The position numbers were made by a program, and so were the translations under genes. A stretch of DNA of 64,000 nucleotides from Oligoflexia bacterium. Its GTDB lineage: Bacteria; Bdellovibrionota; Bdellovibrionia; JABDDW01. Where the stretch lies: positions 4,739 through 68,738 of the forward strand of contig JAYTHU010000031.1 of assembly GCA_043732305.1 (NCBI GenBank), given 5' to 3'. The notes beneath the pieces were generated by a model. The model was not told the DNA's origin. It did not search any database and saw nothing but the letters and a program-made list of their open reading frames with translations. Of the stretch, positions 1 to 64,000 are shown piece after piece; the stretch's first letter is position 1; every line of letters begins with the position of its first letter.

Positions 1-867
1 TTTTGAACAACCGGCTTTTTCCATTTTTTGCATCAGTGGGACGAGTGCACTTTCTGATGATGATGTCCCAAGAACCAAAAGAATTTCTTCTTTGATATAG
101 AATAAAAATTTAAAAATATTAAATCGACAGTAAACTCCCACGAGTCCTAGAAATGCAAAAACGAAAATCACACAGGTTAGGTAAAAACATCCCATCAAAG
201 ATGCTAGTGGCGCAAGCGCGTGAAGCCCGTATTTTCCAATGGTGAAAGCCATGGCCCCGCCGGCACCAAGTGGCGCAAGCATCATGACGGTTTTCATCAT
301 CGCAAATAAAACTGCAGAAAGTTTTTCGATCAGATCGTGAACTGTTTTTCCGGACTCACCAATCTTATTCATCGCATAACCAAAGAGAACGGCAAGAAGC
401 AAAACTTGTAAAAGATCGCCTGATCCGGTGAACGCTTCAACAAAAGTTTTTGGAACTATGTGAGCAACAATACCGACAAGACTATTTCCATATCCACCGG
501 CCACATTCGCTTTTTGAGTGTACTGAGAAACAGCGGTTGCATCGAGGGTCAGTGGATTCACATTGAAGCCTTTGCCTGGCTTCAACACGTTTGCAATCAA
601 GAGCCCAAGCGCAAGAGCGATTGTCGAGAGCACTTCAAAATACAGAAGTGTTTTCAGACCAACTCGACCAACTTTTTTCATGTCGCCCGCGCCAGAAATT
701 CCCAAAACCACGGTACAGAAGATGAGTGGAGCAATCAGCATTTTGATCAGAGAGATAAAAGTATCTCCCAAAACTTTCAGCTGCACACCCACGTCTGGTG
801 CAAAAAACCCAATGAGCGCGCCGGTTGCAATGCCAATGAGTACCCATAAATAAAGATGTTTAGTCAT
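1..867 (-). CDS. dctA: C4-dicarboxylate/amino acid:cation symporter (DAACS family), 3' end outside window
   Basis: Reverse-strand translation from ATG at 865-867 gives MTKHLYLWVLIGIATGALIGFF...LIKMLIAPLIFCTVV...AMAFTIGKYG, nearly colinear with the E. coli DctA N-terminal half. The frame stays open to position 1, so the gene is partial. The three small ORFs at 460-853 are shadow frames of it. Confidence 0.8.
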   Translation of the reverse strand, partial: MTKHLYLWVLIGIATGALIGFFAPDVGVQLKVLGDTFISLIKMLIAPLIFCTVVLGISGAGDMKKVGRVGLKTLLYFEVLSTIALALGLLIANVLKPGKGFNVNPLTLDATAVSQYTQKANVAGGYGNSLVGIVAHIVPKTFVEAFTGSGDLLQVLLLAVLFGYAMNKIGESGKTVHDLIEKLSAVLFAMMKTVMMLAPLGAGGAMAFTIGKYGLHALAPLASLMGCFYLTCVIFVFAFLGLVGVYCRFNIFKFLFYIKEEILLVLGTSSSESALVPLMQKMEKAGCSK

Positions 868-1696
868 TTGATTTTTGACTGCGACCACAAACTTGAGGAG
901 CCCGGAAAAATCTTTTTTGTGATTTCACTGTGAGGCAAAGATCATCTTGAGCACAACCGGCCACCGGCAATGATTCAGTGGGAATCAGACGCGGCGGTTG
1001 TTTACCTTTTGGAATCGGAACAATAGACCAAGTCCCTTTGGTGGTGACCTTGAGCCACACACCTTCAATATCTAAACTTTTAAATATGTCATTGCCCGAA
1101 ATAAACCAAGGGCCATCATCCATGGGCAGCGCCCAGGATTTAAATGGTACACCTTTTTTATTTACTTCATTCAGAGTGAGAACTTCTAGCCCCGAGTGAT
1201 GAAGCTTAAATTTCTTGAGCTTGCCATTGGTGGTCAAAATAGAAATACTTTTTCCACCCTCTATTTGTGAGGCAAACACCTGATGAATTCGTCCCTGACA
1301 CGTGGATTTACAATTATTGTAAACAATTTGATTTTGGTCTGCAAAACTTGGATCGATCATAAGCGAAAGTGGAAGACCGTTCTTTTTTCTCCACTCTTGA
1401 ACTGTGAGAGCAAATTGCTTACGGTTACCCTGACGCAACAAATGATCATTTACAGTTGTGCCAAGATCTTTTCTGAACGTCATGTATTCTTTTTGAGGCT
1501 GACAAGTTTTTGGGATCACGGGATCAGGAGAAGGCGCCACCACGACGGCGGGTTGCGTGGGCGGGACAGCAACAACCACTACCGAAGGAGCGGGCGTAGC
1601 TGTCAATTCTTTTTTCATTTTTTTTGCGTAAAATGCGGACATAACGAGTAGCGCCACAAGTAAGATCAAAGAAACTAGCGAGGCATTGCGCTTCAT
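860..1696 (-). CDS. hypothetical membrane-anchored protein with Pro/Val-rich linker
   Basis: 278-aa ORF with an N-terminal hydrophobic anchor, then PAPSVVVVAVPPTQPAVVVAPSPDP. No family recognised. Its stop overlaps the dctA start by 8 nt. Confidence 0.5.
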   Translation of the reverse strand: MKRNASLVSLILLVALLVMSAFYAKKMKKELTATPAPSVVVVAVPPTQPAVVVAPSPDPVIPKTCQPQKEYMTFRKDLGTTVNDHLLRQGNRKQFALTVQEWRKKNGLPLSLMIDPSFADQNQIVYNNCKSTCQGRIHQVFASQIEGGKSISILTTNGKLKKFKLHHSGLEVLTLNEVNKKGVPFKSWALPMDDGPWFISGNDIFKSLDIEGVWLKVTTKGTWSIVPIPKGKQPPRLIPTESLPVAGCAQDDLCLTVKSQKRFFRAPQVCGRSQKSND

Positions 1697-2736
1697 TCTA
1701 TACGCGCGGCCATGCGAGCGTCAAACTTAGTGAGCCATCTGTCTTCTTCGGCGGGAATAGTTTCGCCCACAATTTTTCTTTCACGCAAATCCTGAGCACG
1801 CTCAGCTTCTTTGCGTTCACGTTCGCGAATTTTTTCTTTTTCGAAAAATTCCGTTGTGGTAGTGATTGTTCCCAGTTCTTCAGTGATGGAGAGGAGTTCA
1901 TTTTCGCTATCGGAATATGATTTTCCAGACGGAAGACCAATCTTATCACTCAATGTTCCAAGAGTTTCTGATTCTAAACCCGTGACATCACTGTTTTCTC
2001 CGATGCCTTCAGGAATGAGCTCGTCAATTTCACTAAGTGTAGGAAGTTCGCGAATATTTCTGAGACCAAAAAGTTCCAAAAATTTTCGACTGGTTCCGTA
2101 GAGCATGGGCTTTCCAGGCAAATCTGATTTTCCAGTAAATTTAATGAGATCTTTTTCCATCAGAGCGCGAACCAAATGTCCAGATTCAACTCCGCGAATT
2201 TGATCAACTTCAGCTTTCACAACGGGTTGCTTGTAAGCAACGACGCTCAAAACCTCAAGCGCAGGGCCTGATAGTTTAAACGGACGAGCCTTCACCATGC
2301 GTTTGATCCAAGGAGAATTATCCATCTTTGTTCTCAGCTGAAATCCACCGGCCACTTCTTCTAAAGTGATCCCACGATTTCCCCCTGCATATTCGGTTTG
2401 CAAAAGATCGAGAACATTTTTAACTCGGTCAGTGTCTACGTTTGTTCCGTAAAAAAGTGCCGCAATAGTTTTCACACTCATAGGATGCGGAGAAGAAAAC
2501 AACACGCTTTCCACAATAGATTGAGTTTCTATCGTGGTAAGTTCAGAAGGTAAAATTTCTTCCACTAATTCAAGAGCAGGATTGCTTAAATTTGCAGTTC
2601 TCGTCTCTTCGCTGACTTCAACAAGTTCAGCGCTTTCTTCCGGAATATCCATAGCCATTTCCAGATCCATCTCTTCTGTTAGACCTAAACCGATTTCTTG
2701 ATTTTCAGTATTTTCTAAATTTTCCATTTCGCTCAT
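1693..2736 (-). CDS. scpB: segregation and condensation protein B
   Basis: Central region FQLRTKMDNSPW...RPFKLSGPALEVLSVVAYKQPVVKAEVDQIRGVESGHLVRALMEKDLI is the ScpB winged-helix signature. 4-nt overlap with scpA upstream. Confidence 0.85.
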   Translation of the reverse strand: MSEMENLENTENQEIGLGLTEEMDLEMAMDIPEESAELVEVSEETRTANLSNPALELVEEILPSELTTIETQSIVESVLFSSPHPMSVKTIAALFYGTNVDTDRVKNVLDLLQTEYAGGNRGITLEEVAGGFQLRTKMDNSPWIKRMVKARPFKLSGPALEVLSVVAYKQPVVKAEVDQIRGVESGHLVRALMEKDLIKFTGKSDLPGKPMLYGTSRKFLELFGLRNIRELPTLSEIDELIPEGIGENSDVTGLESETLGTLSDKIGLPSGKSYSDSENELLSITEELGTITTTTEFFEKEKIRERERKEAERAQDLRERKIVGETIPAEEDRWLTKFDARMAARIE

Positions 2737-3785
2737 TCTATTTCTCCTGATTCAACGGCCAAAACTTCAGCGTCATTTTCTAAAGAAGCTAAATCCAATT
2801 GAGATTCCACTGACTCTTGAATACTTTCAGTTTCTAAATCTGCTTTTGCTTCCACCATAATTTTGTTGGCGGTGATCTCAGCATCCAAATTGTCGAATTC
2901 CTGAACGCGTCTGACAATGTCATCCGTGCTCACAAGCTTAACAGTATCGATGTAAATGGGCGCAAGTGGTTCGGTCTGAAATATTCTCGTATAACCTAAG
3001 CGCGAAAGTTCAAGCAAACTCAAAAACGTGATCATGAGTTCGGTTCTAGTGAACTCTGCGTTTAGTAAATCTCTGAACTCAATTCTCTGACCAACAACCA
3101 ATCTGTCTTTAATCTCCAGAAGTCTCGCAGCAATACTAAGACCTTTGTTATTGACCGTGTGAACAGTCGCAACCACTTCTTTTTGCAATTGGCGGAAAGC
3201 AGAAATAAGTCCAAAGAGACCTTTGTCGTCCACAATAATTTCATCATCACCACTGGCAACAATGTTTTCACGAGATCCTCTGAGCCAAATGTCCCGGCCC
3301 AGCAAAGGACGTTTATAAAGTTGTCTCCCCGCTTCTTGATATTTTTGATACTCAAGAAGTTTTTGAACGAGTTCCTTGCGAGGATCCACAGCAATCTCTT
3401 CGCCGTTTTCTCCGTAGCTCGGAACCAACATGCGACTCTTGATGTAGATGAGAGTTGCGGCCATGGCCACAAATTCGCCAGCCACTTCCAGATTCAATTC
3501 CTTCATGATCTGGATATATTCGAGATATTGCTTGGTGATGGTGTGAACCGGAATATCGTAAATGTCTAATTCGTCTTTTTTGATGAGATATAAAAGTAGA
3601 GAAAGCGGTCCTTCAAAAGTATCAAGTTGGACATTCAGCGGCATGATTGAAGCAAAGCCCGCGAGTACTGGCGAAGTTTCAGCCGTGGTGAGAGCTGTGG
3701 CCAATTGATTGCTTGTGTGTCCAAGCTGAGTGAGTCCCGCCGAAACGGAGCCCATTCCCCTTGTAGGTGTGGCGACTGAATCCAA
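2733..3785 (-). CDS. scpA: segregation and condensation protein A
   Basis: FEGPLSLLLYLIKKDELDIYDIPVHTITKQYLEYI is the ScpA kleisin N-terminal motif. Classic scpA-scpB order. Confidence 0.8.
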   Translation of the reverse strand: MDSVATPTRGMGSVSAGLTQLGHTSNQLATALTTAETSPVLAGFASIMPLNVQLDTFEGPLSLLLYLIKKDELDIYDIPVHTITKQYLEYIQIMKELNLEVAGEFVAMAATLIYIKSRMLVPSYGENGEEIAVDPRKELVQKLLEYQKYQEAGRQLYKRPLLGRDIWLRGSRENIVASGDDEIIVDDKGLFGLISAFRQLQKEVVATVHTVNNKGLSIAARLLEIKDRLVVGQRIEFRDLLNAEFTRTELMITFLSLLELSRLGYTRIFQTEPLAPIYIDTVKLVSTDDIVRRVQEFDNLDAEITANKIMVEAKADLETESIQESVESQLDLASLENDAEVLAVESGEIE

Positions 3786-4835
3786 TTACTTTCCCCTTGT
3801 GTTACTGATTCCCATGGAGCCTTTGACCATCTTCATAGTCTCTGCGGCTTCCGCTTTTGCCCGAGAGCATCCATCGCCAATGATTTCATCAAGCTCTACT
3901 GGATTATTCAAGAGACTTTTTTTCTTTTCGAGAGGTTCTTTCATAAATTGATTGATATTGGCCGCTAATTTCAACTTGCAATCGCCGCAACCAATGGCCG
4001 CAATCCGGCAATCTCGGTCGATCTCGGCTCGTTCTTGATCATTGGAAAATAGTTTGTGAAACGAAAAAACGGGACAAACATCAGGGTTTCCGGGATCGTC
4101 ACGTCTGACGCGCGCAGGGTCGGTCACCATCTTTTTAGTGATGGTAAAGACTTCTGCAGGCTCTGCAAGCAGCGGCATAGTGTTGTTATAGCTCTTGCTC
4201 ATCTTTCGGCCGTCGAGACCAGGCAGCACCGGTGTTGAGGTCAACATGGCTTCAGGCTCAGGAAGTTTTCCTTTGTAGAGAAAATTAAATCTTCTTACAA
4301 TTTCGCGGGCAAGCTCCAAATGCGGAACTTGATCTTGCCCCACCGGAACTTTATTTCCTCTGAAAAGTGCAATATCCGCCGTTTGCAGCACTGGATAGGA
4401 ATATCTTCCAAGATTGTGTGCGTCTTTGAGCTTCATCTCCTCTATGGAATCTTTCCAGGTCGTGACACGGTCGAGCCAACCGAGCGGTGTCAGCAGATTG
4501 AAAATCTGATTGAGTTCGAGAAGTTCAGGGATTTCACTCTGGATGAAAATCACGGATTTCCGAGGATCGACACCAAAAGCTATCCACTCGGCAATAATGA
4601 CGCGATTGAATTTATAAAAATAATCCGGAGTCTTGTAATGATCAGTTAATGCGTGCCAATTCATGGCGCCAAAAAAACACTGATAGTTTTTCTGCAGCTC
4701 GACCCAATTTTTCAGCGCGCCAAAGTAATTTCCAATATGAAGCTGATTGGTCGTGCGCATTCCGCTAAGCACTCTTTGCGGTGACTTGATGGGTTTGCCA
4801 TCGGTTAGGTTTTTAATTTCAGGAGAGGCCGACAT
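3786..4835 (-). CDS. trpS: tryptophan--tRNA ligase (class I aaRS) with Cys-rich C-terminal extension
   Basis: HIGNYFGAL (HIGH-type motif) and KMSKS motif. Overall TrpS-like length and order. Extra CPVF...GCGDC Cys cluster at the C-terminus. Confidence 0.75.
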   Translation of the reverse strand: MSASPEIKNLTDGKPIKSPQRVLSGMRTTNQLHIGNYFGALKNWVELQKNYQCFFGAMNWHALTDHYKTPDYFYKFNRVIIAEWIAFGVDPRKSVIFIQSEIPELLELNQIFNLLTPLGWLDRVTTWKDSIEEMKLKDAHNLGRYSYPVLQTADIALFRGNKVPVGQDQVPHLELAREIVRRFNFLYKGKLPEPEAMLTSTPVLPGLDGRKMSKSYNNTMPLLAEPAEVFTITKKMVTDPARVRRDDPGNPDVCPVFSFHKLFSNDQERAEIDRDCRIAAIGCGDCKLKLAANINQFMKEPLEKKKSLLNNPVELDEIIGDGCSRAKAEAAETMKMVKGSMGISNTRGK

Positions 4836-5501
4836 TTACATGACTCCAAAAAGAGTCAGACTACTTGAGAGCATGAATTCAGCTGTTTTAATCACAGGAG
4901 TAAAAATAATTTTACCGAATCCACCAAAAATAAATAGCGCAATCAGCACGATGCTAAAAACTGGTTGGAGCTCTTCTAACTTTCGATTCATTTTTTCTGT
5001 CAAAAAGATGGCAATAATTTTTCCACCATCGAGTGGATGAATGGGGATTAAATTAAAAAATGCCAATGACAAATTTATCATGATGAAAGTTTTTGCAAAT
5101 TCGACAATCGCATGAGAGAAGGTGGCATTCTCAAAAAATCTCAAAGTTCCTGCAAAAATTAGAGTGCCAATGATCGCCATGATCACGTTTGATGCCGGCC
5201 CAGCACTCGCAACCAGCGCCATTCCCGCGCGACGATTTTTGAAGTTTCGATCATTCACCGGCACAGGCTTTGCCCATCCAAAAAAAGGCGCACCAGTTGT
5301 GATAGCAATAATCGGCAGAATAAATGTTCCTAAAATATCCGCATGTGCGAAAGGATTTATTGTGAGGCGCCCCATAAGTTTGGCGGTGTTGTCACCAAGC
5401 CTCGCTGCGACAAATCCATGAGCGTACTCATGCACTGAAAGGGCAAACAAAAACGGGATGAGAAACATCCCAACTCTAACGGCGGTATCGGCTATATCCA
5501 T
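4836..5501 (-). CDS. M50-family (site-2 protease-like) membrane zinc metallopeptidase
   Basis: HEYAHGFVA HExxH motif inside a polytopic hydrophobic protein. Second motif LDGGK is typical of peptidase M50B. Confidence 0.7.
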   Translation of the reverse strand: MDIADTAVRVGMFLIPFLFALSVHEYAHGFVAARLGDNTAKLMGRLTINPFAHADILGTFILPIIAITTGAPFFGWAKPVPVNDRNFKNRRAGMALVASAGPASNVIMAIIGTLIFAGTLRFFENATFSHAIVEFAKTFIMINLSLAFFNLIPIHPLDGGKIIAIFLTEKMNRKLEELQPVFSIVLIALFIFGGFGKIIFTPVIKTAEFMLSSSLTLFGVM

Positions 5502-5650
5502 AGGCTAGAAAATAACACCGGACGTCTGGATTTTGCAATTGTAGATAGTTAATAATTTGGCAAAATCTTGAGCCGAGCACAGATATAAACAGTGCCGGGC
5601 CAGCCCTAGAGCCCGTAATTTTCAGGTTAAAGCTCCTGCTACGCTGAACT

Positions 5651-6235
5651 CTACCCAAGCTTATCGAGAATCATCCGAGCTTCGGGCCGGGAGTTGCCAA
5701 GCCCTTCAAGTTTATTGATATCCAGGTAATCTTGCATCCTAAGTTTGGCGGCAAATCCAATAACAATTCTAGTGTATGGCCTGAAATCCCAAAACTTATC
5801 TTCAGGCCGGCGCGGCCCCTTGTTTTTATTCCATTTCGTGAGATGCAGACTGATAGCACCCGTCACTCCGCAAATAAATTTTTCATAGGTGAACCGATTT
5901 TTTAATTTGATCATGAGATGCAGATGATTCCCAACGTTGGCGCAATTGAGAATCTCGACGCCCCACTTCTTAGATATTTTTTTTAAAATATATTGAATGA
6001 ATCTGGCGTTTTCTTTTTTCCAAAACGACTTGCCTTCCTTAGCCTGGGAAGATCTCAACACGAGATGAATCGGATATTTTGTCGAAAGCGGCCGAGCCGT
6101 CCGATGCGCCCTCTCCGTGGTCAGCAATCCCCCAAAAAAATGCTGAATATTAAAAGTTTTCCCGCCAAAGCTCTGCTGCGCATTTCTCTGCCTGCGTTTT
6201 GCTTTTTTCCTGGGTCGCCCTTTTGCTTTGCTCAC
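5651..6235 (-). mobile_element. IS200/IS605-family Y1 (HUH) transposase, RAYT-like
   Basis: HUH motif GNHLHLMIKL, FWDFRPYTRIV and the downstream catalytic-Tyr region MQDYLDINK match the IS200/REP-associated tyrosine transposase pattern. Basic N-terminal tail. No second (TnpB) gene. Confidence 0.55.
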
Positions 6236-6488
6236 GATCGTCTAATCCTCACTTCTAAATCTAATACTGTCTGAATCCAAATCTGAGCTATAAGCTCTAG
6301 CTCTAAGCTACTAAATTCAATCCACCTTCAACAGAAAAACCAGCTTAAAAGTTTTATCCTATTTTCAATCATAACTTTCAATAAAATAATGTGAGCGCAG
6401 GTATATTTATGATCAAAATATTGAGTGAAGACATGTTCAACCTGCACTCGAATATCTAAAGACGCCGTCTAAATAAGTTCAAAAAAAA

Positions 6489-7514
6489 CTAGATTAAAAA
6501 TTTGGCGACGGAGATGAGATCGGATTTTTGGAAATAGCTGGATACGTACGGGCATTTAGTTGTTAGCAAACACATCACGGGTTTGGCCAATTGTTTTTGA
6601 TGATCAGAGAAGAGATAAAAATTTGCTTGGCCTTTGCTGATGATCAAATCGCATTTCTGAAGGGCTTCTTCTAATTCGGGAGATTTTTCTTCCCATGAGA
6701 TTCCGAGGGTGTCCGGACCGGCGCAAATAATCATGTCGGCATAATCTTGCATCTTCACATAGAGTCCATCTTCCAATGTCGCATCACTGGTGATGGGGCC
6801 GCCGCGCAGAGCACTCATCACAAACCAACCGCGAGCGCGTAAATCTGCAATCAGATAACGATCAAACGCAATCTCGCCAACATTGTCATGAATAAAAAGG
6901 GCATGAGGTTTTGCAAAATTATTATGATGAGGCGCCGATCTTGCGCCAGGATTTTGAGGGCTCGACGTTCCGCCCAATCCCATAGTACCGCCTATTCCAC
7001 CGTCAGAAACGGCAGCATTCATAGCCCATGTTTTTGGAACTTCGTTTACAAATTTATAAAAAACGGGAAGGTCATTCACTTGAAGGGGTTCACGCACTTT
7101 AGTCAAAACATGTTCTTCGATCTTAGCGATCGGCACTTCATAACCGGTGCCAACGGTTCTGAAATCAAGATGATTGGACGCAATCACCCATTTCACCAAA
7201 GTTTCAAAACGTTCCAACGTGTCTGGCATTGAAGCTAGTTTCAATGCGAGCTTATCAGATAGCGCGAGCCCAACATCGTTGCAGTTTTTTCGAAGCTGTT
7301 CGAAAGGAAGTCTTTGGCCCGTGACTTTTTTAGCTATGCGGTGAACTTCTGTGATGTAAACGCTAGGCAAAGTGTCGAAATTGAAATTTTCGCTGAGATA
7401 TTTCATCGCCTGGTTCATAACCGTGAGCTGAGTGGCATTGTCCACACCCATGAGTTTCACCGCGCCTGAGATATCGTCTATAATGCAACCGGCACAACCT
7501 TGCTCAGCTTTCAA
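6489..7514 (-). CDS. DUF89/ARMT1-like damage-control phosphatase family protein
   Basis: C-terminal motif LIISKGQANFY and overall size (341 aa) are typical of the DUF89 (ARMT1-like) family. Confidence 0.6.
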   Translation of the reverse strand: MKAEQGCAGCIIDDISGAVKLMGVDNATQLTVMNQAMKYLSENFNFDTLPSVYITEVHRIAKKVTGQRLPFEQLRKNCNDVGLALSDKLALKLASMPDTLERFETLVKWVIASNHLDFRTVGTGYEVPIAKIEEHVLTKVREPLQVNDLPVFYKFVNEVPKTWAMNAAVSDGGIGGTMGLGGTSSPQNPGARSAPHHNNFAKPHALFIHDNVGEIAFDRYLIADLRARGWFVMSALRGGPITSDATLEDGLYVKMQDYADMIICAGPDTLGISWEEKSPELEEALQKCDLIISKGQANFYLFSDHQKQLAKPVMCLLTTKCPYVSSYFQKSDLISVAKFLI

Positions 7515-7523
7515 AATTCAACC

Positions 7524-7982
7524 TCATGCTTGCGCCACAAAATCGTTGATCGTTTGCAGCGAAGTTCCGGGAGTAAAAATTCCGGTGACGCCCATTTTTT
7601 TGAGTTTTGGAATATCGTCCTCTGGAATAATCCCCCCGACAAAAACGCGAATATGCAAAAGTTTTGCGGCTTTCATCAATCGCATGATTTCTCGCACCAG
7701 GTGAATATGCGCACCGGAAAGAATACTCAAGCCCACAAGATCAACGTCTTCTTGAAGCGCCGCCGCCACAACCATTTGCGGTGTTTGATGGAGCCCTGTA
7801 TAAATGACTTCGTGGCCTGCATCGCGTAAAGATCTAGCGATCACTTTCGCGCCCCGATCATGCCCGTCAAGCCCCGGCTTCCCAATGAGCACCCGCTTGG
7901 GCCCAGTCGCCTTCGCAGGCTTTGCGGCTTTGGATTGAGTTTTTAACACAGGTTTTTTCGCTTTTGTTTTTTGTCTTGCCAT
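7524..7982 (-). CDS. stand-alone cobalamin (B12)-binding domain protein (methylmalonyl-CoA mutase C-terminal domain-like)
   Basis: [16 protein letters not shown] contains the DxHxxG B12 lower-ligand motif, followed by the GG..P motif (FVGGIIP). Lys/Ala-rich disordered N-terminus. Confidence 0.75.
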
Positions 7983-8028
7983 GGTGCCAATATCCTATAA
8001 AAATGACGGGAATTAAGAAAGAAAAATA

Positions 8029-9180
8029 TTGTTCAAGGAGATCCCCATGTCTTTCCTATCCGAAGATGAAACCGCATTCCGTATGGCCGTCCGTGAATTT
8101 GCTGAAGGTCAAATCAAGCCTTTGGTTAGTAAAATGGATCATGAAGCGCAGATGGATGCCGGCTTAGTAAAGCAATTTTTCGAAATGGGACTCATGGCTA
8201 TCGAATCACCAGAAAAATACGGCGGCACTGAATCTAGTTTCTTTAATGCCTGCTTGGCAGTCGAAGAAGTTTCCCGCGTCGATGGATCATGCGGTGTTTT
8301 AGTGGACGTTCAAAACACTCTCGTCACGAACGCATTTTTAAAATGGGGCAATGAATCTCAAAAAGAAAAATATCTCAGCAAAATGTCACGCGAATGGGTT
8401 GGCGCATACGGCCTATCTGAAAGTTCCAGCGGATCAGATGCATTCGCTCTTCAATGTCGAGCCGAGAAAAAAGGCGAAAAGTGGATTTTGAACGGCCACA
8501 AACTTTGGATCACCAATGCAAAAGAAGCTGAATTATTTTTAGTTTTTGCAACCGTTGATAAAACTCTTGGCTACAAAGGGATTACCGCTTTCATAGTTGA
8601 AAAGTCTTTTCCCGGATTCACTATCGGAAAAAAAGAAGACAAGATGGGCATCAGAGCGTCTTCCACATGCGAATTGACTTTTGAAAACTGTGAAGTTCCT
8701 CTCGAAAACGTCATGGGCGATGTTGGCAAAGGTTACAAAGTGGCTATCGAAACTTTGAACGAAGGCCGCATCGGAATTGGTGCGCAAATGGTTGGAGTCG
8801 CTCAAGGTGCATTCGACATGACATTGAATTACATCAAGGGCCGACAACAATTTGGGAAATCTATTTCTGAATTCCAAGGCGTGCAATTTCAGTTGGCCGA
8901 AATGGCCATCAGCTTAGAGAGCGCGCGATTGATGGTTTATCACGCCGCTCGATTGAAAGACGCAAAACAGCCGTTCTTACGAGAAGCCGCGATGGCCAAA
9001 TATCATTCAAGCAAAGTCGCTGAAAAAGTAGCCTCGATGGCCGTTGATCTTTTGGGTGGAAATGGATTCACCAAAGAATATCCTGCCGAGAAATTCTACC
9101 GCGACGCCAAGATTGGCCAGATTTACGAAGGCACGAGCAACATGCAGCTCCAAACCGTCGCAAAATCATTCCTCGGGTAG
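8029..9180 (+). CDS. acyl-CoA dehydrogenase (short/branched-chain type)
   Basis: ACAD fold motifs (GxxGSDA-like SESSSGSDAF, YEGTSNMQL...) and 383-aa length. Start may be M7 (MSFLSEDE). Confidence 0.8.
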   Translation: MFKEIPMSFLSEDETAFRMAVREFAEGQIKPLVSKMDHEAQMDAGLVKQFFEMGLMAIESPEKYGGTESSFFNACLAVEEVSRVDGSCGVLVDVQNTLVTNAFLKWGNESQKEKYLSKMSREWVGAYGLSESSSGSDAFALQCRAEKKGEKWILNGHKLWITNAKEAELFLVFATVDKTLGYKGITAFIVEKSFPGFTIGKKEDKMGIRASSTCELTFENCEVPLENVMGDVGKGYKVAIETLNEGRIGIGAQMVGVAQGAFDMTLNYIKGRQQFGKSISEFQGVQFQLAEMAISLESARLMVYHAARLKDAKQPFLREAAMAKYHSSKVAEKVASMAVDLLGGNGFTKEYPAEKFYRDAKIGQIYEGTSNMQLQTVAKSFLG

Positions 9181-9259
9181 GCCGGTACGCCGTACCATAT
9201 CCGGAGTTGTAATCGATTTAAAAACAAATGTAGTTCCGGATATGGTACGGCGTACCGGC
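9181..9259. repeat. 25-bp perfect inverted repeat (GC-rich hairpin, 29-nt loop) immediately after ACAD stop
   Basis: Arm 9181-9205 gccggtacgccgtaccatatccgga is exactly complementary to arm 9235-9259 tccggatatggtacggcgtaccggc. No T-run follows. Confidence 0.8.
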
Positions 9260-9266
9260 TTAAACT

Positions 9267-10397
9267 TTGCAATTAATGGGATCAATGAAGTACAAAATCG
9301 ATCAAAATAACTCGAGGCTTGCCATATTGATTTTGGCGACATTCACGATGACAGCCTTTGTCATTGCGATGCCTGTTTTTGCTCATGCCGGCGACGTCAT
9401 CAACTGCACGTTTAAATTAAACAAAATCCGTTCGACAGAAGCCATTGATACCGTCGGAAAAACCGATATTGCCAATGGTGGCGAGATTATGATGGAGAAG
9501 CCCTTCGCACTAAAATCGTGGAGAAACGCGAACCTTTGGAAACAATTCAAAGCGTTCCCTGAACTATCTGTGCTGAGAGGAAATCAAGCCGTCGAAAGCC
9601 AACGTCAGTCGGAAAAAGGATTTTCACCCCCATTCCACACAGCTTCGGGTGCTCGAATTTTATTGAGAAGAGCAATCCTCACCGAACTTGCCTATTTTCA
9701 TCCCGATCAAGTGTCAGAGCACTTCTTCACTTCAAAACTCCTTAGCCCTGAAGCCAAGGGAATATATCTAAAGCAAATTGAACTCAAACAACTGCTCAGT
9801 GAATTAAAAAGACATCCTGCGCTTGGTGCACACAACATTGAACTGCTAATGAGAACACAAGACACGTTAATGATTGTTGCTGGCTACTGGAGAAGTTTCG
9901 TGATTCGTAGACCCGTGGACCTTCGCGGCGAATATGAAGCGGCGAAACTCGCTAACAGTGAGCTTGAAAAAGAGACCTCAAAAATATTTGGCATTCTCTA
10001 TGGTTATTTAAATCATGCCGCCGAAGCTGCAGCTACGTTCGAAAGACAAAACCGAACGTATTATTATTCTAAGGTTTTGGAATATCTTACTCAGCTCAAA
10101 CCAAGCGCATTCGCCCAAATAGCTTACGAGCGGTACAGTAAATTTAGATTAGATTCCAAAACTGAGACGCTAGCGCAGCCACCTCACCTCAGCGATCTCC
10201 ATGACATGGCAGTTAGAACACAAACGGAAATTGAAAATCGTCGTGGCGAAGATTTGGCGAAACGCGAAAAAGTCAGAATGAATATGATATTGATTCAAAA
10301 CCCACAAGCTGTGACCTCAGGAAATAAGGCGACCCTCACGGCCGTTTCTAGAGAGACCGGCGATACTCCCCGCCCACTTCAAAAAGACAGTGAGTGA
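9267..10397 (+). CDS. hypothetical secreted protein
   Basis: N-terminal signal-like segment (probable start [20 protein letters not shown]... at 9285). No recognised domain. 3' end overlaps the convergent icmF by about 50 bp. Confidence 0.45.
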
Positions 10398-13300
10398 TTT
10401 GCCCAAGAGAGCAAACTCGCGAAGCATCCATCAGTTCGATAAAAACATTTCCGCCATCTAAAACAGTTTGACGCAATTTAGCGAGCGCCGGCGGAGCTTC
10501 ATGCGCGTGACGTTTTTGAAACTCTGCGAGTGATTTAATTTGCGCTTGTTTTTCCTCAACGGTCGATCGTCTCAATTCAATTTTTGGATGCTTGAATCCA
10601 TGCTCCAAAGTTTTTGGGTCAATGAAAGTATTCACACCAATAATTGGAAGCTTTCCACTGTGCTTGAGAGTTTCGTAATAGAGACTCTCTTCCTGAATTT
10701 TCCCGCGCTGATATTGAGTTTCCATCGCGCCCAAAACTCCACCACGTTCTGCCAAACGATGGAATTCAGCGAGCACCGCTTCTTCCACTAAATCCGTCAG
10801 CTCACTCATAAAGTAACTGCCCTGCAGTGGATTCTCATTTCGAGTTGTGCCAAGTTCCTGATTGATGATCATCTGAATGGCCATAGCACGTCTCACACTA
10901 GCTTCAGTGGGCGTGGTGATCGCTTCATCATAGGCGTTGGTGTGCAGACTATTGCAGTTGTCGTAGATGGCAAAGAGCGCCTGAAGAGTAGTTCTGATAT
11001 CGTTAAAGTCTATCTCTTGGGCATGCAGAGATCTGCCGCTGGTTTGAATATGATATTTTAATTTTTGCGAGCGATCGTTCGCCTTATATTTATCTCGGAG
11101 TGTGACAGCCCAAATTCTTCGCGCAACACGTCCAATGACAGAGTATTCCGGATCTAAACCATTGCTGAAGAAAAAGCTTAAATTTCCAGCGAAGTCATCA
11201 ATCTGCATTCCTCGGCTCAGATAATATTCCACGTAAGTGAAACCATTGGCCAAAGTGAATGCGAGTTGACTGATGGGATTAGCGCCCGCTTCTGCGATGT
11301 GGTAACCACTGATGCTGACAGAATAATAATTCTTCACACCGTTATCGGAAAAGTATTGCTGAATATCTCCCATAACTTTTAAGGAAAATTCAGTCGAAAA
11401 AATACACGTGTTCTGTGCTTGATCTTCTTTAAGGATGTCAGCCTGAACAGTTCCGCGAACAAGCTTCAGCGTTTCCGCTTTGACAGCCTCACGATTCTGT
11501 TCTGTCTTAGCGCAGTCTTTAGTTTCCAATCTTTGATCAATGGCTGCGTTCAAGTAAAAAGCTAGAATTGTTGGAGCAGGACCGTTGATGGTCATACTCA
11601 CGCTGGTCTTTGGATCACATAGATCAAAACCCGCATAAAGTTTTTTAATGTCCTCAATAGTGCAAATGCTCACGCCGCTCTCACCCACTTTTCCATAAAT
11701 GTCGGGACGTTCGTGAGGATCTTCTCCGTAAAGAGTGACACTGTCAAAAGCAGTAGAAAGTCTTTTTGAATCTTCGTTTTGCGTGAGGTAATGGAAACGT
11801 GCATTGGTTTTTTCTGGAGGTCCTTCGCCGGCAAATTGCCTTCGAGGTTCTTCAGTGTCACGCTTGAGTGGAAAAACACCCGCAGTGTAAGGAAAAAATC
11901 CAGGGACGTTTTCTTTTCTCAAAAACCTGAGGCGATCTCCCCAATCATTTAATTTTGGGACAGAAACTTTCCTAATTTTGTTATGGGACAAACTGGTAGA
12001 AAAAAGCGCCATTTTAATTTCGCGGTCGCGCACATGATAAGTAAGGGCATCTTGAGAATATTTTTCTATCAAATGATCCCACGAATTGATTTCAGAAAGG
12101 GTTTCAAGTCCCACTTCTTTTTCTATTTTCTCTTGGCGATTTTCCAGAGCGGCCAATCCCGAATCTAAAGATTCTCCAGAAGATTTAGAATTTTTAAAGA
12201 TAGGCAGACATTTTTCAATGGCACCAAGTTCAGAAACCAAGACCGCATCTTTTTCGGTTTTGAGAATGTAACTTTTAATGGTCTTTACAATCTCCGCCAT
12301 GTAGCTTTGATTTTCAACCGGGAGTATGACCTGCCGCTTGGTGGTCAAAACCTTATGTTGCACTTTTTTAGTGAAACCTTTTTTAGCAAGTTCTGTGATC
12401 AATTTCGCAAACAAGGTATTCACACCCTGATCGTTAAATTGGGAAGATATGGTCCCGTAAATAGGCAATTCGGAATCTTGTGGCTCGTGAAAAAGTTTTC
12501 GGGATCTTCGATACTGTCGCCTGACATCTCGGAGCGCATCTTCGGCGCCACGACGATCAAATTTATTTATTGCAATGACATCCGCAAAATCGATCATGTC
12601 AATCTTCTCTAATTGCGAAGGTGCACCGTACTCACTTGTCATGACGTAGAGAGAAAAATCCACGCTATCTGTGATAGCGGTATCACCTTGACCTATGCCA
12701 ATAGTCTCTACAAAAATCAAATCGAAATCAGAATTTTGACATAAATTAATAGCTTCTTTAAGTGAGTCAGAAACTTCCCGCCCGCTTCCACGAGTCGCAA
12801 GCGAGCGCATGAAAATTCCGCCGCGTGAGAGCGAATTCATACGGATGCGATCCCCCAAGAGAGCACCGCCCGTTTTCTTCTTGGTGGGATCAACTGACAA
12901 AACGGCAATTCTAATTCCGTCAATGTGATTCAAAAATCTTTGAAGTATTTCATCGGTCAGAGAACTTTTTCCAGCTCCGCCGGTACCGGTTACCCCAACC
13001 ACCAATGCAGTTTTTTTGACAGGAAGATTTACCAGCTGAACATCAGCGTTCTTAGATTTCTTTTCTAGCGACAGTAAGTTTTCATTGATGGTTATTGCGC
13101 GCGCCAGTTGCTGCGGCCATTCTAATTTTGTCTGGTAGCCTCCCGGAGATTTAAATTCTGGGAGTTTTCGCTTTGACACCGCCATCAAATCATAATCAGA
13201 TTTATTTAAAACATCCTGGATCATTCCCTCAAGACCGAGCCTTCGCCCGTCATCAGGATGATAGATCGCAGTGATTCCGTATTTTTCTAACGCTTCCTTT

Positions 13301-13608
13301 TCATCATGGACAATAACTCCGCCGCCACCACCAAATATTTTGATGTGACCGGCGTCGTTTTCTCTCAGCAAATCAAGAGTGTATTTGAAAAACTCCATAT
13401 GCCCGCCCTGATATGAGCTGATAGCAATGGCGTGAGCGTCCTCTTGAATGGCTGCGGTCACAATATCTTTAACAGAGCGGTTATGCCCTAAGTGAATGAC
13501 TTCCGCACCACCAGCTTGAAGCAGGCGTCTCATGATGTTGATGCTGGCGTCATGCCCGTCAAAGAGACTCGTTGCGGTGATAATTCTCACATGATTCTTG
13601 AGCGCCAA
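10348..13608 (-). CDS. icmF: fused isobutyryl-CoA mutase IcmF (B12-binding domain + MeaB-like G-protein + mutase catalytic domain)
   Basis: N-terminal B12 domain ([13 protein letters not shown]...), P-loop GTPase ([13 protein letters not shown]) and a C-terminal substrate-binding TIM-barrel region in one 1100-aa protein. The longest ORF reaches 13740, but the likely start is the TTG at 13606-13608, 1 nt after the crotonase stop. Confidence 0.8.
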
Positions 13609-13609
13609 T

Positions 13610-14386
13610 TTATTCCCCTTGGAAAGCTGCCGGGCGTTTTTCGATAAAAGCTTTTGTGCCTTCGCGCATGTCTTCAGTTTCAAATAAATCGCTGAAAAGA
13701 TCCGCTTCAAATCCAAGTCCTTTATCGATTGGAACGTCAAAGCCGTCGCTGATGGCTTCTTTGCTAGCGGCTACTGCAAGAGGAGCAAGTTTTGCTATTT
13801 CCTCCGCGGTTTTCATAGCTTCAGCCATGAGTTCATCTGGACTACAAAGTTTATTTACTAAACCGAGTCTGAAACCTTCTTCAGCAGAAATTTGTCGTCC
13901 AGAATAAATAAGTTCACGAGCCATTGGCAATCCAACAAATCGAGCCAAACGCTGAGTGCCACCAAATCCGGGCATCAGTCCAAGCATGACTTCAGGTTGA
14001 CCAAACTTTGCTTTGGTAGACGCGTAAATAAAATCACAGCTACAGGCAATTTCCGTTCCGCCACCAAGTGCAAATCCGTTGACTGCTGCAATAACTGGAA
14101 TTTTCAAAATTTCTAAACGTCTCAAAACAGCTTGGCCTTTTTTAGAAAACTTTCTACCATCTTCGCCAACCATGGTGGACATCTCTAAAATGTCCGCACC
14201 GGCGACAAAAGCTTTGTCTCCGCCACCAGTGATAATCAAAACACGAATGTCTCGATCGGAATCAATGATGTCGATTAAAGCGTCTAATTCGGTGAGCATT
14301 TCAAGATTGATTGCGTTCAGCGCTTTAGGCCGATTGAATTTTAGAACGCCAATATTTTTAACTTTTTCGTAAACCAGGGTTTCCAT
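13610..14386 (-). CDS. enoyl-CoA hydratase (crotonase family)
   Basis: Crotonase fold, 258 aa: [35 protein letters not shown]. Confidence 0.85.
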
Positions 14387-14394
14387 GATTCTCC

Positions 14395-15240
14395 TTAATA
14401 TTTATAAAATCCGTGACCGGTTTTTCTACCGAGCCATCCCGCTTCAACATATTTTACTAACAGCGGGCAAGGGCGATACTTCGTATCACCGAGCTCGTTA
14501 TGCAATACCTTCATTATTGAAAGACAAGTGTCTAACCCAATTAAATCAGCCAACGCAAGTGGCCCCATGGGTTGATTGGTTCCAAGTTTCATCGCCTCAT
14601 CAATGGCTTCCGGCTTAGCAATGCCTTCAAGCAAAACATAAACAGCTTCGTTGATCATGGGCATAAGAATGCGGTTAACTACAAATCCGGGAAAATCTTT
14701 TGACTCAACAAAAGTCTTTCCCATTTTTTCCGCAAGCTCGCGAGTGAATTTAAATGTTTCATTACTAGTAGCCAAGCCCTTAATGCCTTCGACCAACTTC
14801 ATGACCGGAACTGGATTCATGAAATGCATGCCCACAACTTCATCGGGACGTTTAGTGACGGCCGCAATTTTAGTGATGCTAATGGAACTTGTGTTGCTGG
14901 CAAGAATAGCTTCCGGCGCAAGCACAGCGTCCAGCTGTCTGAAGATCTCGAGTTTTAAAACTTCGTTTTCCGTCACGGCCTCAATAGCCATGTTTACGGA
15001 AGTGAGATCAGTAAATTTCGAGGTGGTTTTGATTCGTTTAAGAACATCTTCTTTTTGAGCAGCGGTGATAATTTCTTTTTTAATCAGGCGGTCTAAACTT
15101 CCTGAGATAGTGCTACTTGCTTTAGCCAAAGCTTCATTTTTCAAATCATAAAGCACAACATCTATTCCTTGTTGGGCGGCCACTTGAGCGATGCCACTTC
15201 CCATTTGGCCAGCGCCCAATACACCTATGGTTTTAATCAT
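14395..15240 (-). CDS. hbd: 3-hydroxybutyryl-CoA (3-hydroxyacyl-CoA) dehydrogenase
   Basis: N-terminal Rossmann [15 protein letters not shown] and the 3HCDH C-terminal domain. 281 aa. Confidence 0.85.
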
Positions 15241-15423
15241 ATGAATTGTCCTTTTTTTAGAGATAGTTTTTACTCCTAGTTTTTACTCTTTAGGCCTGCC
15301 GGCTGCAAGTCTAAAACATGAGGCACAAAACATAAGGCTGAGGCAAGAATTTCCTCGATCGGAATTTCGTCCAGGTAAAAGCGAGTCACAAGCCCTTCGC
15401 AGAGGCGCGCGAGTGAGACCAGC

Positions 15424-16959
15424 TTGCTTTACACCACAACTTTAGAAGCTTTGTGCAAGGAAGCTTGGGCCTTGTTTGTGCATTACTTAAAACTAATGCT
15501 CAGCCTCCATTACTCACGCATTTTAATGATCCAAGTTTGCCTGTTGGTTGGTTCCGGCTTTTTTGCGTCCACGGGTAGTCTGGCCTCTCAAATTTACCGT
15601 GACCCCGATTCCTCATTTTCATCCGGCGATGAACCTATTACTCAGCTTAAAATGGATGGAACGGCGATAAACCGGACTTGGATTAAAATGCCAAACGGAA
15701 AATGGATTTCACGAAAAGAAATTTTAACAATCATAGATTTCAGTGACAAAGTGATCGCTCGGAATAATACACTCTTGCTTTCTGACAGTCATGACCAAGC
15801 AAGACCGGTAGCCACCGTCAAAGTTGGTGAAACTCTAAAAATTATTAAAATTGAAAATTCCTGGGTGAAAGTGTCGCGGGAGATAAAATCGGGACTGAAA
15901 ATGGGATGGATCCAAGAAAAGCAAATTGGTCCGGATCCTGGCGCGTTCGGTTTTATTTACACAAAAAGTCCAATCATCATGCGCATCAAACCAAATTTTA
16001 CCTCTCACAAAGTGCGGGATCTCCCAGAACTATATAAAATCAAACCTCTCAAACTTCAAGGACCCTGGCTTTTTGTGAAAGACGCTGGCTACCAGGGATG
16101 GATTCATATATCTGACGTTTATTCAAAGTTAGATTTCGCCGAAGCGGTGCTTCCACAAAAAGAAAATGAGTATCGCAAAGTGAAGTTTCATCAGGGGTCG
16201 TGGATCGAAACAAAGGAAGCTCACTTTTATACCTTGCAAAAAATCGCAAAAATCAAAACAAGCGAACGAATTTTTCTAGTAAAGAAAAGCAAAGTTATGG
16301 GGAAAATAATGAACACTCAGACAGTCACGTGGCAGAGAGCCTACTCCAGACATTCAGGCACAGTTTGGTTCGCGGAAAACAATATTTTTCAGAAAAAAGA
16401 AAATACAGAAATTTATCTTTCTAACGATGATTTTTTCCAAAGAAAAATATTTGATATGGCCGAGCACCCTCTTCTCCCCGATTTTAAATTGGCGTCAAGC
16501 CGAGGCATATTTAAAACTACGGATAGTATGACTTGGGAAAAAATAGAACGTTTTGGAGAAGAAAATTACCCTGTCTGTATCACCCAAAGCGGAACAATGT
16601 TTGTGGGACCATACGTCAGTCACAATGCAGGAAATAGTTTCCAATCGTACTTGCGATTCGACAAGCTTCTAAACGCTTTTTATAAAGCAGGAAAAAAACT
16701 TCCATCTCAGTTACTAATGACAGCTATTGATTACAATGAAACCGGAAGTGCTTTGCATGTGACTTTTAATAGTACTCTTACGCTTGAGTCGGCAGACGCA
16801 GGGAAGAATTGGCTTCTTCTTGAAGGCCAACATAAGCCTCAAGAATCTGTTTTCTCACGGCGTTTCGCAATTCAAATCGATCGGCCATGGTCATCCCCTT
16901 CGTCTCTATCGGGGGCAAAATCTGAACATAAACGTCTTGCCACAATTGTGTCCTATTAG
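15424..16959 (+). CDS. hypothetical secreted protein (SH3b-like segment)
   Basis: Probable real start at 15526 (MIQVCLLVGSGFFAST signal). KVGETLKIIKIENSWVKV resembles a bacterial SH3 motif. The last ~60 codons overlap the convergent plsC. Confidence 0.45.
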   Translation: MLYTTTLEALCKEAWALFVHYLKLMLSLHYSRILMIQVCLLVGSGFFASTGSLASQIYRDPDSSFSSGDEPITQLKMDGTAINRTWIKMPNGKWISRKEILTIIDFSDKVIARNNTLLLSDSHDQARPVATVKVGETLKIIKIENSWVKVSREIKSGLKMGWIQEKQIGPDPGAFGFIYTKSPIIMRIKPNFTSHKVRDLPELYKIKPLKLQGPWLFVKDAGYQGWIHISDVYSKLDFAEAVLPQKENEYRKVKFHQGSWIETKEAHFYTLQKIAKIKTSERIFLVKKSKVMGKIMNTQTVTWQRAYSRHSGTVWFAENNIFQKKENTEIYLSNDDFFQRKIFDMAEHPLLPDFKLASSRGIFKTTDSMTWEKIERFGEENYPVCITQSGTMFVGPYVSHNAGNSFQSYLRFDKLLNAFYKAGKKLPSQLLMTAIDYNETGSALHVTFNSTLTLESADAGKNWLLLEGQHKPQESVFSRRFAIQIDRPWSSPSSLSGAKSEHKRLATIVSY

Positions 16960-17551
16960 CCATCAGGTCGCCTTTAGGCAAAACCTTGTGCGTGCCATAA
17001 ATGCAAATGGGCACGATGGGTTCACCGGTTTTTAATGCCAAGTGAAAAGCTCCGCTTTTAAAATCTCCAACACCTTCGCCCTTGAATCTAGTTCCTTCTG
17101 GCGCCATCCAAAAGCTTTCACCGTTGGTGAATTTTCGCTTCATACGATCCAAAGTTTTCTGAGACGCATCGACCCGCTTTCTATCGAGCGGCATGAAGCC
17201 CGCTTTCCATAAAACCTGACCAAATATAGGAATAAGAAACAATTCCTTTTTAGCAGCCATTCTGAAGGATTGCGGCACGGACCAAAATAAAACGGGAATG
17301 TCATAATGACTTTGATGATTGCTTAAAAAAAGTGCGGAACTGATTCCTTTAAGATTCTCAACACCTTCGCAGTGCACGCGAACGCCAGAAAGTTCACACA
17401 AAAGCTTCGACCAAACAAAGATCACCCGGTCCATAGTCTTGCGACTTGAAAACGGGATGAAATAGATCACACAGGCGATACTAAATAGAAAAGTTATCGA
17501 AGGGAGAAGAAAAAATAATACACCAGCTCTTATTGAAAGCATCAGTTTCAT
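16778..17551 (-). CDS. plsC: 1-acyl-sn-glycerol-3-phosphate acyltransferase
   Basis: NHQSHYD (HX4D) and APEGTR acyltransferase motifs. N-terminal TM anchor. 257 aa. Confidence 0.8.
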   Translation of the reverse strand: MKLMLSIRAGVLFFLLPSITFLFSIACVIYFIPFSSRKTMDRVIFVWSKLLCELSGVRVHCEGVENLKGISSALFLSNHQSHYDIPVLFWSVPQSFRMAAKKELFLIPIFGQVLWKAGFMPLDRKRVDASQKTLDRMKRKFTNGESFWMAPEGTRFKGEGVGDFKSGAFHLALKTGEPIVPICIYGTHKVLPKGDLMANRTQLWQDVYVQILPPIETKGMTMADRFELRNAVRKQILEAYVGLQEEANSSLRLPTQA

Positions 17552-17554
17552 GAT

Positions 17555-18658
17555 TTAAATCTTATGGGGCGCAAAGTATATTTCTCCCAGGACTCGGTCA
17601 TGAGCAGCTTTTCTTTGTCTCAACTTATATTCTCCGTGCGCGGAAGTACCAGAAAGATTTTGAACGTAGGTTTGATAATCCATGATTTGAATTTCGTAGG
17701 GATAGAAAAACCGAATCACGCCGTTGCTAGTTTTAACTTTGACCAAACTTCGGGAAATAAATTTAATCGCTTTGTAATGAATGTCGGAGAATGGATTATA
17801 CTTTTCTTTATATTCCGCCCGTTTAGAATCCTGGTTTAATGCTTCCAACATGATTTTATCGATCTCGTCGGAATCTAAATTCTTTTTCTCGGCGCCTAAT
17901 TTCTCAATCACTTCCATAAAAATATTTGTCGGGAATAAAGTATTTTTTGATTGGTGAGGAACCACATTGGCAAAGCTGACTAGGTTTTCTCTCCGTAAAA
18001 AACGTATCACGCGAAAAGCATCAAAAACAGTGGCGGTGATAAATCTCACTCCCATTTTATCAAAAATATCCATGGCCACACTTTCAGGCTTGCTGAGAGT
18101 TTTAATCACCATGCTGTGCATTTCTTTAAATGCTTTGACTTCGAATTTCATCAATGGAATTTGCTCAGAACTTTGCTCGGTCCCCAAGAATAACTTCCCG
18201 TTGTCATCACCGGAGACTTTAGATTGAATGGGACTAAAAATCTGATTTTGAATCTCGCTGGTGTAATTAAAAAAAAGATCATTCTCAACGTGAGCCACAC
18301 AGTGCATGACTCGAAGAATCGCACAGCTCCAAAGCTGCATTGGATTCTTGTCATGATCCCGGGTACTGGCGTATAAAAAAAGCCGCCGAATGTCTTTTAC
18401 CGCAGCGCGAGTTGCCAAAACTTCCGGAACTCGCTCATGAGAATCTAAAATATACTTATGCAATATATGGATAGCCTGTTCATACATTTGCCAAACAGTT
18501 TCATCTTCTTCTTTGATAGAGATATCATAACCGTAGGTTTTTAAAAATTCGCCGCCTTCTTCCAGAGACCTGAAGTCAAGCCTCGGCACGTCGATGGTGG
18601 AATAACCACCAATGATTGTTTTGATCATTTGGCTTGGAAAATCGAAATTACTGATCAT
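17555..18658 (-). CDS. RelA/SpoT-synthetase-domain protein (stand-alone nucleotidyltransferase, no HD hydrolase)
   Basis: GVRFITATVFDAFRVIRFL and YPYEIQIMDYQ...SAHGEYK match the RSH synthetase motifs (G.R.I...YRV / EVQIRT...AAHWRYK). The ~230-aa N-terminal region is unassigned. Confidence 0.5.
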   Translation of the reverse strand: MISNFDFPSQMIKTIIGGYSTIDVPRLDFRSLEEGGEFLKTYGYDISIKEEDETVWQMYEQAIHILHKYILDSHERVPEVLATRAAVKDIRRLFLYASTRDHDKNPMQLWSCAILRVMHCVAHVENDLFFNYTSEIQNQIFSPIQSKVSGDDNGKLFLGTEQSSEQIPLMKFEVKAFKEMHSMVIKTLSKPESVAMDIFDKMGVRFITATVFDAFRVIRFLRRENLVSFANVVPHQSKNTLFPTNIFMEVIEKLGAEKKNLDSDEIDKIMLEALNQDSKRAEYKEKYNPFSDIHYKAIKFISRSLVKVKTSNGVIRFFYPYEIQIMDYQTYVQNLSGTSAHGEYKLRQRKAAHDRVLGEIYFAPHKI

Positions 18659-18680
18659 GATGATTTTAACTTAGCGAATA

Positions 18681-18719
18681 AAAAGACCTTTGCCAAATTT
18701 TATTTGGTAAAGGTCTTTT
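18681..18719 (-). terminator. intrinsic terminator-like hairpin downstream of lipoprotein gene
   Basis: aaaagacctttgccaaa / tttggtaaaggtctttt is a 17-bp stem with one mismatch. On the minus-strand RNA it is followed by UUUUAUUCG. Confidence 0.6.
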
Positions 18720-18739
18720 AGATAAAGCTTAATATTTCT

Positions 18740-19570
18740 TTATTGACATCTAAAAAATGCGCAGGCGTTTCCGCTAAATTGTCCAAGAGTTCCTGAAGCC
18801 ACACTGGTTTGACCATTGATGGTGTTGACAGAAGTTTGATTGGTAAACCCAATGGTTCCGCTCAAAGTGTAGTTCACTCCGGATCCTGATAAAGTTCCTA
18901 TGACGGTGATTGTTCCTTCGCCATCGCTGAACACTAAATTAACTTTATTTCCCTGCACATAAGAACCTTGAGTCTGCAATCCAACATTGACAGGAATTGC
19001 AGGAACCACACCACCGCTAGGATCAGCAGTTCCGGTCAATGAATCCCAGAAGCCCATAGTAATACCACCGCTTGAAGGAGCCACTTGCTGATTAGACGCG
19101 ACAACAGCAGAGAGTGTCTGATTGCTAGTGAAAACCATTGGCGCAGAGCTAGATCCACTAGGATTTGTGCCCATGGTCATTCCCACAACGCAATTTGAAC
19201 CGTTGCAAGGAATCTGAGTGTAGCTTGCGGGTGTTCCAAAAATTGCAGAATTCCAATTGGTGTCCGTCGTTGTTGATGTGGCGCCAATAGCACCCCACGC
19301 CCAGTCAGTGCTCAAGAAATAGCGGGAGACGTCGTTGCTGTTCATACTTAAGCCAGGAGCCATGCCAGAGGTGACCTGACCCGAACTGGTGTTCACTTGC
19401 GCCCATATAGAACTGCTCACTCCACTGGGAGCGGCTGGGACACTGACGCCACCACGGATGTTATTACCGTTGGTGCGACTGGTTGAATTTTTGTCTTTAT
19501 TGTTGCTACCGCAGGCCGTGAATAGGAGCGTTGCTGCAACCGATAATGCTACTAATAAATTGTTTCTCAT
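18740..19570 (-). CDS. Ser/Thr/Gly-rich lipoprotein, hypothetical
   Basis: MRNNLLVALSVAATLLFTAC lipobox, then low-complexity S/T/G/N-rich sequence. Start chosen at the second Met of the ORF. Confidence 0.55.
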   Translation of the reverse strand: MRNNLLVALSVAATLLFTACGSNNKDKNSTSRTNGNNIRGGVSVPAAPSGVSSSIWAQVNTSSGQVTSGMAPGLSMNSNDVSRYFLSTDWAWGAIGATSTTTDTNWNSAIFGTPASYTQIPCNGSNCVVGMTMGTNPSGSSSAPMVFTSNQTLSAVVASNQQVAPSSGGITMGFWDSLTGTADPSGGVVPAIPVNVGLQTQGSYVQGNKVNLVFSDGEGTITVIGTLSGSGVNYTLSGTIGFTNQTSVNTINGQTSVASGTLGQFSGNACAFFRCQ

Positions 19571-19749
19571 AAATCTCCACTTTGAAAATAGGTCCATCCG
19601 TATTCTCTCAAGTTTATGTATTACAAGGGTTGGGCCATGGTTTTGGTCCTAGGGAATGACAGGTTGACTATAGGATTGATTGTCAGGAGTGCAGTTCGAA
19701 TAGGCCTTGAGTCGTCAGACAACTGTCTAATTTTTAGCCAAGTCGGTTT

Positions 19750-21591
19750 TTACCGAGGTGCCAGTAATGACTCGATCCTATTCACGGTGAATTTCTCCAG
19801 CCCCGGTTTGTCTTGCCATTTCTTGTCTGCAAGAATCTCGATGATTATCTCTCGTGCTTGGTTCTTAGTGAGATTTGGTCCACTCCCAAACGACACTTGT
19901 GTCAGCATTTTAAACAGAATAATTTGAGCTAAAGAAAACTTCAAATTCTTTGAAGAATCATGGGGTGCAAAAAATACGGTTGGAGCAGCGTGAATTTGAA
20001 AAGAATAATTCTCTTTTTGAACCACCAACGTTAGCTCATCCAAATAAGATATCATCTCCCTCAACACCGCGACGGGAATCCTCTTATTTTCAAGGTAACT
20101 ATCTAATAGTTCAAGTCTGGCAGCTGGACTGACCGGTAATTTCAAAACCTCCATCATTCTATCGAAATGAATTTGTTCTTCCGAACCCATTTTAAATCGA
20201 GGACGAGGTCTCTTATTGGAAACCTGTTGTAGGATTTTCTCAACGGCGAACATTTCTAACTTAGGAACATTCGACCATTTTTTAGTGTTAAAAAGTTTGC
20301 GGGCTATTTCCTGGGCCTCTTCCTTTGACAACGCTCCGTGCGCTCCGGGGATCAAACGCTTCAGCATCTTAAACAAAATCACATCACTATACCCAAATTT
20401 AGAATTGGAACGGGAATGGGGACTTTTGATTGAATAGAATATTGATTCTGGAAACGCAATAGACTGCATAGCTTCATTATCCTTGGCAATTGAGTCTTTA
20501 TTCAAAACAGGAATCATTTTCATAAACACCATGACCGGCACGCTCGTAGATTCGACATAACTTTCCAAAACCCCGAGAACACTTTCTAGACTTGCGGGGG
20601 ATTCCAAAAGAAAAAGCATGTGATCATAAATTTTTTGGTCCTCGGGGTCCAATTGAGACGAGCGTGGTCCATCTATGCCATTCTCACTGTCCATCAAAAA
20701 ATCGAGATCGATACCTTGTCGAGACGCCGAGATAACCGATTTCATAATTTCAATATCGCTGACTCCGTCGGCCAGTTCCTTGACCTCACTGACTTTCCCG
20801 ATAATTGGCGAAAGAGCGTCGATCATCATCACGACCTGCATTTGGAGAGCTTTTAGTTTCTGTATCTCTTTAGTGAAAGTCGCGACAAAAACATTTTCGC
20901 CCATTGAATTTTGAGTTGCTACCTCCAGAACGCTTTTTCGTTCGGCAATCGTGCTCTGTGTGACCCGAAGCAAAATGTATTCTTCATTCAATTGGCGAGA
21001 TATTTCCGGAAATTCAATTTTACACAGGGCAATACTTTGCTTGCAGCCTTTAATTTTATTAGCAATCTCGGTAACGGAAACTTTATAATTCTTGCTCAGC
21101 CCAAGAAAATGGCTCACCGAAGATGGCTTACCGACTGTTAGTTTTTTCTGAAGCTCCGTAGTCAAAGCGGAAACATTCTGCATCCCAAAAAATACGGTAC
21201 GAACCTTCTCCAAGCTTTCTTTATTTCGGTTCAAGGACAGGCCCGTCTGCTGCTTTGAAACTTCCAAAACCAAATCAAAAATCGGCTGATCCCAATCTTG
21301 CATAAATTCATTAGCCAGATACTGAGGATGAGAAAATCGAGAAGATTCGAGTTTGGACCTAAGACCTTCCACCAAAAAATGTGCAGCTTTCTGGATTTCA
21401 GAGTCATCCAGACTTTTTATCGTATGTTCGAACTCTGGCAAAGACGAACCGGACTTCAGAGTTTCAAGGATGGATGCGCACCTGTCCCCGAGAGACATTT
21501 CTTTTGGCGGCTGGGCACGGTGCCCTTCAATCTCAGAAGCCTCAACAAGGCCGGGGATTAAAAAGATAAAAACTAACATAAGAAACTTCAT
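19750..21591 (-). CDS. secreted protein, paralogue family member 1 (subgroup A)
   Basis: Signal peptide. Shares RC.S.LE.L, SRFSHPQYLA, C-x6-C (GCKQSIALCKIEF), NEEYILL and DLDFL blocks with 21598-22989 and 22986-24395. Confidence 0.6.
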   Translation of the reverse strand: MKFLMLVFIFLIPGLVEASEIEGHRAQPPKEMSLGDRCASILETLKSGSSLPEFEHTIKSLDDSEIQKAAHFLVEGLRSKLESSRFSHPQYLANEFMQDWDQPIFDLVLEVSKQQTGLSLNRNKESLEKVRTVFFGMQNVSALTTELQKKLTVGKPSSVSHFLGLSKNYKVSVTEIANKIKGCKQSIALCKIEFPEISRQLNEEYILLRVTQSTIAERKSVLEVATQNSMGENVFVATFTKEIQKLKALQMQVVMMIDALSPIIGKVSEVKELADGVSDIEIMKSVISASRQGIDLDFLMDSENGIDGPRSSQLDPEDQKIYDHMLFLLESPASLESVLGVLESYVESTSVPVMVFMKMIPVLNKDSIAKDNEAMQSIAFPESIFYSIKSPHSRSNSKFGYSDVILFKMLKRLIPGAHGALSKEEAQEIARKLFNTKKWSNVPKLEMFAVEKILQQVSNKRPRPRFKMGSEEQIHFDRMMEVLKLPVSPAARLELLDSYLENKRIPVAVLREMISYLDELTLVVQKENYSFQIHAAPTVFFAPHDSSKNLKFSLAQIILFKMLTQVSFGSGPNLTKNQAREIIIEILADKKWQDKPGLEKFTVNRIESLLAPR

Positions 21592-21597
21592 TTTTCC

Positions 21598-22989
21598 TTA
21601 CTCCGAAACCAAAGTGTGCAAATGACTGATCACGTATTTTTCCAGACCACCGTAATAAGACCACGTTGAATCGGTCAAAATTTCCCCGGCAATGACATGA
21701 GCATCCTCTTTAGATATTTTTCTCAAGTCGCTTTGAGTGACACGGCTTAATATTTTTGTAATGACAATGATTTTAAGCGGAAACTTCGAATTGACATTCA
21801 TGAAATTATGGGGAAGGAACTCGGTCGCCGGGTAAACTATTTTTTGGATAAACTGATCATCTCTCCAACTCGAATCATCAAATTTATAGATAATAGGTAC
21901 AATCTCTCTCAGCACATCAATAGAGATAGGAGTGCTATTTGCATAATCCTCGAGAATATTCAGAGCAATCCTGGAAGACGTCGGTGAGCTAAGAAGGTAA
22001 ATCATATGATCGAGGATTTGTCTATCACCGAGGCTGATTTTTACCAGACTTAAAGAAGGATTTAATTTAGAATCTCCTTCCACGAGAAAATCCAGATCCA
22101 ACCCTTGCGAAGAGGCACTGATCACTGATTTTACAATTTCACTCTCGTTCACGGCATCCGCCCGCTCTTTAATTTCCCGAACTTTTCCTAAGATCTGAGA
22201 AAGTCCACCAGTCATAGCGGAAACTTGCAACTGTTGAATCCCCAGCTTTTCTAGCTCTCGTTTGAAAGACTCAACTAAGATTTTCTCACTCGTCTGTTCC
22301 ATAGCCTCCCTTAAAATTCGTTCTCGCTCGACCATTAAACTGGAGGTAGCTTGCAGCAAAATATATTCTTCATTCAAATCTTGAACAATGGCGGAAAATT
22401 TAATTTTGCAAAGACCAATGGTTTTCCGGCACCCGCTAATTTTCTTAGCGAGTACCAAAACCTTAAGTTTATAGTCCGGTGATAACCAACGGCTGAGCTT
22501 GAAAACCGACGGCTTTCCCTCAGCTAAAATATTCTGTAACTTTCCCACAAGCAATCCGATGCTTTGGGTTCCATAAAGGGCGGCGTTGGCTCTCGCCATA
22601 CTTTCTTTATACCGAGAAACATCAAGACCGATTTTCTGCTTTGAAATCGCCAGTACAAGATCAAAAACTGACTGATTCCAGTTCGCGAGGACTTCACTGG
22701 CTAAATGCTGCGGATGAGAGAAACGTGAAGTGGAGATTTTTTCTTTTACTGCCATCACCAATTTTGAAGCTTCTTCCCGAAGAGTGGCTTCTCCTAAATC
22801 ACCCAATTTAGTTTCAAGTTCCAAAACTGTGGATCTATTTTCAAGCGCCTCTAGGACGCTGACGCAGCGAGTATGCAGATCAGAAGACTCCTGTGTTTTT
22901 TCTTCAGATAAAGATCCATGGAGTTCGGATGCCCTAGCGAAATTAGTCATACAAAAAATAAAAACTATAATAAATAATAAATATTTCAT
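21598..22989 (-). CDS. secreted protein, paralogue family member 2 (subgroup A)
   Basis: Signal peptide. SRFSHPQHLASE, GCRKTIGLCKIKF, NEEYILLQ and SVISASSQGLDLDFL are near-identical blocks to member 1. Confidence 0.6.
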   Translation of the reverse strand: MKYLLFIIVFIFCMTNFARASELHGSLSEEKTQESSDLHTRCVSVLEALENRSTVLELETKLGDLGEATLREEASKLVMAVKEKISTSRFSHPQHLASEVLANWNQSVFDLVLAISKQKIGLDVSRYKESMARANAALYGTQSIGLLVGKLQNILAEGKPSVFKLSRWLSPDYKLKVLVLAKKISGCRKTIGLCKIKFSAIVQDLNEEYILLQATSSLMVERERILREAMEQTSEKILVESFKRELEKLGIQQLQVSAMTGGLSQILGKVREIKERADAVNESEIVKSVISASSQGLDLDFLVEGDSKLNPSLSLVKISLGDRQILDHMIYLLSSPTSSRIALNILEDYANSTPISIDVLREIVPIIYKFDDSSWRDDQFIQKIVYPATEFLPHNFMNVNSKFPLKIIVITKILSRVTQSDLRKISKEDAHVIAGEILTDSTWSYYGGLEKYVISHLHTLVSE

Positions 22990-24395
22990 TTTATAACTCC
23001 ACGCACAGAGGCAATTCCCGAGTTCTGAAGAGCAACTTTTCGGAGGCCACAGCCAGACTTCAAGGCAAAAAACTCCCCGTTCGAATACAACTGGGTCTCA
23101 AGCTTTTTATAAAGCTCCAGATGCCCGTCTGAAGTGAGACTCATTTTTTTCGCCATCTGGCTGAGAGTTTTTGCGGAGAGCGTTTCACCTTGAAACAAAA
23201 TCAATTTTTTTGATGCCATGTAAGGAATGACAAATTTCAAATAATACTTATAGTTTTGGGAACCGTCGAAAACTCTTCTCACCTTATAAATTTCTTGTTG
23301 TGGGGCGGATTTTGCATAGATAAATATTGATCCCGTGAAAGGTTTAACCGCTTTGAGAAGAAACAAAAGGCTTTCGAGAGAAATGAATTTCATTACTTCA
23401 ATCTCTGCGAGAATCATGTCTCCTATTTCATCGTTAGAAAGTTCCGAATGAATAGCGCGCGCCACCTTCAATTTGAACTGCTCCTGTTGATCCAAATCCG
23501 TGTCTGTACGACTCGGAGACAAAGTCACGTCGTTTTCACCGATTAAAAATCCTAAATCAAAACCTTGAGATGCCGCTTCCATCACCGTTTTATGAGTAGA
23601 TCCTGTTTGAAAAATATCAGCCTGAGACATGACGTGGGAGATCTTGTCGATGGTCTCAGCCAGCTTTTCAGTTTTAATTTGCAATAAAGTTTTCTGCATG
23701 CCAAGCCTTTCGAGCTCAGTCTCAAGAATCCTTAAAAGCCCTGGGTGAGAAGTTATTTTCTTGGCCGCGACAAGAATCTTCATCTCATCAGAAAATGTCA
23801 TTTTTACGGCGTTGAGAAAAATCAGATCGGAATTGATTTGCTTTGATATGGAAGGCAAATCCAGTTGGCATTGGGCGAGAGATTTTTTACACAGGGCCGC
23901 TTTGCGGGCTAGGTCTTTGATTTTATTTGAATGGGTGCTTTTCAACATCAAAAATCTCCGCCCGCGGGAAATGGCCTTCTGAAGTTCATCAAGAACTATG
24001 GTCACATTCCTTGATCCGTAAAGGAGATTTTTCGCATTGGTCAGAGCCGGAGCTTCAAGCAGTTGCCCCGCCCCAAGATAACGTTTAGAAATAGAATTCA
24101 GAAGTTCATTCAAGTCCGAGTGATTTTCGGCCATACCCTCGCGCAAGACGTGCACTGGCTGGGAAAGGGAATGATCCGTCAGACTTTTTTCTAAGTGAGA
24201 AATGAGATCTCGACTCTCCGCTCCAATCTTCTCGTCGCTCAACGGATGAAATTCTTTTTCCAAATCGTGATTTCTATTTTGGCTCAGATTTTCAAGTAAG
24301 AGTCCACAGCGAAGAGAAAGATCACCGGCATTTAAAAACGGAGAGAATAGAAAGACTAGTTCTAGAAAAAGTAGACCTATAATTTTCGATCTCAT
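22986..24395 (-). CDS. secreted protein, paralogue family member 3 (subgroup A, diverged)
   Basis: Signal peptide. LRCGLLLENL, C-x6-C (LCKKSLAQCQLDL), EAASQGFDLGFL. 4-nt overlaps with both neighbours. Confidence 0.55.
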   Translation of the reverse strand: MRSKIIGLLFLELVFLFSPFLNAGDLSLRCGLLLENLSQNRNHDLEKEFHPLSDEKIGAESRDLISHLEKSLTDHSLSQPVHVLREGMAENHSDLNELLNSISKRYLGAGQLLEAPALTNAKNLLYGSRNVTIVLDELQKAISRGRRFLMLKSTHSNKIKDLARKAALCKKSLAQCQLDLPSISKQINSDLIFLNAVKMTFSDEMKILVAAKKITSHPGLLRILETELERLGMQKTLLQIKTEKLAETIDKISHVMSQADIFQTGSTHKTVMEAASQGFDLGFLIGENDVTLSPSRTDTDLDQQEQFKLKVARAIHSELSNDEIGDMILAEIEVMKFISLESLLFLLKAVKPFTGSIFIYAKSAPQQEIYKVRRVFDGSQNYKYYLKFVIPYMASKKLILFQGETLSAKTLSQMAKKMSLTSDGHLELYKKLETQLYSNGEFFALKSGCGLRKVALQNSGIASVRGVIK

Positions 24396-26248
24396 TCCGT
24401 CCTCAAAATGGCTTCGCTTACAAGCTGATCCACAACTTCACTTATCTTTGCGTCTCGCTCTGGATCAAGATGAACCCCTCTAGAAAGAGCTGTTCTTTCT
24501 ATCACTTTCTTAAGATTTTCCCTCGCTGTAGTTTCAAATTCAGAAATGTTATCTTGCCCAAGGATTTGAACATGGCGCAAACCCACTACCGCAAAAAATA
24601 TACTCGCATTGAATGCCTGTTTTTCGTGACTCATTCCTATCGCATTATAAATACTGTCAGGAATTTGCGCGTATGTGTCCACCCAATTCACAGATTGGTT
24701 CTTGCGAGAAAAAAGAAGCGTCGACAGAGAAAGGTACTGCGCAATGGTGATGCGACGATTTTCCTTGAACAAATGAGTCCAAATTCTCGAGGCAATACGG
24801 CTTGCAGAAATCTGACTCAGATAGGTTGTTTCCATTTCTTTTTTAATTCCCACGAGATAATCAGAAACACCTAAATCAACCAAAGGCTCAAGCAGTCCTC
24901 GAAGTGACTGATTCAATGCGAGGCCCAATTTGTCATTTTTATGATGGGACAAAACATAACCGATGAACTTTGGAATTTTCGATGCGAAAACAGGATCTTC
25001 AAAAAGAAGGTTGAATCCCTGAAAGAGAACTCTTTGATCCGTGTTTTCGAGAAGATTAGTGGCCATTGTGCCGAATAAATGACTAGCCAAAAGTTCATCA
25101 TCTTCACTGTTGGCAGCAAACTTTTCCACTCTAAGCATGGTTTCAGCAACCAAACGTGTATCTAACCACTTCACAGAAAGAAGAGCAGTGAGTTGTAAAA
25201 AATCTGCATTTTCCTGGAGCTTTTCCACTGCATGACCATAAGCTGCAGATGTGAGGGGCAATGATTTTAAAAGATTCCATGACTCTTCTTTTATACCCCA
25301 AATACTTACACTTTTTTGTTCGCGCCTATGCCACTCCATTTTCCATTCGATAGGCTCCACGTCATCTTCTCGCGGCACTAGAAGAGGCTGGAGATCCACG
25401 GGCACTTTCAGTGATTGGGCTTTGATAATCAAACGGTGGCTAAACTCAACCCTGGATTCCCGAGCGTTACTGCCCACTTGATCGGCGGTAATAATTATTT
25501 TTTCTAAAGTCTCACTCATAATCAAAAAATAGGACTCAAGCTTAGCTATCTCTAGCCTTTTGTTATTTAGCGCCGTTATCACGGAACTTTGAGGGAAAGT
25601 AGATGGCAACCAGTCAGATAGATTTTCCAAAAGGAGATCTAAAATTTTAACTTGATCTTGCAGTAACGACTCCACATTTTTGACCGTCGCGAACTCCTGA
25701 TTGAGATTTTCAATAATTGTTTTAAGCTCTTTTGAACAATGGTTGATCGATACCCGACACTCTCTCACTCGAGCGACTTGTTTGAGAAGTTCCTGCTTTT
25801 TTTTCTCGATGTTGAATCGAGCGCGACCGTATTGATCGATCCTTACATCTAAACTATTCAAAAGTTTCTGTTCGCTGTCCACACCAAAGAGAAGCGTTTC
25901 TAATTCTTCTAACTTTTTAGGCTTAGAGTTTGTGTTTTGAGAAACTTGTCTTTGGCTCACTGCTCGTACCATTTCTAAAAGAGGTTCAAAATGATCTTGA
26001 AGCCGAGTTTGAATTTGAAAATACGGACTAGAGAATTTTTCTTTTTCTAATGCAAAAACTAAATCCTTCACTAATTTTTCATAGACTTGTTTCTGGTCCA
26101 CAGGTTGGGATGCCTTGAATTCCAAAACTTTTTCAAGCTCAAGGATACATGGTTGTGCATTGATAAAGGTGGGAGAAGAAGTAACTGCTGAAAAAGCGTT
26201 GCCACCTAGAAAAAAAACGGGAAACACTAAAGATAAAAACACTTTCAT
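24392..26248 (-). CDS. secreted protein, paralogue family member 4 (subgroup B)
   Basis: Signal peptide. FSSPYFQIQ, LEELETLLFG, C-x6-C (ECRVSINHCSKEL), NQEF and WLP blocks shared with 26248-28161 and 30205-32106. Confidence 0.6.
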   Translation of the reverse strand: MKVFLSLVFPVFFLGGNAFSAVTSSPTFINAQPCILELEKVLEFKASQPVDQKQVYEKLVKDLVFALEKEKFSSPYFQIQTRLQDHFEPLLEMVRAVSQRQVSQNTNSKPKKLEELETLLFGVDSEQKLLNSLDVRIDQYGRARFNIEKKKQELLKQVARVRECRVSINHCSKELKTIIENLNQEFATVKNVESLLQDQVKILDLLLENLSDWLPSTFPQSSVITALNNKRLEIAKLESYFLIMSETLEKIIITADQVGSNARESRVEFSHRLIIKAQSLKVPVDLQPLLVPREDDVEPIEWKMEWHRREQKSVSIWGIKEESWNLLKSLPLTSAAYGHAVEKLQENADFLQLTALLSVKWLDTRLVAETMLRVEKFAANSEDDELLASHLFGTMATNLLENTDQRVLFQGFNLLFEDPVFASKIPKFIGYVLSHHKNDKLGLALNQSLRGLLEPLVDLGVSDYLVGIKKEMETTYLSQISASRIASRIWTHLFKENRRITIAQYLSLSTLLFSRKNQSVNWVDTYAQIPDSIYNAIGMSHEKQAFNASIFFAVVGLRHVQILGQDNISEFETTARENLKKVIERTALSRGVHLDPERDAKISEVVDQLVSEAILRTE

Positions 26249-28161
26249 TAATTTAACTGCCCCACCGTTCTATTCAGGAGATTGTCTATGTATTTTTCGA
26301 CTCCCAGCTGATAGGATTGACTGGATCTCTTGTGACCGGGCATATGCTGAAGCACGATTCTCAACAGACGAGCATGCGCACGCTTTCTAAAATTAGGAAT
26401 ATTATCCATGCTCAGAATTTGAATCTTACTCAGTGCTTTTACGGCAAAAAATATTATTGGATTGAGCCTGACGTAACCATCCCCTTGGAATGGCCCATAA
26501 AATTCTTTGGGTAGAACTTTAAGTTCATCGTTGCTCCAACCTCCCGGACAGAGATCCCAGACAGAGGTTGCTCCGTGATTTACCGATACTTCTAAAAGTT
26601 TGAAATAATCTTCTGCAACCAAACGAGTCTTAGGATCGTTCAAATAATCCCACATCAGCTTGACTTCAAGATCTCGCGAGTCAGTGCCTTCTCCCGCAAG
26701 CTCGCCCATCCTCTGCATAAAATTAAAATCAACCATCACCGTGGGTCCCAGCATGAGGGCTTGTGTGATAATCAGGCGGGCTCGATCCGCGGTGCCCACT
26801 GGGTGCAGTTCACCCAGGAAAAGTGGAATCTGCCCGAGGACATCTCCCTGGAAAAGCCCACTGAACCGGCTGTGAATCCAATCATTCTCCATACGGTGAT
26901 TGAGACGTGACATAAGAAAGTCCACGGCAAGTTTTCCTCGAGCCTTAAATATCACGTCTTTGGATTTGAGAAAGCCTTCGATTGCACGAACAATCTGCAG
27001 AAGGTCAGGTGCTCCGCCAATGTTTAAGGAAAATAATTCTATTTTCCTCATGAGACTTTCCGTCTGACCTAATTCATCAGCCAATATTTTAAATTGCCGG
27101 CTGTTTAAGGGAAGCTTCAATAAAACCTGCCACGAAGGGTATTTATCATCCCAAACAGCACTCTCCATGTTGTCTTCGCTAGCGGCTATGTTCGCTGGCT
27201 TGTCGGGTCCCGGTAAAAACTGGTCTAAATTTATATTTATATCCCAATAAGTTGATTTCAGTTCATCCCGCTCTTTCAAGATAAAATTGAGATCAATGGC
27301 CGGTGACTCCGAACCAGCGCGGATGATAGCCCTTTGAATCCCTTCTATTTGGGTTGAGCCTGCGTGGCTTGCGGACTGATCTGCTCCGATCATGATTTTT
27401 TCAATGGCGTCAGCCATCAATGTGAAATAACTCACCGATTGACCGAGCTCTTGAATCTTATTTGAAATAGCTTTCTTGACAGAATCACTTCCCGATTTCA
27501 CAGGCAACCAGTCATTGGTATTCGAGAGGACAAGTTCGAGAATTTTCGTTTCATCTTCCAAAACACTGAGCACGGTTTTTACAATTTTATATTCGGCGTT
27601 CATTTCTGAAAGCAGAACGGTCACATCAGTAGTGCATTTCTTAATGGCAGCACGGCATGCTTTCAATTTGTTCCCGGCATCTACAACCGCTCTTACCCTA
27701 TCGGCTATTTTCTCGCCCGTTGTTTTGAATGAAATCAGCCCCCCCTTCCGCTTAGCACTGAGGGTATTATTTAATTGCTCGAGTAATTTCAACTCCGTGT
27801 TTGTTCCAAAAAGAAGGGTTTCCAATTCTTCCAGAGCCTTGGGCTTTGTCGTCGAACTATTAGAAATTTGTCGGAGACTCACTTCCAGCGCAAGTTCAAT
27901 GATGGGTTTTAGATATTCGCTCAAACTATTTTGAATGACAAAATAACTACTGGAAAAAAAATCACTTTTGAGAGCCGCTTCGAGCTGCTTTTGTAAAATA
28001 GAATATCTAATCTCGATCGACTCACCATTGTTTTTGACGATGCTTTCAAGAGACGCTTTGCATGGGGGCCGGCTGAGCTCGGCACTTTTAGCGCAGGAAA
28101 TCCAAAGGCACCCTGCCAGAAATGCCATTGCCAAAATAAAAGGCTTTTTGTCCCCGCTCAA
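26248..28161 (-). CDS. lipoprotein, paralogue family member 5 (subgroup B)
   Basis: LAGC lipobox. FFSSSYFVIQ, LEELETLLFG, ACRAAIKKCTTDV, NAEY, NDWLP. TAATG stop/start overlap with member 4. Confidence 0.6.
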   Translation of the reverse strand: MSGDKKPFILAMAFLAGCLWISCAKSAELSRPPCKASLESIVKNNGESIEIRYSILQKQLEAALKSDFFSSSYFVIQNSLSEYLKPIIELALEVSLRQISNSSTTKPKALEELETLLFGTNTELKLLEQLNNTLSAKRKGGLISFKTTGEKIADRVRAVVDAGNKLKACRAAIKKCTTDVTVLLSEMNAEYKIVKTVLSVLEDETKILELVLSNTNDWLPVKSGSDSVKKAISNKIQELGQSVSYFTLMADAIEKIMIGADQSASHAGSTQIEGIQRAIIRAGSESPAIDLNFILKERDELKSTYWDININLDQFLPGPDKPANIAASEDNMESAVWDDKYPSWQVLLKLPLNSRQFKILADELGQTESLMRKIELFSLNIGGAPDLLQIVRAIEGFLKSKDVIFKARGKLAVDFLMSRLNHRMENDWIHSRFSGLFQGDVLGQIPLFLGELHPVGTADRARLIITQALMLGPTVMVDFNFMQRMGELAGEGTDSRDLEVKLMWDYLNDPKTRLVAEDYFKLLEVSVNHGATSVWDLCPGGWSNDELKVLPKEFYGPFQGDGYVRLNPIIFFAVKALSKIQILSMDNIPNFRKRAHARLLRIVLQHMPGHKRSSQSYQLGVEKYIDNLLNRTVGQLN

Positions 28162-28178
28162 TTCTTCCCACCCTGATC

Positions 28179-30092
28179 TTATAATTTAGTTTTTGCTATA
28201 TTTTCGAGCTCTGAAGTGCAGTCCGCTCCATCCATGGTTCCGCCCACACTACGACTCACTAAATTTTGAGCTTCAATGGCCGCAGAATTGAGACGGCCCA
28301 TCGCGATAAAACTCTTACTTGCTTCTATTTCCATGCGGGCTTTTTCAGAGATAATAAAGTCGGCCGTTTCCTTGATTGTCTCGGCGCTGAAGTATGCCGT
28401 GGTATTGATCTCAATGATCATGTCATTGGCGCGCGCGACTTCAACTCGCAATTGTTTCAAACCTGCCTCTTGAGTGGCTCGCACCGCTTTGTTTGTACCT
28501 ACGGCCATTTCTAAAGTGGAGTTGGTGTTTTTGATCATTTCCAAGGTGGTAAAAATAGGCATGCCATTTCTCACGTTAGCGATGTCTTCTCTTACAAAAT
28601 AAATAGTGTCTAGCTGTTTGGCCATAGCTTCACCTATGAGTTCCATAGCTGAGGCCTGACTCAAACCCGCATTGAGACGGTTTCTGAGCTTCTGGCCCAC
28701 ATATGAAATCACGGCTTTCTCATCTTCAAAACGTCCATTGAGATGAAATTCTTCAACGACTCTGGCGATTTCATCGTCGACGAGTTTCCCGAGAGCTACT
28801 TTCATTTTCAAATCTTGGAGGTATCCAGACATCTCATGAAGAGTCGTGATGATTTGCACGCCACTTTCCTTCAATGTTTTAGAGTTGCTCAGCAATACAT
28901 TGTCGACACTCGTGATGCCTTGGCGGTGACTCAACAGTGCCAAACGATCTTTCTTAGGTTTAACGGCGGAAGTCAATTTTCGTTTCACGTAGCCTGGATT
29001 AGGAGCTGCCGAAAGTTTTCCATGCCATCGTTCACGTATCGTGGATTTCCCCACTTCATGCCCCATGCTCTGAAGAAGGTAAGACAAGTCCTTGATGTTT
29101 TGAAGAGATTTTAATTGGGTGTCGTTGATAGCAATATATTGTTTCGAGTTGCGATCTAAAATCTTATTGTTATTCAAGAAGCGTGTGGCCTGCTCGGAAG
29201 AAGCACTCAACTCACTTTCTAACGTTTGCATATTTTCTTGGCGGATTTGCGTTCGCCCCTCGGGAGATAATGTTTTTTCAATAAGTTCTAGAGCCAGCTC
29301 CTTAGCTTTTTTAGTGAGAGCGTCTGCGGAAACTCTGCTCATACGAACTTCAAGAGGCTTGGTTTCGCCCTCACCATTTTTATAATCACCAAGCAAGATT
29401 GTTCGAGTTTGATTTCGAGCGTAGAAAATTTCATCCACGCCATCACGTCTGCGAGAAGCGGCGTCTATCTCCTCGATTTCAAAAAGAATGCCGTCTCCGT
29501 TGGACAAAATATCTTTCGCATACTTCAAGAGACTAGCAGCAGGAATTTGCTGAGTGAGTCCTTGCCGAAGCACATCAAAATACATTTTTAAATTTACTAG
29601 AGAATCCGCATTTAATTTTCCCGGAGCAGTGGTCGTCACTAAAGTCACGAGATCTCTTAAACTGGGATCAGATGTCAATTGAGAGATATCAAAGGAACCA
29701 AGAGTCGCCAGAATCTCAAGTCTGATTTGGTTGACGTCAATGACTTTTGAATCTTTGGTTTCTTGAGCCACAATTGTTTGCAGGGCGGTGCTTACTGCAG
29801 GAAGTTTGTCACCAATCACGGCGATGGAAGATATCGCTTCGGGACTAAGTTTGTATTGAGTTTTTCCACTCTTAAATCTTTCTTGCAGCCGTCGAGTGAT
29901 TTCCGCAATCATGCTAGTTTGCACTACCTCAGTTTGCATTGCCTCCAATTGCCCGTGTTTATAGCTTGGCAGCTGAGTTGTAGTCACCTGACCGCCGGCA
30001 AAAGCAAGACTGCTCACCAATAAAAGGCTCAATGATTTTCCAAGAAGTTTGAGAAAAAAATTATTCTTTTGCATACTAGAAATCCCCTCCAT
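28179..30092 (-). CDS. secreted alpha-helical protein, first gene of the operon, not a family member
   Basis: 637-aa ORF with signal peptide (LLLVSSLAFAGGQ). No shared blocks with the paralogue family. No recognised domain. Confidence 0.5.
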   Translation of the reverse strand: MEGISSMQKNNFFLKLLGKSLSLLLVSSLAFAGGQVTTTQLPSYKHGQLEAMQTEVVQTSMIAEITRRLQERFKSGKTQYKLSPEAISSIAVIGDKLPAVSTALQTIVAQETKDSKVIDVNQIRLEILATLGSFDISQLTSDPSLRDLVTLVTTTAPGKLNADSLVNLKMYFDVLRQGLTQQIPAASLLKYAKDILSNGDGILFEIEEIDAASRRRDGVDEIFYARNQTRTILLGDYKNGEGETKPLEVRMSRVSADALTKKAKELALELIEKTLSPEGRTQIRQENMQTLESELSASSEQATRFLNNNKILDRNSKQYIAINDTQLKSLQNIKDLSYLLQSMGHEVGKSTIRERWHGKLSAAPNPGYVKRKLTSAVKPKKDRLALLSHRQGITSVDNVLLSNSKTLKESGVQIITTLHEMSGYLQDLKMKVALGKLVDDEIARVVEEFHLNGRFEDEKAVISYVGQKLRNRLNAGLSQASAMELIGEAMAKQLDTIYFVREDIANVRNGMPIFTTLEMIKNTNSTLEMAVGTNKAVRATQEAGLKQLRVEVARANDMIIEINTTAYFSAETIKETADFIISEKARMEIEASKSFIAMGRLNSAAIEAQNLVSRSVGGTMDGADCTSELENIAKTKL

Positions 30093-30204
30093 AAAAGTAC
30101 TTCATCCATCTTAACGCAATGCGTAAATAAATTTAAATTGTTTCTGCTAACCGCCACACTGCAATTTCTAAGCCCACGGAACGCAACTTGCAGTTGTTAA
30201 TTTT

Positions 30205-32106
30205 ATGACCTTATTTTTTTTAAACACAGGCGGGTTCAATGATCATCGCCGTGGAAAAAGAACTCGACCCTACCCGAAAAGCGGGAATTTTTTTCAGGAG
30301 AAAAAAAGCGGAGCCATTCTATTCGTTTTACTAACTTCGCTATGTTCGTTTCTCGTAACTGGTGCAAGTCAGGCTCAAGAAGTCACCTCATTAACCATCA
30401 GTGATGCCTGTCAGGCTATCTTGAAAACCCTAAAGGCAACGTCCAACCCGCATGAAAAAGACTCCGTCAATTACACTCCTATCAATGATCAGCAAATCGT
30501 GGATGGAGGAAAATCAATATCCAGCGTGCTTGCTGCCGCCCTGAGGGAAGATTTTCTCTCAAGTCCCAAATACATCATGCACGAACATCTCACAGAATTT
30601 TTGGAACCTGCCATGGATTTGGCTAGAGAAGTGAGCGCAAGGCAATTGGTCGGCCAAACCAGAGAAAAACCAAAAAGCATTCTAGAGATAGAAACTCATC
30701 TTTATGGAAATAAAAGTTTAACGGCGAAGATTGAGGAAGCTGAACTGGCTCTCGACAAGCTTCAGAAAAAAAGTATTTTTCGCAAAAAAGCGACAGAGGA
30801 GGTATTTAAAATTGCGAATGAAATTTTATCCTGTCGCACTGCCATTCAATCTTGCAAGCTTGATATCAAAGGGACTCTCATTCAACTGAACCACGAGTAC
30901 CGCCTGTCCCATGCTGTTGAACTTATTTTGACCGATCACTTAAAAATCCTCGAGAATCTTCAAGGACGTCACACCGAAACATCAATTCAGACAGTGATAG
31001 AAATTAAAAAAGCGGAGTTGAATAGACTGCTGGCGATTTTCAAAGCGGTTTCTACGCAGATTGAATCAGTCATTGAAGTCGGACATACCGTGGTGAAAGA
31101 TGCGGACCAGCTTTCATCCGATAGAATTTCGCAACTCGTGATCAATGCCGCCAAGCAAAGTCCTTCCTTAGATTTGACGTATCTAAATCCGGAGACTGAA
31201 GAAGAAGTACAAGAAAAACTTGATCCCGGAGTGATCTTCAAAGATCCCGCGACGGCGGCTCTGCAAAAACTGATTGACCTCACAACTTCCGATATAGGCA
31301 TACGCGAAACCCTATTGAATAAAATTTATCCTCAGATCTACACACCCTCTGGATACTCTTGGATGGTGAGGTACAAAACCCGGAAAGCCCTTGATCGAAT
31401 AAAAAATCAAATTAACATTGGCGGTAAAATCAACATCTACCTTCTTCCATCAGTGATGGAGATTCTTGTGGAATCTTTGGAAACTCTTGATGAGCCAGCA
31501 CTTTTTGCGATCTTGTTAGACCCGGACATTGACCTGCCTGGGTCTCTGCCACAGCTTTTTTCAGCAATCACTCAGCACCCTAAGGCAAAGAAAATACAAA
31601 ACATTTTGCCCAGTTTTTTAGCCGGCAAAACCAGTTGGACAAGGAGCCGTGATTTTAGTGATCAGGTGACGGAGATTTCGAATTACTCCATCGGAGATCG
31701 GTCAAAACTTGATTCACTGGAGATTCTCATACGTAAATCGACGACCATATCACAAGACGAGTTTCTGCTTTTGGCAGCGAAAACTCCTTCTAACGTTCCC
31801 TGGGGCCTCCCAACCGATGTTTACCTTAAAGGAAAACTCACCGCCTATGGTTTCGCGAAGCGAGATCTGATGGCAATACACATCAAGATAGAATTTAATA
31901 TCATTTTTGATGCTCTCGAAAAAGTCTCAATCAGAGATATTGAGTCAAAACAAAATTGGGAAAGGAAGGTCATTGGAATACTCACCACCCGGTTAAGGGC
32001 AGCCTATCCAGATGACAATTTTCCTAAAGAGGTGACGTTGGTTACGGCTTTGGACAATTTGCTCTTGAGAGCCATGCAATATTCCAGCAAAAGGTGTTAC
32101 GAGTGA
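30205..32106 (+). CDS. secreted protein, paralogue family member 6 (subgroup B-like), divergently transcribed
   Basis: DACQAILKTL, FLSSPKYIMHE, LEIETHLYG, SCRTAIQSCKLDI, NHEY, SLDLTYL. The real start is probably downstream of the annotated Met, at the signal peptide ...AILFVLLTSLCSFLVTGASQAQ. Confidence 0.55.
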   Translation: MTLFFLNTGGFNDHRRGKRTRPYPKSGNFFQEKKSGAILFVLLTSLCSFLVTGASQAQEVTSLTISDACQAILKTLKATSNPHEKDSVNYTPINDQQIVDGGKSISSVLAAALREDFLSSPKYIMHEHLTEFLEPAMDLAREVSARQLVGQTREKPKSILEIETHLYGNKSLTAKIEEAELALDKLQKKSIFRKKATEEVFKIANEILSCRTAIQSCKLDIKGTLIQLNHEYRLSHAVELILTDHLKILENLQGRHTETSIQTVIEIKKAELNRLLAIFKAVSTQIESVIEVGHTVVKDADQLSSDRISQLVINAAKQSPSLDLTYLNPETEEEVQEKLDPGVIFKDPATAALQKLIDLTTSDIGIRETLLNKIYPQIYTPSGYSWMVRYKTRKALDRIKNQINIGGKINIYLLPSVMEILVESLETLDEPALFAILLDPDIDLPGSLPQLFSAITQHPKAKKIQNILPSFLAGKTSWTRSRDFSDQVTEISNYSIGDRSKLDSLEILIRKSTTISQDEFLLLAAKTPSNVPWGLPTDVYLKGKLTAYGFAKRDLMAIHIKIEFNIIFDALEKVSIRDIESKQNWERKVIGILTTRLRAAYPDDNFPKEVTLVTALDNLLLRAMQYSSKRCYE

Positions 32107-35045
32107 AACCGAAATTTTCTGCTTCCACATTTCTAATTTTCGATTTTTTAATCTTCGCAACTCTTTTAAGCTTCGGCTTATGTTCAAGCTTAGGCTTTGG
32201 CGCCGAGCTTTTACGTTTCCCTTTCCAAGACGGAAGAAAAATTCTGGTGACTCAGGGTGATTCGGGCGTTCACGTTTCTTATGTCAGAAAAATAGATTCT
32301 TCGAATACAATCAGCAGCGCAGGCAAAGAAGTGGAAATAGAATTTCTCACTTTGCCAGAGCTAACGGGTTTTTCAGTCTTTAATAATTCCGACGTTTCAA
32401 ATCACATTCCGAAAGAAATCAAAGCTTATAAAGTTGTTCAATCCAAAAAGTCGAACTTTGAGTTTAAAAACTGGTTGATCCTATCGGATAAAACCCATGG
32501 CTATTTTATACGGCAACATAGTTTTTCTGGAAATAGCAAAATCCCTCTGGTGGTTTTTAAATTCAAAATGCCAAGCGACGTCAAAATGATTTCATCAAGT
32601 TATGGGATGGGACCGGAAGGATCGCGATTTCTATATTTTATTTCTGTCGATGGAAAAACAGCCAAAACTATGGTTTTTAGTCCAGAAGAGGGAGACCAAC
32701 CACTCAAATTAATTCCTCAATTTGTAGATCTTGGAAATATTCAGGAGCCGGTTTTCCAAATTGTTGGCGATGAAATCGTTTGGAAAGAACGATATCTGAA
32801 AAAATATAATTTCGACCTTCCTGAAATCAAAGACATTAAAACAGGGAATTCAAAAAACAATCCCATGGGTGATATTGAGAATTCTCAGGCGAATTTGCAA
32901 AACACCGCCCGCATGGCTCATGAAGCTGCCACGGAATTATCCAAACCTGCGAACCAAAGAATGAAATCCGCAGAACGGACCCAGAATTTCAATCATTCTC
33001 TTGCCACACCTGATGCTGATGTTGAATACAAAGGCCTTCATTACAAAATTGAAGAGTCACTTGAAGGAGTCGAAATTGTCAGGCTCAAAGATCTTAAAAG
33101 CCTCACTGTAAGCAAAGGAAGCTATAACTCAACTCATATTTTAGATGGCGGAATACTGAAATTTTCGGATATCTCTCGAGAAATATCTCTAGATCACTTT
33201 GATGCCGAATGTGCCTTCATGCCCACTGGAAACAATCCCCAAGAAGTAAAGTTCATGGAAGGAACTTATGAAAACTTTAGAAAGACCGGATCAATAAATC
33301 TCGTTCTTCCTGATTCGCGAAAAGAACTGGTCAGACAGGCGGTAAAACGCATGCTCGGTGAAAAGAAAAACAGCCTGCTTCTGACTGAAGGTTTTGGAGA
33401 TCGAAAGTTCATTGTTCAAAATATAGTTCAGGCCTTGCCACCCACCTGGCGCGTGCTTACGCTTTCACCGGGACCACTCTCTAAAGACATCAACTACTCG
33501 GGAAAAATTCAGGAAAACGTTTCCCATATTTTGGAAGCGGCAAAGACGACGCCTCTGGTTTTGGTGGCCGAAGACTTTCATATCTACAAAGGTTTGGGAT
33601 CTACTGGTGGCAATCAAACTGATGTGCTTGAACTGATCCGTGATGCGGTCTTGAGTGGCCAACTGCGGTTGATTGCACTCTCCGGAGAGGAATTTAACGA
33701 GCGTGTTCATGATCCTGCTTGGGACCGAGCCCTTTTTAAAATTCCCCTTACTGATTTGAGTCAGGTAGAAGTTTTTGAATTCTTAAAAAATCTTTGGGCG
33801 GTAGATGGAAAAGGACTTCCACTTCCGAGCGCCAAAACTCTAAATAAAATAATCGATGTTGCGGGGAAATTCAATGTGACTGAAGAAGACCCCGCCCGCT
33901 CCGCCGATTTCATGGCTGCATACATTTCAGAATTGAGCGAGACAACGTCTCCATCCATCGACGTGAACGATGAAGTTTCTCTTTTGAAATCAGCTAAAGA
34001 TTTCTATCGACTAGATCCTTCACTGATTGATCCAAAAATTTTATTCTCTAAAGTTCAGAACTTTATTCCTAAGGTTCGCGATTACGGTCTCATGGGGCAT
34101 GATCATGTGATTGCAGCGGCAAAAAAAATGATTGCAAACTCCCTTTCTGGCGCATCACTTGATCCCGGGCCTGGATTTATTATGTACGTGGATGGTCCAC
34201 CCGGCGTTGGAAAAACCGAAATGGCTAAGAGTTTTGCTTCGGCCATGGATTGGAACATCAAAAGAATTGTCATGCACCAGGCAATGACCTCAGACACTCT
34301 GCTTGAAAATCTTTATCGCGCACTGAAAAAAAATCCACACTCTCTGATTTTTCTCGACGAGATAGAAAAAGCATCTCCCGACACTCTCAAGGGACTTCTT
34401 CAAACCATGGACAATGAGTACTTCAACGTGGATATGGAGATTGGCGACAAACAAAAACGCACGGTGCGCGCGTCTACTAAACATGCGAAGTTTATGCTCG
34501 CTGGAAATGTACTGGGCGAAGCAATCTCCCATTGGTGGCATGATCATCCGGAATATATTAACTCTCTCACACCACCTCATATGCAATTCATAAAGGACAT
34601 GGGCGGCGAAGAACGTTTGCGGCAACTATTGATTCAAGAAGGTCTTCCGTCCCCGCTCATTGATAGGGCCTACGTGACTTATGCTTTTCCGCCGACACGA
34701 GAACAGATAAAAGGTTTCCTCACTTTTAAGATCAACCTGATGATAAAAATATTTGAAAAAAACAATGATCGAAAATTAGTCTTCACTGGTCTTGAAAAAT
34801 ACATTGAAGATGTGACTGATTTTGCTATTCGGGAAAAGCTTGGACCAAGATCCATTTTGCGCGCCACCACGGGCTCTAATGGAGATTTCGCAAGCATTCT
34901 GGCAAACCTTGCAAGCACGTACGCTGCGGCACCGGGGAGTCATGACGGGCCGGTGAAGCTTCGATTCGATGAAAAAAGAACGGATCCCACCCACGACTGC
35001 CAAAATATTTTGGCAGAAATGGAAAATGAGATCCGAGAAAACTAA
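32094..35045 (+). CDS. Clp/Hsp100-like double AAA+ protein with degenerate D1, intact D2 and novel membrane-anchored N-terminal region
   Basis: D1-like segment aligns with ClpB but has GFGDRK for Walker A GVGKT and AEDFH for Walker B DELH. D2 has GPPGVGKTEMAK, LIFLDEIEKA and a sensor-1-like MLAGN (AAA_2 type). The N-terminal 40 aa are hydrophobic and a ~400-aa unique domain follows. 13-nt overlap with the preceding paralogue. Confidence 0.65.
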   Translation: MLRVKPKFSASTFLIFDFLIFATLLSFGLCSSLGFGAELLRFPFQDGRKILVTQGDSGVHVSYVRKIDSSNTISSAGKEVEIEFLTLPELTGFSVFNNSDVSNHIPKEIKAYKVVQSKKSNFEFKNWLILSDKTHGYFIRQHSFSGNSKIPLVVFKFKMPSDVKMISSSYGMGPEGSRFLYFISVDGKTAKTMVFSPEEGDQPLKLIPQFVDLGNIQEPVFQIVGDEIVWKERYLKKYNFDLPEIKDIKTGNSKNNPMGDIENSQANLQNTARMAHEAATELSKPANQRMKSAERTQNFNHSLATPDADVEYKGLHYKIEESLEGVEIVRLKDLKSLTVSKGSYNSTHILDGGILKFSDISREISLDHFDAECAFMPTGNNPQEVKFMEGTYENFRKTGSINLVLPDSRKELVRQAVKRMLGEKKNSLLLTEGFGDRKFIVQNIVQALPPTWRVLTLSPGPLSKDINYSGKIQENVSHILEAAKTTPLVLVAEDFHIYKGLGSTGGNQTDVLELIRDAVLSGQLRLIALSGEEFNERVHDPAWDRALFKIPLTDLSQVEVFEFLKNLWAVDGKGLPLPSAKTLNKIIDVAGKFNVTEEDPARSADFMAAYISELSETTSPSIDVNDEVSLLKSAKDFYRLDPSLIDPKILFSKVQNFIPKVRDYGLMGHDHVIAAAKKMIANSLSGASLDPGPGFIMYVDGPPGVGKTEMAKSFASAMDWNIKRIVMHQAMTSDTLLENLYRALKKNPHSLIFLDEIEKASPDTLKGLLQTMDNEYFNVDMEIGDKQKRTVRASTKHAKFMLAGNVLGEAISHWWHDHPEYINSLTPPHMQFIKDMGGEERLRQLLIQEGLPSPLIDRAYVTYAFPPTREQIKGFLTFKINLMIKIFEKNNDRKLVFTGLEKYIEDVTDFAIREKLGPRSILRATTGSNGDFASILANLASTYAAAPGSHDGPVKLRFDEKRTDPTHDCQNILAEMENEIREN

Positions 35046-35053
35046 ACCTTAAA

Positions 35054-37192
35054 TTATATCTTATAGAACTTCTGGCCACCACGAGCCATCTGCAAGAGTG
35101 CTTCAGACGGTTTGAATCTCGGAGCCTTATTCTTAACAGACAATTCTTCGAGCTCATCCACAATGGCGTTTACACCAAGGCTATCGGCCCATTTAAGTAG
35201 TCCACCTCTGAAGGGCGGAAAACCTGTGCCCATTATCATGCCCAAGTCGACATCGTCAGGGCGTTCGACGATTTTTTCCTGCATACACATGGCGGCTTCA
35301 TTGATCATGGGAAACAAAACACGTTTCACCATTTCATCTGGATTGAACTTTCCGGGCGTTTTGGTAACTCCGGTGATTTCATAAATTTTAGGATCCACGT
35401 GCAACATTTTTCCAGTCGCATCGTAAAGATAAAATCCTGAACCATTTTTCTTGCCGAATTTTTTTGCATCGACAACTTTGTGCATAACAGGTGAAGGCTC
35501 CGCGCGAACTCCGAAAGCTTTAAATAAAATTTTCGCCACTTTTTCCGCAACATCGATCCCCACTTCGTCGATCAAATGCATTGGACCCATGGGCATTCCA
35601 AAATTCAATAAAGCTTTATCAATATTTTCAATGCTCTCGCCTTCACTGAATACGTAACAAGCTTCGTTCAAATAGGGCATGAGCAAACGATTGACTAAAA
35701 ATCCGGGACATTCCTTAACCACTATGGGAGTTTTTCCCATGCGTTTGGAAAGTGCAAAAATAGTTGCAGCTGCTTTGTCGCTGGTTTTTTCTCCTCTGAT
35801 CACTTCGATCAAAGGCATTTTTGCGACGGGATTGAAAAAATGCATACCCACAAAATTTTCTGGCTTCGGCAAAGCGGATGAAATTTCATTGATGCTCAAA
35901 CTCGAAGTGTTACTGGCAATAATGACATCGTCTTTGCATTGACCTGCGACTTCGGCTAAAACTTTTTTCTTCACATTTATATCTTCAACGATCGCTTCAA
36001 TCACTACGTCCAAAGTTTTGAACCCAGCAAAGTCTACTCCACCGGAAATGTGATCCATCTTTCTTTGATATTCAAACTTGTTGATTTTCTTTCGTTTGAC
36101 ATCTTTTGAAAATAAATCCGCCGCGGTTTTTATTCCTTTGGCGATAGCATCAAGATTCACATCTTTCACTCGGACCATCATGTTTTTGTCCGCAGCGAGT
36201 TGTGCAATCCCGCCCCCCATTGTGCCCGCTCCAAGAACGCCGACGTGTTCAATGGGAGAAAGATCAATTTTTTTATTTCCCGGGAGACCAGTTTGTTTTT
36301 TCACAGCCTCAGTCATGAAATAAAGAGAGATTAAATTTTTACTGACAACAGTTGCCGCCATTTCACCGAATCCATCGGACTCGATTTTCATTCCTTTGAC
36401 GAAATTTCCGCCGTAGGTTTTTTTAATGACTTCAAGTGCTTTCAAAGGCGACGGATAATGTCCACCCGTTTTAGCCATGAGAGCTTGTTTAGCTTTTGAG
36501 AAAATCACAGCTTTCGCAGGACCTTCTAAAATAACATTTACCAAACCCTTGGGTTTGAAAAACTTTCGGCGCTTGCCTTTTACAACAGCGTCTTTGGTGA
36601 ATTTCACCACCTGCTCATGCAGAAGTTCTTTAGGCACGCACAGATCTATAAGGCCGATTTTATATGCTTTGCTTCCATTCACAGATTTACCGGCAAGAAT
36701 GATATCTAAACTTTGCTGAAGTCCAATCAAACGGGGCAACCTCTGAGTTCCACCGAACCCTGGAAAAACTCCCAAATTAACTTCTGGTAAACCAATTTTG
36801 GTTGATGGGTCATCGGTCGCGATCCTATAATCACAAGCTAATATCAGTTCGCATCCGCCCCCCATGCACGCTCCGTGAACGGCCGCAATGGTAGGCATGG
36901 GAAGAGCTTCAAGCAAAGTAAAAATACTTTGGCCAAAGGCTGCCGCTTCGGCGCCTTCCTCTTTTGTTTTAAGTGCTTTAATTTCTTCTATGTCAGCACC
37001 GGCAATAAAAATATTTGGCTTTTTAGAAATGAAAACAACAGCTCTATATTTTGATTGCGCAAGTTCTTCGATCACCTGCAACAGGCGTAAAAGAACACCA
37101 CCGGTAAGTTTATTTATTTTTTCACCGGGAAGATCAAATTCAACCCATGCGGTATCACCATCAGCCTTGATAGTGATCGCCTCATTCATAGG
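35054..37192 (-). CDS. fadJ: fatty-acid oxidation complex alpha subunit (enoyl-CoA hydratase / 3-hydroxyacyl-CoA dehydrogenase)
   Basis: N-terminal crotonase domain, central NAD Rossmann (GVLGAGTMGGGIAQ) and 3HCDH C-terminal domains. Start set at the internal Met (MNEAITIK) so it no longer overlaps the upstream thiolase. Confidence 0.8.
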   Translation of the reverse strand, partial: PMNEAITIKADGDTAWVEFDLPGEKINKLTGGVLLRLLQVIEELAQSKYRAVVFISKKPNIFIAGADIEEIKALKTKEEGAEAAAFGQSIFTLLEALPMPTIAAVHGACMGGGCELILACDYRIATDDPSTKIGLPEVNLGVFPGFGGTQRLPRLIGLQQSLDIILAGKSVNGSKAYKIGLIDLCVPKELLHEQVVKFTKDAVVKGKRRKFFKPKGLVNVILEGPAKAVIFSKAKQALMAKTGGHYPSPLKALEVIKKTYGGNFVKGMKIESDGFGEMAATVVSKNLISLYFMTEAVKKQTGLPGNKKIDLSPIEHVGVLGAGTMGGGIAQLAADKNMMVRVKDVNLDAIAKGIKTAADLFSKDVKRKKINKFEYQRKMDHISGGVDFAGFKTLDVVIEAIVEDINVKKKVLAEVAGQCKDDVIIASNTSSLSINEISSALPKPENFVGMHFFNPVAKMPLIEVIRGEKTSDKAAATIFALSKRMGKTPIVVKECPGFLVNRLLMPYLNEACYVFSEGESIENIDKALLNFGMPMGPMHLIDEVGIDVAEKVAKILFKAFGVRAEPSPVMHKVVDAKKFGKKNGSGFYLYDATGKMLHVDPKIYEITGVTKTPGKFNPDEMVKRVLFPMINEAAMCMQEKIVERPDDVDLGMIMGTGFPPFRGGLLKWADSLGVNAIVDELEELSVKNKAPRFKPSEALLQMARGGQKFYKI

Positions 37193-37214
37193 CTTGATCG
37201 TGGTTTTAAATTTA

Positions 37215-38558
37215 TTAATTTTCTCGTTCGACAATGACAGCTCCACCTTGTCCTCCTCCGATGCATAATGTTGCGAGTCCAAATTGGACTGATCTTCTCT
37301 GCATTTCTTTTAATAGTGTCAAAATCAATCGAGAGCCGGTCGCTCCGACTGGATGACCAAGCGCAATCGCTCCGCCATTCACGTTCAAAATAGAATCGTC
37401 GAATTCTCCGAGCGCTTCATTCACACCCATGCGTTGCTCATAAAATTTAGCCGACGCCATAGCTCTGCGACACGCAATGACTTGCGCAGCGAAAGCTTCG
37501 TTGAGTTCAATGAGACCAATATCTTTCAATTTTAATCCAGCACGTTTCAATGCGAGTGGAGTCGCGAGTGCGGGACCAAGTCCCATGCGCTCGGGTTCCA
37601 AACCAGCAAAACCGTAAGAACGCATAACGCCCAGTGGTTTGTAGCCCATGCTCTCAGCTTTTGCTCGAGACATCATGAGCATCATGACGGCTCCGTCAGT
37701 GATGGGACAAGAGTTTCCAACAGTGATTGTTCCAAACTTTTTATCAAAAAAAGGTTTTAGTTTTGCGAGTTTTTCCATGCTGATATCTTTGCGTGGACCG
37801 ACATCTTCTTTAAGATATTTGTCAAACTTAGGAGGCAAGAAAACAGCAGTCATCTCTTCTTGAAGTCTAGCTGCTGCAGCGAGCGCTTTTTTATGCGAAT
37901 TAAAAGCGTACTCATCTTGCTCTGTGCGAGAGATCTCAAATTCTTTGGCTAAAATTTCTGCGGTCTGGCCCATGTTGATTCCACAAACAGGATCAGTCAG
38001 GCCTTGCACAAGAGCAATATTTGGTTTGTTGGGAGTTTCTGCCATTGGACCGGTAGTCATGATGTCTTTGATCTGTGCAAAATCAGATTTGATCAAATTC
38101 ATTAATGCGCCGATTCTCTGACCGCCACTCTTGGCAGAACCCAAAGCTTCAAGCGCTCTGACTTGAGTCTGACTCATCATGATGGGCATTTGTGACATGC
38201 TCTCAGTGCCGCCTGCAATAACGGTATCAACCATCCCGCTTCGAATTTTATCAAACGCTTGAGAGACTGACTCCATGGCGGAGGCACAATTGCGATGCAC
38301 ACTGTAAGCAGAAACTTCTTTGGGAATTCCTGCATTGAGCGCAATCACGCGAGAAATATTCACGGCATCTGCTGGGCTGCCAGTATTTCCGATGATCACT
38401 TCTTGAATCGTTTTCACATCAAGATTAGTTTTATTTATTAATTCTTTTAAAGCCTGACGACCAAGCTCCACAGGATGCACATTCTTAAAGTTTGCTCCCG
38501 CTTTGACAAATGGCGTTCGTACGCCTTCAACAATGACAACATCATTCGGTGATTTCAT
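37215..38558 (-). CDS. fadI: acetyl-CoA C-acyltransferase (3-ketoacyl-CoA thiolase)
   Basis: Thiolase active-site regions (NRQCASAM-like NCASAMES, GGIGQG-like CIGGGQGGA at the C-terminus). Immediately upstream of the fadJ-like gene. Confidence 0.8.
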   Translation of the reverse strand: MKSPNDVVIVEGVRTPFVKAGANFKNVHPVELGRQALKELINKTNLDVKTIQEVIIGNTGSPADAVNISRVIALNAGIPKEVSAYSVHRNCASAMESVSQAFDKIRSGMVDTVIAGGTESMSQMPIMMSQTQVRALEALGSAKSGGQRIGALMNLIKSDFAQIKDIMTTGPMAETPNKPNIALVQGLTDPVCGINMGQTAEILAKEFEISRTEQDEYAFNSHKKALAAAARLQEEMTAVFLPPKFDKYLKEDVGPRKDISMEKLAKLKPFFDKKFGTITVGNSCPITDGAVMMLMMSRAKAESMGYKPLGVMRSYGFAGLEPERMGLGPALATPLALKRAGLKLKDIGLIELNEAFAAQVIACRRAMASAKFYEQRMGVNEALGEFDDSILNVNGGAIALGHPVGATGSRLILTLLKEMQRRSVQFGLATLCIGGGQGGAVIVEREN

Positions 38559-38675
38559 CTGGGTCCTCTCAGGTAAAGGTGCAACTCAAAAGTAGCATTG
38601 ACACCCCGACCCCCACAAGTCTAATCTCTGCCTAATCTCTGGCCTAATCTTTGGTCACTATAAACAGGAGAATCC

Positions 38676-40955
38676 ATGCCCTTTGAAAAAGACGCGCTTG
38701 AGTATCATAGTTCTGGTCGCAAGGGAAAAATCGAAGTCGTTTCCACCAAGCCCTGCTTCACTTCGCGAGATCTTTCGCTCGCTTATACACCTGGCGTTGC
38801 TGAGCCGTGTAAAGCCATCGCTAAGGACGAAGAAAAAGTTTACGAATACACAACCAAAGGTAATTTGGTCGCAGTCATTTCGAACGGAACAGCCGTTTTA
38901 GGTCTAGGCAATATTGGCCCCTATGCCGGGAAACCCGTCATGGAAGGTAAAGGTATTTTATTTAAACGATTCGCGGATATCGATGTTTTCGATATTGAGT
39001 TAGACACTCAAGACCCCGTTAAATTTGTCGAGGCAGTTAGACTTCTTCAACCCACCTTTGGTGGAATCAATCTTGAAGACATCAAAGCTCCTGAATGTTT
39101 TTACATCGAAGAAGAACTCAAGAAAATCATGAAGATCCCCGTTTTTCATGATGATCAACATGGAACAGCCATTATCAGTGGCGCCGCATTCATCAATGCG
39201 CTAGAAATCACCGGAAAAAAAGCTGACGAAGTCAAAGTTGTTTTCAATGGTGGCGGTGCCGCAGCTATTGCGTGCGCTAAACTTTTTGTAAGTCTTGGCG
39301 TTCAGTACAAAAATCTTTTGATGTGTGACACCAAAGGAGTGATTTACAAGGGCCGCACTGAAGGCATGAACAAATATAAAGAAATCTTTGCCGCGGAAAC
39401 AGCCAGACGCACTCTGACTGACGCGCTCATTGGTGCAGACGTTTTTGTAGGTGTCAGTGTCAAAGGCGCTGTCACCAAAGACATGCTCATGGGCATGGCA
39501 AAAGGTCCTATTGTTTTTGCAATGGCCAATCCCGACCCCGAAATCTCGTACGAAGACGCTATTGCTGCTAGACCCGATGTTTTGATGGCTACTGGCCGCA
39601 GTGATTATCCTAATCAAGTGAATAACGTTTTGGGTTTCCCGTTTATTTTCCGCGGGGCACTCGATGTCCGCGCGACTACCATAAATGAGGAAATGAAAAT
39701 TGCAGCAGTGCACGCACTTGCTCAATTGGCGCGCGAAGATGTTCCCGATTCCGTTTCACGCGCCTACGGCGGGAAGAAATTTAAATTTGGTCCTGAATAT
39801 ATTATTCCGAAACCTTTTGATCCCCGTGTTTTACTCTGGGTTGCTCCCGCAGTCGCAGAAGCTGCCGGTAAATCCGGAGTCGCCAAAAACCCCATCAAAA
39901 ATATGGCGGAATATAAAGAACAGCTCGAAAAGCTTTTAGGGACATCTCGCGGAATCATTCGAAACGTCATCAACAAAGTCAAACACACCTCTAGCAACTC
40001 TTCATTGCCTTCGATTGTTTTCCCCGAAGGCTACAACGATAAAGTTTTAAGAGCATGCAACGCTATTTTAGAAGAAGGAATGGCACGCCCCATTATATTG
40101 GGCAATGAAACCAACGTCCGCAATCGAATCAAAGAACTAGATTTAAAAATACTCAATAATGTTCCGATCATTCAGCCCATCAAATCGCCAAAGTTTGCAG
40201 TTTATGCTCGAAAATTTCATGACATGCGAAAACGCAAAGGTCTCACACTCGCTGAAAGCGAACGTTTGATCTATGACCCAAATTATTTTGGCGCCATGAT
40301 GGTTCACATGGGCGATGCCGATGGATTCATCAATGGAGTCACGCAAAGTTATCCTGAAGGTGTCAGACCCATTCTGCGTGTGCTTGGTGTGAACCCCGGC
40401 GAAGTCGCATCTGGCCTTTACATGATGGTCATGAAAAATCGCCTGCTCTTTTTTGCCGACACCACAGTAAACATTGATCCGACAGCAGAAGAATTAGCCA
40501 TCATTGCTATTCACAGTGCAGACACTGCTCGTTTTTTTGACGTCGAGCCTCGCATTGCCATGCTGAGCTTTTCTAACTTCGGCAGCATGAAAGCAGCAAC
40601 GACTGTAAAAATGCAAAGGGCTGCAGAAATCGTCAGACAGAAACGTCCAGATCTTATTGTCGATGGAGAAATGCAGGCCGATGCGGCCGTTGATCCAAGA
40701 ATAATTAAAGAGCAATTTCCTTTCTGCGAAATCAAAGATGGCGCGAACGTTTTGATTTTCCCCGATTTAAATTCTGGGAACATTTCATACAAACTCATGC
40801 AGCGCTTAGGCGGAGCGGAAGCTATCGGTCCCATTTTGATGGGCGTGACCAAACCTGCCAACACCATGCAACGTGCAGTAGATGTGAATGACATAGTAAA
40901 TATGGCAGCCATCACGGCCATTCAATGTCAAAGTTTGAGAAATCCAAACGCATGA
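38676..40955 (+). CDS. maeB: NADP-dependent malic enzyme with C-terminal phosphotransacetylase-like domain
   Basis: Malic-enzyme N-domain motifs ([21 protein letters not shown]) plus the ~330-aa PTA-like C-terminal domain. 759 aa. Confidence 0.85.
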
Positions 40956-42211
40956 TTGATTTAGGTACTCAGCAAGAAAAAGTAATTCTGTGCGGAGTCG
41001 GATTAAGATCCGATCCTACGGGGCAAATCCAAGACAACTTGAATGAACTGGCTCTTCTTTGCGAAACCGCGGGCGGACTTGTTGTCGGAATCACGTCTCA
41101 AAAACTAGAAAGAATTGTCTCATCCACATTTATTGGCAAAGGCAAGGTAGAAGAACTCGCTAAACTCCGTGAGGAAACTGGCGCTAACTTAGTGATTATA
41201 GATGCTAAACTTTCTGGCGCTCAGCAAAGAAATCTGCATGAAATTATCAAGTGCCGAGTCATTGATCGATCACAGCTTATCATAGATATTTTTGCTCAAC
41301 GTGCACGCACTCGAGAGGGTCAGCTTCAAGTTGAACTGGCACAATTGAAAGATCAATTGCCTCGTTTGATCGGGGAAGCCATCGCAGGTTTATCCAAACT
41401 CGCCGGCGGAATTGGAACCAGAGGTCCTGGTGAAACTAAACTTGAAATGGATAGGCGAAAGGTCAAAGAAAAAATCGAACACGTGACCAAAGAATTGGAA
41501 CATGTTCGAAAATCTCGAGCACTGCATCGGTCACGAAGAAAATCTTCGCACATTTCTACTTTGGCTCTGGTTGGTTACACCAACTCCGGAAAATCAACGC
41601 TTTTGAATGTGATGACAAATGCTAACGTGGTCGCCGAAAATAAATTATTTGTAACCCTCGATCCCACCACTCGAAAATTATTTTTACCAAGTGGACGCCA
41701 AGCCGTCATAACGGACACCGTCGGTTTTATCAATAAACTTCCCACGCATTTGATTGAAGCTTTCAAAGCGACATTTGAAGAAATCAAAGAAGCTGACATG
41801 GTTTTGCATGTTCACGATTCTTGTCACCCACTTTATGCTCAGCATGCTCAAACGGTGATTGGTTTGCTTGCCGAATTAGAAGTGGATCCGAAAAAAATCT
41901 TCAACGTTTACAATAAAATGGATTTGATTGGGACTGCACTCGACAAGCAGATTGCACGTATTTCTCCATTCGTGAATGTGTCAGCCTTGACTGGTACCGG
42001 GCTCAAAGAACTTGTCACTGCTATTGAAGAGTCATTCGAGTCTCAAGTTTTCCCTGTGGATCTTTACCTGCCAACCAGTGACCCCCGACTTATTTTCAAA
42101 CTTGCTCGTGATGGTAAGATTCTCTCACAGGAATCCGGACCCAACATCACTCACTGCAAGGTGGAACTGAGCGAAGAAGCTCTGCAACGATGGTCAGAGT
42201 ACCTGGGTTAA
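40952..42211 (+). CDS. hflX: GTPase HflX
   Basis: HflX N-domain followed by the G-domain ([19 protein letters not shown]). ATGA-type 4-nt overlap with the maeB stop. Confidence 0.8.
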
Positions 42212-42340
42212 AGAAAGTTACTGTGCTTTTGGAGGAGCCCAAGGGCTCGAGAAATCGTAATTTAGTTTTTCTCGACCAGTGATTTCAATTTTTGCTTTGC
42301 TGAAACTTTCCATTCCAGACTTTTTGCCCTTCATAGACGA

Positions 42341-42541
42341 TCAAAATCCACTGACCATTTCAATTGGTAGATGATGAATACCTTGGGCTTCTAGTCTTCT
42401 AAAAAGAACAACTGCGCCAATTTTAGCAAAAAGAATTCCACCAACAGAAACGCCAGCAGGATCTTTCACACGAATTGTAAACCCTTCGCCAACCCGAAAC
42501 TGGCGCATTTTCTCTTCAAGATATTTCGTGTCTCTGTTCAT
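42341..42541 (-). CDS. small hypothetical protein (66 aa)
   Basis: ORF only, at the tail of the lolC-like operon. Confidence 0.25.
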   Translation of the reverse strand: MNRDTKYLEEKMRQFRVGEGFTIRVKDPAGVSVGGILFAKIGAVVLFRRLEAQGIHHLPIEMVSGF

Positions 42542-42630
42542 TGAAGAATTTTAAGCGAAGGATCTTTAAAAGAATTCGGAGTATCCGAAATAAATCCTCG
42601 AGAGCCTTTGGCACTCCGAATTACGGTATT

Positions 42631-43872
42631 TTAGGAGCGAAAGCTATCGAGAGGATCTGTGTTTGCGACCTTGATAGCAGGGCCGATGGCGCTGAGAAAA
42701 GTCAGAATAGCCCCAAGCAAGACAATTCCAGCTATGACTAAAAATTCAATTTTTACCGGAAAGTGAGTGTCTAAAAAAACATCGGGCAGATGAATAATAG
42801 GGAAAGTTTTTATGACCCAACAAATCAAAAGTCCGAGGAGAGTTCCACTTCCAATCCCCAAAGCTCCAAGAATCAAACCAATGTAAATAAAAATAGCCAT
42901 GATCTGTTTCTTCTTGGCGCCTAGAGCTTTTAAAATTCCTACGTCCTTTTCTTTTTCTGTCACCAGTAGAAACAAAACGGACATGATAGAAAAACTGCTA
43001 ATTAAAATAGTTAGACCCAGAAACATGCTCATGAGCCGTTTTTCCATTTTGAGCGAATAAAAAAGAGCTGAATTGAGATCCTGCCAAGTCTTCACACCGG
43101 TCACTCCCTCAGCAATTAATCGCTCTTTGACCTGCAGAGCGTAGTCGGGACTAGGAAGCATAATTTCAAAACCGCTTTCAAGAGAAGCTGTGTCACGAAA
43201 TTTCCGCAGACCATTGACTTGGGAATCCTGGCGAAAATAAATGTATTTCGAATCATAATCAGAGAAATCTGCTCGCAAAAGTGCACGCACTTTTACTTTT
43301 TGGTAAGTCGGAGTTTCTCCAGGAACAAGTAAACTCTCGGGTGAAATAACGGTCACTTCATCCCCTTCAAAAACTCCAAGACTTCGAGCTAGATCAACAC
43401 CAATGGCAATTTCATCTTTTCCTAAAAGTAACTTTTCATCAGAAGACTTTGTCTTGCCGGTGGAATAAGTGCCGTTTGCATCTTCAATAATTTCAACCGA
43501 ATGACCAACTCTTTTACCCATCTGATTGATACGTGAAAGTTCGGCGCCGTAAGCTTCGGCACCAGTAAAAAGACCATCCACTGTTCGCACGATCACGTCT
43601 TGACGACTAAAAGATGTCATGGACTGCGTAGAGATATCTTTTTTGAGTGTTATTTCCTGCGCAGGTGTCAGACCGGTAATAGTGAGGTGTGGCTGAGAGT
43701 GCAAAAGTCTTTTCTCAATCGCTTCGTCGAAGCCGCTCATCACCGATAAAACCACAATCATTGTCAAAACACCAAGTGAAATGCCCGAGATTGAAATCCA
43801 CGCAAGGACACGGACGACGGATGAATGCGACGACGTCAGCAGGTAACGTTTTAAGAAAAGCTTCTCTAACAT
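42631..43872 (-). CDS. FtsX-family ABC permease (LolC/LolE-like)
   Basis: N-terminal TM, large periplasmic loop, then a C-terminal FtsX 3-TM bundle (LGAKKKQIMAIFIYIGLILG...). 413 aa. Confidence 0.7.
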   Translation of the reverse strand: MLEKLFLKRYLLTSSHSSVVRVLAWISISGISLGVLTMIVVLSVMSGFDEAIEKRLLHSQPHLTITGLTPAQEITLKKDISTQSMTSFSRQDVIVRTVDGLFTGAEAYGAELSRINQMGKRVGHSVEIIEDANGTYSTGKTKSSDEKLLLGKDEIAIGVDLARSLGVFEGDEVTVISPESLLVPGETPTYQKVKVRALLRADFSDYDSKYIYFRQDSQVNGLRKFRDTASLESGFEIMLPSPDYALQVKERLIAEGVTGVKTWQDLNSALFYSLKMEKRLMSMFLGLTILISSFSIMSVLFLLVTEKEKDVGILKALGAKKKQIMAIFIYIGLILGALGIGSGTLLGLLICWVIKTFPIIHLPDVFLDTHFPVKIEFLVIAGIVLLGAILTFLSAIGPAIKVANTDPLDSFRS

Positions 43873-43876
43873 TTTC

Positions 43877-44329
43877 CTATTTGATTATACTTTTTCGAAT
43901 TTTTCCAAGGAAATCAAACAAACGATGAATAGGTTGACCAAGCGCCGCTTTTAATTGCAATGAAGACTTGGCGCTTTTCTTAAAATTAGAGATCATTTGC
44001 TTTCGCAAAATCTCCTCTAAGCTCTCTTTCTCCAAAATATTCAATGCCATTTTCACGGCCTCGAAATTTGGAGATGAATCAAATCGAACAGCTTGAGTGA
44101 CATTGCCCTCTTTACCTGACTCGACAACTAAGCCTGTCTTGATCCCCTCGACACAATTCCACTCTGTCAGTTGACCATGAAACATGAGCTGTTGTTTGAT
44201 GACCTGTTTTGCGCCGTTGATCCATGTGACAAGATCCGCATTGCCTTCACTGCGATACCAAAAGCTCACAACCTCTTGAGGTTTGCCCTTGGTTGGAACC
44301 TGAATGACGTTCATGGCCATCATTTTCAT
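43877..44329 (-). CDS. hypothetical protein
   Basis: 150-aa ORF between mlaD-like and the FtsX permease. No recognised domain. Confidence 0.4.
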   Translation of the reverse strand: MKMMAMNVIQVPTKGKPQEVVSFWYRSEGNADLVTWINGAKQVIKQQLMFHGQLTEWNCVEGIKTGLVVESGKEGNVTQAVRFDSSPNFEAVKMALNILEKESLEEILRKQMISNFKKSAKSSLQLKAALGQPIHRLFDFLGKIRKSIIK

Positions 44330-45279
44330 TGGCTTGCAGGAATTCTTTGTTGTTTCTTGAGAAGCTCAGCTGCGACGGCAGCGGCTTCTTCTTCTTTTAC
44401 TTCTTTAACCGAACTCTTCAGTAAAAAAGAGCGCTGCATGGCTTTTAGAACCACCACGGCTTCACGAATAGCTTGCACACTCTGTGCGCTCACCTCAGGA
44501 ATTTGGGGCGCAACCTGCGCGATTACGGGGAGAATTTTATTTAGTTCTTCCGTCGTCTTTTTAAGTTCAGACATGACGGCCATGCTATCAGCGCCAAGCC
44601 TTGGAAGATTTTTGGAAAACTCTTTTACCTGAGGTAAAAGTTCTGCAGTTTCTTGCAAAGTTTTAGCAAGATTTTTTCGACGAGTCATCTGCTCCGCCAT
44701 TTCGTTTAAATTCCGCATGGTAGGAAGTGCTTGATCGAATATTCCAATAAATTCTTCAGAACGCTTAGGATCGGAAAAAGCCTGAGCCACAAATTGTAAG
44801 TTCTTAAGTAGCGAATCAAGAGTTTTAAGATACGGTCCCAAGTGGCCGCCACCAAGCAAATCCATAAGATCTATGGTCTCCTCGCTTGCAATCCACTCGC
44901 CAGATTTTGTAATATCGCCTGAGCTGCCGGCTGTTATCTCAAGTGATTTATCACCAATGATAAAAGGTCTGATCACTCGCGCAATAGAATCTTTTTTTAT
45001 TTTCTTAGCAAAATCAGAACGTACACTGAGGGTGACTTCAATCTGATTGTCTTCGGTGATGTTTACTTTTTCTACAGATCCAGCTCTCAGACCTAGCATT
45101 TGCACGGCAGTGCCAGCATGCAACCCATCTCCCTGAACGAGCTTTGTTTTAAAGGTAGATCGACTTGCAAACCAACCTTGTTTCATAGCAATGAAAATTG
45201 TAAACACAGCAAAACCCACGAAGCTTATCGCAACAAATAATCCGGCGGTTTTCTCTATTTTACTAAACTGCTCGCGCAT
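44326..45279 (-). CDS. MCE/MlaD-family substrate-binding protein
   Basis: N-terminal TM plus MCE domain (LGLRAGSVEKVNITEDNQIEVTLSV...). Long coiled C-terminal region. Confidence 0.7.
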   Translation of the reverse strand: MREQFSKIEKTAGLFVAISFVGFAVFTIFIAMKQGWFASRSTFKTKLVQGDGLHAGTAVQMLGLRAGSVEKVNITEDNQIEVTLSVRSDFAKKIKKDSIARVIRPFIIGDKSLEITAGSSGDITKSGEWIASEETIDLMDLLGGGHLGPYLKTLDSLLKNLQFVAQAFSDPKRSEEFIGIFDQALPTMRNLNEMAEQMTRRKNLAKTLQETAELLPQVKEFSKNLPRLGADSMAVMSELKKTTEELNKILPVIAQVAPQIPEVSAQSVQAIREAVVVLKAMQRSFLLKSSVKEVKEEEAAAVAAELLKKQQRIPASQ

Positions 45280-45964
45280 CGAGCTTGCCTTCCTTCAACG
45301 TCCATTGTTTTGCACCAATGCTCTCAACAAATTTAGCATCTTGAGTGCTGAAGAGCAGAAGACTGTCCTTCACACTTACTTCTCGGAATTTTTTAATCCA
45401 TTTCTTAAGTGATTCTACCGCTTCTTCACCAATGCCTAGACTAGGCTCGTCCAGAAAAATAATTTGCGGGTTCACAAGAAAACAACGCACGATCCCCGTC
45501 ACCTTACGCACGCTTGGAGAAACTTCGTCTGGCTTTAAGTCCAGGAATTTCGCGAGTTTAAAATCGGAAACCAAAGCGTCGTACAGGTCCTGACTTCGCT
45601 GAGATCTCCACTGATTGTGATAATTGAGTGAAAGTTTTAAGTTTTCGTCGATAGTTTTATTCATCATCACACCGCCATTTTCAAAACAAAAAGCCGTGCT
45701 GAGTTTGAGAGGAATCAATTCTTCGAAAGGAAGAACATTCACATTTTTGTTATTGTATAGCACTTGTCCACTGGTAGGCCGACTAAGCCCCGCGATAATT
45801 TTTAGCAGCAAGGATTTACCTGAAGAATCTCCACCGTATATCGCAATGCATTCGCCGAGCGGAATCTCAACGTTGATCGAGTCCAAAATTTCTTCCCGAG
45901 TTTCAAATTTGAGTGAAATATTTTCCAATATAATTTTTATGACGCGCTCTCGGGGTTTAATCAC
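45263..45964 (-). CDS. ABC transporter ATP-binding protein (MlaF-like) with degenerate signature motif
   Basis: Walker A GGDSSGKS and Walker B IIFLDEP are present. The LSGGQ signature position reads VSPSV. Confidence 0.6.
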   Translation of the reverse strand: MIKPRERVIKIILENISLKFETREEILDSINVEIPLGECIAIYGGDSSGKSLLLKIIAGLSRPTSGQVLYNNKNVNVLPFEELIPLKLSTAFCFENGGVMMNKTIDENLKLSLNYHNQWRSQRSQDLYDALVSDFKLAKFLDLKPDEVSPSVRKVTGIVRCFLVNPQIIFLDEPSLGIGEEAVESLKKWIKKFREVSVKDSLLLFSTQDAKFVESIGAKQWTLKEGKLDARAV

Positions 45965-46782
45965 AATATCCCCAATTGCTTTAAGCTTTGAAGGTAAACG
46001 CCTAACGAGACTAGGCTATTGAATGAGACCGTGTAAAGGATGCTGTTCATAACCGCACTCGTTGTCATTCTTGGAACCTCGGTGAATGAACTCTTCACAC
46101 TCATGCCCTGATAGCAAGAAACACTGAAAATAATCAGGCCGCTAAAAATATTTTTAAGAAGAAAGAGCAAGACATCAGTTCCAGAGATCGCATTGGCAAT
46201 GCTCTCAGAGAAAAAATCGAAAGAAATGGGATGAATGATATTTACTAAAAAATAACCACCAAAGAGAGCCACCATGCTGAAGAAAAATCCCAAGCAAACC
46301 ACACTGACCACGCCTGCCACAATTCGGGGAAAGACAATATAACTCAATGGATTTATTCCCACGCTTTCAAGCAGGGTGATCTCGCTATTCACACGCATAT
46401 TGCCAATCTCACTAGCCACGGCGGTTCCTGAACGCGCAATCACCACCAATGCCACAATGAGAGGGCCAAGTTCCCTCACAATTAAAACCACCAGTAGATT
46501 TCCGAGCATTTCTCCGCCACCCAGTTTAGACAACTGGGAAACACTCTGCAATATGGCGAATGATCCAGTGATGAGAGCAAGCAATCCAATCAAAGGCATG
46601 GCTTGAAAACCTGTGAAATAAATCTGTGCCAAAATGACTTTTAGAATTTCAATAAAACTTTGCTCGCGCATTCTTGTGATGGAAGTCTTCGTGGTGAAAT
46701 AAACCATCTTGCAGATTTCGAAGGAAAATAAGAAAAAATTGAGAATTTTGAGTCCAAGACGATTGGCTAGTTTTATAATCAC
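45961..46782 (-). CDS. MlaE-family ABC permease
   Basis: MlaE-type polytopic permease (273 aa). 4-nt overlap with the ATPase. Confidence 0.7.
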   Translation of the reverse strand: MIIKLANRLGLKILNFFLFSFEICKMVYFTTKTSITRMREQSFIEILKVILAQIYFTGFQAMPLIGLLALITGSFAILQSVSQLSKLGGGEMLGNLLVVLIVRELGPLIVALVVIARSGTAVASEIGNMRVNSEITLLESVGINPLSYIVFPRIVAGVVSVVCLGFFFSMVALFGGYFLVNIIHPISFDFFSESIANAISGTDVLLFLLKNIFSGLIIFSVSCYQGMSVKSSFTEVPRMTTSAVMNSILYTVSFNSLVSLGVYLQSLKQLGIL

Positions 46783-46860
46783 TGTCTTTACCTCCCATTT
46801 AACTGTCGGCCAGGCAAAGGAAGGGCTTTAGAATATATTGGCGCTAACCGAAAAATATTT

Positions 46861-47841
46861 ATGGACCAAAACTCTTATTGTGTCATGGCTATCGATGTCT
46901 TTATGAAAATGCAGGGACATATCCCGTTTGACGTTTACGTTAAACGCGCGGATAAAACCTTCACAAAAGTCTTTCAAAAGGGCGACATGATTGATCTTAA
47001 ACGCTTCGAAATTTATGTCACCAAAGGTGTTGATTCGATTTTCATTCTTAAAAAAGATCGTCGGCAATACATCAATTCCACTGACAAGATGATCACAAAG
47101 ATGTTGGGCGTGCAAAAGGTGAAATTGGCCGATGCCTCATTTGCAGTTCAAGAACTTACCGAACAAATTTTGTTTGAGATCTATGAAGACAATGTTTTTG
47201 ATGAAGAAACGTTGAACATCGCGCAACGCTATACAAAATCATTTGTGCAACTGATGAGACAAGACGTTTCGGTACTGACCGCATTTCTGAAAATGTCTCA
47301 CAATGAAACTTTCATGGTGAGACATTCCCTTTCGACCGCCATTTTTGGATTGCTTCTCGCAAAATCTGATGGAATCTCGAGCGATAAAATGCTGGAAATC
47401 ATTTGTCTTGGAGGACTACTTCACGATATTGGAATGTCGACGCTATCAAATGATCTTAACGTTTATGAAAAACCACTCAGCCGCTCGGAAGCAGTGCAAG
47501 TGAAAGCTCATACTGAGAATGGCACCAAACTCATAGACAAGATTCCGGATTTCCCCGAGGAAGTAAAACTCGTGATTCAACAACATCACGAGTCTTTCAA
47601 CGGCCAAGGATATCCGAACGGTCTATTTGGTGACAGTATTTTTTATCCCGCACGCGTGATCAACATTGCAGACGCATTCTCCGCCCTGACCACCCGTCAT
47701 GCCGGTCGCCAAATCTATACGCCCAGTCAAGCTATGGATTTGATGATTAGAGAAAAAGCTAAGTTTGATCCAAAGCTTTTAAAGAAATTCGAAGCGCTAT
47801 TTCAGCCACCGCGCACTCCTACAAAAAAAACAGCAGCATAA
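46861..47841 (+). CDS. HD-GYP domain protein (putative c-di-GMP phosphodiesterase)
   Basis: HD motif LLHDIGM, HHE..NGQGYPNGL (the GYP signature). 326 aa. Confidence 0.8.
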   Translation: MDQNSYCVMAIDVFMKMQGHIPFDVYVKRADKTFTKVFQKGDMIDLKRFEIYVTKGVDSIFILKKDRRQYINSTDKMITKMLGVQKVKLADASFAVQELTEQILFEIYEDNVFDEETLNIAQRYTKSFVQLMRQDVSVLTAFLKMSHNETFMVRHSLSTAIFGLLLAKSDGISSDKMLEIICLGGLLHDIGMSTLSNDLNVYEKPLSRSEAVQVKAHTENGTKLIDKIPDFPEEVKLVIQQHHESFNGQGYPNGLFGDSIFYPARVINIADAFSALTTRHAGRQIYTPSQAMDLMIREKAKFDPKLLKKFEALFQPPRTPTKKTAA

Positions 47842-47860
47842 AATCACAGACTGAAATCGC

Positions 47861-48442
47861 TTAAAAAATAAATACACGGTAAAAAACATATTTGTAGAAT
47901 TCGTCAAACGTGGTCACCCAAAGTTTTAAACCTTGAGTGCGGTCACTCGGCACCACGTACGGAATGATTGTCACAACCGGTGGAAACACATGCTCAAAAG
48001 TCTGCAGCGCACGATTCATATGATAATCAGACGTGATCAAGAGAATACTCTTACAACTCAAAGCTTCCACCAAAGCTAAACTCTGTTGGGCGTTTCCGGC
48101 AGTAGAATTAGAACGTCGTTCTAAAATAACTTTTTCCAAATCTATTTCCGGAGAAAAAACTACTTCAGGAATCATATCCATCAGTGTCGAGTGTTGATGA
48201 ACGCCAGAAATAATAAGTCTTTTGATTTGTCTGCGGCTCATTAGCGCGAGTCCTTCACGGATCCGCCCTGGCCCCCCAGTAAGAACGACACCACAATCAG
48301 CGCGACTATTGTAAGAACGCGGGAGAGTGCCTCTAATGATCTCTGAGTACTCGTTCATTCCAAAAATCGGAATAACAATCCACAAAAAGATCAATAGATA
48401 GATGAGATATTTAAATAGCCGCGATAATTTCGATTTCAACAT
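47861..48442 (-). CDS. DUF218 (YdcF/ElyC-like) domain protein
   Basis: GVVLTGGPGRIREG...ISGVHQ...LITSDYHMNRA is the DUF218 signature. The start is uncertain because the long ORF overlaps the ridA 3' end. Confidence 0.6.
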   Translation of the reverse strand: MLKSKLSRLFKYLIYLLIFLWIVIPIFGMNEYSEIIRGTLPRSYNSRADCGVVLTGGPGRIREGLALMSRRQIKRLIISGVHQHSTLMDMIPEVVFSPEIDLEKVILERRSNSTAGNAQQSLALVEALSCKSILLITSDYHMNRALQTFEHVFPPVVTIIPYVVPSDRTQGLKLWVTTFDEFYKYVFYRVFIF

Positions 48443-48794
48443 CAACCCCTTTAGGGAGAGCCGAAACTTCAACTGTGCTTCGCGCTGGTGGATTTTCTGT
48501 AAAATACCCACCGTAAACTTCATTGACCGCAGCAAAGTCACTCATGTTTTTTAGAAATATCGTGGTCTTGACGACATTTTTAAAATCGCCTCCAGCCTCA
48601 GTCAAAACGGCTTTAATATTTTTCATGACTAGTATGGCTTGTTCTGTGACAGTGCCTTTCAGCACTTCGTTGGTTGCAGGATCAATCGCGATTTGACCGC
48701 TACAAAATAGTAATCCATTAGAAAGCACGGCCTGACTGTAGGGGCCGACAGGAGCGGGAGCATGAGCGGTACGAATTATTTTTTTTCCGGACAT
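48411..48794 (-). CDS. ridA: RidA/YjgF-family reactive-intermediate deaminase
   Basis: PAPVGPYSQAV...GQIAIDP...TIFLKNMSDFAAVNEVY is canonical RidA. Start taken at MSGKKII. Confidence 0.8.
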   Translation of the reverse strand: MSGKKIIRTAHAPAPVGPYSQAVLSNGLLFCSGQIAIDPATNEVLKGTVTEQAILVMKNIKAVLTEAGGDFKNVVKTTIFLKNMSDFAAVNEVYGGYFTENPPARSTVEVSALPKGVDVEIEIIAAI

Positions 48795-48858
48795 TTGAAA
48801 ACCTCCAAGGTTTGAGATTACCATTTTGCCGGTTTAATAGAGCAAATGCCAATGAGAA

Positions 48859-49332
48859 TTAAACGATGCGGGTCTTTTTCTTTCCACTGCGCTTGTGCTC
48901 TTTAAGTGCTTGCCTGATCATAGGAGCCATATCTGCGATGTATTGAAAAATAGGATTTTTAAATTCAAACTCCATTGTTTCCACACCCATCAAAACGAGA
49001 TTAACCCAAAAAGTAGGGTCAGAAATCGTATTTTCATCTTTCCCATCAATCTTTTGTGATTCAATCCATAGTGCAACCCACCGGCTAACTGTCTGTTGAG
49101 TTTTAGTTTGAAGATCACGGACAGAGTTTTCCATTCGTTTAATAAAAAATAAAGGCAAACCAATTCCAAAAATGAGAACCCCTAAGCCAATGAACATCAT
49201 GGCTTCAGGTTGAACCATTCCAGTTTTAAAAAAATAAAACGCAGCCACTATTCCCGTGAACAATAAAAAGAAATTGATCAAGAGTAACGCTTGAAGATAT
49301 TTTTTTAACATTCGATATTTCGCTAAACTCAT
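48859..49332 (-). CDS. hypothetical membrane protein
   Basis: Two to three TM segments. No family recognised. Confidence 0.4.
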   Translation of the reverse strand: MSLAKYRMLKKYLQALLLINFFLLFTGIVAAFYFFKTGMVQPEAMMFIGLGVLIFGIGLPLFFIKRMENSVRDLQTKTQQTVSRWVALWIESQKIDGKDENTISDPTFWVNLVLMGVETMEFEFKNPIFQYIADMAPMIRQALKEHKRSGKKKTRIV

Positions 49333-49509
49333 ATGCTTCCTATCGGGTTGAAATCATCAGACCTAACCTAGACTCTGGTCCAAATATACTCAGCGTTGCT
49401 GACTCGAACACTCATCTGGGTTTGGCGGAATCGATACCGACAGGGTACACGTATATTTTCTAATTCCCTTGACGGCACATTTTTTATCTTCGATCATGTT
49501 TATAACATA

Positions 49510-49719
49510 ATGACGACACCAAAAAAAAACGACAAGCCTCAAAAAATTATTTTGCAATCCACTCTGATCGAACTTCAAAAAGCTTTCGATGATTGGGATA
49601 AAGTCGTTGTGCCCGAACCAGTGAAACCGGAAGTAGAAGGCGCAGAAACGGAAATTAGGAAAAAAACTCAAGAAATTTTACAGAAGCTCAATGAGCAAAT
49701 TAAAGAGTTCGACCTTTAA
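49510..49719 (+). CDS. small hypothetical protein (69 aa)
   Basis: Internal ATG of the 49396 ORF (MTTPKKNDKPQK...), charged helical. Confidence 0.3.
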   Translation: MTTPKKNDKPQKIILQSTLIELQKAFDDWDKVVVPEPVKPEVEGAETEIRKKTQEILQKLNEQIKEFDL

Positions 49720-49755
49720 CTTCCCGCTCTAGTAAGTTTCAAATTTTATAATTTT

Positions 49756-50439
49756 CTAAAAATGATAAATTCCCAAGAAAACCAGTCCACCGAGTAGCGC
49801 AAATGCTGCTCCCCGTTTGCCAGCTGCAGAAATAGGCAGAAGCTGTGAAAACGTGATGTACACAAGAATCCCGCCTGAAATGGGCAAGAGATACTCCTGC
49901 CATTGCGAGAAAATCGAAGGAGCAAGCAATCCCAAACCTAATGCAGATAGCACGATTCCTAAAGACATGAGAGCTCGCCAAACTGTGGCTCCAGCGGCTA
50001 ATGCGACCCCGAAAACAATCAATGATTCAGGGATGAGATGGAAAATTTGCCCAATTAAAACTTTTTGTCCCAAACCTGTGCTCGATAGAAAAGTAGTTCG
50101 AATGGCCACTCCGTCAAACAGCGCACAGAAAGTAAGACAACCAACCGTCGAACAGGCCGCAGCGACATCCAGCAAAGGCGCATGCGAATGCCCATGACCG
50201 TGGTCATGCGAATGATCATGATGAGAACAAGAATCTACACTGGTATTTAAAAAATTGAGATGAGGGGAAACAAATCGATCGAAGATAAATACTAAAACAA
50301 CGCCCGCCAGGATCCACGGCGAGCGATTTTTTACTGTAGGAATGAGATCGATGAAAATCAGCGCGGATAAGTAGCCCGTGCCGAATGCCATCATGGACCT
50401 TAATATTTTATTTGATGCTAGGCTTTTTTCGCTTTTCAA
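49756..50439 (-). CDS. zupT: ZIP-family zinc transporter with His-rich loop
   Basis: Polytopic membrane protein with loop CSHHDHSHDHGHGHSHAP. Conserved ZIP TM motifs (HLIPESLIVFG...). The start may be MMAFGTGYL at 50394. Confidence 0.7.
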   Translation of the reverse strand: MKSEKSLASNKILRSMMAFGTGYLSALIFIDLIPTVKNRSPWILAGVVLVFIFDRFVSPHLNFLNTSVDSCSHHDHSHDHGHGHSHAPLLDVAAACSTVGCLTFCALFDGVAIRTTFLSSTGLGQKVLIGQIFHLIPESLIVFGVALAAGATVWRALMSLGIVLSALGLGLLAPSIFSQWQEYLLPISGGILVYITFSQLLPISAAGKRGAAFALLGGLVFLGIYHF

Positions 50440-50701
50440 GACTTCTCTTTATTTTCACCAAGCGCGCGGAGAGATTTTCTTCACGAGCTTTGAAAATGGC
50501 ATTGGCAATTCCGCCCTGCTTTTGAATTGTCTTGATTCCGTTAGCAGAAATCTTCAAAGTGATCGAACGCCCGATCTCTTCAATGATATATCTCTTGTGA
50601 GTGATATTTGGCAGCCAACGCGTTCTATTTTTATTGTTCGCGTGACTGACCAAGTTTCCTGATCTGGGACCGATACCGGTAAGTTCACAAAATTGAGACA
50701 T
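50408..50701 (-). CDS. rpmB: 50S ribosomal protein L28
   Basis: [33 protein letters not shown]...ISANGIKTI aligns with E. coli L28 along its length. Confidence 0.8.
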   Translation of the reverse strand: MSQFCELTGIGPRSGNLVSHANNKNRTRWLPNITHKRYIIEEIGRSITLKISANGIKTIQKQGGIANAIFKAREENLSARLVKIKRSLEKRKKPSIK

Positions 50702-51255
50702 TATTCAGCTCCTCGTTGATGACCACCACCGAAACCACCACCGCCGTGTCCACCACGGTCTCCACGATCGCCTCTATCATGCCCGCCGCCAAATCCACCG
50801 CCGCCGCCACGATCAAAACCGCCGCCACCGCCGCGATCTCCACCGTCACGGCCGCCGCCGAAACCGCCGCGACTTCCGCGATCACGATAGCTGCTTTGTT
50901 GTTCTTCGTAGTTGATATATTTTGTTCCAACAGGAAGAAGTGCAAGTGTGCGAGCACGTTTAATGTGCACTTTTAATGATCTTTGTTGTTTAGCACTCAG
51001 TCGGCTCACACGAGCAGGAATAATTTTTCCATGTTCGGTAACAAACGGTCTGAGACTTTCAGGATCTTTGTAATCGAAAACCAAATCGACTGCGGGACGT
51101 GGTCGTCCTCGGCGTCCTCCGCCTCGGAATCCTCCGCCTTTTTCATCGCCACCGTCACGGCCGCCACCATCGCGTCCGCCACCGTCACGACCACCAGCAC
51201 TTCGGTCAGAACCGTGTGCGCCTCTTGAATCTCTAGTTTCTCTTTGTTCTCTCAT
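50701..51255 (-). CDS. rpsR: 30S ribosomal protein S18 with Gly/Arg-rich (RGG-type) N- and C-terminal extensions
   Basis: Core [53 protein letters not shown] is S18. About 50 aa of GGRDGGG repeats precede it and ~65 aa of [18 protein letters not shown] repeats follow. The shadow ORFs here are repeat artefacts. Confidence 0.75.
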
Positions 51256-51266
51256 TTAAAAAATCC

Positions 51267-51434
51267 TCACTTAATTTCTTTGTGCAAAGTATGTCTTCGC
51301 AGGAACGGATTGAACTTCATTTTCTGAAGGCGATCCGGTGTCTTAGTTTTGTTTTTTGATGTGGAGTAACGAGAGGGCGGTTTGCCTTCTTTACGTGCTT
51401 CTGTGCATTCCAATGTGATTAGAACTCGTGCCAT
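51267..51434 (-). CDS. rpmG: 50S ribosomal protein L33 (Cys-poor, zinc-independent type), not in ORF track (<60 aa)
   Basis: Reverse translation gives [55 protein letters not shown], colinear with L33 (...[31 protein letters not shown]). It has a single Cys and lacks a CxxC pair. Confidence 0.75.
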
Positions 51435-51533
51435 AAAATAAACCTTTCTTGATCTTTATCTGAGCGCTTGAAATTACCCCTACTCCCCGCTATTTTGCAA
51501 CTGTAAATATTTAAATAATAAGGGAGCGGTTCA

Positions 51534-52865
51534 TTGACTCAATCATCACACACACCAAACGCATCAAAACTTCTGATTAAAAACTGTGATCTTTGGACAA
51601 CGTCAGAGGTGAAAGTCGCTCAAGACATCATCGTTCACGATGGAAAAATCGTCGATATTTATCCATCTTCGATCTCAAACGGTGAAAATTTTCATGATCA
51701 CGTCGTGTATGAACCCAAGGACGCATTGATTCACCCACTTGGCGTTGACCCTCAAGCCCACTTGCGTGTTCCAGGTCAGAGTCAGAAGGAAACAGCCGAG
51801 ACCGGTATCAAAGCAGCGCTTCGCGGGGGTTACGGGGCTCTTCTCACCATGCCAAACACTCAGCCTGTAATTGATACTCCGGAAATTTGTGACATCGCCA
51901 TGAAAGAACTTAAACCCTGGATGGACAAACTCGGGGTGAATGTCTATTTGTCTGCCGCCATGACAGTGGGGCAAAACGGAAAAATGCCAGTCGAAGGACT
52001 CTCGCTTAAAAAATGGGGCGTGAAAGCACTGACTGATGACGGGAAAGGCCTGGCCTCTGACGAACTCATGGAAAAACTTTTTCAAATTTCAGAGCAGACA
52101 GGTCTTCCTTTGCTTCAGCACGCAGAATTTCCTGGTCACGGAGGTGTTCTTGCTCCGGGGAGCGTGCAAAAGAAACTTGGCGTGAAGCCCTATTTTGCTG
52201 ATCCTGAAGTTGAAATGGTAAAAAGAGACATCGCGCTATTGAGAAAACATCCAAAAGCGCATTATCACGTGCTTCACGTCTCAAGCGCGCAGACAATTGA
52301 ACTTGTAGCCCAGGCTAAAAAAGAAGGATTGCCCATCACTTGTGAAGTTTGCCCTCACCATCTTTTATTCACCACAGAAGACATCCGTGAAAACGATAGC
52401 TCGTTTAAGATGAATCCACCTCTGAGATCAGCCAACGACCGCAAAGTTTTACAGCAGGGTTTAGATGAAGGAATTATTGATTTTGTTTCGACTGATCATG
52501 CTCCGCACGAGGCATCATTAAAAACTCGCGAATTCACTTCTGCGGCCTTCGGAACAACGGGACTGGAAACTGCGCTGAGGGCATTGCTGTTTTTAGAAAG
52601 CGAAAATCTACTCTCGAAGAAAAGAGTGGTTGAAACGTTCTCTCACCGCCCGGCCATGTTTTTGAAAATTGAGAATGAGATCAGTCAACTTTCTAAGGGA
52701 GATTTTTTTCATGCAGTGATTGTCGAAAATAAATCCAAGGCCACTAAAATAGAAAAAGCTGATCTAGCCAGCCTTTCTTCGAACAATTGTTTCCTAGAAT
52801 TTGCAATGCCCGGGAAAATCACTAGGGTCTACAATAGAAAAGGCCAATTTGATTTCTCAAATTGA
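51534..52865 (+). CDS. dihydroorotase-like cyclic amidohydrolase (PyrC paralogue-like) with altered first metal-site motif
   Basis: Amidohydrolase fold with STDHAPH and HVLHVSS blocks. The canonical N-terminal D.H.H motif reads DPQAH. TTG start at 51534. Confidence 0.6.
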   Translation: MTQSSHTPNASKLLIKNCDLWTTSEVKVAQDIIVHDGKIVDIYPSSISNGENFHDHVVYEPKDALIHPLGVDPQAHLRVPGQSQKETAETGIKAALRGGYGALLTMPNTQPVIDTPEICDIAMKELKPWMDKLGVNVYLSAAMTVGQNGKMPVEGLSLKKWGVKALTDDGKGLASDELMEKLFQISEQTGLPLLQHAEFPGHGGVLAPGSVQKKLGVKPYFADPEVEMVKRDIALLRKHPKAHYHVLHVSSAQTIELVAQAKKEGLPITCEVCPHHLLFTTEDIRENDSSFKMNPPLRSANDRKVLQQGLDEGIIDFVSTDHAPHEASLKTREFTSAAFGTTGLETALRALLFLESENLLSKKRVVETFSHRPAMFLKIENEISQLSKGDFFHAVIVENKSKATKIEKADLASLSSNNCFLEFAMPGKITRVYNRKGQFDFSN

Positions 52866-52899
52866 CCTTCTAATTTCCCTCTTAGACTGAGAGGATGAA

Positions 52900-53205
52900 C
52901 TACCAGCTGGCTTTTGTTACGCCAGGCAAGAGACCTTTGAGGGCCATCTGTCTGAACGTCAAGCGAGACAATTCAAATTTCTTGTAAACCGCACGTGGGC
53001 GGCCAGTCACTCGGCAACGATTACGAATTCTGTTTTCACAGGAATTTCGTGGCAGAGCTTCGAGTTTACGTCGAGCTTCAGATCGGTCTTCAGGAGACAA
53101 TTTGATACTCTTAGCAAGAGCACGCAGTTCCTGTCGGACTTCACGATACTGTTCAGTCACTCGTTTTTTTCGGTCATTGTTCGCAATTTTTGATAATTTA
53201 GCCAT
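52900..53205 (-). CDS. rpsN: 30S ribosomal protein S14 (long, Cys-poor form), stand-alone
   Basis: ...[51 protein letters not shown] is colinear with E. coli S14 (101 aa). It has only two Cys and is not inside an S10/spc operon context. Confidence 0.75.
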
Positions 53206-53351
53206 CGAGTTAAAACTCCATTTGTTTTTAAATTCGCTCCAAACTACTTCAGGACGAATTCTTTTTCAATACATTTGTTTTTGGCCCTGCTATTGCATTA
53301 GAAAGCTAACAAAACACAACAACATGCTCTCCAAAGGATTAAGGGATAGGA

Positions 53352-54014
53352 ATGAAGCCATTCGTAATAGTATTTAGTCTGCTACTGGCTGGTTTCACAT
53401 CAACGGCGCTCTCAAAAGTAACGGAAACTGACTATGCTTCGGCTTTCGATGCATTGAAGACATTTAGTGAAAGACCCGGCCGCGGGCCCTATGAATCTTG
53501 GGAAAAGCTTGAGGCCAACCTGGCAAAATCATTTGTTGTCATCAAAGAGCCAGAAACAGACATTCAACCGTATAATTTTGTTGTCTACTCGCCCTTTGAT
53601 CTTCCAACTAAGTTCGGTGCAGCCGCTCACACTTTTGTATTAAGGCGCACCAAAGCTTCTCGCTTTCAGGTTCTCGTTTCAAGGAATGAAGACCTGACTC
53701 TCTCAAGTTCGCTTGTTCCCACATTGTTTGAAGAGAATGAAAAATCAAATCCGATAGTGCGAGACGTTGTCATTTCACGTTTTAAGTTTGAAAACGAAAC
53801 TTCGCTTCAAGAATTCTTAAACAAATGGAAAAATGCTCGCTCTGCTTACGTCGGAGATGGGTCAGTTCGCTACCCCCAACAAGCCAGAGCAATTAGATCA
53901 ATATTTACCGAAGCTTTTCCGTATATCTGGCTGAAAGAAAAATTTGCCTCTGGGAAATCATGTTTGAATCGACTCAAAAATGTGACTGACGGAAATCAGC
54001 CTCTGAGGAAGTGA
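53352..54014 (+). CDS. hypothetical secreted protein
   Basis: Signal peptide MKPFVIVFSLLLAGFTSTALS. No domain recognised. Confidence 0.4.
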   Translation: MKPFVIVFSLLLAGFTSTALSKVTETDYASAFDALKTFSERPGRGPYESWEKLEANLAKSFVVIKEPETDIQPYNFVVYSPFDLPTKFGAAAHTFVLRRTKASRFQVLVSRNEDLTLSSSLVPTLFEENEKSNPIVRDVVISRFKFENETSLQEFLNKWKNARSAYVGDGSVRYPQQARAIRSIFTEAFPYIWLKEKFASGKSCLNRLKNVTDGNQPLRK

Positions 54015-54484
54015 CAAGTGTAACCACCAGGATTTTTCTGCAGGTAATCCTGGTGATAGGTTTCGGCAGAATAAAACTGTTCGGCGGGAATAATTTCAGT
54101 CACAATCGGCCTTGACCAGCGTCCGGAATCTTGAACTTCTTTCTTTTTATTTTCGGCGACGGTTTTCTGATCTTCGTTTTGGTAAAAAATTATTGAACGA
54201 TATTGTGAGCCCATGTCATTGCCCTGTTGATTCTTGGTAGTGGGGTCATGCATGCGGAAGAAAAAATCTAAGATTGCTTCAAATTTAGTTTGCGTGGGAT
54301 CAAACTCTATTTCAATAGATTCGGCGTGACCGGTTTTCCCAGTCTTGACTTCTTCATAGCGGGGATACTTTGTGGTTCCGCCGCAATAGCCAACCTCAGT
54401 TTCAATCACTCCAGGGATTTTTCGAATGATATCTTCCATCCCCCAGAAGCATCCACCGGCTAAAACAGCAACTTCAGTTTTCAT
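53996..54484 (-). CDS. msrA: peptide methionine sulfoxide reductase MsrA
   Basis: GGCFWG active-site motif and HDPT, YHQDY blocks. Confidence 0.85.
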   Translation of the reverse strand: MKTEVAVLAGGCFWGMEDIIRKIPGVIETEVGYCGGTTKYPRYEEVKTGKTGHAESIEIEFDPTQTKFEAILDFFFRMHDPTTKNQQGNDMGSQYRSIIFYQNEDQKTVAENKKKEVQDSGRWSRPIVTEIIPAEQFYSAETYHQDYLQKNPGGYTCHFLRG

Positions 54485-55436
54485 TTTTTCTGCTCTCCAA
54501 AAATCTTTTTCTACAGGGACTGATGAAACTCAAAACTGATTCTTGAGAATTCATATGACCCAAAAGTTCTCTCAGAGAATGTGGCGGATGAAAATAAAAG
54601 TCAAAATGATTCCATAAAGCTTTGAGAACAGGCTGCATTTCGTGAGCTACTGGGCGGTAATCGACGGACTTTCCTTTTACAAACACAAAGCTATTGGTGA
54701 TTTCTGACTCTAGAGGAATGTCCAAATTCAGACCGTAAGAATAAGCTAAAAAATTTCTTGGACTCTCATTGTATAGGCGAGTGTAGAAACGTTCACTGTC
54801 CACGCATGAGTTTCGTCCAAAATCAAACATGTTCTGGATCAAAATGTTTTTGACGTTTTCTAAAAGAGTTCCAAAAACTTCTTCGTGATAATAGGCAAAG
54901 ATCTCAGACATCAACACTCGGAGATCGCTCGATGACAACTCCGGGGCGATTCTTTTTGAAATGACATATGCTGTTTTAAAAAGTGCGTTGTAGAGTTCAA
55001 AATCCACAGGATTGCGCTGCTTCTTCACAAACATTTCAAATTCAGCGTGCGCCATCTCGTGAAAAACCAACCCTTGGGCAACCATCGCACTTATATCGTG
55101 CTGATCGCGAGCTTCGCCTAAAGTTTTTAATCTCATTCCGCTAGATTCGTGAACCAAACTATTTTCTCTGATCTTGAGGACGTTTGTCCAATCGTTGTAA
55201 GTCGCAGCTCCATCTGGAGTCAAAAATTGATCGATCACACCGAGTGCACTGAGATGGACGTGGCTAGCTACCAAATCAAAGTGATCCATGTTTAATCCAA
55301 GGTATTTGGAAATGTCGGCAGAATATTTGGTGGTGCTGCTTGCTTGCACTCGACAGGGAAAAAATCCAAGAGAAATGAAAACGACTAAAATCAACATGCC
55401 TACAGAATGTAGGCGCCCCTTTAAGAACGATCGCAT
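54474..55436 (-). CDS. secreted HExxH-motif protein (putative zinc-dependent hydrolase)
   Basis: Signal peptide. LVFHEMAHAEFEMF contains HEMAH. No further family assignment. Confidence 0.4.
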   Translation of the reverse strand: MRSFLKGRLHSVGMLILVVFISLGFFPCRVQASSTTKYSADISKYLGLNMDHFDLVASHVHLSALGVIDQFLTPDGAATYNDWTNVLKIRENSLVHESSGMRLKTLGEARDQHDISAMVAQGLVFHEMAHAEFEMFVKKQRNPVDFELYNALFKTAYVISKRIAPELSSSDLRVLMSEIFAYYHEEVFGTLLENVKNILIQNMFDFGRNSCVDSERFYTRLYNESPRNFLAYSYGLNLDIPLESEITNSFVFVKGKSVDYRPVAHEMQPVLKALWNHFDFYFHPPHSLRELLGHMNSQESVLSFISPCRKRFLESRKNEN

Positions 55437-55473
55437 AATATTACCCCCCGGTAAATGTCAGGCAGAGCCTATG

Positions 55474-56826
55474 TCAGGGGGTCTTTTGCACGCAAGCGAG
55501 AAATGATTTCTTATGAGAATCTTCATTCATTTGGCACAGGCTTATGACTTGACCTTTTTGATCATGGATACGCACTTTCCATTCTCCTTGGGTCACGAGG
55601 TCAATAGTCAAATAACCAAAACTGTCAAAGCTGACAAAATCAGGATCTTCTTTTGGAAATTTATCCAGAGCCGTGCCGCTCGCACCAACTATAAATTCAA
55701 GGGGACGATTGTCGTTGAATCTATTTAAACTCAAAATGTGGATGTGGCCGGCAATGACAACTCCGACATCCATGTTTTTTGGTATTTTAGTTTTAATTTT
55801 ATTTTTTATTAATTTGGTTTCAGTTAAAAACGGTCGATGAGTTAAAATCCATAGTTTTTGATTTTCTAAAGTTTTATTTTTAGAAAGAATATCTAAACTT
55901 CTTTGAATGTTTGTTTCATCAGTGGCATCGATCACGGCTAAAACCACAGAGCCCATGGGGATCAAGTAAGGATCAATATTGTTCACACAGTTTGCAGTGT
56001 AAGGATGGGGATCTAAGAATCTCATCCAACCTTCTTTTGAGCGATTGCAATCCTCATGATTGCCACGTACAAAAATAAAGGGAGCCGTCTTTAACAAAGG
56101 ATCAGCGGGCAAAATAAAATCTTCCATCCAACTGTTAGCCACATCACCTGAAGTGATGCCTTGGCATTCGGGATGTCCTACAGGACAAGCCGATTCTCGG
56201 TAATGATAATCCCCCACATGAATCACAAGCTCAGGATTCTCTTGCGCCATTGAGTTCGCTAAGCTTGCAAAGGGCCAAGAATTCTTATCTCCACAACCTT
56301 GAATCGCGGCACCTTTTTCATTCACCTTCACTCGACAGCCAGTGTCACCCATAACGGCGATTCTTGTGATTCGAGACTTTGGTAAAGGGATCTTATCAAA
56401 ATCCAATATGTAACTTGGTACCTCACTTATAGGAACAGTGGCTTCATTTGGATTTTTTTCCGTCGTCCAAACACCTGATGGCTTTCTCTTGAGGCCCAGT
56501 TCACAAATTTGACTTGGGAAAGTCTTGGTAATAGCGGCTCGTCCATAAAGGGGAATAGAGCTAGACCCAACTTTTAGTGCAGGGCAGGTTCCACCGCCCT
56601 CGCTTATGGTCCTTAAAATTGCATTTCCCCTGATTCCTTCTTCAACCCAATAATAAGGCGCGCCTTCATTGTAAACGAGGCCACTCTTCTTTTTGACAGC
56701 CGGATTTGCGAATGGTGCCTTTGCAACTTCAGCGGATTGACATGCCGTGAGAAAGACGGCAGAAAAAATAATTGAAACAAAATTTAGTTTGGAAAGTTTG
56801 ATTTTCATATGAAATGATAAAACCAT
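55474..56826 (-). CDS. calcineurin-like metallophosphoesterase lipoprotein
   Basis: Lipobox LTAC. Metallophosphatase motifs GDTG, GDYHY, GNHE and GHIH in canonical order. Confidence 0.65.
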   Translation of the reverse strand: MVLSFHMKIKLSKLNFVSIIFSAVFLTACQSAEVAKAPFANPAVKKKSGLVYNEGAPYYWVEEGIRGNAILRTISEGGGTCPALKVGSSSIPLYGRAAITKTFPSQICELGLKRKPSGVWTTEKNPNEATVPISEVPSYILDFDKIPLPKSRITRIAVMGDTGCRVKVNEKGAAIQGCGDKNSWPFASLANSMAQENPELVIHVGDYHYRESACPVGHPECQGITSGDVANSWMEDFILPADPLLKTAPFIFVRGNHEDCNRSKEGWMRFLDPHPYTANCVNNIDPYLIPMGSVVLAVIDATDETNIQRSLDILSKNKTLENQKLWILTHRPFLTETKLIKNKIKTKIPKNMDVGVVIAGHIHILSLNRFNDNRPLEFIVGASGTALDKFPKEDPDFVSFDSFGYLTIDLVTQGEWKVRIHDQKGQVISLCQMNEDSHKKSFLACVQKTP

Positions 56827-56838
56827 AAAGGGGGCTTC

Positions 56839-57216
56839 ATGAATAGAAAAATTTTAGTTGCTAGTCCAATCGCTGCGATTGCATTTTTGAATCTATTTTC
56901 AATTTTTATTTGCGGTTTTATTTCCTCCAACTCTAGTGCGTCAACACTGAGTTGCACGAGTGTTTCCCAAGGGAAACTTGGTGGTCAGGACGTAGAAGTT
57001 AAAACTGGATTTGCTCAAGTCGAGTTCACCGATAAAGGTGTAAAATTTAAAGCCGACGTTGCAGAGGGCCACATTAATACGGTGTCGATTGAAAACCTAG
57101 CCACAAGCGTCAGCACTCTCGCTTATTCAAGTGATGGCGAAGCTAAAACGCTTTCAACACAAATGCGCGTCCATGACAGCCTATTTGCGGGACTCGATTG
57201 CGACCTCGTCAATTAA
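56839..57216 (+). CDS. small hypothetical secreted protein
   Basis: Signal peptide. 125 aa. No domain. Confidence 0.35.
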   Translation: MNRKILVASPIAAIAFLNLFSIFICGFISSNSSASTLSCTSVSQGKLGGQDVEVKTGFAQVEFTDKGVKFKADVAEGHINTVSIENLATSVSTLAYSSDGEAKTLSTQMRVHDSLFAGLDCDLVN

Positions 57217-57305
57217 ATTACCAGGAGACTCTAAATATTCATAAGCTGGTCCTAAGTCTCATTAATTTCAGTAAAACTTCGCGTTTGCAAAGCCGATATA
57301 AACTC

Positions 57306-59009
57306 ATGCCATTAAAAAGTCACGAGCTAGCAAAAGTCCGAGTCCGCATGCTCTATCAGCAAAATACGATAACGGAATTCAGTGCACTCTTCGTTGCAGC
57401 AGTGTACTTCTCCGCCTATCGCACGGTCGTCCCAAAAACGTTACTCATTGCTTGGTCTATGGAATTTGTAGCGCTGTCTATCATTAGGGTTGTTATTTCC
57501 CTTAGATTTTTGAGAAAAATAATTCACGAAGGAAAGGATTTCGATCCGGTTTATTGGGAAAGACTTTTTTGTGTTGGAGTTTTTCTTTCAGGCTTATCCT
57601 GGGGAATTGCTGGCTCTGTTTTACTTCCGGAATCATTTACTCATCAGGTCATGATGGGCTGTATGCTTTCAGGAATTACCGCAGCCGCCTCCATTGCATT
57701 TTGCTCATCTTCAATGGCGGCACAAATATTCCTTTTCACTTGTCTTACTCCTTACATTCTAACTCTCTTTTTTTCAAAATTTACCATGGGACATGAATTA
57801 GTTGCGGTGGCCCTAAGCTACCTCGTGATCTTTAGTATTTTATCTTTAAGGGTAAACAAGTTCGCTCTGTCGACATTTTCGCTCGGCTATGAAAAAGATC
57901 GATTGATTGAGGAAATTAAAAGCAGTAAGGAAGCTTTAGATCTAGCACAAGCCATTGCCCATGTAGGCAACGCAGTCATTAAACCCAAAACAGACACAAT
58001 CACGTGGTCTGATGAAATATTTCGCATACTTGAACTAGATCCCAAAATCGATAAACCAAGTTCAGAACTTTACTATTCCCTTGTGCATCCCGACGATGTT
58101 CATGACGCAAGAAGCAGCATCGCAGATTCCATAAAAACAAAAACTTCCCGCGCAAAGGACAGAAGAATCATAACGAGATCCGGAAACCTCAAGCATATCT
58201 CAACAAAAATAGCGATTAGTACGAATGTCGCCGGCGAAGTCACCACCATCAATATTGTTGTGCACGACATCACAGACAGAAAAAAAGCGGAGATAGTTCT
58301 AGCGCAAAATTATAAAATGTCCGCACTTGGTGAAATGGCGGGAGGCATAGCGCATGAGATCAACACTCCCCTCGCAATTGTTGCTGGTAAGATCGATCAG
58401 CTCAAAGATATGCTCATGAGGCCTTCCCTGGATTTAGAAAAAGCTATTCAGTGGTCAGATAAAATCAAAACAACTATCACGCGGATGGCAAAAATCACTC
58501 AAAGCTTAAAAACATTCTCAAAAGATGCTGATGAAGATTCGTTTGAAAACACCAAACTAACTGATGTTGTCACCGAAAGCACAAACCTTTATTTGAATAA
58601 ACTAAAAGAAAACGGCATAAAATTCTCGATTGAAATTCCAGTAAATATGGAATTAGAATGTCGATCTATTCAACTGTGTCAGGTTATATTTAGCTTGATC
58701 TTGAATTCCATTGACGCCATTCGAGAACTTCCGATCAAGTGGATTAAAATTACGGCGCAAGACATTGGCTCTGAAATTAGATTTTCCGTCATTGATAGCG
58801 GAACTGGGATTAAAGAAGAGCTCAGAAATAAAATCATGCAGCCATTTTTTACTACCAAGGAAATTGGTAAAGGCATGGGATTGGGCTTAAGCGTTTCCAG
58901 AGGAATGATTGAAAGTCATTGCGGTCGTATTGAAATCGATCCAACCAATCATCACACCTGCTTCACAATCACACTTCCAAAAAAGCAAAATAGAAAACTC
59001 GCCGCCTGA
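57306..59009 (+). CDS. membrane sensor histidine kinase (polytopic N-terminal sensor + PAS-like + HisKA + HATPase_c)
   Basis: 6-7 TM N-terminal region, H-box AHEINTPLAIV, then N, G1 (DSGTGI) and G2 (GKGMGLGLS) boxes. Start chosen at the internal Met of ORF 57198. Confidence 0.75.
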   Translation: MPLKSHELAKVRVRMLYQQNTITEFSALFVAAVYFSAYRTVVPKTLLIAWSMEFVALSIIRVVISLRFLRKIIHEGKDFDPVYWERLFCVGVFLSGLSWGIAGSVLLPESFTHQVMMGCMLSGITAAASIAFCSSSMAAQIFLFTCLTPYILTLFFSKFTMGHELVAVALSYLVIFSILSLRVNKFALSTFSLGYEKDRLIEEIKSSKEALDLAQAIAHVGNAVIKPKTDTITWSDEIFRILELDPKIDKPSSELYYSLVHPDDVHDARSSIADSIKTKTSRAKDRRIITRSGNLKHISTKIAISTNVAGEVTTINIVVHDITDRKKAEIVLAQNYKMSALGEMAGGIAHEINTPLAIVAGKIDQLKDMLMRPSLDLEKAIQWSDKIKTTITRMAKITQSLKTFSKDADEDSFENTKLTDVVTESTNLYLNKLKENGIKFSIEIPVNMELECRSIQLCQVIFSLILNSIDAIRELPIKWIKITAQDIGSEIRFSVIDSGTGIKEELRNKIMQPFFTTKEIGKGMGLGLSVSRGMIESHCGRIEIDPTNHHTCFTITLPKKQNRKLAA

Positions 59010-59043
59010 GAATTAGTAATACAAAGCGTGGAGGAATTTTCTT

Positions 59044-59481
59044 CTACTTAAACTCAGAGGATTTGGCAGCAGCCTTCTTTTTCTGATGGAATAAGTAAGG
59101 CAAAATAAATGCCAGGCCAACGTAGGTGTGCAGGCCCGTGACCAAATTTTTGAAATTTTCGTCAACTGCGTAAAGAATAAAAGGTACCGTCAAAGTTAGA
59201 AATCCCAGTATGGCGAGATTAAACAATCCTCCGCGTTTCCTCTCAACTCCTTTTAATCCCGGTTGAATGTGAACGCGGATGAAATACCCAAAGACAATCA
59301 AGAAAGCAAAACTCACAACCGCATGAGCTTTCAAAATCCAGATTCGCGAAGGCGGTGATTCTAATCCCATTCCGTAGTCGTGAGATAAAAATTTCTGCAT
59401 GAGCCAAACAATCAAACCCGTGACATAGAGTGCAAGAAAACTATAAATAAATATTTTCTTGAATCTCCCTTGAAGCTTCAT
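59044..59481 (-). CDS. hypothetical 4-TM membrane protein
   Basis: Four hydrophobic helices. Last gene of the ApbE/FMN_bind operon (4-nt overlap). Confidence 0.45.
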   Translation of the reverse strand: MKLQGRFKKIFIYSFLALYVTGLIVWLMQKFLSHDYGMGLESPPSRIWILKAHAVVSFAFLIVFGYFIRVHIQPGLKGVERKRGGLFNLAILGFLTLTVPFILYAVDENFKNLVTGLHTYVGLAFILPYLFHQKKKAAAKSSEFK

Positions 59482-60407
59482 GGGGCTATAAGTTCAGAGA
59501 ACAAATCCAAGGTTTGATCATCCTGGATTATATTTTCTGTGAGCAGTGTTTCATCATGGAAATATCTTTCCGCCACTTCGCCAAAGGAATCAAAAATCAA
59601 AATTTCAGATTTAAATTGATCGCAGGCTTTCTGAATTGTTGAAGGCGTGCCAAACAAGGCCACCTTGGTCAGAGCATCAGCTACGCTGCAGGTGTCAGCC
59701 AGCACGACGGCCGCATGATCACTCGTGAGATTCGCACGAAGCGGAAGTTCATATCTAGTGGTCGATTGTGCATTGTTTTTCGAAACCGTTAATGAACTTG
59801 TCGCAATGGCTTTAAAATGGGTTTCGATCTTCCGTAATACTGGGATATCATAATTTCCGAGTCGCAAATCGATCTGCGAATTCACTTTGTTAAAAAAGCG
59901 CATGTCGCCACCGGCATTCACTACTCCACTGACAAGCAAACTTTCAAATAGACCATTGGGAGCCACTCCACCAAAAACTTTCGACTCAGAAAAGATTCTC
60001 AAGAAATCTTTACTAGAAACAAGAGTCAAAATCTCCTCAACAACAGCATCGACAATAAAGCCTTTTGAAATTCCATCCAGATCGACAGAAAATCCAGCGT
60101 CTTTACGAACTCTAAAAACTGAATCCGTCTTTTCTTGGATATCCAAAGCCAATCCTAACAGAAGATTAAAATCTTGGTTGTTTTCTCGCCGCTCAAAAGG
60201 TTCATTTGAAAATCGAGAAAATATTTTTTCTAAGTTATGCGCCTTCTCAAAGGCCGCTGCAAAAATGGCATCGGCGAAAACTTCAGTGTCGAAAGTTGAA
60301 AAAAATCCTTCGGCTAAAGTAGAACCGGGCGCCAAATCGAGAGAGACTTGAAAAAACGTACCCAGCAAGGGTTTAGATCTTTTATATTTCTTGTTTAATG
60401 ATGTCAT
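59478..60407 (-). CDS. apbE: FAD:protein FMN transferase (ApbE family)
   Basis: KPLLGTFFQVSL (LMGT-type start), GISKGFIVDAVVE and NAGGDMRF are ApbE motifs. Confidence 0.65.
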   Translation of the reverse strand: MTSLNKKYKRSKPLLGTFFQVSLDLAPGSTLAEGFFSTFDTEVFADAIFAAAFEKAHNLEKIFSRFSNEPFERRENNQDFNLLLGLALDIQEKTDSVFRVRKDAGFSVDLDGISKGFIVDAVVEEILTLVSSKDFLRIFSESKVFGGVAPNGLFESLLVSGVVNAGGDMRFFNKVNSQIDLRLGNYDIPVLRKIETHFKAIATSSLTVSKNNAQSTTRYELPLRANLTSDHAAVVLADTCSVADALTKVALFGTPSTIQKACDQFKSEILIFDSFGEVAERYFHDETLLTENIIQDDQTLDLFSELIAP

Positions 60408-60912
60408 ATGATTCCAACACTCTCTTGACTCCCGCAGTGACGTGAGAAGAAGAAAGGGTAGCTCCGCTGATGTTTTTGATGTCTTTGTCGAGTTTGAAAA
60501 GAGCTGTTTTATCTTTTCCTACAAATTGATTTCTCCAAGCATCGCGCTTGATCTCATGCCCGTATGATTCTCGATATTCCAATATCTCAATGCCTTTGAC
60601 TTTACCTTTGGAAGTGATTCCCACGGCATAGGTGATCATCTCGTGTTTCCCGAGAGCCCGATCAATCACAACAACATCTTTATTTTTATTTTTCCAGACG
60701 GTGATTGTTTTATTTTTCACGGAATCATCAGATAATTTCTCAATCAAAGTGATCTGATTCGAAGTCAAAAGAATCTGACTCTTGACCATTTTCTGGCCGG
60801 GGAATATTAAATCCACAGCTTTGTGCTCAGTCATATAAATTTCGCAATGAGCAGTCACCGCGTACGCGGGTCCAAGTAGGCTGAGAACTAAAACTCCAGG
60901 CTTAGAAAACAA
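60382..60912 (-). CDS. FMN-binding domain protein (NqrC/RnfG/NosR-type FMN_bind), secreted
   Basis: Signal peptide. ISGATLSS flavinylation motif (S/T-G-A-T) in an FMN_bind-like domain. Adjacent to apbE. Confidence 0.65.
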   Translation of the reverse strand: MFSKPGVLVLSLLGPAYAVTAHCEIYMTEHKAVDLIFPGQKMVKSQILLTSNQITLIEKLSDDSVKNKTITVWKNKNKDVVVIDRALGKHEMITYAVGITSKGKVKGIEILEYRESYGHEIKRDAWRNQFVGKDKTALFKLDKDIKNISGATLSSSHVTAGVKRVLESYDIIKQEI

Positions 60913-60950
60913 GGTCCATCTCCTTTTCTAGAACTAATAAATAGCTAATA

Positions 60951-61874
60951 TCAATGTGCGTGAGAGTGCTCCGTGCCCAATGGAATTCCGAATGCCACCC
61001 GAAACTCAATATTCTCGTGTTGCCCCAGATGCGCATAAGAGCTGGTCACAGGAACACCATCATTACCAATACCGAGATTTCTCGGCCAGCCGGCAATTTG
61101 CGGCAACACAGTAACCGTCCACCAGTAGGCTTCACCACCATAATGCACATCTACCCCAGCAAAATAAGCCGAGTGTTCTTGGGTTTGAAGATTCATGTCC
61201 GTGAACTCCATATGATTTCTTAATTCGACCCCTAAAAACCAATTGTCATGAACGCGGTAATTTGCGCCCAACGTGAATTCTGCCCAGAGCTCTTTCGATG
61301 AAGCTCCATCGTTTATTTCCCACTCGGGTTCCAACATAAAATTAAATGCTGTAACCATCTGATCACCAAAGAAATCCTTTTGCAAAATTATTCTGGTCTC
61401 GAGTGATCTCTCGATTTTATCTTGCCCCGTCTGTTTGTCTCTGACTGCAACTTCAGGCTCGATATAAAAGCCTAGACCTACGCCGTCTTTATAAGGGCTC
61501 AATACACGATAAATGAATTCTACCGACACTCCATTCACATTGAATTCGTTTTTATCCGGCAGATTGTTTGAGATATCCTCTGGGAGATAAATGTTTTTTA
61601 GGTAGTTGTAAGAGCTATTTATATAGAAAGCGGCCTGAAATTTGTCAGTGACTCCGTATTCGAACTCATTTCTGAGATCGACTGCCGTGTAACTCCCGCG
61701 AGCCTTCCCAGTGCGCATGGTCTGCTTCTGTTCATACTCCCAGTGATCGGCAGGGGTCGTATCTAAAGTGTAAACGTAACCGAAGTAACCTTCGCTGGCA
61801 TGGGCTTTCTCAGAAAGCAGCAAGAGTGGTGATAAGAGTGCAAGCAGAGTCAAAATTGCGCGCGATCGGGCCAA
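60951..61874 (-). CDS. putative outer-membrane beta-barrel protein
   Basis: Signal peptide, alternating amphipathic strands with an aromatic-rich terminus. First gene of a 4-gene minus-strand operon. Confidence 0.4.
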   Translation of the reverse strand: MARSRAILTLLALLSPLLLLSEKAHASEGYFGYVYTLDTTPADHWEYEQKQTMRTGKARGSYTAVDLRNEFEYGVTDKFQAAFYINSSYNYLKNIYLPEDISNNLPDKNEFNVNGVSVEFIYRVLSPYKDGVGLGFYIEPEVAVRDKQTGQDKIERSLETRIILQKDFFGDQMVTAFNFMLEPEWEINDGASSKELWAEFTLGANYRVHDNWFLGVELRNHMEFTDMNLQTQEHSAYFAGVDVHYGGEAYWWTVTVLPQIAGWPRNLGIGNDGVPVTSSYAHLGQHENIEFRVAFGIPLGTEHSHAH

Positions 61875-62106
61875 TGGGAACCTCCATAAGTGATAGTTAC
61901 TATCATATAGCTTTAGTTGACCGTAAACTCAAACAGTGACGGCAATTATTGTCACTGAGTGTAACCATTTCATATCAACGGCGGTTTAACCCATTTTGGC
62001 GCTGGCACCTTCATTGCTTTATACCAAGCGAAAGACAAATTCTGAAACGGAAGCCGACTTCGGCACCGATCAGAGATGAATTAATTTTTAAAAAGCGAGG
62101 AAGTAT

Positions 62107-62775
62107 ATGGGTCTGTTTTCAAGTGTTGTGGGTGCGTTTCAACATGGCGGCATCTGGATGTGGGTTATTTTCGTAGCTCAAATGTTTTCTTTAGCCATCA
62201 TTGTAGAGAGAGTTTCAGCTCTGTACTTCAAACGTAACGACAAACAAAAAGCCGTGGCTCGTTTGTTCGAAGATGATATCCGCAAAGGCCAAATCGATAA
62301 AGTTCTCACTCGCGCCATGAAAATGGGCGATTCCGAAGCCATCACTCGCGTGATTCAAGTTGGAGCTCAAGCGTCTTTAGACATGGGTGGACGTGAAGAA
62401 ATTCAATCCCGCATGGATGAAGTTTTACTCGCAGAAAATTCTAAATTAGAAAAACGCACTGGATTTTTGGCGATGATCGGAAACGTCGGAACATTATTAG
62501 GTCTATTAGGAACCATCGTTGGCTTGATTGATTCATTTGCATCAGTGGCTAACGCTAACCCAATGGAAAAAGCCGCTTTGCTTTCCCAAGGTATTTCAAT
62601 CGCGATGCATTCTACCGCTTACGGGTTGATCATGGCGATTCCTGCTCTCGTGATGTACGCAGTTCTCACAAACCGAGCTAACGCACTTTCTGAAGATTTA
62701 AATCAAGCAGCACTCATGGTTTTCAACTGGCTCAGCTTTAACAATGAATCAGTCTCAATCAAAAAAGCTAGATAA
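62107..62775 (+). CDS. MotA/TolQ/ExbB-family proton channel
   Basis: 3-TM protein with LAMIGNVGTLLGLLGTIVGLI and AMHSTAYGLIMAIPAL blocks typical of TolQ/ExbB. Confidence 0.75.
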   Translation: MGLFSSVVGAFQHGGIWMWVIFVAQMFSLAIIVERVSALYFKRNDKQKAVARLFEDDIRKGQIDKVLTRAMKMGDSEAITRVIQVGAQASLDMGGREEIQSRMDEVLLAENSKLEKRTGFLAMIGNVGTLLGLLGTIVGLIDSFASVANANPMEKAALLSQGISIAMHSTAYGLIMAIPALVMYAVLTNRANALSEDLNQAALMVFNWLSFNNESVSIKKAR

Positions 62776-62793
62776 CCGGAAAAGGAGAAACTT

Positions 62794-63219
62794 ATGTCAC
62801 GCAAAAAAGAATTAGACTTCGAATTAAATATCATCCCGATGATCGATATTCTTTCCGTCTGCATCTGTTTTCTCCTGATGACTATCGTTTGGATTCAAGT
62901 GGGAGCAATAAAATCGGCTCAGAGTTTGGGTGGACAGGCAAAAACTGCCAAAACTAATCCCCCTGCTATTTGGGCCACTCTTACTCCTAGCGGAATGATC
63001 CAACTCGATTTGAAAGACGTTCCTAAGAACGAAAGATTTTCTAAACAAGTTCCGCTCTCGGCAGTGCCACAGGTAATGGCGTTTGTGAAAAGTCATGTTC
63101 CAACAATCAACACGGGTCTGGTGATGCCATCAAAGCTCACCGCCTATAGCGACATTATCAGCGTGATGGACCAAATGAAAAAAGTGGGAATCAAAGACGT
63201 AGGAATTTCGCCACTCTAA
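62794..63219 (+). CDS. ExbD/TolR-family protein 1
   Basis: ELNIIPMIDILSVCICFLL single TM, then ExbD-type periplasmic domain. 141 aa. Confidence 0.7.
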   Translation: MSRKKELDFELNIIPMIDILSVCICFLLMTIVWIQVGAIKSAQSLGGQAKTAKTNPPAIWATLTPSGMIQLDLKDVPKNERFSKQVPLSAVPQVMAFVKSHVPTINTGLVMPSKLTAYSDIISVMDQMKKVGIKDVGISPL

Positions 63220-63246
63220 TGAGTGATGAAAATAAAGGAATAGAAG

Positions 63247-63738
63247 ATGTTAGGTAGAAGTTTTTTAAAAGAACAAAGTCTAAAGGGATTGCTGAGCACC
63301 CAATCAATGCTCCGTCCTGAAAAGGCGGCCAAAAAAAAATCCATGATCTTCAGCATCATGCTGACATCTTTGGTCGACGCATTTTGTATTTTGGTTATAT
63401 TTCTTCTCACCAATGCCACTAATTCTGGCCAGCCTCTCGATTGGAAAGGCAAGTATCAACTACCTGGCGCCACACAAAGTGAAGCGCTCGGATTTGGAAC
63501 AGTCGTTAAAATTCAAGGCAGTGGCAGTTCCCTCACCTACTCGGTAGATAACAAACAGATCTCCATTGGAAATTTGGTCAAAGAATTAATCAGCATCACC
63601 AATAAAGAGAATCTCATAGTTCAGGCCGATCGCGGAACATCATATGAAGCGCTCAATCCTATTATTCTTGCCGCAGCTCACGCAGGATTTGAACACTTCC
63701 AATTTGCGGTCTTACCGACTCAAGTGGTAAGCAAATGA
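63247..63738 (+). CDS. ExbD/TolR-family protein 2
   Basis: FSIMLTSLVDAFCILVIFLL TM plus ExbD-like C-domain. 163 aa. 4-nt overlap with the next gene. Confidence 0.6.
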   Translation: MLGRSFLKEQSLKGLLSTQSMLRPEKAAKKKSMIFSIMLTSLVDAFCILVIFLLTNATNSGQPLDWKGKYQLPGATQSEALGFGTVVKIQGSGSSLTYSVDNKQISIGNLVKELISITNKENLIVQADRGTSYEALNPIILAAAHAGFEHFQFAVLPTQVVSK

Positions 63739-64000
63739 AAAATTTAGCACTGGGCCTTCTTACATTTTTAATGAGCACTCATATAAGTGTGCAAGCCCAT
63801 GCTGAAACTATGAATTTGGAATCGACAAATCTTGTCATCACCAAGCTTGAGCATCTCCTCACTTATACTCAAAACCAAGCAGATCAAAATGATTCCACCG
63901 GGAGCTCTTCAAAGATCGCTTTGAAGATGAGATTGGCAGATCTTTATTCTGATCGCGCTCGTTTAGAAGAACAGTTGCAACAAGTAGAAAAATCCAAGGC
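63735..64000 (+). CDS. secreted protein, 5' fragment (continues beyond window)
   Basis: ATG at 63735 followed by the signal peptide MKNLALGLLTFLMSTHISVQAHA. Open to the end of the window. Confidence 0.4.
   Translation, partial: MKNLALGLLTFLMSTHISVQAHAETMNLESTNLVITKLEHLLTYTQNQADQNDSTGSSSKIALKMRLADLYSDRARLEEQLQQVEKSK

Follow-up and report, generated by a model that had tools for sequence, protein, structure and literature searches.

The rpsR gene and its neighborhood

We analyzed a 64,000-nt stretch of DNA (the window) that contains an open reading frame (ORF) of 184 aa on the reverse strand. The features of this ORF and of the surrounding genes are collected in Table 1. The predicted product matched the ribosomal protein S18 family in Pfam (PF01084, aa 60-107, 69.5 bits; cut-off, 21) and in TIGR00165 (61.6 bits; cut-off, 38.75), and bS18 chains were its top matches in a sequence search of solved PDB structures, with E values down to 3.6e-13. 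The TIGR00165 score is lower than that of the canonical Bdellovibrionota S18 (100.4 bits) because profile positions 1-17, which cover the zinc-knuckle region, are unmatched. AlphaFold modeled the core with a mean pLDDT of 76-95 in 10-residue blocks over about aa 51-110 and placed helices at residues 65-71, 80-83, and 88-103. Both the NCBI and the Logan collections contain a protein identical to the window S18, although the Logan contig and the NCBI assembly possibly share their underlying reads, so that the contig is not independent evidence against an assembly artifact. The ORF at 50701-51255 is a true rpsR gene, and it comes from an uncultured bacterium of the Bdellovibrionota/Oligoflexia. 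As the initial annotation had described, its product is an S18 with Gly/Arg-rich extensions at both ends; a 65-aa core separates a 53-aa N-terminal tail from a 66-aa C-terminal tail.

Table 1. Genes and sequence features at the rpsR locus, in window positions
Feature	Position	Strand	Description	Evidence
ZIP-family metal transporter	49756-50391	-	211 aa as called, His-rich loop; 16 nt downstream of rpmB	
rpmB	50408-50701	-	97-aa L28, one Cys	PF00830 73.7 bits, TIGR00009 69.9 bits
rpsR	50701-51255	-	184-aa cysteine-free bS18, ATG start, stop included	ORF list
C-terminal extension and stop	50701-50901	-	aa 119-184	Composition, low pLDDT
S18 core	50902-51096	-	aa 54-118	Pfam match, AlphaFold, codon comparison
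N-terminal extension	51097-51255	-	aa 1-53	Composition, low pLDDT
Repeat, C-terminal tail	50790-50838		24-nt period, 2.0 copies	Tandem Repeats Finder
Degenerate repeat, N-terminal tail	51147-51189		15-nt period, 2.9 copies	Tandem Repeats Finder
Shadow ORF	50685-50957	-		ORF list
Shadow ORF	50716-50976	+		ORF list
Shadow ORF	50983-51228	+		ORF list
Shadow ORF	51006-51200	-		ORF list
rpmG	51267-51434	-	55-aa L33, one Cys, CxxC pairs not intact	PF00471 66.9 bits, NF001860 79.3 bits
Promoter-like element	51471-51500	-	Upstream of rpmG; TTGCAA, 18 nt, TAATTT	Kept in L001-L004
Dihydroorotase homolog	51534-52865	+	Divergent from rpmG	TIGR00857 282.9 bits
rpsN	52900-53205	-	101-aa long-form S14	PF00253; NF006477 124.4 bits vs 77

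The rpsR gene is part of a tightly coupled operon with the order rpmG-rpsR-rpmB-ZIP transporter. The usual context, rpsF-(ssb/priB)-rpsR-rplI, which is typical for bS18 and not defining, is absent, and the genes for L33 and L28 are the neighbors. The ZIP gene scored barely above the PF02535 cut-off (35.4 vs 35.1 bits) and its match to ZupT was weak. It adjoins rpmB in the loci L001, L002, and L003, in the last of these despite a rearrangement. ZIP transporters are not zinc-specific, which counts against a zinc-sparing reading.

The rpsN gene lies outside any spc-type operon, in the same position in L001 and L004. Genes for an L33 and an L28 with a single Cys each and for long-form S14 all fall within 2.8 kb, and the cluster is kept in L001-L004, across which gene order is the same. 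In the HxH zinc-ligand motif of the dihydroorotase homolog, the first His is replaced by Gln (VDPQAHLRVPG, compared to VDVHVHLREPG in chain 3gri), and this Gln is also kept across L001-L004. PyrC paralogs that lack zinc ligands and are regulated by Zur have been documented (PMC2770081). A tblastn search of the window gave no homolog of Zur, L31, L36, L32, S6, L9, SSB, COG0523, DksA, or L24, and there was no Rfam match to a ribosomal leader or riboswitch in the window. The promoter-like element upstream of rpmG was not detected by a simple sigma-70 scan.

Taken by analogy, the rpmG-rpsR-rpmB-ZIP operon, rpsN, and the dihydroorotase gene look like a zinc-sparing gene island resembling the mycobacterial altRP (c-) operon. 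The initial annotation had overlooked both the lack of Cys in this S18 and its setting among genes for L33, L28, S14, and a ZIP transporter, and this setting tells more than the tails do.

A cysteine-free class of S18

The 184-aa protein contains no Cys, and the zinc motif in the form found in the phylum is replaced: the KKVCRFCSDQDF segment by other letters and SGNCALHQR by SRLSAKQQR. At the rpsF-rpsR-x-rplI loci of Bdellovibrionota (n = 22), S18 carries KKVCRFC...GNCxxH. A profile of the canonical Bdellovibrionota S18, applied to find a C+ primary copy in the genome of the window, gave about 8000 database matches, none of which could be assigned to that genome. Across the phylum, C+ is the rule, and 99% of 119 canonical-type database matches were cysteine-containing (C+). 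A published table likewise lists the delta-proteobacterial S14, S18, and L28 as C+ (PMC3087516). In a neighbor-joining tree of the core, the window S18 was placed with other cysteine-free (C-) S18s of the form SRLSAKQQR...LALLPV, apart from the C+ form of the phylum.

The genes of the nearest C- relatives adjoin genes for type-B L31 (133, 126, and 127 bits; cut-off, 86) and L28, and some of these loci also encode L32 or L33. One relative (L101) lies beside a COG0523/CobW_C GTPase, and another (L100) beside a DksA-like protein that lacks the cysteines of the zinc finger. The clusters of the relatives are not wholly cysteine-free, as the L32 of L100 and the L33 of L098 retain four Cys each. By its sequence, the window S18 is of the cysteine-free, zinc-independent type, a class tied to zinc-sparing genes.

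Such a protein would occupy the usual place of bS18 on the 30S platform, with bS6, bS21, and the 16S rRNA 3' tail as its neighbors, and the zinc knuckle would not be needed there. The proteins bS18, bS21, and bS6 form the platform pocket that holds the 16S 3' tail (PMC7797042).

Composition, disorder, and DNA repeats of the tails

The N-terminal tail is 36% Gly, 25% Arg, and 11% Asp, and the C-terminal tail is 50% Gly, 15% Arg, 11% Asp, and 6% Phe, compared to 6.1% Gly, 4.3% Arg, and 5.4% Asp in the large ORFs of the window. In a six-frame translation of all 64 kb, the rpsR tails were the sole Gly/Arg-rich stretches. The C-terminal tail contains four RGG and eight RG, and the net charge of the tails is close to neutral (+5 for the N-terminal and +2 for the C-terminal tail). 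Both tails are predicted to be intrinsically disordered: the AlphaFold model has no secondary structure in them, and pLDDT falls below 50 at aa 7-42 and aa 129-180. The proximal part of the N-terminal tail contains an RPRPAxDL segment that is common to other cysteine-free S18s and stands where the KKVCRFC zinc-knuckle segment would be.

At the DNA level, GC content across the tails is 57-64%, compared to 37-45% in the surroundings, and four shadow ORFs, two on each strand, are present, as had been noted initially. Tandem Repeats Finder detected periods of 12-24 nt in rpsR, with 1.9-2.9 copies and 81-91% matches. The longest exact direct repeat, at 17 nt, is not tandem, and long near-perfect tandem repeats, as in a contingency locus, are absent from the tails. 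We therefore ruled out a slippage-prone contingency locus, as the repeats are too degenerate. The suggestion that this DNA is prone to length variation holds for comparisons between species, but does not extend to slippage of this kind.

Tails in orthologs

Orthologs with tails were found in other samples, with lengths of 158 aa (an ENA contig), 159 aa (GCA_038216925.1), 140 aa, 121 aa, and 108 aa, the shortest from a 286-kb contig of a long-read metagenome-assembled genome (MAG). A protein search with the core only, using a word index, gave 17 candidates, and a metagenome scan for further orthologs of the window type returned none but distant S18s with identities of at most 61%. Among the orthologs, the C-terminal tail ranges from about 3 to 66 aa, and among close relatives from about 0 to 66 aa. 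Some relatives that are close to the window S18 (L004, P0005, and L006) have no C-terminal tail; this tail is therefore not required for the function of this S18 class.

To compare codons, we aligned L001 and L002. The 65 core codons contain 31 synonymous and three non-synonymous differences, and the two tails contain 17 synonymous vs 10 non-synonymous and 18 vs 8. All differences in length are in frame. Judged from codons and reading frames, the tails are real and translated, and change by in-frame insertions and deletions with their composition retained. The N-terminal tail may be an elaboration of an extension already present on the ordinary S18 of the phylum, while the long C-terminal tail would be a recent gain within the small clade of the window S18.

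A probable alternative S18 with tails that may contact RNA

The reading that we favor, with a probability of roughly 0.6, is that the window encodes a genuine bS18 of the C- alternative class, in a zinc-sparing operon, with real disordered tails that would add low-specificity RNA contacts. We infer that a zinc-binding primary copy of S18 is also present in the genome and that the operon is regulated by zinc. The tails would extend from the platform close to the mRNA exit and the anti-Shine-Dalgarno region, where they would presumably make flexible, low-specificity contacts with mRNA leaders and/or, during assembly, with 16S rRNA. Tails rich in RG, RD, or GY are also found on other S18s (P0337, P0381, P0297, P0324, P0273, and P0009). 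Their independent origin suggests that this location tolerates or favors such tails.

Possibly, the tails are instead neutral low-complexity expansions, generated by slippage in GGN/CGN-rich DNA and tolerated at the solvent-exposed ends of bS18. Free variation of length and sequence among close relatives, the existence of relatives without a C-terminal tail, the predicted disorder, and the lack of any conserved motif beyond composition would all fit. However, the Gly/Arg/Asp composition (with Phe or Tyr) has been held although the core is nearly saturated with synonymous change (31/65 codons), the tails have more synonymous than non-synonymous changes, and synonymous codon use has scrambled the DNA, which is not a fresh perfect repeat. 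Comparable tails also arose independently on unrelated S18s. We regard neutral expansion as possible but rather unlikely.

A second question is whether the window S18 is an alternative copy. Zur-type operators were sought by eye as palindromic AT-rich sites, a generic form and not a Bdellovibrionota Zur motif. None was seen in the rpmG/dihydroorotase intergenic region (51435-51533), upstream of rpsN, between the L28 and ZIP genes of L003, or ahead of the L31 and L32 genes in L006 and L096; these searches gave conserved TTGCAA...TAATTT/TATAAA promoter-like elements and nothing else. The delta-proteobacterial paralogs are similar in that no Zur boxes were found near them (PMC3087516).

One explanation for a conserved promoter-like element with no recognizable operator is that the window S18 is the only, primary copy, and that C- S18, L33, L28, and S14 replaced the zinc-binding forms, relocated, and are constitutively expressed. 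Adjacency of rpmG and rpsR is the primary arrangement in cyanobacteria and plastids generally. A cyanobacterial MAG locus (L038) likewise has it as the primary arrangement, and Silvanigrellales appear to carry a solitary C- S18 that is encoded apart from rpsF and rplI; therefore, a relocated C- S18 can be the primary gene. In the window, rpsR is tightly coupled translationally to rpmG and rpmB and there is no second rpsR within the 64 kb, and whole lineages are known in which C- forms have replaced C+ forms (PMC3087516). Nevertheless, the combination of an S14 gene outside spc with an S18 gene outside the rpsF operon marks a paralog cluster, the four genes match the altRP set, and the operon includes a metal importer. 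Moreover, the rest of the phylum retains a C+ S18 in the rpsF operon, and the relatives lie beside genes for type-B L31, a COG0523 GTPase, a DksA-like protein, and extra L24, which are hardly primary copies. On balance, we consider it doubtful that the window S18 is the sole copy.

The initial annotation had described the tails as RGG boxes, modules that bind RNA and are prone to phase separation. The tails are Gly/Arg-rich and resemble GAR domains, but the more specific label does not fit them well. Definitions of di-RGG and tri-RGG motifs reportedly come from Thandapani et al. 2013; a regular-expression scan of the window S18 found neither of these (RGG units 0-4 residues apart), although it found one tri-RG (aa 161-168) and four di-RG. 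That the tails are RGG-box modules driving ribosomes or RNA to phase-separate or condense is suggested by their disordered Gly/Arg/Phe-rich composition, and we consider it improbable: besides the lack of di-RGG and tri-RGG, the tails are 11% Asp with a net charge near zero, whereas typical RGG domains are cationic; the sequence data are silent on condensation; and our literature search found no account of Gly/Arg-rich extensions on bacterial bS18.

A more speculative idea, to which we likewise give little credence, is that the tailed zinc-free S18 defines a specialized ribosome population in a (probably predatory) member of the Bdellovibrionota. Zinc scarcity or a certain stage of the life cycle would induce the operon, and the GAR-like tails, acting at the mRNA-exit/anti-Shine-Dalgarno platform, might alter mRNA recruitment or promote ribosome clustering or hibernation. 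If true, eukaryotic RGG-mediated translational control would have a counterpart in bacteria, one that evolved convergently on several S18 lineages.

Finally, GC-rich, repeat-like sequence with open shadow frames on both strands could suggest that an assembly collapse or frameshift joined separate frames and that the true protein is a plain S18 of 75-90 aa, a negligible possibility that is ruled out by the orthologs, which are not plain S18s and keep in-frame tails of varying length in different samples and assemblers (the long-read MAG included), by the codon-level comparison, and by the gene junctions. The ATG of rpsR lies 11 nt past the rpmG stop, with a Shine-Dalgarno sequence (GAGGA) 8 nt upstream, and its stop overlaps the rpmB ATG (TAATG), which leaves no adjacent frames to join; nor is there an internal Met near the core in the 184-aa protein.

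Zinc-free alternative ribosomal proteins have been studied extensively in Actinobacteria and Bacillus, and experimental demonstration of S18 paralogs comes mainly from mycobacteria. An alternative S18 in Bdellovibrionota, if true, would add a new phylum to those with such proteins, and its link to a metal importer and to a dihydroorotase that lacks a ligand would make the locus a compact candidate zinc-sparing island. Recurrent long disordered tails beside the anti-Shine-Dalgarno region would offer a natural handle on whether such tails in bacterial ribosomal proteins tune assembly or mRNA recruitment. If the window S18 were the sole S18, the locus would instead show how four ribosomal protein genes can be replaced and relocated wholesale.

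Comparison with known systems

The Zur-regulated mycobacterial altRP operon encodes S14, S18, L28, and L33 (PMC5912738; PMC13435785). Its S18-2 (RpsR2), to which the window S18 can be likened, also lacks cysteines, and its gene lies apart from rpsF in a cluster with those for cysteine-free L28, L33, and S14. A further likeness is that a COG0523 GTPase follows in the relative L101, as mrf follows in the mycobacterial operon (PMC13435785). The window locus differs in its phylum (Bdellovibrionota), in its order (rpmG-rpsR-rpmB with a ZIP importer), and in that no Zur box was recognized; a C+ copy beside the window S18 in the genome is one that we infer. The proteins differ as well: solved mycobacterial S18 chains are 84-88 aa without long tails, whereas the window S18 has tails of 53 and 66 aa, and its core is not close to the mycobacterial chains (31-35 bits).

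Extensions had been considered unusual on a bacterial ribosomal protein, which applies to the C-terminal tail more than to the N-terminal one. Gly/Arg-rich N-terminal tails are common on the S18s of Myxococcota and Bdellovibrionota. In canonical Bdellovibrionota S18s, the extension is Arg/Asp-rich and only partly Gly-rich (for example, MATTNLKSDMRERSDRSNRDDRGMDKDGDDRGRRGGGFHRKK), and in Myxococcota it is Gly/Arg-rich, with GGGYGGG runs in Anaeromyxobacter. Unlike the window S18, these proteins are C+ (CxxC...C), are encoded in rpsF-rpsR-x-rplI, and have essentially no C-terminal tail (a median of 6 aa beyond the core window). Long C-terminal tails are rare, but they too have arisen elsewhere and recur on unrelated S18s.

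The tails share with the GAR/RGG domains of eukaryotic fibrillarin and nucleolin a disordered, Gly/Arg/Phe-rich composition on an RNA-associated protein. However, the RGG units of the window S18 are too widely spaced, Asp alternates with Arg to give a nearly neutral tail, and the arginine methylation and nucleolar functions of the eukaryotic domains are without a known counterpart in the window S18. Other tailed S18s, such as P0337 (229 aa), P0381 (197 aa), P0297, P0324, P0273, and P0009, similarly have one or more disordered Arg/Gly/Asp-rich tails around a normal core, but their core types and lineages are unrelated to the window S18, and one is C+. From these sequence comparisons, tails on unrelated S18s appear to indicate convergence and not common descent.

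A probable alternative-type S18 gene and its operon

From its sequence and predicted structure, the window's rpsR product is best described as a bS18 that lacks Cys, is probably of the alternative type and bears Gly/Arg/Asp tails that are predicted to be disordered and are specific to its lineage. Its gene belongs to the rpmG-rpsR-rpmB-ZIP operon of a bacterium from the uncultured Bdellovibrionota. The protein matched PF01084 over aa 60-107 (69.5 bits; cut-off 21) and TIGR00165 (61.6 bits; cut-off 38.75), its best-matching solved structures were bS18 chains, all of at most 103 aa, and it contains no Cys. Together with the tail composition (see table), the profile matches bear out the initial annotation of an S18 with Gly/Arg-rich tails at both ends, and the shadow ORFs it named were found at the locus. 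What it overlooked is the operon context. The ZIP gene adjoins rpmB in the orthologous loci L001, L002 and the rearranged L003. We found no homologues of S6, L9, SSB, L31, L36 or Zur in the 64-kb window. A conserved TTGCAA-N18-TAATTT element upstream of rpmG looks like an ordinary promoter, and no Zur-like operator was recognised in the examined upstream regions, including that of rpmG.

In the dihydroorotase homologue, the HxH zinc-ligand motif has Gln where its first His would be (VDPQAHLRVPG versus VDVHVHLREPG of chain 3gri). This Gln is conserved in four of four orthologues, and the remaining ligand motifs are retained. Zur-regulated PyrC paralogues without zinc ligands have been described (PMC2770081), and by analogy the His-to-Gln form may be a zinc-sparing PyrC variant.

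Features of the window (-/+ strand) and of related loci
Feature	Locus	Position	Strand	Remarks
rpsN (long S14, 101 aa)	window	52900-53205	-	
Dihydroorotase homologue	window	51534-52865	+	divergent
rpmG (L33)	window	directly before rpsR	-	one Cys
rpsR (S18, 184 aa)	window	50701-51255	-	ORF, Pfam PF01084, TIGR00165
S18 N-tail	window	aa 1-53		G 36%, R 25%, D 11%
S18 core	window	aa 54-118		composition ordinary
S18 C-tail	window	aa 119-184		G 50%, R 15%, D 11%, F 6%
Large ORFs, for comparison	window			G 6%, R 4%, D 5%
17-nt repeat	window	rpsR cds nt 91-107, 400-416		N-tail, C-tail
Final four rpsR codons	window	50704-50715		CGA GGA GCT GAA
rpmB (L28)	window	directly after rpsR	-	one Cys
ZIP-family transporter	window	16 nt 3' of rpmB	-	marginal match, 35.4 bits (cut-off 35.1)
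Dihydroorotase orthologue	L001	835-2166		
Dihydroorotase orthologue	L002	211-1530		
Dihydroorotase orthologue	L003	3-560		
Dihydroorotase orthologue	L004	8339-9652		
L24 homologue	L098	1633-1944		
L24 homologue	L100	4485-4811	-	
L24 homologue	L101	1256-1564		
L32	L100	4839-5045	-	four Cys
L33	L098	1484-1633		four Cys
Solitary S18, Silvanigrellales	L008	9971-10216		
rpmG-rpsR, cyanobacterial MAG	L038	7035-7513		

Alternative paralogue or sole copy

When one genome per species was scanned, the source organism fell within Bdellovibrionota/Oligoflexia. In 22 loci of this phylum with the arrangement rpsF-rpsR-x-rplI, S18 carries zinc-ligand cysteines (KKVCRFC...GNCxxH), an Arg/Asp-rich N-terminal extension of ~40 aa and no C-terminal tail. 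A profile built from this ordinary S18 drew relatives by the thousand; among the 119 parsable top matches, 99% had the zinc-ligand Cys, in agreement with a table listing S14, S18 and L28 of delta-proteobacteria as cysteine-containing (PMC3087516). In the window S18, a 10-aa segment stands where the CxxC segment was, and SRLSAKQQR takes the place of SGNCxxHQR. In a low-resolution neighbour-joining tree of the 52-aa core, the window type clustered with S18s that likewise lack Cys and share the pattern 'SRLSAKQQR...LALLPV', apart from the phylum's cysteine-containing form.

The neighbours of the closest cysteine-free relatives suggest, as class-level evidence, that the window S18 belongs with zinc-sparing gene sets. 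In L006 and L096 (core identity 63-65%), type-B L31 lies directly upstream (133 bits; cut-off 86) with L32 near. L101 (66%) has type-B L31, L24, L28 and S18, followed by a COG0523/CobW_C GTPase that partly resembles ZigA/MRF; L100 (60%) has L33, S18, type-B L31, a DksA-like protein without zinc-finger Cys, L28, L24 and L32; and L098 has S18, L33 and L24. These clusters mix Cys states, since the L32 of L100 and the L33 of L098 keep four Cys beside genes for cysteine-free S18, L28 and type-B L31.

The L24 (rplX) homologues are full-length and adjoin cysteine-free S18, L28, L33 and type-B L31, away from the S10/spc context. Those of L101 and L100 matched TIGR01079 (99 and 108 bits), that of L098 Pfam ribosomal_L24 only. 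To our knowledge, L24 is not one of the zinc-ribbon proteins for which alternative paralogues are known.

We put the probability that the window S18 is an alternative paralogue at roughly 0.6-0.7. That it is instead a relocated sole copy seems unlikely to us, and we would give even odds that zinc regulates the operon. These estimates take in the lack of a recognised operator, the mixed-Cys clusters, the marginal ZIP match and two further arrangements. In the cyanobacterial locus L038, rpmG immediately upstream of rpsR is the primary arrangement, so an L33-S18 neighbourhood is by itself no sign of an alternative paralogue cluster; plastids are also known for rpmG-rpsR. Silvanigrellales (L007-L026, L029-L031, L034), including the isolate Fluviispira multicolorata, have an 81-aa S18 that lacks Cys and whose gene stands alone 3' of mutS, with neither rpsF nor rplI close by (e.g., L008).

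Composition, distribution and conservation of the tails

In the six-frame translation of the 64 kb, Gly/Arg-rich stretches were confined to the rpsR tails, over which GC is 57-64% versus 37-45% in the surroundings. AlphaFold, run on a 28-sequence alignment, predicted a core at ~aa 51-110 (mean pLDDT 76-95 per 10-residue block; helices 65-71, 80-83, 88-103) whereas aa 7-42 and 129-180 had pLDDT <50 and were modelled without secondary structure. By the usual motif definitions, the window S18 contains one tri-RG (aa 161-168) and four di-RG motifs, and no di-RGG or tri-RGG; the tails are approximately neutral in charge, with 11% Asp. Judged by motif and composition, they are mixed-charge Gly-rich regions resembling Gly/Arg-rich (GAR) domains, not canonical RGG boxes. 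The functional gloss that came with the initial RGG-box label, RNA binding and phase separation, is only partly right. Phase separation by the tails is possible but unsupported.

The tails had also been called unusual on a bacterial ribosomal protein, which applies to one end. In the first search, whose method biased the set toward Gly-rich sequences, 107 of 113 S18s had an N-terminal extension that was 40 aa or longer and contained 30% Gly or more; most were cysteine-containing (e.g., Anaeromyxobacter). GGRRGGRRRKK opens Firmicute S18s too, and the N-tail elaborates a common feature. A long C-tail was found within that set only in the window clade (the window S18 and its close tailed orthologues) and P0009. 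At E <=1e-30, just two clusters came out when 1.84 billion cluster representatives were searched exhaustively, so the clade is small. Among the other hits of this search were unrelated S18s bearing RG/RD/GY-rich tails, C-terminal or at both ends (P0337, 229 aa; P0381, 197 aa; P0297; P0324; P0273), and P0009 is a further such protein, indicating that the architecture recurs by convergence and arose several times. Our literature search found no paper on such S18 tails.

The identical protein occurs in the NCBI and Logan collections. It is encoded on a 6.9-kb contig of run SRR23617243 that is itself identical and may come from the same reads. Orthologues from other samples, P0002 (158 aa; ENA contig), P0003 (159 aa; GCA_038216925.1), P0004 and P0005 (140 and 121 aa; Logan) and that of L004 (108 aa; from a long-read MAG, labelled Oligoflexia, on a contig of 286 kb), all have Arg/Asp/Gly-rich N-tails, whereas the C-tail can be as short as a few residues or as long as 66 aa. 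The comparison called for initially finds the extensions present and variable in length. Gene order is common to L001-L004. Between L001 and L002, 31 of 65 core codons differ synonymously, near saturation, and three non-synonymously; in the tails, synonymous differences exceed non-synonymous ones (17 vs 10 and 18 vs 8), with frame intact and composition maintained. The rpsR ATG lies 11 nt past the rpmG stop and is preceded by GAGGA at a distance of 8 nt, and the rpsR stop overlaps the rpmB start (TAATG), leaving no neighbouring frames available for fusion. An artefactual fusion of frames is ruled out by the tailed orthologues from other samples, the codon differences and these junctions.

The last four rpsR codons (RGAE) include GAGGAG, ~7 nt ahead of the rpmB start codon that overlaps the rpsR stop, and the end of the C-tail coding sequence appears to double as the rpmB ribosome-binding site. 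P0121 likewise ends in RGAE. Repeats in the tail DNA are short and degenerate (1.9-2.9 copies, 81-91% identity), with exact direct repeats of at most 17 nt. Each tail has one copy of an identical 17-nt stretch, GGCGGCCGTGACGGTGG, which encodes GGRDGG; the match may be coincidental in DNA rich in GGN/CGN, or a remnant of the N-tail seeding the C-tail.

Possible role and comparison with known systems

In 30S-mRNA structures, the basic S18 N terminus comes near the Shine-Dalgarno duplex. On the 30S platform, bS18, bS6 and bS21 line a groove able to hold the 16S 3' tail with the anti-Shine-Dalgarno (PMC7797042). Flexible Arg/Gly/Phe-rich arms leaving the platform there could make extra low-specificity contacts with RNA, either rRNA during assembly or mRNA leaders, and the alternating Asp might curb non-specific sticking. 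Composition kept over long divergence and convergent origin mildly favour functional tails, while free variation in length and sequence argues for weak constraint. Since relatives without a C-tail exist, the C-tail is accessory and not needed by the cysteine-free form.

The locus would extend the theme of alternative ribosomal proteins (altRPs) to a new phylum, with a tail decoration of S18 that is recurrent yet undescribed. The M. abscessus altRP operon also has a COG0523-type mrf and bidirectional promoters (PMC13435785). The mycobacterial Zur-regulated altRP operon comprises S14, S18, L28 and L33 (PMC5912738), exactly the same four proteins as the window set.
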